From a virus (taxonomy: Duplodnaviria; Caudoviricetes), in IMG/VR virus record IMGVR_UViG_3300038406_000064, positions 1 to 31,688 of that record: a stretch of DNA of 31,688 nucleotides. One strand, given 5' to 3'. The notes beneath the pieces were generated by a model. The model was not told where the DNA came from. It did no database searches and saw nothing but the letters and a program-made list of their open reading frames with translations. Shown piece after piece: positions 1-31,688 of the stretch. A program made the translations under genes and the position numbers. Position 1 is the first letter of the stretch. The number at the start of each line of letters is the position of its first letter.

Positions 1-2
1 GG

Positions 3-3000
3 GATCAAGTTCTTGCTTCCCATCTTTATGATTCGATTAAAAAGTGGAATCTGGGAGACGCAGAAGCCAAGCTGTTTGGCACTGAGTCAATGTCTAGATT
101 AGGGCAGAAATCTGTAGTGGAACAGAGACTTGCTAAGATCGAAAACGAACTAGCGGCTAAACTGGAAATCAGTAATGCAGACGATTTCAACTTCTGGAAA
201 ACTAGAGAGCGAGTATATGTTAAAGTGACAGGAGAGACTGCAGGCACTGTTACTTCTGAACTTCCTAAAGTATGGAATCTGGGAGACACTCTCGCCAAAG
301 GAGAAACAATTTCTGTAGGTAGCAGAGGAGTAACTGCAGGTAAGAGAAGCTTTAAATTCAGAGAAGATATCTCTTGGGACGCATTGAAATCTAGTACTCA
401 CTTTGAGGCTGAGGCTAGAAATATCTGGGCAAGTAAGCTTGGGAGTTTCGCTGAGAAAGAGGCTAAGACCAGGGCAGCTATTAAAGTAGCTGAGAATGAT
501 CTGCCCCTACTGGAAAAAGCTTGGAAAGACGGAGTAGTTCCAAGAGTTGAATTGCTTGAGAAAGGCTCAGGGGTTAAAAGCTTCTACAGTCGAGATGAGT
601 TTTTCCAGTTTCTAGTAGAGAAAAAGCAAGCAGTTTATGACTCTGCCATCGGGGCTGGAAAGTCTGGAGAAGAAGCCGCCAAGCTAGCTAATATATCTGA
701 CACCAGAGCGCTGGGAGTAATTGATCCCAAGCAAGAGAAAGGACTATTTGCTTTCCAGGAAGCAGCTGAGAACTATCGAAAGAATTTTGCAGCCTCGGGC
801 AGAGCTGCCCCTGGAGAATTCTACGACTCTCCTACTTGGGTTAAATCCATTAAAGATACCTCAGAGATTACTGTAGATGGTAATGTAGTTGATGGGCTAG
901 TAGCCATTAAGCAGAAACAGAAACTCTATGAGCAAGCAGCTGAGAGGGATGTAGCTTTTGTTCTTGGAGAAGATGCTTCCAGATTCGCAAGAGTCTCAGA
1001 TACTCTGCTAAATAGAATGAATAGAACTGGCCCTGGTGGTGGGATGCTAAGTGCTCAGAATGAAAACTATGGAACTCTAGGTTCTATGGTACAGTATCTC
1101 GGGTCGCAAACCCTTAAAACTATTCAGAAAGTACAGACTGCAACTAGAGAAACTCTCTCCCCTGCTCTATATAAGCTGGGGCAAAATGAAGCTGCGGCTA
1201 TTGAGTGGTCAGTATTGCAGCAGAGAATTCGCCAGTTTGGCTCTACTCCTTTTGGCTATGATGCAGAGCGACAAGCCATGAGGCCTCTTGCTCTAATGAA
1301 GTATGAGCGCTCGTTGGCAGAAGGAATAGAAACCGCAGCCCCAATCTTAGATGATTCGATTCCGCTTTCGATTCCAGTACAACATGCTGAAACTGCAGCT
1401 GTAATTGCGGATCATGTGAGACTTAATGCTACCAGAGTTGAGAAACTTGGAGCAATCAGAACTACACAGGGAGTTAAGTGGAATCGTGATCCGGAAAGAT
1501 TCTATCCAATTCCGCCTAATACTAAGGACTATCCTTATTTTGCCTCTGTAATAGATGATTCTATTGCAGGCCACGGGCACGGAAAGATGATCTATGCTGC
1601 AACTGCGGAAGATCTGGAGAAGCAGATAACTCAAATCAATGCAGCTGATCCAACTCTTAAAGTGCTTACTAAAGCTGATGCGGAGAATTGGTATAAGAGT
1701 GTGGGGCAGTACGAGTTTGAGAGAACTCTCACCGATGTTTCATTCGATGGAGCACTAGCTTCTAAAGGGGTAAGTGCTAACTACTTGCCTTCTACCTCTC
1801 CAGATAAAATTATATCTGAGACTCTTAACTGGCATTTGGGAAGAGATAGCTCTCTAGTTAGAGACGCTGTGGCACACCTAAATGAAGTGCAGCTTGGGAC
1901 TCTTAGGACTATGGGAGAGAAGTATGCAGCGGTGCAAGGTTCCCACTTTTCTAAGCTTGATCCGGTTGCTTACTTGGAAATGCAAGGCAAGAATCCTTAC
2001 GCAGATTACGCCAGAAGTATGCTTGGACTTTCTACCTCTAAAGAGTTTCCTTTCTGGACCCCGCTGAATGATATGCTAGATAGAAAAGTTTCTAGTCTTT
2101 TTAATAAAGTATATGAAACATTCTCCCAAGCTAAGACTCCAACAGAACTGGAGCTAATTAATAAATCTTTAGCTGATGCTGGATATCAGGGCGCTCCTTA
2201 CTCTGCAATGACTCACGCATTTGCGAATCATACTGCCCCTAAAGGAGCATTAAGTAGTTTCATTGCTAAAGCAAATGCGATACTTTCCAGTACTATGATT
2301 GGGATGGACCCAATTAACGCGCTGAATAATACAGTAGGCTCAGTGGTGTTGAGGAGCACAGAACTTAAATCGCTGTTGAGAGCTATAGGTCAAGGAAATG
2401 TGGAAGTTGCAGGAGAGCTGGCGAGAGCTACTACTCTCAAGGTTCCGGGGACTTCTAATACCATATTCTCTCCTACTAAAATGTATGCAGAAGCTATGAG
2501 TGCGTTCCATTCTCCGGAAGGTAGAGTGCTGCGGGAGCAATTTAAATCCAGAGGCATTATCTCTAGCAGAGTAGAGCAAGCAAACTGGGTATTGGATAAT
2601 CTAGCTCTCACAGGAAAAGAGTCTGTAGCGGACTTGGAAGGAAAGATCACTGCAGTATTCAATGGGCTTAAGAAGTCAGCAGCTCTAGGAGAGAAAGTAA
2701 CTGGCAATGCTCTGGCAGAAGAATTCAATCGATTTGTCAGCGGCCACATTGCAAAACAGATCACGGATAAAGCAGTAACCGCCGGAGTAATTGGGGAGAA
2801 AGAAGCTTGGGCTTATGTAAACACTTTTGTAAATCGAGTGGAAGGTAATTACATTGCAGCGCAAAGGCCAGGAGTATTCCAAGGGCCTATAGGTCAAGCG
2901 ATTGGACTGTTTCAAACCTATCAGTTTAACCTGATGCAACAATTACTGCGGCACGTAGGAGAAGGTTCTGGTAAAGATGTAGCAATGATGATGGGATTAC

Positions 3001-3863
3001 AGAGCACAATATTTGGAATGAAAGGGCTGCCAGCATTTGACGCCATCAATACTCACTTACTTGGAAATGCCTCTGGAAATACTCAACATCGAGACCTATA
3101 TTCTACTCTCTACGGAGCGGTAGGTAAAGATGCCGGAGATTGGCTAATGTATGGAATGGGCTCCAATGCTCTAGGACTTATATCTCCAGAATTGAAATTT
3201 AATCTCTACACCCGTGGGGATATTAATCCTAGAAATGTAACATTGCTCCCGGTTAACCCTGCTAATATTCCTTTTGTTCAGGCAGCAGGTAAATTCTTTG
3301 GGAGTATCGCAGAGACCTCACAGAAGATATCTCAAGGGGGACAAGTTTGGGGAAGTATATTGCAAGGGATAGAACACGCTGGAATTAGTAGACCTCTTGC
3401 CGGGCTGGCTCAGACGTTGCAAGCTACAGGGAATCCGCTAGGCAAGAGTTTCTCTACCTCCAATGCAGGCAATGTAGTAGCTTCCAATGATTGGAATTCT
3501 CTCACTTCCATGATCCGAATAGCTGGAGCTAAGCCGCTCGATGAAGCTATAGGAGTTGACCGCGCTTACAATTTAGAAGTGTATGCGGCCAAAGATACTG
3601 CTAAGAGAAAGGCGCTGGGGGAGACAATTAAGACTACTTTGATCGCAGGAAATTCTCCTACTCAAGAACAGGTAGAGAATTTCGCAGAGTCTTATGTCAA
3701 GATGGGAGGGAAGAGAGAAAGATTCAATCAGTACATGGTACAGCAATTTAAGTCAGCAAATACTTCTCAGGTAAATAAACTCGCAGAGAATCTTAAGTCT
3801 CCCTTCTCTCAGAGTATGCAACAGATAATGGGAGATAATTTGTTAGCTGATTTTTCTAGGTAA
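3..3863 (+). CDS. Large virion protein, probable internal/ejection protein (5'-truncated)
   Basis: The frame is open from position 3 (DQVLASHLYDSIKKWNLGD...), so the ATG at 90 is probably internal. More than 1280 aa, Ala/Gly/Ser-rich. It lies near the end of the plus-strand virion operon, where podoviruses encode ejection proteins. Function is inferred from size and position. Confidence 0.65.
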   Translation, partial: DQVLASHLYDSIKKWNLGDAEAKLFGTESMSRLGQKSVVEQRLAKIENELAAKLEISNADDFNFWKTRERVYVKVTGETAGTVTSELPKVWNLGDTLAKGETISVGSRGVTAGKRSFKFREDISWDALKSSTHFEAEARNIWASKLGSFAEKEAKTRAAIKVAENDLPLLEKAWKDGVVPRVELLEKGSGVKSFYSRDEFFQFLVEKKQAVYDSAIGAGKSGEEAAKLANISDTRALGVIDPKQEKGLFAFQEAAENYRKNFAASGRAAPGEFYDSPTWVKSIKDTSEITVDGNVVDGLVAIKQKQKLYEQAAERDVAFVLGEDASRFARVSDTLLNRMNRTGPGGGMLSAQNENYGTLGSMVQYLGSQTLKTIQKVQTATRETLSPALYKLGQNEAAAIEWSVLQQRIRQFGSTPFGYDAERQAMRPLALMKYERSLAEGIETAAPILDDSIPLSIPVQHAETAAVIADHVRLNATRVEKLGAIRTTQGVKWNRDPERFYPIPPNTKDYPYFASVIDDSIAGHGHGKMIYAATAEDLEKQITQINAADPTLKVLTKADAENWYKSVGQYEFERTLTDVSFDGALASKGVSANYLPSTSPDKIISETLNWHLGRDSSLVRDAVAHLNEVQLGTLRTMGEKYAAVQGSHFSKLDPVAYLEMQGKNPYADYARSMLGLSTSKEFPFWTPLNDMLDRKVSSLFNKVYETFSQAKTPTELELINKSLADAGYQGAPYSAMTHAFANHTAPKGALSSFIAKANAILSSTMIGMDPINALNNTVGSVVLRSTELKSLLRAIGQGNVEVAGELARATTLKVPGTSNTIFSPTKMYAEAMSAFHSPEGRVLREQFKSRGIISSRVEQANWVLDNLALTGKESVADLEGKITAVFNGLKKSAALGEKVTGNALAEEFNRFVSGHIAKQITDKAVTAGVIGEKEAWAYVNTFVNRVEGNYIAAQRPGVFQGPIGQAIGLFQTYQFNLMQQLLRHVGEGSGKDVAMMMGLQSTIFGMKGLPAFDAINTHLLGNASGNTQHRDLYSTLYGAVGKDAGDWLMYGMGSNALGLISPELKFNLYTRGDINPRNVTLLPVNPANIPFVQAAGKFFGSIAETSQKISQGGQVWGSILQGIEHAGISRPLAGLAQTLQATGNPLGKSFSTSNAGNVVASNDWNSLTSMIRIAGAKPLDEAIGVDRAYNLEVYAAKDTAKRKALGETIKTTLIAGNSPTQEQVENFAESYVKMGGKRERFNQYMVQQFKSANTSQVNKLAENLKSPFSQSMQQIMGDNLLADFSR

Positions 3864-3874
3864 GGAGTTTAGAT

Positions 3875-4114
3875 ATGAGCCAGTATTCTGAAATTTGTGG
3901 AAGTTATGCCGCAGCAGTGGTTCCTAGCGATGTAACTACTCTAGGACAATTTCCTCGAATCTATATTGGGGGAGCGGGGAATGTAACAGTTGAGGACGTT
4001 GCAGGTAACGCAGTGTTGTTTACTGCTCCGCCTGTAGGTTCTCTATTACCGATTCGGGTTAGTAGAGTCAGAGCAACAGGAACTACAGCAACTGCTATGG
4101 TGGCCTGCTGGTAG
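3875..4114 (+). CDS. Head spike base protein, RcGTA Rcc01079-like
   Basis: AAAVVPSD...PRIYIGGAGNV...GSLLPIRVSRVRATGTTATAMVACW matches the pattern I recall for the Rcc01079 family. SD AAGGAG upstream. Confidence 0.8.
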   Translation: MSQYSEICGSYAAAVVPSDVTTLGQFPRIYIGGAGNVTVEDVAGNAVLFTAPPVGSLLPIRVSRVRATGTTATAMVACW

Positions 4115-4132
4115 CCCGAAATTGCAGGCAAG

Positions 4133-4170
4133 AAAAAGCCCTACTCTAGAATTAACTAGGTAGGGCTTTT
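4133..4170. terminator. Bidirectional intrinsic terminator between the convergent arms
   Basis: AAAAAGCCCTAC...GTAGGGCTTTT inverted repeat with A and T tracts on both sides, between convergent stop codons at 4114 and 4178. Confidence 0.85.
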
Positions 4171-4177
4171 AAGTTTT

Positions 4178-4423
4178 CTAGCGCAATACAATCATTGTAC
4201 GCTTTTCGTACAATTTCTTAGTGAGAATCTCACACAAATTACAGACTTCTTCCTCACTATAATACTCATCCACTATAACTCCACAGTAAGCAGCTACGTG
4301 GCCAAGTCTCAGTTCGAATTCAGAAGCTGGGACTCTAGCCAGAATCTCACAAAGCTCAGGATGGTGAGTCAGTTCCTGAGCTAAGTCTCGCTTTCTTACG
4401 TCAAAGTACTCTAGGTATGCCAT
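4178..4423 (-). CDS. Hypothetical protein (81 aa)
   Basis: SD GGAGG upstream. Overlaps the end of the exonuclease gene and is the last gene before the terminator. Confidence 0.75.
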   Translation of the reverse strand: MAYLEYFDVRKRDLAQELTHHPELCEILARVPASEFELRLGHVAAYCGVIVDEYYSEEEVCNLCEILTKKLYEKRTMIVLR

Positions 4424-4988
4424 TTCGAATTGCCTCCAAGATTAGATCAAGATGTTCCCCTTCTGCGATTGCATCATACATTGCCTGGTGAGGAATCTTA
4501 GGTTTAGTAGGCGCAGCGATTTGAGGATATAGATTTTTGAGAGTTCTAAAACACATCTCTTCCCAGTATTTCCAAGGTACTTGAATGCTTGCCACCTCAT
4601 AAGCTGCCTCTAGAATTTTGAGATCAAAGCTTGCACCATTTCCCCACACTCGGGACTTAGGAAACTGATCCCGAAAATACTTGAAACCCCAGAGTGCATC
4701 AGTGAGAGTTGATTTCTCAGAGAAAGCTTCCAATCTAACTGCTGGGACTTGTTTATCCCACCAAGCTAGAGTCTTAGAGTCATCTACTAGACCTAGCTCG
4801 CGGCTTTCTCCAGCTGCAATAGAGGTGTAAAAGAACTTATCCCAACCAACTGTAGCCGCTTCATCAGTAGATACTAGAGCATAAGCTCCGATGGAAAGAA
4901 TCCTACATCCTGGTTTAAGTCCTGTAGTTTCCAAGTCAATTACGATATCAACTGCAGGCTCATTAATACCTCTAGTTACTGTGTTCAT
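4401..4988 (-). CDS. DEDDh 3'-5' exonuclease (RNase AS/DexA-like)
   Basis: ExoI VIDLETTG, ExoII WGNGASFD and ExoIII HQAMYDA motifs. ATGA overlap with the upstream gene. Confidence 0.88.
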   Translation of the reverse strand: MNTVTRGINEPAVDIVIDLETTGLKPGCRILSIGAYALVSTDEAATVGWDKFFYTSIAAGESRELGLVDDSKTLAWWDKQVPAVRLEAFSEKSTLTDALWGFKYFRDQFPKSRVWGNGASFDLKILEAAYEVASIQVPWKYWEEMCFRTLKNLYPQIAAPTKPKIPHQAMYDAIAEGEHLDLILEAIRNGIPRVL

Positions 4989-6316
4989 TTGCCTAACTCC
5001 TCTTTGGTAAGTAATCCATAATCTACCATATCATCACAGACCTCTACTAGAACTTTCCTCCTAGTAAGAAATCCTCCAGTACCAGGAACTTGTTGTATTT
5101 TCTCTGCTGCAACAAGATTCCTAAGTATGTCTGCCAAATCCCCGATTTTATCTAAGTCTTGTATCACATGCTTCCAGATATCAGTGATTCCTAGAGGTTC
5201 ATATACTGAATCTAAGAGTTGCATTATCTTATGAACTGTATCGGAGTGTTTTGATTTCCCAAACTCCCCTAGAGCTTTTGGCATTAGATGCTCTGTGTGA
5301 GAGAGAATGGTATTAGAATACACTACATCATCTGCGGTAACTTCTTTTCCTAAGCGAGCCGCAGTAATAATAAGACACAGTTTTAATAGGTGGGTAAATC
5401 GACGCTGGGAATAAGAGTCGAATCTCGCATCCTCTAGTCCCCTCCAGTTATTGTATATCTTAGTAAGTAAACTCTTTGCTTCTTTTGTAATTGGGTAGTT
5501 ACCTGCATGACAAGTTTTAATTCGGCGCAGATACTCTACAAGTTCTGAGTTCAGTTGAGCGTCTGGGGCTTCAGGGAATGCAATCTTCTTTCCGCTCGGA
5601 TCGCCATATACCAGAAGCAAGCGAGAGAAGAATCCTTGGCCTAAGATTTCCGTTGGAAAAGCAAGTGAAAAACCTGTAGGAGTATTACCGCCGAGAATAG
5701 AAACAGTGGGATTATATATAGAGACAGACTTTCCGTTCTTAACTCGGCTCTGATAAATTCCGCTATAATCCCAAAGATTCCCAAGTAGAGAGATAAAATC
5801 ATGATTCCCAAGTCCGAGAAAATCGTTGAATTCATCCGCTGCGATAAGTACTTCTTTGTCGGTTTCATCTACTGTCTCCCCAAAAATGTTCATTGTGTCT
5901 AAATCTACTGGCGCTTTAGAAGCTACTGGCCTACCTCGGTAATCTAATTCTCCAGTATCTCCAGATAAGTCTAGAAGGAATTTCTCTTTACTACTCTTGT
6001 CTGCTGCGATTGTATTGTACCCAGCCTGCACTAGAAGATTCCGCATTAGTTTTATCGCGGTTGTTTTTCTAGTCCCTGGAGAACCTACTAGCATACAATA
6101 GGTGTTAGGTACTAGAGTAAAGTGTCCATGTCGAATCGAGACACTTCTCCCTAGATACGCCCCAATTCCTGTTATCGCAGCCCACCGGTGGAAGAAAGCA
6201 GGAACCTCAGTATCAGAGGTGTAAGAAAAGTACAGAGAGAAGAAGTCCTCTCTGGCTTCTCTCTGTACTTTCGGGGTTACAAGCTGTAATTGTTTTGTGG
6301 GTAGAGAGGACATCAC
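4985..6316 (-). CDS. DUF3987-like AAA+ ATPase, probable replicative helicase
   Basis: Walker A GSPGTRKT, Walker B LIAADEF and GFFSR arginine-finger-like motif. Directly downstream of the polymerase gene. Confidence 0.7.
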   Translation of the reverse strand: MMSSLPTKQLQLVTPKVQREAREDFFSLYFSYTSDTEVPAFFHRWAAITGIGAYLGRSVSIRHGHFTLVPNTYCMLVGSPGTRKTTAIKLMRNLLVQAGYNTIAADKSSKEKFLLDLSGDTGELDYRGRPVASKAPVDLDTMNIFGETVDETDKEVLIAADEFNDFLGLGNHDFISLLGNLWDYSGIYQSRVKNGKSVSIYNPTVSILGGNTPTGFSLAFPTEILGQGFFSRLLLVYGDPSGKKIAFPEAPDAQLNSELVEYLRRIKTCHAGNYPITKEAKSLLTKIYNNWRGLEDARFDSYSQRRFTHLLKLCLIITAARLGKEVTADDVVYSNTILSHTEHLMPKALGEFGKSKHSDTVHKIMQLLDSVYEPLGITDIWKHVIQDLDKIGDLADILRNLVAAEKIQQVPGTGGFLTRRKVLVEVCDDMVDYGLLTKEELGK

Positions 6317-6371
6317 TGATCCTAGAAATTTAGAAGCTGCTACTTAAAACCAGTTAGTAGTGCACTTGGAA

Positions 6372-8663
6372 CTACTCTGTCTCGCTCCATCTTTGGGCGC
6401 CTTTGCCGTCTTTGCCCGCTTTGATCGCAGCAGGTACAGTAAATGTCCTAGTCTTCCCATCATAGCCAGTGACTGTAACCGCAATTTCCATAGCCTCTTT
6501 GACTTTAGTTGCCAGCGCTTCATAGCCCACGCGGAACTGGAATAGAATGCTGTCATGAATTTGAGCAAGCAATCTAAAATTAGCTCGATGCAGCGGATGT
6601 ATAGCGATTTCATAAAACACCTCCATGAAAGCTTTGTTAAGAGTCATTGCATTAAGAGATTGTGGCGCGTGTGCGATGTAAGCATTAAGCGCCCTCTTGT
6701 CTGTATTAGGATTAGAGAAACAATAGCGAACCCAGCCAGCAACTTGATAAGGAGAAGCGTGAGCTGCTTTGGAAACAAGCATACGAGTTGTTTTAATCTC
6801 ATGCACAATTCCAGGATAATAAGTTTTCTGCAGGTCTGGATAAGTTGCATGGAACCGGGCTAGAAGATACTCTGCGATTTGCTTCGGAGTCCAGAACTTA
6901 GGAAGAGCTAGAGCCGAAGCTGCTTTATAGATTGCAATTAGCCCCATAGTTTCCACTAGAACATTCGGCCCCATATTGTAATTGGCCCCGTGATTTACTC
7001 GTTTTGCGAGGTCGCGTAGAATCTTGTTGAGAGTTTTAGCTTTCTTGGCTGGAACTAATTTGCCTGTCTCTCCGTCTATGTATTCGGCAACTGCATCTGA
7101 ATAGATACTTTCATAGGGAACACCGAAGAAAGAACTTGCATTGACTGAGTGAAAATCTCTTGTGCCAGACACGGCAGAAATAAGGGACTCACTCCCGGCG
7201 ATGTGGGCAGTATCTCTTGACTCAGCCTGTTCGAGATCGACCTCAGCAAGTCTAAATCCTTCATCTGCCACCAGTGTTTGCTTAACCTCAATTCCTCTTG
7301 GTATATTTTGCCCTTGTAATCCACACCAAAAGTGATGCTCCTTGCTTGCGAGTCGTCCTGTATCTGTACCGTGAGGGTTAAGACTCCATAAGATTCGTCC
7401 ATTTAATTCTTTCCCTGGAGTTAGATAAGTAGATAGTAGCTTTCTTAGCCCTCGGATTTCTAGAACTGTATCTACTATTCTAGCAATGAGAGGATGCCGG
7501 AAAGCTGCTTTGTTTAGATTCTTTTCGTCTGCGCTTACTAGATCACCACACCCCAGAATCTTTAGCAATTGCTTCATCTGAAGTGGAGAGTTAACATTGA
7601 AACCAGAAACTCCTAGCATCACATCTAGTTTCTTAGAGAGAGCAGAAACTTGAGCTGATATCTCCGCGTGCCCTTTTTCCAGGGCTGTCATATCTCTCTT
7701 AACCCCTGTCATCTCTGCTAGCTGACAAGGGAAATTAACAGGGAACTCCTGCAAATAGTTAGTTACTGCCCATTTGGGAGCTTGAAGCAACCATTCAGCC
7801 CATACAATTGCAGTTGCGAACGTATCTCTGCAATTGTATTCAAGTCTCTCATGCGAATCTCCCCCTGCCATTTGTTTCCAGTAACGCCCCTCGCGATGGA
7901 AGAAGGCCGAAAGCATTGCCAAGTCTTTTGGTAGTTCAGTATACCAGCAATGAAATGCCGTAGCTGTGTCTCCGAGCCAGTTATAGACAGGTGCATTGTA
8001 ACGAAGCAAATATGAGTGGTCGTATTTTCCATTTTGCAGCACCTTCGGAGGGAGTAAAGCATTAAACTTCCGCATCCATGCTAGAGCATATTCTGAATCC
8101 ATTGCCAGAACAAAGGTTTGCATCCTAGGCTGTGAGCCAGCCACAAGATAAACAGCAGTATAAGCAATGGAAGTGATAGCAAGGTTAAGCTTTGTAGTCT
8201 CGATGTCCAACGCAATAAAGTCGGCGCTCTGGAAGTCATGATATATCTCCTCTATTTTATCAGGAGTACCAATTGAGAAACTGAAATCTGGAAATTTGTT
8301 CCAGCGTTCTGGCATCGCCAATTTACTAATGTATCTGGAGGCAACGAATGCGCCATAAGGTAGAGACACAAGTTGAGGCAGCGGGTCGATAAAAACAATT
8401 TCAATTCCATCTCGCTTGAAATAGGAACCTGCGTAACTATCAAGACTTGCTTTGGGATCTCCACTTAGAATCTCCAGAAGTTTTCTGTTGGTAGAGATTA
8501 CACCTGTCGCTTCTTTTTTAGTTGCGAGGGATTTAACTTCGTACCAAGTAGAGATTGGATTGAGAGAAAGAGAGACAGAAGCTGTACCTACCAGAGGCTT
8601 AAGCCTAGGAAGATAGCTTCTGTCTTCTTCGTTACCTAGGAATATTAGTCTTGGGCTAGGCAT
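6372..8663 (-). CDS. polA: Family A DNA polymerase with 3'-5' exonuclease domain
   Basis: Exo motifs ALDIETT, QNGKYD and YNCRD; TDTGRLAS; motif A VDLEQAESR, motif B RDLAKRVNHGANY, motif C QIHDS. The start at 8663 (MPSPR) is preferred over 8699 because it gives only an 8-nt overlap with the upstream gene. Confidence 0.95.
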   Translation of the reverse strand: MPSPRLIFLGNEEDRSYLPRLKPLVGTASVSLSLNPISTWYEVKSLATKKEATGVISTNRKLLEILSGDPKASLDSYAGSYFKRDGIEIVFIDPLPQLVSLPYGAFVASRYISKLAMPERWNKFPDFSFSIGTPDKIEEIYHDFQSADFIALDIETTKLNLAITSIAYTAVYLVAGSQPRMQTFVLAMDSEYALAWMRKFNALLPPKVLQNGKYDHSYLLRYNAPVYNWLGDTATAFHCWYTELPKDLAMLSAFFHREGRYWKQMAGGDSHERLEYNCRDTFATAIVWAEWLLQAPKWAVTNYLQEFPVNFPCQLAEMTGVKRDMTALEKGHAEISAQVSALSKKLDVMLGVSGFNVNSPLQMKQLLKILGCGDLVSADEKNLNKAAFRHPLIARIVDTVLEIRGLRKLLSTYLTPGKELNGRILWSLNPHGTDTGRLASKEHHFWCGLQGQNIPRGIEVKQTLVADEGFRLAEVDLEQAESRDTAHIAGSESLISAVSGTRDFHSVNASSFFGVPYESIYSDAVAEYIDGETGKLVPAKKAKTLNKILRDLAKRVNHGANYNMGPNVLVETMGLIAIYKAASALALPKFWTPKQIAEYLLARFHATYPDLQKTYYPGIVHEIKTTRMLVSKAAHASPYQVAGWVRYCFSNPNTDKRALNAYIAHAPQSLNAMTLNKAFMEVFYEIAIHPLHRANFRLLAQIHDSILFQFRVGYEALATKVKEAMEIAVTVTGYDGKTRTFTVPAAIKAGKDGKGAQRWSETE

Positions 8664-8955
8664 GGCTAAATGAGATTTTGGAATTGAGAGGAATAACATC
8701 GATTAGATAGCTAGCAACAGTGAGCATTCCACTGGCTACATTCACAATGAAACAGTCTCCACGAGTTAGAACCTCATGTACCATAGTGGAGCGTACAAGA
8801 GATTTAACTGGAGCTACTCGGCGGTAGGTTTCAGAAGAGTCGGCGCCTGCAACCTGGAAATATCCGCCAACCGGAATATCTTTGAGTTGCGGAGTAGACT
8901 TAGGAGCGAACTCAAATTCGATTTGATTGCTGGAGTTGATTCTTTTGGCAGACAT
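8656..8955 (-). CDS. Hypothetical protein (99 aa)
   Basis: Strong SD (GAGGAGAGTCAAAATG) and co-oriented with the operon. Confidence 0.75.
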   Translation of the reverse strand: MSAKRINSSNQIEFEFAPKSTPQLKDIPVGGYFQVAGADSSETYRRVAPVKSLVRSTMVHEVLTRGDCFIVNVASGMLTVASYLIDVIPLNSKISFSHA

Positions 8956-9010
8956 TTTGACTCTCCTCTCAGATTGTTGGTGGTTGGAGCTGGTGTAATC
9001 TCCTTAGTGA

Positions 9011-9046
9011 GAAAGCCCACAAAAAGTATTTCTCTTGTGAGCCTTC
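9011..9046 (-). terminator. Terminator-like hairpin after the SSB-like gene
   Basis: Minus strand GAAGGCTCACAAGAG-AAATA-CTTTTTGTGGGCTTTC. It pairs through G-U wobbles on the minus strand only. The U tail is short. Confidence 0.55.
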
Positions 9047-9081
9047 TTCTAATGCCAGACTACCGCACTATCTCAGGGCTC

Positions 9082-9528
9082 TCAGACTACTTCAATCGAG
9101 ACGATATCGAGATAGCTTTGAGTCTTCTCTTTGTTCTGGCGGACTTTGGTAACAACTACAACTTCCGCGCCGTTGCTCTGTTCCACAACTTCTGCAACTT
9201 TGGTAACTCCGTAGTGGGCAGCGAGAGGTTTCACCAGTTCCTTAAACTTGCCTTGGCCAAACTCATTGTCCATCATGTAAGCTACAGAGCTTTCGGTTCC
9301 AGCTTCCGGAGCAACTTCCGCTGCATCTGTAAGTTCCAGAGTTTCTTGCAACTTGAGCCCAAGTTCCCAAGCAGGGTGAGTACCGATCATCTTCTTTTCG
9401 AGCTTCATAATACAGCGATGGGCACCGGCCGGAAACACTTTGAACTCAGGAAGATCAGCAAGATCATCAAGGTCCATATCAAGCAGGGAGTCAAGATCAG
9501 CGGAGTTGGAGTTTGCATTTGCGTTCAT
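9082..9528 (-). CDS. Probable single-stranded DNA-binding protein (DUF669-like)
   Basis: DLPEFKVFPAG-x-H-x-C motif and a beta-rich pattern. It sits in a Sak4/Cas4-like module, which usually includes an SSB, and has C-ending, high-expression-type codons. Confidence 0.6.
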   Translation of the reverse strand: MNANANSNSADLDSLLDMDLDDLADLPEFKVFPAGAHRCIMKLEKKMIGTHPAWELGLKLQETLELTDAAEVAPEAGTESSVAYMMDNEFGQGKFKELVKPLAAHYGVTKVAEVVEQSNGAEVVVVTKVRQNKEKTQSYLDIVSIEVV

Positions 9529-9571
9529 GATTCTATTTCCTTTAAAGAAAGTAAAGTAAGAAGGGAGAGTA

Positions 9572-10201
9572 TTACTGTGCTACTTGGCATCGAATAAACT
9601 TCTCTGCCTCTTGGTGCAACTCTGCAATAGTGCCAGAGTTTATTACATGGAAAACAGAGTTGCGTCCGATTGGATACACCAGTGTTTCCCAGTTAATCCC
9701 GTTCTTAGAAGGGTGATTAGGAATTCCGACATTACCATCATTGCCCGGTCTTGTCAAGCGAATTAATATCCCTCCCATACTGAGAATCCATTGAGCCTCA
9801 TTTTGAAATCGAACATCTGAGATTACAGCTTTGAACTCTTCTTTTATATTAGCGTCTTGTACCATCTGGTAGTTGAGACGAGAAATCCAATGAGATTCTC
9901 CTAGATGCTCTCTCACTAGCTCTGTACCTACAAACTGTGCCATTTCTGTAGGAGTCTTATTCCAGTAAGGGATACGTTCGTTTTTTAGTTCTCGCCTGTG
10001 GAAGTTTGCAATATTGATTCCGTAAAGGTGGGCACAGGCTTCCTTGAGAGGATTAGCAAAAGCATACTGACGGAATCCGTGGTTATGGAAAGGCTCTGCG
10101 AATGTATCTTTGCCTGCCCCGGAATCTCCACAAAGCCCAATGATTCCAAAAGGAGTAGAACCTACGGAGGATACACGATGTTTAAAGTCTTGGGAGGCCA
10201 T
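9572..10201 (-). CDS. Deoxynucleoside monophosphate kinase
   Basis: IIGLCGDSGAGKDT P-loop, FANPLKE, QFVGTELVR and VISDVRFQNEA, typical of phage dNMP kinases. Confidence 0.88.
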   Translation of the reverse strand: MASQDFKHRVSSVGSTPFGIIGLCGDSGAGKDTFAEPFHNHGFRQYAFANPLKEACAHLYGINIANFHRRELKNERIPYWNKTPTEMAQFVGTELVREHLGESHWISRLNYQMVQDANIKEEFKAVISDVRFQNEAQWILSMGGILIRLTRPGNDGNVGIPNHPSKNGINWETLVYPIGRNSVFHVINSGTIAELHQEAEKFIRCQVAQ

Positions 10202-10206
10202 GAGAG

Positions 10207-11103
10207 TTATTTCCTTAGCAGTGAATTTCTGAGATTCCCGATTGCAGTTTGTGCTGGCGACTTATCTCCAGACTCTTCTACTATTACACTTGCCGGCGCC
10301 CCACTAGAAGCAACTGCCGGAACTAGCTGCTCTTTAAATATATCTAGTAGAGTCGGTACTGTACCAGCTTCTAATACAACATCAGTGCGAGAGCCAGTAA
10401 GAATATTATTAGCGTAAGTGGTACTACTGGCAAAGTTATGCTTACGATTCTTGACCTCACAGTAAACTACATGGTCAAAGTATTTCGCCGTGTTGCGGGA
10501 GAAAGCAGTAGTGCCACAAACGGGTACGAGTTTCTTTCTTCCGTCTTCGAGTTCAGTTTCTACAACATGAGTGATACAGACAATGTTGTATTTTGCTTGC
10601 TGTACTTGAGAAAGAAACTTATCCAGCAGTTGTCCTTGGTTCCGATAGTCAGTCCACTCCGGTCTATACGTATCATCTTGACCCTTAGTTAAATGGTTCA
10701 TTGCAGAGTTGGAAAGTTGGGTGAGAGAATCCACTATCACAATCCAATCATCGGTAAGCGCATTGAGTTCAACCGCAGATACCGGGTCTCCGGCTTTCTT
10801 ACACAAAGCGCACTGAACTTTGCCATGAGCCTCACATATTTCAACTCTATTTCCTGTGACGACCTTGAGCATTGTCTCAATTGCGATTGGAAATACTTTG
10901 GTGTCCGGTATGGAAACAATCTCAACTCTCTCTTGCCATTCATGTGGGAATTTGAGTAGAGTTTCATAGCCATTCTCCAAGTCGAAAAATAGAATATTGT
11001 ATTGAGAAGCTAAGCGAGCGGCAAGTTCAGTTTTACCTGACTTTGGCTCGCCGTAGATTAGCACTCGGTGGGTGGAAGATTTCTTTTTGTCGGTGAGTTT
11101 CAT
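10207..11103 (-). CDS. AAA_24/Sak4-like ATPase (single-strand annealing recombinase)
   Basis: VLIYGEPKSGKT Walker A, FDLENG, IVIVDSLT Walker B, VCITH and YFDHV. Confidence 0.8.
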   Translation of the reverse strand: MKLTDKKKSSTHRVLIYGEPKSGKTELAARLASQYNILFFDLENGYETLLKFPHEWQERVEIVSIPDTKVFPIAIETMLKVVTGNRVEICEAHGKVQCALCKKAGDPVSAVELNALTDDWIVIVDSLTQLSNSAMNHLTKGQDDTYRPEWTDYRNQGQLLDKFLSQVQQAKYNIVCITHVVETELEDGRKKLVPVCGTTAFSRNTAKYFDHVVYCEVKNRKHNFASSTTYANNILTGSRTDVVLEAGTVPTLLDIFKEQLVPAVASSGAPASVIVEESGDKSPAQTAIGNLRNSLLRK

Positions 11104-11252
11104 TTCGAAAGTACCTTCACTAGAGTTTCAGTTTTAGCTTCTGTTAGCAACAACTTGAGGTCATTTCTGCCCCAGTTAGTTTTTGCTTCAAGCGCTTTCT
11201 CTATCTGCTTCTTGTACTCTTCCAGTACTTGGACTAGTTCTTGTGGGTCCAT
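11100..11252 (-). CDS. Small hypothetical protein (50 aa, MDPQELVQVLEEYKKQ...), not in the ORF track
   Basis: SD AGGAG and ATG at 11252. The TGA overlaps the next ATG (ATGA) and the ORF fills the gap exactly. Confidence 0.75.
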   Translation of the reverse strand: MDPQELVQVLEEYKKQIEKALEAKTNWGRNDLKLLLTEAKTETLVKVLSK

Positions 11253-11261
11253 TTCAAACTC

Positions 11262-11468
11262 CTACAGTAATTTGTCTGTTATGCGGCTGAGGGCGTAGGT
11301 AAGTTTCGCATTTGCTAGAGCTAAATCTGCAACTGCGCGAGAGATTTCTACAATTCCAAGCTGCCGTTGAGCTAGCAACTCTTTCTTAGCTTCTTCTTTG
11401 CCTCGGAACTTACCGGCGTCAATTCCTGCTTCAAAAGCCTCGGTTAATTGCTTCCTTGAGATTGTCAT
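11262..11468 (-). CDS. Hypothetical helical protein (68 aa)
   Basis: SD AGGAG and tight operon packing. Confidence 0.75.
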   Translation of the reverse strand: MTISRKQLTEAFEAGIDAGKFRGKEEAKKELLAQRQLGIVEISRAVADLALANAKLTYALSRITDKLL

Positions 11469-11488
11469 TTCAAATTCTCCTATATCTA

Positions 11489-12409
11489 CTATAAGTCTTT
11501 AGCCAATTGGCTCTTAATTAAATCCTCAACTCCAACTACTATTTGGTACTCAGCCTCTCTCTTATCTAGCTCTAATTCTTCTTCTGCTGAGAGAGGTTTA
11601 GTTAAACGAGCAGTACTCAATGTGCAGGTTTGCAGATACTCGCACTCCCGAAAGAAAGGCAAACAACTTTCTCCATGCATTGGATATACTCCGGCCCCCT
11701 CGTAGAGAGTTATTAGTTCACAGTCCAATAGCAACTCTTGAATCCAAAGTGCTCTCTGCAAATAAGACTTTCTAAACGGCAACTGCTCATAGCTCATTGC
11801 TTTGGAGAGATACACTAGATACATAACCTCGTAAGAGGAGAGTTCTGGAAACAGGTGGTCTAGAACTACAGAGTAACCTACTGCTTGGGCTGAGTTTTTA
11901 TAACTAGCCTGATTTAAATTGGTAGCACTGGAGGTTTTAACTTCTAATACCATAATGCGGCCATCCACTTTGTTTCTCAGTACCGCGTCAACAAATCCAC
12001 GATATCGGAAACCATTAGGAAGAATCACTGCGAAACTAAGTTCACAGGCCGGCTTATCTTCGTGATATACAAGTTCCCAGTCAGAAAGAAAACCATTGAA
12101 TCGCAGAGATACAAACTGCTGTACCGCTGCTACCGCTAGCCAGAAAGATTTGTTTTGTTTTGGATTGTCTGCGTAGAGATCAGGTTTCCAGAAGAGAAAC
12201 AGTTGCCAAAGAATCTCAGATTCAGTTTTACCCTCTAGGTGCAACTGGATTCCTAAACCTACTAAGTGTCCATAAGCAAATGTAACTGAGGATTCCAGAG
12301 AGTCTTCACTGTCTGGAGTTGCATTTAGTTTATGGAGTTGGAATCGCCTAGGACAAGAGTGCAGATCGAGGCGAGAGGAGTAGGAAAGATTTAAGATTCT
12401 TTTGTCCAT
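11489..12409 (-). CDS. Cas4/AddB-like PD-(D/E)XK exonuclease
   Basis: LSYSS...CPRR, GFVD...EVKT and QAVGY motifs. Three C-terminal Cys plus one N-terminal Cys give the Fe-S staple pattern. Confidence 0.85.
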   Translation of the reverse strand: MDKRILNLSYSSRLDLHSCPRRFQLHKLNATPDSEDSLESSVTFAYGHLVGLGIQLHLEGKTESEILWQLFLFWKPDLYADNPKQNKSFWLAVAAVQQFVSLRFNGFLSDWELVYHEDKPACELSFAVILPNGFRYRGFVDAVLRNKVDGRIMVLEVKTSSATNLNQASYKNSAQAVGYSVVLDHLFPELSSYEVMYLVYLSKAMSYEQLPFRKSYLQRALWIQELLLDCELITLYEGAGVYPMHGESCLPFFRECEYLQTCTLSTARLTKPLSAEEELELDKREAEYQIVVGVEDLIKSQLAKDL

Positions 12410-12777
12410 AATTTTCTAGCCTCTGAAATGGTGAGAAGTAAGAGAGCAAAGCGATCTATTTGCGGTCTGCTCTCGTCTAAATTAGTTCCGAATCTGAGAT
12501 ACCGGTAGAGTTGAAATGCGGTTTCATTAACCAGATTCCACTGCTGGTAAGAGAAACACATGGGGCGAAATCTCAACTCGCTAGGGAATGCTGGCAACGG
12601 GGCAGTTACTTCTAAATTCCCTAGCCAATCTTGTACCTCACAAACTGTGGGGTGAAACAATTTTGCCACTATCGCAAGTCGTATAGTGGCAATCTGTTCT
12701 TCATTTCCTAATATTCTTGGTGCTTGAGGGAGCCTAGCTAGAGAGGCCCGCAATCTCTCAGTTATATCTGGAGCCAT
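12391..12777 (-). CDS. Hypothetical protein (128 aa)
   Basis: Co-oriented ORF packed between its neighbours. Confidence 0.65.
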   Translation of the reverse strand: MAPDITERLRASLARLPQAPRILGNEEQIATIRLAIVAKLFHPTVCEVQDWLGNLEVTAPLPAFPSELRFRPMCFSYQQWNLVNETAFQLYRYLRFGTNLDESRPQIDRFALLLLTISEARKLWTKES

Positions 12778-12784
12778 AGCAGAC

Positions 12785-13045
12785 TCAGAGATCAGCGAGA
12801 GTCATTGATTTAATTGATTTCTTATTACTCTTGAGAGCGGTAGTTGCGATTTCTGTAGCAGTTTGTTTTTTAAGCCCTGAGACAATAGTGCAGATTTCTT
12901 CTTCGGAAAGCAGAGTTACTTGCTCCGGATATGACTTGAGGGTTGCATGAATTTCTCTCAGAAGAGTTGGCATCTGAGGATGTTGAGAAAGTAGTTGCTC
13001 TTGGAGAGAAGCTATTTTCTCTTTGATCTGAGTTGAGATATCCAT
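12785..13045 (-). CDS. Hypothetical protein (86 aa)
   Basis: Co-oriented ORF with 4-7 nt gaps to its neighbours. Confidence 0.75.
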   Translation of the reverse strand: MDISTQIKEKIASLQEQLLSQHPQMPTLLREIHATLKSYPEQVTLLSEEEICTIVSGLKKQTATEIATTALKSNKKSIKSMTLADL

Positions 13046-13049
13046 AGTA

Positions 13050-13268
13050 TTACACTAGTCCTTTCTTAGTTGCGATCCAGAGAGATACTACTAGAGTATC
13101 TTCCCCTTCTATTTTGGAGCGATGAATGGAATGAACTGTAGAAAGAGGGAACCAGATAGACTCTGTAGTTCCCTCTGGAGAATTGTGAGAGATTAGAATT
13201 GCGGCTCCAGTTTCTCGAAGAATAGTACCTTTGATTTCTATTTTCTCAGGCGTTGTTTTCCAGTTCAT
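13050..13268 (-). CDS. Hypothetical beta-rich protein (72 aa)
   Basis: Co-oriented ORF with a RETGAAILI...WFPLS pattern seen in small phage proteins. Confidence 0.75.
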   Translation of the reverse strand: MNWKTTPEKIEIKGTILRETGAAILISHNSPEGTTESIWFPLSTVHSIHRSKIEGEDTLVVSLWIATKKGLV

Positions 13269-13283
13269 TTAGAATTCTTCTCT

Positions 13284-13529
13284 CTAAAGCCATTTCGAAT
13301 TAATCGGCAAGTGCAATGTAACTGTCAGTATACTTCCCTCGGATTTAAATCTCAAATGAGGGCGAAGATTCTTCTCTGACATTAATAGTTTGAATCCAAG
13401 ATCAATATCTTTTCTCTTAATTATTGCTCTCCGAAGTCGCCTGTGTGCCTCAGCTGGCGCAGTTAAGCGGACAACTCTATCTTGCTTTAGTTTGATCCAG
13501 ATACAGGAGTAGCGAGATTGGAGAGACAT
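13284..13529 (-). CDS. Hypothetical basic protein (81 aa), possibly nucleic-acid binding
   Basis: Very Arg/Lys-rich and co-oriented. Confidence 0.7.
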   Translation of the reverse strand: MSLQSRYSCIWIKLKQDRVVRLTAPAEAHRRLRRAIIKRKDIDLGFKLLMSEKNLRPHLRFKSEGSILTVTLHLPINSKWL

Positions 13530-13533
13530 AATA

Positions 13534-13731
13534 TTACACAGCTTTCTTTCTAGCGGGAACGAGGGTAAAGCCGGTCATATTAAAGCAATTAACATATTTA
13601 CCCCTCGGTAATTTTTCATTGCCCTTTGTAATTAAGGCGTGAGCGGCAAAACTAGGATCACAAGATGCGAAGATAACTTTAATTCTAACTGAGTTATCCT
13701 TGTTTTTATATATCCTATTATCTAGTAACAT
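13534..13731 (-). CDS. Hypothetical protein (65 aa)
   Basis: The ATG at 13731 is preceded by AAAGGA. The GTG start at 13794 lies inside an RNA hairpin and has no SD. Confidence 0.65.
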   Translation of the reverse strand: MLLDNRIYKNKDNSVRIKVIFASCDPSFAAHALITKGNEKLPRGKYVNCFNMTGFTLVPARKKAV

Positions 13732-13773
13732 AGTGGTTCCTTTGGAAGAGTTATGATTGGTTGCTACTGTTCT

Positions 13774-14399
13774 AATATCTACTCGGAAGCACACACCAGA
13801 GCTAATTTAGGGGTCTCTTTAGTGTACTAACGGCTAGATACTGTGGGAGTCGTAGGTTCTTTTCAAGTGGTTTATATCCAGAGCTAGTGGAACTCAACCC
13901 GCTTACTACTTCTACACTTCGTTATCTAACTACCTGCGCAGGGTTCTTATTGAAAACATAAAGGGAAGCCACGTCCCGATGCACCCTACAATCAGCGTGG
14001 CAATCCTTTAGATTCTCAACTTCACATATTTGAAATCTCCGGGAATTTTAGGGAATAAAGATTTAGTTAGGGATGCTAGCTTTTACGAGAGCTAGCGAAC
14101 TCGAAGGGCCAGTATGGCAGAAGTATGTAGTCTTATCGGATTAACTACTATCCATCTAGGTCTTTCGGATCGCCAAGTCATTTCTCGGAATCTCCTAAGT
14201 TAGGGTTCTAGAACTATCTTATCCATAACAAATCAAAGTAAGTTTGGAACAATTTCAATATTGAAGAGCCCACTACTCCGCGGTATTTTCGTCGCATCAC
14301 CTCAGTTCGTGCCTAGGATTGCTGAGGGTAGTTTGTAACTACTTTCGTTGCAGTAGTGGTCTCAAGATTACCGACTAATTATTTCTAACTAATCGGTAA
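13774..14399 (-). ncRNA. Candidate structured non-coding RNA or cluster of RNAs
   Basis: No long ORF on either strand. At least five adjacent stem-loop or multibranch elements, several with G-U pairs that work only on the minus strand, and one GAAA tetraloop. No family recognised. Confidence 0.6.
14092..14181 (-). CDS. Possible 29-aa peptide MTWRSERPRWIVVNPIRLHTSAILALRVR
   Basis: AGGAG lies 10 nt before the ATG. The TAG stop is embedded in a hairpin. Confidence 0.4.
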   Translation of the reverse strand: MTWRSERPRWIVVNPIRLHTSAILALRVR

Positions 14400-14435
14400 G
14401 GTTTGAAACTACTCTCTAGCTATATCTGCTAAATC

Positions 14436-15113
14436 CTAGAGATTCGCCAACAAAGCTGCGTCGTCCATCTTGAGGAAAGTATCAGCCTTATCAGCCAAGA
14501 AACTAATACAGTCCGAGAACTCTTCTGCCTTCGGAGCATTGGCGGCGTAAATAGCCAACTGATCTTTGAGCAACTGGAGAACAACTTTGTTGGTCTTGAT
14601 CTGTTGGAACTTGTTGAGAAGAATCTTGGAAGCATTGGTAACTTGCTCCAAAGATTTGCCAGTGGCGCCTGGCATAACTGCGATGTAATCCTTGCCAAAC
14701 TCTTCCCACTGTTCTTTGGCAATACCGCCGCCGCGACGTTCCGCTTTCGGCAGATTGGCAATAACTTCCCAGTTCAGTTGGTCATAAGGGAAGTTCTCGG
14801 CATTGATATCTTCCCGCTCTGAAACAATCTCGCGAGCGCGTTGGATTTGAACTTCGCGAATCGCTTCGACAATAAGTTCAAGGCGCTTACCGCCGGCTTC
14901 GAACTCTTTGACGATGCCCTCAACTGAGAGCAACGGAAGTTCAAGTTCAACTGACGGCCGCTTGGTTTCAACTTCCAGTCCGGTAACTTCATCTTTAGTA
15001 ACGATCTTGCGGAAGTTGAATTTGGTTGCGACCTTATCGACCGTGTTATCGAAGTTGGCGGCTACCGCTTTAGTTTCTTGAGCTTGCTCTTGCATTTCGT
15101 TTGCTTCGTTCAT
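14436..15113 (-). CDS. Hypothetical protein (225 aa), probably highly expressed
   Basis: SD AGGAG before the ATG at 15113 (MNEANEMQ). The listed TTG start at 15212 is the -35 box of its promoter. Strong C-ending codon bias. Confidence 0.88.
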   Translation of the reverse strand: MNEANEMQEQAQETKAVAANFDNTVDKVATKFNFRKIVTKDEVTGLEVETKRPSVELELPLLSVEGIVKEFEAGGKRLELIVEAIREVQIQRAREIVSEREDINAENFPYDQLNWEVIANLPKAERRGGGIAKEQWEEFGKDYIAVMPGATGKSLEQVTNASKILLNKFQQIKTNKVVLQLLKDQLAIYAANAPKAEEFSDCISFLADKADTFLKMDDAALLANL

Positions 15114-15183
15114 TTTGATACTCCTAAAAGGATTGTGATTAGGTGGAAAGGTTTTGAACAGACCTTGCCTAACTGTTGGAGCC

Positions 15184-15212
15184 AGTATAGGGGCAGCGGG
15201 AAATGGTGTCAA
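15184..15212 (-). promoter_or_regulatory. Sigma70 promoter for the 225-aa gene
   Basis: TTGACA-17 nt-TATACT on the minus strand. Confidence 0.9.
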
Positions 15213-15266
15213 GCCCCTCTCAGGATTCTGGTAAGAAGAGGTTACCCATTAGATTAGTTAATCTCT

Positions 15267-16925
15267 CTAGTATACTCCTCCGTTAGTTTCCAATTTTCCC
15301 ATGAAGAACTGGGCTTTCTCCGCGAGAGTATTACCTTTTATTCTCTGTGAAGCTACTCCTTTCTCAAAAGAATCTGGCTCACAAATTACATAGAGCTCTT
15401 TTGCTGCTCTAGTTACCGCAGTATAAAGCAACTCTCTTTGTATCATTGTTGCATGAGATTGCTGCAATACTAGAAATACTTTATCCCACTCTGAGCCTTG
15501 GGACTTATGAATGGTGAGAGCATAAGAGATTAGAAGAGAGTTGAGATCAGCAGCTGAAGTCATCTCTACATATTGCCCTGAGTCTTGCAATTGCACTGTT
15601 ACTTTATGGGAAGCCGCTCTAACTCTCTCATCATCTTTACCAGTAAATGAAGCCATCTGGTCTAACATGAAATCAATTTCTTCTTCTTGAAGCGAGATTT
15701 GTTCTTGAGTTCTAGGAGTAGAATTAAATCCCCAATAATCCAGAGTTACTGATTCTTTCTGAGGTTTCTTTCCTAGATAAGTAGGATTGATTTCTATTTC
15801 TGTAATCACCGCGTCCTCTTTATCGTAAAGAACTTTATCTCCGACTGAGAAATAGAGCTTATTGAAACCTGCAATTACTTCCCAGACTGGCCGCCCAGCT
15901 TTCTTAGCTACGTGGTTTGCAATGTGGCGATTGATTTCAATGGTTCCAAACGCTTTATTAAATGGAACCAGAATACAATCAGTCTCGGTATTATATCCAC
16001 CTTGATCTAGAGCAGTGGTGCAGAACTTACAGAAAGTATGCAATGCGACTTCTGAGTGCAATTTCTTTTTCCAAGGATGGAATGTTATTTTACCTCTGGA
16101 AGTTTCTTCCACAAGTTTTTCTGGAACTGAGAATTGTATTCCGTCTTTAATTTGAGTCGCATATTTGATAATAGGTGACTCTAAAGCTTGGCGATATACT
16201 TGAGTTAGTTCCACAGTAGGTAACTCTAACATTTTGTAGCCTAGAATAGCAGAGCCAAATACAGGAGGTAACTGCTGAATATCCCCTAGAAATATCCACT
16301 GCACTCCATGAGGTAAAGCAGATTCTAGTTCTCGAAATAGTTCCACCGATACCATTGAGGATTCATCAATTATGATTGTTTTAATTGTGGAAGGTAGAGG
16401 GCGGAAAGCATTTCGAGTTGCTACAAATCTCATAGATGTTTTAGTCTCTCCAGTTACTGGATCATCTATCTCAAAGTAGTCTGGCTGATACTCTAGCAAT
16501 TTGTGAATGGTGATACAGTTATCAGTCATTCCGGCCGGCATTGCTTTACGGAGATTAGAGACTGCGCGACGAGTATAAGAACAGGCTACGATTCCAGAAG
16601 TTCCAGAGTTGAGATATTTATGGCCTCCGGTATCTTGCATAATTGGAATCGAGCCAGATTGAATGAGAGAAGTTATAGCTCCCATCATACAAGTGGTTTT
16701 ACCTGTACCTGCCGCCCCAATTAGAATGCAGGATTTGAGAAGGGTTGCGAGAGTAATGAAATCAGTTTGTTCTTTATTGTAAGTGATTGCTTCTCCGTGC
16801 TTTCCGATTCCAGAAATAGCCTGAGATATTGGAGTAGGAGCAGAGGGAGAAGCAGAGAGTTTTGCGGCTCTTACTTTCGCTAACAGTTCTGCCATTCTGT
16901 CTTTAGAAATAGTTGGAGTTGCCAT
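15267..16925 (-). CDS. RecD/Dda-like SF1B DNA helicase
   Basis: GAAGTGKTT, IIIDESSMV, GDIQQLPPV, YRQ, YALTIHKSQGSEW and YTAVTRA. Confidence 0.93.
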   Translation of the reverse strand: MATPTISKDRMAELLAKVRAAKLSASPSAPTPISQAISGIGKHGEAITYNKEQTDFITLATLLKSCILIGAAGTGKTTCMMGAITSLIQSGSIPIMQDTGGHKYLNSGTSGIVACSYTRRAVSNLRKAMPAGMTDNCITIHKLLEYQPDYFEIDDPVTGETKTSMRFVATRNAFRPLPSTIKTIIIDESSMVSVELFRELESALPHGVQWIFLGDIQQLPPVFGSAILGYKMLELPTVELTQVYRQALESPIIKYATQIKDGIQFSVPEKLVEETSRGKITFHPWKKKLHSEVALHTFCKFCTTALDQGGYNTETDCILVPFNKAFGTIEINRHIANHVAKKAGRPVWEVIAGFNKLYFSVGDKVLYDKEDAVITEIEINPTYLGKKPQKESVTLDYWGFNSTPRTQEQISLQEEEIDFMLDQMASFTGKDDERVRAASHKVTVQLQDSGQYVEMTSAADLNSLLISYALTIHKSQGSEWDKVFLVLQQSHATMIQRELLYTAVTRAAKELYVICEPDSFEKGVASQRIKGNTLAEKAQFFMGKLETNGGVY

Positions 16926-16980
16926 TACTAGAATCTCCTTTGCGCTGTGGGATGTAATGGATGTTGCCTAGAGAATGATA

Positions 16981-17009
16981 AGTAAAGCACATAGCTAGAG
17001 ATTTGTCAA
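16981..17009 (-). promoter_or_regulatory. Sigma70 promoter upstream of the helicase gene
   Basis: TTGACA-17 nt-TTTACT with an extended -10 TG. The -10 box is imperfect. Confidence 0.6.
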
Positions 17010-17039
17010 GTGCTTTACGTATTTTCCTAGAGTAAAGAG

Positions 17040-17354
17040 TTAAACTGTTGAGTTCCTTGGAACATAAACTACTGTTGTTGATCCATCATATTCGTGTATA
17101 TAGATTACCTTAGAGGCTGTCCAAGCAGTTATGAAATGGCAATCAGATCCGCCAAAGCCAGAGTTCCAAGTATAGTCAAGATACTTAGCGCCCTCTTCCC
17201 AAGATAATATCTTATTTAGTTTATCCTCTGGTATATCTCTGCTATCTTTACCTTCGTAACAGTAAATGTTTTCTTCTCCTAAGTTGATAGCTTCAATCGG
17301 CTCTCCGTCTGCTACCGCGAGGATTTCTGATTTAAGTGTAATTTGTGCGTTCAT
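17040..17354 (-). CDS. Hypothetical protein (104 aa)
   Basis: The start MNAQIT overlaps the upstream stop (ATGA). Contains LDYTWNSGFGGSDC...AWT...YDG. Confidence 0.75.
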   Translation of the reverse strand: MNAQITLKSEILAVADGEPIEAINLGEENIYCYEGKDSRDIPEDKLNKILSWEEGAKYLDYTWNSGFGGSDCHFITAWTASKVIYIHEYDGSTTVVYVPRNSTV

Positions 17355-17710
17355 TTCTTCGGTACTCCTATAAGAACATAACAAGGAATTATTGAGCGAT
17401 ACTCCACATTAGGTACTCGGAAACTAAGAACTACTTGAGGAGAGGAGAGTATACTAGCAGGGGAGCAACCGTGATACACCGGTACAAATTGGTATCCTCC
17501 ACGGTATAGAGTACCTTTATTCTTTGCTAGCTGTTCTCTTAGATACTTTGGGTCCCAATAGAGAAGATAATAAGACTCTAGTAAGTCTTTAAAAAGTTCT
17601 GGAAGATGGAAATAGCGAGTAATAAGATTTCTTAGTATGCTTGGGGGTACTCCATGTTTGCGAGTCGCTACAATCGAGGAGAGTTTCTGAGTTTTTGGGG
17701 CGGTGATCAT
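17351..17710 (-). CDS. Hypothetical protein (119 aa)
   Basis: The start MITAPK at 17710 gives ATGA overlaps at both ends. Confidence 0.65.
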   Translation of the reverse strand: MITAPKTQKLSSIVATRKHGVPPSILRNLITRYFHLPELFKDLLESYYLLYWDPKYLREQLAKNKGTLYRGGYQFVPVYHGCSPASILSSPQVVLSFRVPNVEYRSIIPCYVLIGVPKK

Positions 17711-18051
17711 TTCATAGCCTTTCCAATCTCCGCCGCAGCCCGAACGATGGCACGGCGGATTGCTGACATTACGTCTCCCGACATTATATCTTCTGTGTAA
17801 AAGTTCGGCGATCCATACGACCATCCGATTTTTACTTTCACTTCCATAAGAAATAAGTCAATAACCATATCAAGCGTCACCGCCAATCTCAACGCATCGC
17901 CGTCGTCGGTAAGTGGGTTCCATGTGTTTCCGTGCATACCATGCTCATCGCACATAACAATACCGTAGCATCCATTATAGTCGTTTGTGTATTCGATGTG
18001 TCGAACCCCAGCCGCCTTAGCCGCCAGTTCAAGCAATTCGCGATCAGTCAT
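17707..18051 (-). CDS. Conserved-type phage hypothetical protein (114 aa)
   Basis: MTDRELLELAAKAAG...WNPLTDDGDALRLAV...RRAIVRAAAEIG is a pattern I recognise from proteobacterial phages. It looks more GC-rich than its neighbours. Confidence 0.8.
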   Translation of the reverse strand: MTDRELLELAAKAAGVRHIEYTNDYNGCYGIVMCDEHGMHGNTWNPLTDDGDALRLAVTLDMVIDLFLMEVKVKIGWSYGSPNFYTEDIMSGDVMSAIRRAIVRAAAEIGKAMK

Positions 18052-19037
18052 TTCTGCTCTCCTTTATCTGCTTTACTTGCCTGCGATACCTTTAGCGAAT
18101 AAGCCAGTTTCGCTTGTAGAAACTTAAACTCGCTTGGATAATCTGTTCTCTTTGGAAATTCTGCTGGGGCATTCTGAATGATTGCAAGAGTATTGGCTTG
18201 TTCCACTGAGGTGTCATCCGAAATAATTGAGAATTGGAAATCCCCAAGCCCTAAGAAATTCTGTTGTTTTGCTTTACCTTCTCTCAAGAATTGAAATAGA
18301 TCATGAGCGTAGGTAGAACCTGCATCTATATTTTCCTCGCAGTGGTCCAAAAGCTCTTGCAAGTCCTGCTGAGGGATTGTAAAGATGCTTTCTGCATTGG
18401 TACATTTTCTTATTATTTGCTGCCAGTATTGATTACAAGGAATTACTGCGGAACCAAGAGTAATTGGAAAGCGAGGAAAGGTACCTGCTTTATCTGCCCA
18501 AACTGCGAGACGAGAAGCATATTGTACCTCTGAGCGATTCGCATCTTTAGAAATATACTCTAGTCTGGCTTCTATATCTGCCAGTTCTTGTTTTTGTCTT
18601 TGGGTTGCATACCCTGAGACAAAGTCTTCGTAGGTAGATTCCCAAGAGGTTATCCAATAAGAAACATTGGTTAGTTTCTTAGTATCGGGGGAGATTGAAA
18701 TCCGAGCGAAATGAACTGAAGGATTCTTAATTCGATTCATTTTTTCGCAAGTATCTACTAGAGACTCAAAGGCTTGAGCTATTATTGAGGCACTTTCCGG
18801 GGTGTATTGTGCTGGAACTCTCCATTCTATTAGATCAGTGGAATTTAGATAGGCGAGGAATAGGAGATACGAGTCTATTTCGTTTAGCTCTCCATGGCGG
18901 TATTTCTGATATAGCCCTAGTAGTTTCTTTTGGGGCATAAAGAAGATTGGGTGAGCATATTCTCTGGATGAGAGATAGATTGGTAAATGCTCGCAGGAAA
19001 ATTCGATGCCGCTTATTCCACATAGTATCTTGGCCAT
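18048..19037 (-). CDS. Hypothetical protein (329 aa)
   Basis: Long ORF with an N-terminal C-x8-C-x-H...HP motif (possible metal site) and an ATGA overlap downstream. Confidence 0.85.
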   Translation of the reverse strand: MAKILCGISGIEFSCEHLPIYLSSREYAHPIFFMPQKKLLGLYQKYRHGELNEIDSYLLFLAYLNSTDLIEWRVPAQYTPESASIIAQAFESLVDTCEKMNRIKNPSVHFARISISPDTKKLTNVSYWITSWESTYEDFVSGYATQRQKQELADIEARLEYISKDANRSEVQYASRLAVWADKAGTFPRFPITLGSAVIPCNQYWQQIIRKCTNAESIFTIPQQDLQELLDHCEENIDAGSTYAHDLFQFLREGKAKQQNFLGLGDFQFSIISDDTSVEQANTLAIIQNAPAEFPKRTDYPSEFKFLQAKLAYSLKVSQASKADKGEQK

Positions 19038-19081
19038 AATATAGATTCCGATATTAGGTTTTAGGTTGGCAGGATTGCCAC

Positions 19082-19128
19082 AAAGCCCCCAACATTAGAA
19101 CTAATTTCACTCAGTTGTGAGGGGCTTT
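19082..19128. terminator. Intergenic hairpin, terminator- or processing-site-like
   Basis: AAAGCCCC...GGGGCTTT inverted repeat with a long, partly paired interior. Confidence 0.45.
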
Positions 19129-19152
19129 AGGTTAATTCCGCTCCGAGTTCTT

Positions 19153-19407
19153 TTAGAGTCTGCATCTTCGGAACTTAAATTGGAACAGACATATTCCACT
19201 TGGAAATACTTCTTTAAGGGAATGATCTTTAGCGAATAGAGAAGTTGGAAGGCAGCGAATTCCACGCCATTCACTGCCCCAATTAATAATTGACTCTTCT
19301 ACTCCTTTTTTGGAGAGCGAAAAGAATTGACCTATTAGTCTTTCTCTGTCTTTTTCTGAGTTAAATGCATCATAGGGGCCAATGTCAATTATTTGATAAA
19401 TTGCCAT
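19153..19407 (-). CDS. Hypothetical protein (84 aa)
   Basis: SD AAGGA and co-oriented. Confidence 0.7.
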   Translation of the reverse strand: MAIYQIIDIGPYDAFNSEKDRERLIGQFFSLSKKGVEESIINWGSEWRGIRCLPTSLFAKDHSLKEVFPSGICLFQFKFRRCRL

Positions 19408-19422
19408 GATATAGGTTCCTTT

Positions 19423-19629
19423 TTAAAGTGGGAATTGTGAAATTACTTGCGCGGCACAGTCAATTGCATCTGCCGGAATTACTTCGCTACAAAGAGCATT
19501 TACTGCTGCTGTTATTGGACCGGGAGTGCTAGTATTGATTGGGGCCGGGGCCGGGAATGTAATCTGAGTTTGGAGAACTACTACTAGCTCAGTTACAAAG
19601 TCGAGGTAATTGGTAATTAGTGAGTTCAT
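19423..19629 (-). CDS. Hypothetical protein (68 aa)
   Basis: SD GGAGGA and co-oriented. Confidence 0.65.
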   Translation of the reverse strand: MNSLITNYLDFVTELVVVLQTQITFPAPAPINTSTPGPITAAVNALCSEVIPADAIDCAAQVISQFPL

Positions 19630-19632
19630 GGA

Positions 19633-20181
19633 CTATTCCTCCCAAATTGTATAAAGAGCAACACAATTCGGAAATCTTTTTACTTGCTCTTTCGCTACAT
19701 CTTTTGAAACTAGATAGTCCTTATGTGTAACATACCACCCTTCGCGCTTTTGTTTTTGGTGGGGCCAAGTAAGGTAACAGATACTTACAGACCACACGTC
19801 GTTACCCATTAAATATGGACGGTTTGTTGGTTGGTCTTTTGGATAAGACTCTACCACAAACTCACAATATTTCTTTATGGATGCGCCGTCAGGATTGTTG
19901 CATGTCGTATAAAGCACATCCCCTTTGTAAACTGGACGCCCTTCGATCCAGCAGAGGGGGGCCATGCATAGAGTACTCGTGTGGTACAGATCAAGAATCC
20001 CTGATTTATTGTTTGCACAGATTCTATCTGTAGTATCAGGGCCGGAGATAAAAGTTAATGGAGAATTATCTCTTTCTTGGAGATACCTTAGTTTAGAACA
20101 AAATGGCTCATTTCGTTTCGCTGCCTCAAGATTAAACGGGCGTAGAAGTGAGTAGTCTTTTTTGTATTCTGTGGTTTTCAT
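19633..20181 (-). CDS. Hypothetical protein (182 aa)
   Basis: SD AAAGGA. Contains LRPFNLEAAK and LCMAPLCWIEGRPVYKGDVLY motifs. Confidence 0.8.
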   Translation of the reverse strand: MKTTEYKKDYSLLRPFNLEAAKRNEPFCSKLRYLQERDNSPLTFISGPDTTDRICANNKSGILDLYHTSTLCMAPLCWIEGRPVYKGDVLYTTCNNPDGASIKKYCEFVVESYPKDQPTNRPYLMGNDVWSVSICYLTWPHQKQKREGWYVTHKDYLVSKDVAKEQVKRFPNCVALYTIWEE

Positions 20182-20214
20182 TTGTTAGTTTCCTTTCTAT
20201 CTATCTGAGTTAAA

Positions 20215-20778
20215 TTAGGAAAGAAGCTGGATAAGGTATTCTTTTTGTTTTTGTTCAGCAGCAGCAGCATCAGCAGCAGCAGCATCAGCAGCAGCATCAG
20301 CATCAGCAGCAGCATCAGCATCAGCAGCATCAGCAGCAGCATCAGCAGCAGCATCAGCAGCAGTATAAGCAGCAGTATAAGCATCAGCATAAGCAGCAGC
20401 ATCAGCAGCAGCATCAGCAGCATCAGCAGCATCAGCAGCAGCATCAGCAGCAGCAGCAGCATCAGCATAAGCAGCAGCAGCAGCATCAGCAGCAGCAGCA
20501 GCAGCAGCATCAGCAGCAGCAACATAAGCAGCAGCAGCCCGCTCTTTGCAAAAGACTACAAATTTCATCCAAGTTTCTTTGTGCTCAAACCATTCACACC
20601 TCATAGCCCAAATAGTATCTTTTACCCCGTTTGAGTACAGAAACTTTTTGTAATCAATCGGAGTATCAAGATTTTCTTGAAGCCATTCCACCCCAAAGTA
20701 TTCTTCGAATTTTCTTTTTCCGGAACTGCAAGGATTGAGAGCGTAAATCTTTCTCGCGGTAGTGGTAATAATAGTCAT
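20215..20778 (-). CDS. Alanine-rich repeat protein (187 aa)
   Basis: SD AAAGGA. An 80-aa unique N-terminus (NPCSSGKRKF...SNGVKDTIWAM), a 94-residue Ala/Asp/Tyr repeat, and a short C-terminal cap EQKQKEYLIQLLS. Confidence 0.85.
   Translation of the reverse strand: MTIITTTARKIYALNPCSSGKRKFEEYFGVEWLQENLDTPIDYKKFLYSNGVKDTIWAMRCEWFEHKETWMKFVVFCKERAAAAYVAAADAAAAAAADAAAAAYADAAAAADAAADAADAADAAADAAAYADAYTAAYTAADAAADAAADAADADAAADADAAADAAAADAAAAEQKQKEYLIQLLS
20257..20538. repeat. Imperfect (GCT)n triplet repeat, 94 codons
   Basis: Only GCT, GAT, TAT, ACT and GTT codons on the minus strand. Confidence 0.97.
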
Positions 20779-20780
20779 GA

Positions 20781-21230
20781 CTAGTTTCCTTTCGGCTGAA
20801 TTGTGAAGGTGCCTAAATCCATTGAATACAACTCAAATTCCAACTTCTTACCCTCTGCTACTTGTTCTTCGGTAAGCACTTCTCCACTTACCGCTTTCCC
20901 TGCCAGTAGATTATACTGATCTTCTTTAGATAATACTTCCATACCTCCTAGAGATTCTTTTATTTTTAGTTTCTCTAGATATCCAGCGGCGTCAGGTTTA
21001 TGAGAGGTTTCTGCCTCTTCCCCCAGACCTAATTTACCTGCAATAGTACTAGTTCCTGTTCTCTCATAAGCTACCGAATTCAACCCAACATTGATTTTAA
21101 ATATATATTGAGTCAGATAGCGATGTAGTTTGGTTCCTACTGTATCAGTGCAATCTCTTGTATTATCTCTCAAATACTCTAACTCCGACAGAGATAGTAC
21201 CGGGCGGTATTGATTTCGTTTTTGGTTCAT
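20781..21230 (-). CDS. Hypothetical protein (149 aa)
   Basis: SD GGAG. First gene after the promoter at 21307. Confidence 0.8.
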   Translation of the reverse strand: MNQKRNQYRPVLSLSELEYLRDNTRDCTDTVGTKLHRYLTQYIFKINVGLNSVAYERTGTSTIAGKLGLGEEAETSHKPDAAGYLEKLKIKESLGGMEVLSKEDQYNLLAGKAVSGEVLTEEQVAEGKKLEFELYSMDLGTFTIQPKGN

Positions 21231-21266
21231 AAGTTATTACTCCGGAGGAAAAATGTCGCCGCGTCA

Positions 21267-21280
21267 TGTGACATGTGACA
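21267..21280. repeat. Two tandem TGTGACA heptamers (TGTCACA on the minus strand)
   Basis: CATGTGACATGTGACATG is read directly. It covers the predicted start site of the adjacent promoter. Confidence 0.9.
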
Positions 21281-21307
21281 TGATACCCCTATCCCCCTCC
21301 CCGTCAA
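21280..21307 (-). promoter_or_regulatory. Sigma70-like promoter
   Basis: TTGACG-16 nt G-rich spacer-TATCAT. Confidence 0.6.
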
Positions 21308-21482
21308 GGGGGTAGTGCTCCATAACTTATATCCCTCATATCACCAATATTACCTAACCACTCCCATATCTCCATTACAGCGCTATTTCCCCTATACCAT
21401 ACCCACTAATAAGATATCGTATGCGTTACGAGGGCGGTATAGATTTTAGGGGGCTTTAAAAATTTAAATTTAAGAAAGGATA

Positions 21483-21554
21483 CTACATAACTAACTACTC
21501 TCATATAGGCACAGATAACTAGTAAGTGTGATATGAGAGTAGTTAGTTATGTAG
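21483..21554. repeat. Perfect 24-bp inverted repeat with a 24-nt spacer
   Basis: CTACATAACTAACTACTCTCATAT (21483-21506) and ATATGAGAGTAGTTAGTTATGTAG (21531-21554). Confidence 0.97.
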
Positions 21555-21600
21555 GATTCCGGAGAGGGGGCATAAATAGGGGAGGGTGGGGGGGGGGGTC

Positions 21601-21635
21601 TGTCACATGTCACATGTCACATGTCACCGTGACAG
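21601..21635. repeat. Tandem TGTCACA heptamers (three perfect, one imperfect) plus an inverted GTGACA
   Basis: TGTCACATGTCACATGTCACATGTCACCGTGACAG, preceded by a G-tract. Confidence 0.95.
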
Positions 21636-21677
21636 ATTACCCACCATAGTTACTATTTCCAGCTCTCCTTTCTTCTC

Positions 21678-22340
21678 TTAGAGCCCTAACATATCCGCTA
21701 CTTTGGGAGTAGCACCTGCTAGTTTCTCTTCACAGTACCTTACAATCGGATTCGCGGAGAGAGTTTCCGGCAACAGGCTAAAAGCTTTTTTCATCTTCGC
21801 AATTACATCCTCTGCGAGACTCAGATCCTTTTTCGCGAGTTGTACCATGATTCCGCGATAAGCCCCAACTACCTCTGTCTTCTTATCCGAATCAAGTTCT
21901 GGGAACTTCTCTCCCACCGCTCGGAAAAGAACCGGAGAAAGATTTGCATCGAACCAAGACGCGAGGCGTTCTTTACTTATCCGACCCTCTGTTACTTCCT
22001 GAGCCTGCAAATAGCTAACAATCTCGGAATCTGCGTAATCCCCTGCAACTATGCTGGAAGCTCCCGCTGCAATCAGAGTCTTGCAAACTTCCGCTCTCGT
22101 TTCTTGATACCAGCGAATAGCTCCGGAGAGAATCTGCTCATTCTCCAATGCAATGAGAAACTCTTCCCCTGTAGCCTCCGGAATAACTACTCCTTTGGAT
22201 TCTTTCCCAGTTCCTTTCTCAATCTTGCGAACCAGATACTGGCCTTGCTCCAGTTCTACTGATTTGAATTCAGCAAGAAGCTTAACCGGGAACGCGGCGG
22301 AAATGCTGGTGAGAGTATTGATAGTTTCAGTGGTTTCCAT
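21678..22340 (-). CDS. Hypothetical protein (220 aa)
   Basis: SD AAAGG. Long ORF with a helical pattern and weak resemblance to 14436-15113. Confidence 0.88.
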   Translation of the reverse strand: METTETINTLTSISAAFPVKLLAEFKSVELEQGQYLVRKIEKGTGKESKGVVIPEATGEEFLIALENEQILSGAIRWYQETRAEVCKTLIAAGASSIVAGDYADSEIVSYLQAQEVTEGRISKERLASWFDANLSPVLFRAVGEKFPELDSDKKTEVVGAYRGIMVQLAKKDLSLAEDVIAKMKKAFSLLPETLSANPIVRYCEEKLAGATPKVADMLGL

Positions 22341-22385
22341 GATGTAACCTTTCTAAAGTAAGCGAGTCAGGTCAAAGCGCCTGTA

Positions 22386-22418
22386 CTAAGACATAGCTAT
22401 ATTCTAGTTATGTCTTAG
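22386..22418. other. 14-bp hairpin in the leader of the 220-aa gene
   Basis: CTAAGACATAGCTA-TATTC-TAGTTATGTCTTAG, with one non-Watson-Crick position. Confidence 0.8.
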
Positions 22419-22441
22419 GCCCGAAACTCTGAGTCTTTGAA

Positions 22442-22636
22442 TTACTCCAAAGTAACCTTTTTGCTCTTCACATCGGGGTAATTCTTCTTATGGCCATCAA
22501 CGATCATTTTAGCTACCTTGTCCCCGCTTCCGCCGACAATGCTTAGCACACAATCGTGACTCAGAGAATAAATCAAAATTACAGTTTTTGGCCCGGGACG
22601 AAATATAAGTTTCTGCTGTTCATATTCTTTGCTCAT
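22442..22636 (-). CDS. Hypothetical early protein (64 aa)
   Basis: SD AGGAG. Confidence 0.75.
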   Translation of the reverse strand: MSKEYEQQKLIFRPGPKTVILIYSLSHDCVLSIVGGSGDKVAKMIVDGHKKNYPDVKSKKVTLE

Positions 22637-22647
22637 GTCATCATCTC

Positions 22648-22800
22648 CTAACGAGTGGGATACCTGCCAAACAGAGCGAAGTAGAACATATCAAAGTTGT
22701 CTGGTTTCTGCGCCCTCTTGCATTCCGCTTTGTGTTGTGTGGCTGCAAACTTCAATCCATGCACTGCGGAGTTGTTCCTGATCTTCCAAGTATTAAACAT
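22648..22800 (-). CDS. Small early protein (50 aa, MFNTWKIRNNSAVHG...), not in the ORF track
   Basis: SD AAAGGA. Starts 1 nt after the upstream stop and ends at the next gene's SD. Confidence 0.7.
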   Translation of the reverse strand: MFNTWKIRNNSAVHGLKFAATQHKAECKRAQKPDNFDMFYFALFGRYPTR

Positions 22801-22801
22801 T

Positions 22802-22960
22802 TCAGAGTTCCTTTCCAAAGTAATTAACCTGCACTTGTTTCACTGTATCCACTATGCAGTAGAACCTCGTGTAATGCCTTTTCAAGTACGCCCTGATTTC
22901 CTGCATGGTTGCAACTTCCGCAAGAATCCGGCCTGTAGTGGTTTCAATTAGTCTAAACAT
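22802..22960 (-). CDS. Small early protein (52 aa, MFRLIETTTGRILAEV...), not in the ORF track
   Basis: SD GAGAGG. First ORF after the promoter at 23027. Confidence 0.7.
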   Translation of the reverse strand: MFRLIETTTGRILAEVATMQEIRAYLKRHYTRFYCIVDTVKQVQVNYFGKEL

Positions 22961-22998
22961 CGCGCGCCTCTCGTCCAGTGAGTTTATTTGATGTATCT

Positions 22999-23027
22999 AG
23001 TATAGCTATCTCTTTTCTCAATTGCAA
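22999..23027 (-). promoter_or_regulatory. Leftward early sigma70 promoter
   Basis: TTGCAA-17 nt-TATACT with an A-rich, UP-like sequence upstream. Confidence 0.75.
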
Positions 23028-23093
23028 TCTTTTTTCTCTATATCTTCCAACTAAATTGTAACAGTGTGTAACAGTCCACAACTCCTCTACTAC

Positions 23094-23113
23094 CATACTA
23101 GTATACTAGTATG
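23094..23113. repeat. Perfect 20-bp palindrome in the divergence region
   Basis: CATACTAGTATACTAGTATG. Confidence 0.95.
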
Positions 23114-23257
23114 CTAGATATCTTTAGTGGGGGGAGGGGTAGAGGCCTTTTTAGATTCTGTGCGCGCGGTCCTCCTAAGAGACTCTCCAAATTTTTCTAA
23201 ACTTTTTTCCAACTCCCTTCCACCTCTACTAACTCCTGAGCTCTCTTAAGTTACCCA

Positions 23258-23286
23258 TTGCTCTAACTCCCCACTACCTCTACAAT
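23258..23286 (+). promoter_or_regulatory. Rightward sigma70-like promoter of the packaging/virion operon
   Basis: TTGCTC-17 nt-TACAAT, 30 nt upstream of the terS start. Confidence 0.65.
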
Positions 23287-23316
23287 ATCAGCAATCTAAA
23301 GAAAGGAGTGCCCAAA

Positions 23317-23973
23317 ATGACTGCGACTGCTACTCAGAATTCAGCCCCTATAATTAAGCGCTCCTATATAGAGGAGAAAGCTCTCACCCTTCTGGGGGCT
23401 GGAGTCTCCCCGGAGCAAACCGCTAATACATTAGGAGTAACTCCTAGCGCTATCTCCCAACTGTTATCTAGAGAAGATTTCGCAATAGAAGTCACTCAAC
23501 TTCGCTACGAAGCGCTCTCCCGACATAATTCCCGAGATGCTAAATACGACGAGCTAGAGGACAAGCTATTAGCTAAAATGGAAGACTTGTTACCTCTGAT
23601 GATGCGCCCAAGAGAAGTTATGAGCGCATTACGAGATGTAAATGCCGCCAAACGCAGAGGGCAATCAGCTCCGGAGCAAATTCACAATCAGCAGACTGTG
23701 GTATCAATTACTATTCCAGTTCAAATTGTGAATCGTTTTGTATCAAATCAACACAATCAAGTAGTGCAGGCAGGCGACCAAGAACTTCTAACCATTCAAT
23801 CAGGCTCACTACTTAAGCAGTTTAAAGGAGACTCAAATGTTACCAGCGAGCTTAAAAGAATTGGAAGCTCTCAAGGAAATAGAGAAAGTATTAGTGGTGA
23901 AGTCACAACTTGCGAGCAACAAGGCGCGAGCGGACTCACTATTACACCAGATGCTCTTGCAGCTCTCGGCTAA
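23317..23973 (+). CDS. terS: Probable terminase small subunit (N-terminal HTH)
   Basis: HTH GVSPEQTANTLGVTPSAISQLL followed by a helical region, just upstream of terL. AAGGAG lies 8 nt before the ATG at 23317. Confidence 0.7.
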   Translation: MTATATQNSAPIIKRSYIEEKALTLLGAGVSPEQTANTLGVTPSAISQLLSREDFAIEVTQLRYEALSRHNSRDAKYDELEDKLLAKMEDLLPLMMRPREVMSALRDVNAAKRRGQSAPEQIHNQQTVVSITIPVQIVNRFVSNQHNQVVQAGDQELLTIQSGSLLKQFKGDSNVTSELKRIGSSQGNRESISGEVTTCEQQGASGLTITPDALAALG

Positions 23974-24016
23974 TACTCCTAGCTCTACTCCTAAGAAACT
24001 TACCAGAACAATTTGA
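23837..24016 (+). CDS. Overlapping 59-aa ORF (MLPASLKELEALKEIEK...), not in the ORF track
   Basis: The RBS AAGGAGACTCAAATG is nearly identical to the capsid gene RBS. Its TGA overlaps the TTG start of terL. Confidence 0.6.
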   Translation: MLPASLKELEALKEIEKVLVVKSQLASNKARADSLLHQMLLQLSANTPSSTPKKLTRTI

Positions 24017-25623
24017 GAAAGCTACCTTCTGTGTCTTCTCTAACTTCTGATCTTGGATTCTCCCGCTCTGAAATCTCAGCTGCAGCTTCTGAACTAGCTC
24101 TAGACTTAAACTCTCTAGAGCTAGACTTACTTCCGCCTGAAGAAATCCCTGATCCCACCGCTGAAATAGCGGCTGCAAGTTCCGAGCTTCACGACGCAGC
24201 TAAGACTTCTCTAGATTTTCTAGCAGGTCTCGCTATGCCGCTAGTTTATCGTTATGCTTTTCCCTCTGTATTTCTTTCAGTTTGGCAGTGGCTCACTGAG
24301 TATGTAACTAAACCTCGTGATTTCTCTCAATTAGCTCTAGGTTTACCCCGCGGCTTTGGTAAAACTATGGTTATTAAACTCTTCATTCTCTACTGTATTC
24401 TTTTCACTAAAAAACAATTCATTCTAGTTCTCTGTGAAACTACCGCTAAAGCTAAAAATATAATTGCCGACGTAGCAGATATGCTAGATGAGCCTAATAT
24501 TAAAGCAGTGTTTGGCGACTGGAGACTTGGAGTTGAAAACGATACTCAGGAACTTAAGAAGTTTGGATTTCGCGGCCGTAATATAATTCTTATGGGAGCA
24601 GGGGTAGAGTCTGGTATTCGAGGTATTACTATTAAAAATGCTCGCCCTGATGTAATGATCTTTGACGATATCCAATCTAGAGCTTGTGCAGAATCCCAAA
24701 TCCAGTCTGACTCTCTAGAGCGAGAGATGTTTGGTACAGCGATGAAAGCTAAGTCTCCTCATGGATGCCTTTATGTTTTCATCGCTAATATGTACCCAAC
24801 TAAATGGTCTATTCTCCGTCGCCTTAAATCCAATCCAAACTGGATCAAGTTTATCGTAGGTGGGATTCTAGCTAATGGAGAGTCTCTCTGGGAAGAGTTA
24901 CAACCAATTGAGCAGCTTAGAAAAGAATTCCAAAACGATCTTAGCTCTGGCCACCCTGAGATTTTTTACGCAGAAGTTCTTAACGACGAGAATGCGGCTT
25001 CTAATAATCTAATTGATCTCTCAGCTCTCCCTGCTCTCCCCTGCTCCGACGGAGATATCCCTGGAGGTAACTTTGTAATTATCGATCCTTCAGGCAATAA
25101 AACAAATTCAGATGATGTAGCTATCGGATACTTTGAAGTCTTCGATGGATACCCAGTACTGAGAAAAGCCTTGAGTGATAAACTATCTCCCGGTGACACT
25201 ATTCGCGAAGCTCTGCGTTACTGTCTTGAAAACAACTGTAGACTTGTAGCTATTGAATCTGTAGCTTACCAAGCCTCTCTTTGTTATTGGTTCCAATTCA
25301 TCTGTGCCCAGATGGGGATTATAGGGATAGAAGCTGTAGAGGTGTATCCGGGCGGATTTAGTAAGAACTCTCGGATCATGAAGATGTTAAAAGGTTATGC
25401 GGCAGGTGAAATCTTTGTACATCCCGACGCTAGACCTCTAGTACACTCTGAAATTACCAGCTTCAACCCTCTCAAAACTGATAACACTGATAATCTTCTA
25501 GATCTTCTTTGCTACGCTCCTAGAGTTCTAGAATTATTTGGTGAGTACATAGTTAATATGACAATAATTCAGCAACAAGAGATGGGAGCCGTACAAGTTC
25601 CCGAACACAACTCCTGCTTCTAA
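24013..25623 (+). CDS. terL: Terminase large subunit
   Basis: Walker A LPRGFGKT, Walker B VMIFDDIQ, and nuclease motifs IIDPSG and DNLLD. The exact start is uncertain. Confidence 0.92.
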   Translation: MRKLPSVSSLTSDLGFSRSEISAAASELALDLNSLELDLLPPEEIPDPTAEIAAASSELHDAAKTSLDFLAGLAMPLVYRYAFPSVFLSVWQWLTEYVTKPRDFSQLALGLPRGFGKTMVIKLFILYCILFTKKQFILVLCETTAKAKNIIADVADMLDEPNIKAVFGDWRLGVENDTQELKKFGFRGRNIILMGAGVESGIRGITIKNARPDVMIFDDIQSRACAESQIQSDSLEREMFGTAMKAKSPHGCLYVFIANMYPTKWSILRRLKSNPNWIKFIVGGILANGESLWEELQPIEQLRKEFQNDLSSGHPEIFYAEVLNDENAASNNLIDLSALPALPCSDGDIPGGNFVIIDPSGNKTNSDDVAIGYFEVFDGYPVLRKALSDKLSPGDTIREALRYCLENNCRLVAIESVAYQASLCYWFQFICAQMGIIGIEAVEVYPGGFSKNSRIMKMLKGYAAGEIFVHPDARPLVHSEITSFNPLKTDNTDNLLDLLCYAPRVLELFGEYIVNMTIIQQQEMGAVQVPEHNSCF

Positions 25624-25645
25624 TCCTTATTTGTGGAGACCTAAA

Positions 25646-25963
25646 ATGGCAATTAACTTAGATGAAATAGTAGCAGGCTCTAGCTCTGTAGATGAGCTAA
25701 TGAAAGCTCTCTCCGCCGAATCTGAATCCTCAACTGTAGCTTCCAAACAGATGTTACAACTAGCTCAGGCAGCTCAAGGCTCTCTTAATCCTCTCAACTG
25801 GTTAAAGAGCAAAGTATCTCCAAGATCAGCAGCCGGAATTCTTAGCACTGATCAAGAGTATAAACAGTACTATATTGATACAGCCTCTCAAGGAGATGAG
25901 CCGCTCTCCAGGGAAGAGTTTCTAAAGCAGAAACAAATGCAACAACAAAAAGGCAGGGGCTAA
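25646..25963 (+). CDS. Hypothetical protein (105 aa) between terL and portal
   Basis: GGAG precedes the ATG at 25646, which is preferred to the TTG at 25631. Confidence 0.75.
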   Translation: MAINLDEIVAGSSSVDELMKALSAESESSTVASKQMLQLAQAAQGSLNPLNWLKSKVSPRSAAGILSTDQEYKQYYIDTASQGDEPLSREEFLKQKQMQQQKGRG

Positions 25964-25965
25964 TC

Positions 25966-27999
25966 ATGGCGGTATCTAACACTCCAACAATCATTCCGCC
26001 TAAAGTACAAGCTGGAATTATTGAACTTCACAATCAGTGCTTCTCTCTTCTAGACTCTCAGTGGAATATACGAGAGCAGATGCGGCTTATTGATCTTGCT
26101 TATATGAGAGAGCAAGATCAAACACCAGAGCATCTAAGAGCTCAACTGGCTAATAAGCTAGGAGACTCTACTCGCTTTCAGAATCTCACAGTTCCTGTAA
26201 TTAAGCCTCTGGTAGAAGCTGCTGTAACTTACCAGACCTCGGTGTTTCTTACTGGCAATCCAATCTTTGGAGTTGTAGCTTCTCCTGAGTTTGAGTCAGA
26301 AGCTCTTCAGATGAATGCAATAATCGAAGAGCAATCTATCCGCGGAGGTTGGGTAGGTCAGCTAATGCAATTTTTCCGAGATGGATTTAAATACAATCTC
26401 TCTGCGCTGGAAGTAACTTGGAAACGGGAAGTTACTGCAGCTCTCGAAACCGATCTAGGATTCTCCAGAACTCAAGCTCGCCCTAAAGAGGTTATCTGGG
26501 AAGGTAATGCAATTAAGCGTCTCGATCTCTACAATACTTTCTGGGATACACGAGTATACCCTACAGAAGTAGCCTCCAAAGGAGAATTTGTAGGGTATAC
26601 TGAGCTCTTCTCTCGTATTGCTCTCAAACAATTCATTGCAACTCTCCCAGATAAAATCATTCAAAATATCATTCCGGCTTTTGAGTCCGGACTTGGCGGG
26701 GCTAGTGTAGGAAATAAGGAAGCATACTATATTCCTGATCTTAATCCTAATGCTCTGATTAATAAGAATCCTCACGCAGGTATGGATTGGCTTTCTTGGG
26801 CAGGACTTTCAGGTAAGGCAGGGAATATTCGTTATAAGAATATGTATGAGGTTACTACTCTTTATGCTCGTATTCTTCCTTCTGATTTTGGACTCCGAGT
26901 TCCCTCAGAAAATACTCCTCAGGTTTGGAAATTTATAATTGTAAACCACTCAGTTTTAATCTATGCAGAGCGCCAAACTAACGCCCATGGAATGCTTCCC
27001 GTTCTGTTTGGCCAACCTGCAGATGATGGTTTAGGTTACCAAACTAAATCTATGGCAGATGATGTAGCTCCGATGCAATCTCTGTCTTCAGCTCTTGCTA
27101 ATTCCTGGCTAGCTTCTCGTCGCAGAGCTATCTCTGATCGAGTTCTCTATGATCCTTCCAGAATTGCTTCTGAGCACATTAATAGTGCTAATCCTTCGGC
27201 AAAAATTCCAGTTAGACCTTCGGCTTATGGAAAGAATATTGCAGAGTCTGTATATGCATTTCCTTTCCGGGATGACCAAGCTCAAACTGCTATGGCAGAG
27301 ATGCAGCAAGTACAACAGTTTGCATTCTCTCTCACTGGCCAGAACCAAGCTAAACAAGGTCAATTTGTAAAAGGCAATAAAACTCTTCATGAGTATTCAG
27401 ATGTTATGAATCACTCAAATGGAAACGATCAGAAAACAGCGCTACTCTACGAAGTGCAAATCTTTACTCCTCTTAAAGAAATTCTCAAAATCAATATTCT
27501 CCAGTACCAAGGAGGTACTTCTCTTTTTACTCGCGAGCGTCAAGAGATAGTACAGATTGATCCCGTAGCTCTAAGAAAGGCAGTTTTAGCTTTTAAAATC
27601 TCTGATGGTCTCACTCCTACTGAGAAACTTATCAGTGGAGATGCTTGGACAACCTCAATGCAAGTTATTGGATCTAGTCCTCAAATCGGGCAAGGATACA
27701 ATATTGCTCCTATGTTCTCCTACCTTATGAAAACCCAAGGGGCTGATCTAACTCCGTTTGAGAAATCTCCTCAACAAGTCTCTTATGAATCAGCGGTAGC
27801 TAGTTGGCAGCAAGTAGTAATGGAAGCTATTAAGCAAGGGGCTGATCCTCAGAAACTTCCGCCCCAGCCGACTCCACAAGCTTACGGCTATGATCCAGCA
27901 ACTCAAGGGTCTAGTGCCGCGGCAGCTGCTGCTCCTGCTCAAGTCTCAACTAAAGTAAACAATATAACAAATAACATCACCAATACTGGAGAGCAATAA
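25966..27999 (+). CDS. Portal protein
   Basis: 677 aa, positioned after terL and before scaffold/capsid, with a Gln/Pro/Ala-rich C-terminal tail as in podoviral portals. Confidence 0.82.
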   Translation: MAVSNTPTIIPPKVQAGIIELHNQCFSLLDSQWNIREQMRLIDLAYMREQDQTPEHLRAQLANKLGDSTRFQNLTVPVIKPLVEAAVTYQTSVFLTGNPIFGVVASPEFESEALQMNAIIEEQSIRGGWVGQLMQFFRDGFKYNLSALEVTWKREVTAALETDLGFSRTQARPKEVIWEGNAIKRLDLYNTFWDTRVYPTEVASKGEFVGYTELFSRIALKQFIATLPDKIIQNIIPAFESGLGGASVGNKEAYYIPDLNPNALINKNPHAGMDWLSWAGLSGKAGNIRYKNMYEVTTLYARILPSDFGLRVPSENTPQVWKFIIVNHSVLIYAERQTNAHGMLPVLFGQPADDGLGYQTKSMADDVAPMQSLSSALANSWLASRRRAISDRVLYDPSRIASEHINSANPSAKIPVRPSAYGKNIAESVYAFPFRDDQAQTAMAEMQQVQQFAFSLTGQNQAKQGQFVKGNKTLHEYSDVMNHSNGNDQKTALLYEVQIFTPLKEILKINILQYQGGTSLFTRERQEIVQIDPVALRKAVLAFKISDGLTPTEKLISGDAWTTSMQVIGSSPQIGQGYNIAPMFSYLMKTQGADLTPFEKSPQQVSYESAVASWQQVVMEAIKQGADPQKLPPQPTPQAYGYDPATQGSSAAAAAAPAQVSTKVNNITNNITNTGEQ

Positions 28000-28292
28000 T
28001 GGCAACTCCTAAACTCAATAGTTTCTCATCCTGGGAACTAACTCCAGAAGAAGAATTAGCTGGAGCTAGACTTACAGAGCTACAAATTAAAAAGATTCAA
28101 AATGAAATAGCAATAGTAGCCCACTCAAAACTTGCTCTTTCGTTTGATCAAAACAATACGCTTAAGTTCGCACAAGAAGAAGCGTATTTCAAAGGGCAGT
28201 TAGAAATCTTAGAGTATCTGCTGCAACAAAACGAGGCTGCATCTCAATACAGTACTACTAATCAAGTATCAATCAATCCTCAAGGAGAGTAA
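27999..28292 (+). CDS. Small helical head-assembly-region protein (97 aa)
   Basis: Coupled to the portal stop (TAATG). Contains EAYFKGQLEILEYLL. Confidence 0.75.
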   Translation: MATPKLNSFSSWELTPEEELAGARLTELQIKKIQNEIAIVAHSKLALSFDQNNTLKFAQEEAYFKGQLEILEYLLQQNEAASQYSTTNQVSINPQGE

Positions 28293-28295
28293 CAA

Positions 28296-29030
28296 ATGTC
28301 TATCATGCAAAATATCTTTGGTGGCCTTATGGGCGGAACTCAACAATCGGCTCCTGCCCCTCAGCAACAAGTACCTCCGGGGAACATTCCTCCTAATGCT
28401 GGCGCTACTGACCTCACAAATACTATGGTGCCTCCTGGCACTGTAGCTGCAACTCAGGAGCAGGCATCCCCGCTCGCTGACTTTGCTGACTTGTGGAAAA
28501 CTGATCCAAATACAGCAGCACCTCAGCCTATGTTTGGTAATGTTGATCCAGCCAAACTTATGGATGCTGCAAGGAAAACAGACTTTGCAAAAGCTATTCC
28601 TAAAGAAACTATGGCTGCAATCGCAGCTGGAGGTCAAGCTGGAGTTGAAGCTTTTGCACAAGCAATGAACACTGTATCACAAACTGTTTACGCTAACTCT
28701 GCAATGGCAACTACTAAGATTGTGGAGCAAGCACTGAAGAAGCAACAAGAAGCATTTGAAGCAAAGTTGCCTGGAATTATCAAGCAACACACCCTATCTG
28801 ATACTCTCCGTTCAGAAAACCCAGTATTTTCCAACCCTGCTGTACAACCCCTAATTTCTGCCCTCGAATCCCAATTGGCAGTTAAACACCCAGGAGCTAC
28901 TGCTGGAGAACTTACCAGTATGGCTAAGCAATATCTTGAAGGGCTTGGAAGTGTATTCTCCCCTAAAGCAGCTCCTACTAAAGAGGAAGCTGCGGCCGCT
29001 GGAGAAACTGACTGGTCTAAATTCTTTTAA
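28296..29030 (+). CDS. Probable capsid scaffolding protein
   Basis: Pro/Gln/Ala-rich disordered N-terminus, helical body and DWSKFF end. Lies upstream of the capsid genes. Confidence 0.7.
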   Translation: MSIMQNIFGGLMGGTQQSAPAPQQQVPPGNIPPNAGATDLTNTMVPPGTVAATQEQASPLADFADLWKTDPNTAAPQPMFGNVDPAKLMDAARKTDFAKAIPKETMAAIAAGGQAGVEAFAQAMNTVSQTVYANSAMATTKIVEQALKKQQEAFEAKLPGIIKQHTLSDTLRSENPVFSNPAVQPLISALESQLAVKHPGATAGELTSMAKQYLEGLGSVFSPKAAPTKEEAAAAGETDWSKFF

Positions 29031-29048
29031 TTTCTGAGGAGACTCAAA

Positions 29049-29447
29049 ATGCTTGTACGTAATATGGTAAATGAGGGTGGATTGCAACGCCAAGGTGGCG
29101 GTGGTGATCTGGCGGTAGAGATGTGTATTCCACAGGTTATTACTGCGGATGCTGTTGATACCATTTTGGCAGCTGAGATTGCAAATGGCGTTATTGTTTA
29201 TACCAGCTTCTCTGCTGGCCGCAATCTCACCACGGACACTGCTGCTAATATTCTAGCGCTGTATCCTCAACTTAATGTAGGAGAGAGTTTGCAAGTAGAT
29301 ATCTCCAGTACCGCAGCTTTCGCTGGTACTTTCGTTGCTGGAGTCGGAGTTACTCTCAAAGGCCGTGCAACAGTTCCTGCCTCCAGTCATGTTCACGTCT
29401 ATATCACTAAGACGAGTGCGACGACTGTGGATTGGCTGGTTCTGTAA
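29049..29447 (+). CDS. Probable capsid decoration/auxiliary protein
   Basis: Beta-rich and Thr/Ala/Val-rich, with the same strong RBS (GGAGACTCAAAATG) as the capsid gene directly downstream. Confidence 0.55.
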   Translation: MLVRNMVNEGGLQRQGGGGDLAVEMCIPQVITADAVDTILAAEIANGVIVYTSFSAGRNLTTDTAANILALYPQLNVGESLQVDISSTAAFAGTFVAGVGVTLKGRATVPASSHVHVYITKTSATTVDWLVL

Positions 29448-29490
29448 TCACTTGCAACTCGCTACTTTCTAATTCTCAAGGAGACTCAAA

Positions 29491-30711
29491 ATGTCTGTAG
29501 GAATGTTTACTACTCTTAATCATACCGCTGATCTGCCTAAGAAGTCATTTGCAGGTATGATTACTCGGCTTATGCCGAATGGCCAAGCTCCGTTGTTTGG
29601 TCTTACTTCTATGCTTTCGTCTGAAACTGCAGTACAGACTGAGCATGGGTTCTTTACCAAAACTATGTTGTTCCCGCAATTCCAAGTTACGGCAGCAGGC
29701 CAAGCTGCGGCGGATACGCTTTTCACCGTTGTAAGTACTGCTCAGTTGCTTCCTGGTCAGATTCACCGCATTGATAGTACTGGTGAAAACATTATCATTA
29801 ACTCCATCGTGTCTCCGACTCAGATGCAAGTTACTCGCGGAGTTGGTACTGTAGCAGCTGCTATCATCGGAGCTAACATCTTTGCTTACCAAGTTGGTAA
29901 TGCATTTGAAGAAGCTTCACTTCGTCCGAACAGTCTTATCATCAACCCGGTCAAGATCACCAACTTGACTCAAATCTTCCGTAATACTTGGGCGATCTCG
30001 GGTACGGTGAAAGCAACTCAGATGATTGCAGGCGATACTAATGTCGCTGAGTCTCGTCAAGACTGTGCTGGTTTCCACGCAGCTGATATCGAGAAAGCTC
30101 TGTTCTTTGGTCAGAAGTCCAGTGGTATTCGTAATGGCCAAGCTTTCCGTACTTGCGATGGCCTGATCAATATTGTCGGTAATCTCTCGTACTATCCTTC
30201 GTACATGAGTGCTGTTAATATTACGACAGCAGGAGCAACCACCAATTATACTCAGCTGGAAGCAATGTTGGATCCAGTTTTCAATCAGACTACCGATCCC
30301 AAGGTTTCCAATGAGCGGCTGCTGTTTGTTGGGGGTACTGCTAAGCGGGTACTTACCGCGATTGGCCGTCTGAATGGTATCTATCAGATGGTTGATGGTC
30401 AGACTTCGTGGGGCTTGCAATTCTCCACAATTAAGACCAGCCGAGGTACCTTCCGAGTCCTTGAACACCCGCTCTTTAACAGCAACCTCTCGTGGCAGAA
30501 GATGGCAGTTGCAGTTGATCTTTCCACGTTCAATGTTGCTTATCTCGGCGATCGCAAGACTCAGAATGAGGAATTTAATCAGTCTGGGCAACCGGCAGAT
30601 AACGGGGTCGATGCAGTTGGTGGAACTCTGACTACGGAACTCACTACCGTAGTTAAGAATCCGCCGGCTAATGCAGTTATCTACGGCCTCACTGCTGGTG
30701 CTGCTGGCTAA
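29491..30711 (+). CDS. Major capsid protein (SU10/DUF5309-like)
   Basis: 406 aa. NLTQIFRNTWAISGT, DIEKALFFG, GLINI and G-TLTTELT motifs, high-expression codon bias, followed by a terminator. Confidence 0.88.
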   Translation: MSVGMFTTLNHTADLPKKSFAGMITRLMPNGQAPLFGLTSMLSSETAVQTEHGFFTKTMLFPQFQVTAAGQAAADTLFTVVSTAQLLPGQIHRIDSTGENIIINSIVSPTQMQVTRGVGTVAAAIIGANIFAYQVGNAFEEASLRPNSLIINPVKITNLTQIFRNTWAISGTVKATQMIAGDTNVAESRQDCAGFHAADIEKALFFGQKSSGIRNGQAFRTCDGLINIVGNLSYYPSYMSAVNITTAGATTNYTQLEAMLDPVFNQTTDPKVSNERLLFVGGTAKRVLTAIGRLNGIYQMVDGQTSWGLQFSTIKTSRGTFRVLEHPLFNSNLSWQKMAVAVDLSTFNVAYLGDRKTQNEEFNQSGQPADNGVDAVGGTLTTELTTVVKNPPANAVIYGLTAGAAG

Positions 30712-30741
30712 TTCGAATCCTTTATTGGTGGTGGTGGTCTT

Positions 30742-30773
30742 CTCCCGGGAGCTAATAACTTCCGGGAGTTTTT
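30742..30773 (+). terminator. Intrinsic terminator after the capsid gene
   Basis: CTCCCGGGAG-CTAATAA-CTTCCGGGAG-TTTTT. Confidence 0.85.
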
Positions 30774-30784
30774 AGGAGATTTTC

Positions 30785-31141
30785 ATGGCAACACTTAAAT
30801 GCCCAACAAATGTAACCTCTATTACTTTCGCAACTTCTGGAGCTCTGGTCCCAGACGGAAGTAATAATGTTACTGGTATTACTCCAGATGAACTTACTGC
30901 AATGACTCGTGCTTTCGGGGGACAAGGCTCAAAGCACGGAGTAGCTAAACTTATCTCTACGGCAGCAAATGGAGATGTAGTAGTTTCACTTCCTGAAGCC
31001 ATTACTGCGATCACGATCGGTGGGGTAGCTTACGATGTGAATGGCGTTATTACTCCTTGGGGTAAAGTACTCTCTGCAGCAGTTCCGGCTCCCGCAGCTT
31101 CTGTTTTCCTGTATCAAAATTTCTCCCTGGTTCAGGGATAG
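30785..31141 (+). CDS. Hypothetical virion-region protein (118 aa)
   Basis: SD AGGAG. Beta-rich, with a possible internal duplication (PTNVTSITFA / PEAITAITIG). Confidence 0.75.
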   Translation: MATLKCPTNVTSITFATSGALVPDGSNNVTGITPDELTAMTRAFGGQGSKHGVAKLISTAANGDVVVSLPEAITAITIGGVAYDVNGVITPWGKVLSAAVPAPAASVFLYQNFSLVQG

Positions 31142-31206
31142 TAACAAACAACCCTAAGTAATATCCAATCACCAAAGTAATTTCAACTAATCTCTGGAGA
31201 GTTAAG

Positions 31207-31646
31207 ATGGCAACCTCAATTCCTGAAACCAAAGAGCAGAAATTCTACGCTTTTTATTCCCGCGTACCTAACAGTACTTTCATTTTCCCTAATGGAGTAT
31301 CCGCTGTATTTACTGGCGGACGTTTTGTTACTCAAGATGAGGCGCAAGCTAATCATCTGTACTGGGAAATTAAACAAGGCAGTCAGCACATTTTTGTGGA
31401 CGAGCAGAAGCTAGTTCTGGTAGAATCTGAGCTTGATCCGATGGCAGAACTTAAAGCTCGCATCATTGCGGAGTATCTGGCTAAAGAAGGTTTGAAAGTA
31501 GCAGACAGCACATCTGAGCAAGGTAAGCTCAATATCACTGATACTGCTAGTATTGGAGCTGCAGCTGCAGACAGTTCTAGTGAGGGGAGTGCTCCTACTA
31601 CTCCGGGAACTCTGGGAGTTAAACTCTCTCTTTCTAAATCATCTTT
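31207..31646 (+). CDS. Hypothetical virion-region protein, 3'-truncated (MATSIPETKEQKFYAFYS...)
   Basis: GGAG SD and ATG at 31207. The frame stays open until the terminal poly-G, so it is absent from the ORF track. Confidence 0.8.
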
Positions 31647-31688
31647 GGGGGGGGGGGGGGGGGGGGGGCGGGGGGGGGCGGGGGGGGG
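31647..31688. other. Terminal poly-G, probable sequencing artefact
   Basis: A near-pure G run begins abruptly inside an ORF at the sequence end, typical of two-colour Illumina no-signal calls. Confidence 0.85.

Follow-up and report, generated by a model that had tools for sequence, protein, structure and literature searches.

The structured RNA feature behind the 225-aa gene of this phage is real and is narrower than the approximately 630 nt claimed for it in an earlier note: it comprises two short modules, designated alpha and beta, that lie in a slot between two conserved genes. Two conserved frames were recovered from related phages, along with covariation in their stems, separate gain and loss of the modules, replacement of the arms that the frames carry, a conserved promoter, and tRNAs or other RNA motifs as cargo in the slots of relatives. 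Tentatively, we favor a reading in which the slot is a cargo site for two portable RNA modules, with conserved frames and exchangeable arms, that would release decoy-type RNAs.

The window (the whole stretch of 31,688 nucleotides analyzed here) is a 31.7-kb fragment, estimated to be 72% complete, of the genome of an uncultured podophage. It encodes a terminase, a portal protein, a capsid protein, a family A polymerase, a primase, and Sak4-like and Dda-like proteins. The capsid protein is 38 to 39% identical to those of Pseudomonas phages PaP2, 119X, and PaMx41 and of Polaromonas phage Tiera. The gap between the 225-aa gene and the 65-aa open reading frame (ORF) (13732-14435; 704 nt) is the largest between the listed genes of the window, the next being 447 and then 347 nt, and its longest stop-free stretch is 51 codons. 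The features of the region are collected in Table 1, with the loci (L numbers) at which recurring motifs were found in relatives.

Table 1. Features of the slot and its surroundings in the window, and loci of motifs found in the slots of relatives
Feature	Position or loci	Strand	Description
Sigma-70-type promoter	15184..15212	minus	matches 11/12 of consensus; upstream of 225-aa gene
225-aa protein, conserved	14436..15113	minus	fixed upstream border of slot
Module alpha	14266..14412	minus	~150 nt; 5/114 loci
Alpha head strand	14400-14412	minus	
Alpha hairpin A	14368-14399	minus	sequence free, pairing kept
Alpha central strand	14352-14367	minus	
Alpha arm B	between central and closing strands	minus	
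Alpha closing strand	14266-14277	minus	
Window-specific insert	13945..14265	minus	~320 nt between modules; hairpin C 13959-14010, short hairpin 14075-14096
29-codon ORF	14092..14181	minus	ribosome-binding-like site 14192-14196; outside both modules
Module beta	13774..13944	minus	~170 nt; 6/114 loci and one unrelated phage (L335)
Beta 5' element P1	13932..13944	minus	weak hairpin around 10-nt self-complementary stretch 13933-13942
Beta upstream strand S	13923..13934	minus	pairs with central strand in state 1
Beta variable arm D	13843..13922	minus	
Beta hairpin E, state 2	13774..13842	minus	central strand 13831-13842, variable arm 13787-13830, downstream strand 13774-13786
65-aa accessory ORF	13534..13731	minus	3' of RNA modules; no family
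81-aa protein, conserved, basic	13284..13529	minus	fixed downstream border of slot
H-type pseudoknot motif	L016, L028, L056, L058, L060, L070, L073, L075, L078, L080, L083, L084, L109, L132, L136, L137, L139; also L212-L323		
Second motif set	L002, L004, L027, L033, L050, L053, L054, L055, L101, L108, L116		150-600 nt past stop
Further long-stem motif, 10 loci	L060, L061, L064, L068, L070, L075, L080, L081, L083, L131		
Further long-stem motif, 4 loci	L017, L018, L022, L093		

The earlier note had described five back-to-back, strand-specific structures (A to E), and each was present in the sequence with the coordinates and letters given for it. Individual stretches were folded against 200 dinucleotide shuffles on both strands. 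Hairpin A (z = -8.41 on the minus strand and -3.57 on the plus strand), fold B (-3.55 and -3.24), hairpin C (-2.60 and -3.86), and hairpin E (-4.83 and -2.77) beat chance, whereas D, which had been taken for a second multibranch fold (13956-13860), did not (+0.37 and +0.64; 123/200 shuffles folded as well on the minus strand); its 5' arm is the conserved P1 element of beta. The stretch 14350-14415 folded at z = -6.84. The structures are not back to back, as z was 0.03 for 14100-14240 and -1.18 for 14010-14110. Against 20 shuffles per strand, the whole 626 nt folded at -175.1 kcal/mol (z = -3.68) on the minus strand and at -174.4 kcal/mol (z = -4.14) on the plus strand. Overall, structure in the region exceeds the chance level. 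Judged by energy alone, strand specificity held for hairpins A and E, but the region as a whole folds equally well on both strands. A strong fold (z of about -6 on both strands) was also observed within coding sequence at 12580-12699, and further long noncoding stretches lie near the divergent early/late boundary of the window (21230-21678 and 22340-23308).

The motif GTAGTT occurs at all four minus-strand places that had been pointed out, but the hexamer is enriched throughout the genome (37 occurrences versus 13.9 expected). Even against this background, four copies on one strand within 705 nt are an excess (Poisson P = 0.0014); the conserved heads of alpha and beta account for two of them.

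For the 225-aa protein, 517 homologues were found, and 148 loci were fetched around them, of which 114 were distinct, including the window (113 related loci). The near-consensus promoter that had been placed at 15212 is present, and it likely also drives the slot behind the 225-aa gene. A promoter score of at least 10 was found upstream of this gene in 78/95 related loci, compared with 3/95 inside the gene as a control. The 225-aa protein matched no PHROG or Pfam family above the cutoff; its structural model (pLDDT of 82.5) had one viral structural homologue and a best Z of 6.3 against the PDB, a comparison in which only residues 130 to 223 were well tested. BLAST searches of the 225-aa protein and the region against cultured phages gave no real match, and the profile of the 225-aa family found no match in Tiera or Aeromonas phage P5. 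Elsewhere in the window, a 220-aa early protein (21678-22340) contains a stretch that, by eye, looks like the glycine-rich motif conserved in the 225-aa protein, and it may be a distant paralogue. The 81-aa protein was matched in 81/114 loci, and its family profile matched one gene in Aeromonas phage P5. The model of this protein is a small alpha/beta fold (pLDDT of 85.6) with no Foldseek match at an E value of 0.001 or better; among its weak neighbors are KH, R3H, and SpoVS domains (E values of 0.4 to 1), some of them nucleic acid binding, and a sequence search of the family yielded no solved relative. The 65-aa ORF is missing from this place in most relatives. The 225-aa and 81-aa genes would be better read as the borders of the slot than as partners of the RNAs, because both genes persist where the modules are absent.

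Alpha combines a hairpin of free sequence with a branched arm. The pairing of hairpin A was perfect across copies of unrelated sequence, and the stem closing B was supported by covariation in relatives. The alpha central strand can pair either with the upstream head strand or with the strand that closes arm B, an alternative pairing seen in the columns of the window, L006, and L127 only. A degenerate sixth copy was noticed by eye in L071. The two modules come and go separately: alpha occurs without beta in L100, and beta occurs without alpha in L124, L008, and L335, with L008 carrying an additional bare E hairpin. The proposal of a single RNA of approximately 630 nt is not supported, given this separation and given that the 320 nt between the modules occur in the window alone. 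Apart from one 15-nt match at an E value of 0.20, this insert matched nothing in the other loci, and in L085 and L127 it is absent, so that alpha directly abuts beta. Hairpin C, which lies in the insert, folds better than chance but is unconserved. The 29-codon ORF, which was not seen in relatives and is unique to the window, may be chance. A type I toxin-antitoxin system was rejected on this ground, on the position of this ORF outside both modules, and on the lack of a conserved peptide tied to the switch.

The frames and the arms differ in how they change. The sequence and pairing of alpha and beta were kept across phages whose proteins are 56 to 75% identical, and also in the unrelated phage. 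Between L085 and L127, 315/333 nt are identical in the upstream gene (95%) and 214/230 downstream; the frames are kept and arm A is identical, and arms B, D, and E are no more alike than shuffled sequences (P = 0.13 to 0.55). Likewise, 14 of 15 pairwise comparisons of arm D among the six clade copies were no better than shuffled, and the remaining pair, the window versus L008, scored above all 300 shuffles and is treated as a lead. At the level of whole modules, L019 and L100 share 94% identity in the gene, with a terminator-like hairpin in the slot of the former versus alpha in that of the latter. From these comparisons of sequence, the arms appear to be replaced faster than synonymous change, with the frames kept. 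When the arms were considered as guides, no above-chance match to the window or to any locus was found; one arm matched the arm of another motif at 19/21 positions (E value of 0.42).

Covariation was clearest in hairpin E, which RNAalifold selected unaided. Across seven aligned copies of beta, two-sided changes were present in 9 of 21 pairs (9 of 18 in a second count), and 90.8% of cells were paired, compared with 28 to 49% in slid controls. None of 500 shuffles was as good, a count that overstates the support, since the five alpha and seven beta copies include several close kin. A second pairing, designated state 1, joins the central strand to upstream strand S. As a helix of eight pairs, it was paired in 94.6% of cells with one two-sided change; in a count of 13 pairs, 96.7% of cells were paired, two pairs had changed on both sides, and 9/500 shuffles did as well. 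The three central positions that are mismatched in state 2 are invariant and are paired in state 1, and one substitution in L008 was compensated in both partners. The two states lie within 0.1 to 4.8 kcal/mol of each other in all six clade copies. For transcripts cut after the central strand, the probability of state 1 was 0.72 to 1.00 in these six copies and 0.04 in the unrelated phage. The two-state pairing and the covariation counts, coming from seven partly related sequences, are suggestive rather than proof. Covariation among the few copies available (five of alpha, seven of beta) supports the earlier idea of selection on RNA in hairpins A and E and in the closing stem of B, but not in C and D. 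In the covarying stems, G-U alternates with G-C and A-U pairs, and one U-G pair is invariant; hairpin E keeps, in 6/7 copies, a C-A mismatch that would be G-U on the other strand.

The 5' element of beta lies approximately 100 nt upstream of E and has 14 invariant columns. Approximately 23 invariant columns cluster at helix junctions in beta, with the arms varying freely. In P1, the three closing pairs are invariant in all seven copies and the 10-nt dyad is perfect in 6/7. In L124, the center of P1 is UGCA instead of GCGC, a clean switch between palindromic tetramers (the chance of a palindromic tetramer being 1 in 16), and L008 shows a partial switch. The P1 self-duplex was computed at -15 to -22 kcal/mol, versus -1 to -4 kcal/mol for the hairpin, in the six clade copies. 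Taken whole, the beta of the window folds no better than shuffles (z = -0.55), and the sense strand folded clearly better than the antisense strand in only 3/8 homologue stretches, giving a mixed strand preference. The copy in the unrelated phage was found at an E value of 8e-9; it sits alone between two small ORFs, and none of 20 window proteins had a match in that phage.

The content of the slot varies widely among relatives. Its length ranged from 75 to 1,591 nt, with a median of 266 nt, in the 81 loci with an 81-aa match. A scored motif or tRNA was present in 50/114 loci and none of the scored motifs in 64/114; the recurring motifs were defined by eye from the same sequences, and their counts are descriptive. 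Terminator-like hairpins were found in 13/21 short slots, and small ORFs fill the slot in other relatives. In L060 and L110, inserted ORFs resemble, by eye, HNH homing endonucleases. tRNAs were found in 7 of the 115 loci scanned; in six of these they lie inside the slot, all on the sense strand, and in the seventh the tRNA lies just beyond the 81-aa gene. None of the alpha or beta loci carries a tRNA itself. When 40 related loci were compared with Rfam at the gathering score, tRNAs alone were found and no slot motif was matched. By its sequence content, the slot is comparable to the regions in which larger phages carry RNA cargo, and the tRNAs and other RNA motifs in relatives would fit the set of processed small RNAs that had been suggested.

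One of the motifs is an H-type pseudoknot of 25 to 30 nt with covarying stems, present in 21/114 slots and matching nothing in Rfam. One strict pattern located it in 112 viral contigs, which represent many phage types. In 18 of 91 distinct contexts, a tRNA lies within 400 nt, often with the motif directly 5' of it, and 19/19 of these tRNAs are on the strand of the motif. A 95-nt element with T-arm-like hairpins (L083:3304-3398 and L324:2501-2596) is 82% shared with the Pseudomonas jumbo phage D6, in which the counterpart of the L083 insert is unannotated DNA directly 3' of a tRNA-Leu gene. A second set of modular RNA motifs, of three or four kinds, has constant cores and variable arms and is chained by similar closing stems; those tested had no Rfam match. 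Two further motifs, in 10/114 and 4/114 loci, are long stems in which an asymmetric internal loop is conserved and the tip varies. In L080 (about 3' of 1980) and L083 (3560-3660), a tRNA-like element with an enlarged middle was missed by ARAGORN and at Rfam gathering scores. In 35 kb of slot, T-loop-like hairpins numbered 26 on the sense and 8 on the antisense strand, versus 19 in 68 kb of coding control; some of those in slots are true tRNAs, and the window slot has none.

A quick tree was built from 111/114 loci, omitting three partial proteins that included two alpha-beta loci. The rows nearest to the window, where support was weak, include L001 and L086, both without alpha and beta. Three pattern scans of IMG/VR gave only already known loci and chance matches. 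A further scan returned 41 matches, among which one had the hairpin and was already known, and another returned 21 matches, with two known and one new. A sequence-only model run on 100 sources and 50 whole records (50 of 74 viral loci) found only training copies and weak fragments with E values above 0.002. Among the sequencing runs listed for this DNA, none was of RNA; one DNA run contained it in full and may be its source, and two others do not cover the slot.

The modules were compared with known RNA families. The Rfam and ARAGORN searches that the earlier note had recommended revealed neither an RNA family nor a tRNA in the region. Rfam 15 at E values up to 1 gave one spurious match in the window, at 20222-20492, the source of which is a long alanine-aspartate low-complexity repeat in a 187-aa ORF (20215-20778). 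At E values up to 10, 13730-14440 gave a single match (E value of 9.4) and L127 330-740 gave two (E values of 8 to 9). ARAGORN found no tRNA or tmRNA genes in the window. Presumed likenesses to a group I/II intron, Y RNA, CRISPR repeat, and tracrRNA were accompanied by no model match. RNA anti-CRISPRs are solitary repeat units, and we take the ends of alpha to recall CRISPR repeat ends; this candidate was rejected on the free sequence of hairpin A and on the lack of a match to any Rfam repeat model. T4 RNAC and RNAD are stable non-tRNA RNAs of a phage tRNA region that are released by processing, a release that is predicted for alpha and beta. Phage RNAs near tRNAs without known function are a known kind, and alpha and beta match no Rfam family. 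In a literature search, five motif strings were found in no paper of the collection searched, and the papers listed by topic showed no description of the motifs.

GOLLD and ROOL, in the account given in parts of PMC12286853, are phage structured RNAs of unknown function found at tRNA islands. Like alpha and beta, they are phage encoded and have variable linkers inside a conserved frame (PMC12286853, same parts); as for placement with tRNAs, the slot holds them in 6/115 loci. Unlike them, alpha and beta match no covariance model, are independent RNAs of approximately 150 and 170 nt, and have no tRNA in their loci. A large ornate RNA of the GOLLD/ROOL type was rejected, there being two independent modules around an unconserved middle of 320 nt rather than one fold of more than 500 nt. 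In loop L9.3 of OLE RNA, a central tetramer that switches between palindromes is read as a symmetric intermolecular kissing pair, as described in the OLE portion of PMC12286853. Beta P1 may be similar to L9.3 in that portion of the source, its palindromic loop center switching between tetramers, but it shows one clean and one partial switch in seven copies, has a marginal stem of 3 to 4 bp, and matches no model; OLE, as that portion describes it, is 600 nt and chromosomal, unlike beta. The relevant sections of PMC11464382 report that the tRNA-Lys of phage T5 neutralizes PARIS, and the T5 case as given there resembles the slot in being RNA cargo of a dispensable, variable region, relatives' slots holding true tRNAs. 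Alpha and beta differ in that they are not tRNAs. A set of 8,495 candidate structured RNAs from IMG/VR is described in part of PMC10690425, and alpha and beta may be among them.

According to the reading that we tentatively favor, alpha and beta would likely be transcribed by read-through from the promoter that serves the 225-aa gene, and host ribonucleases would likely cut the modules out at the long imperfect stems, which are long enough for RNase III. In the folding model, beta would first pair its central strand upstream and then switch to hairpin E once the 3' strand had been made. By analogy, the predicted role of the released RNAs is that of trans-acting decoys for host defense proteins that bind or cleave RNA. 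A decoy role is suggested because relatives have tRNA neighbors (a tRNA neutralizes PARIS, according to sections of PMC11464382) and because the arms turn over as in an arms race. Several observations count against the cargo reading: the lack of tRNAs at the alpha and beta loci, the folding of whole beta and the mixed strand preference, the C-A mismatch kept in hairpin E, the weakness of state 1 in the unrelated phage, and the position of beta there, alone between two ORFs, which would suit a role in cis. A bolder version, in which beta is a new programmable phage RNA, is distinctly unlikely; it would be a constant two-state frame that dimerizes via its palindromic loop and carries hypervariable arms, swapped by recombination, as baits or guides against host defense proteins, and it would be expressed from an RNA cargo bay with approximately 10 further undescribed motifs common to unrelated phages.

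The main competitor, possible though less probable than the decoy reading, is that alpha and beta are signals in cis on the mRNA (RNase III-type stems, 3' stabilizers, or attenuating switches) that keep the output of the 225-aa gene high and that of the downstream replication genes lower, with the arms as neutral filler. In many short slots, a terminator-like hairpin is all that is present, and in L100 alpha stands in place of one; beta is a candidate two-state element, its upstream helix is predicted to form first, and it is the last element before the start of the next gene. Its solitary position in L335 and the second bare E hairpin in L008 also fit, and this explanation accounts for the position and switch of beta nearly as well as the cargo reading does. 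A helix of about 11 bp is required by RNase III, which cleaves the T7 early mRNA at five such signals (PMC3867540, in the part on these signals). Like A and E, the T7 signals described there are long imperfect intergenic hairpins in polycistronic mRNA; helices of about 11 bp, mismatches allowed, were found in A (14 bp) and in E (8 + 2 + 7 bp with small internal loops). In contrast, the modules are single copy per genome, an invariant 5' element lies far from the stem, and there are an alternative helix and large arms that vary; a cleavage stem needs neither an invariant element 100 nt upstream nor large folded arms. Moreover, in the window neither state masks a ribosome-binding site or has a terminal U run, and the close relatives L001 and L086 manage without the modules.

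The remaining explanations are less probable. Small ribozymes have invariant junctions with freely varying arms, as does beta, and theta ribozymes, which are HDV-like, occur beside phage tRNAs. A new ribozyme that cleaves itself or exchanges strands, in beta and perhaps alpha, with the junction as catalytic core and dispensable arms, would process the transcript without host enzymes; it is very unlikely, as no Rfam ribozyme matched even at an E value of 10 and no pseudoknot pairing for the P1 loop was found by eye. A dedicated RNA-protein module, with the RNA bound by one of the flanking proteins (225 or 81 aa), which the earlier note had put forward, would fit the adjacency, the common promoter, and the basic 81-aa protein with its weak KH, R3H, and SpoVS neighbors. 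This proposal has become highly improbable: both genes are kept in slots of less than 140 nt or with other cargo, and beta was found in a phage record (51% complete) with no 225-aa homologue. There is a slight chance that the conserved pieces act as DNA, i.e., as a dyad operator (13933-13942) or as hairpins of a replication origin or recombination site. The perfect dyad in 6/7 copies, the equal folding of the plus strand, and the position upstream of replication genes favor this, but the G-U, G-C, and A-U alternation in covarying stems and the invariant U-G pair do not; most relatives have none of the elements, which an origin would not allow, and the slot holds tRNAs. Least probable of all are decayed small ORFs or chance structure. 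The middle 320 nt, unconserved, partly unstructured, and containing the 29-codon ORF, would fit decay, as would the small ORFs in other slots. Since alpha and beta are kept across phages with compensatory changes, decay could hold for the insert only; for the modules, it is refuted by covariation.

These findings bear on the small RNAs of phage tRNA regions, for which a function has long been lacking. In this group of 43-kb podophages, one fixed slot can hold a terminator, tRNAs, or any of many small RNA folds not described before. As RNAs of 150 to 170 nt, the modules can be synthesized, and the natural presence/absence and arm-swap pairs make a role as cargo RNA directly testable. If it is true that the arms are baits or guides, they would represent a new form of RNA-based counterdefense; if the modules are switches in cis, they would still be new motif families.
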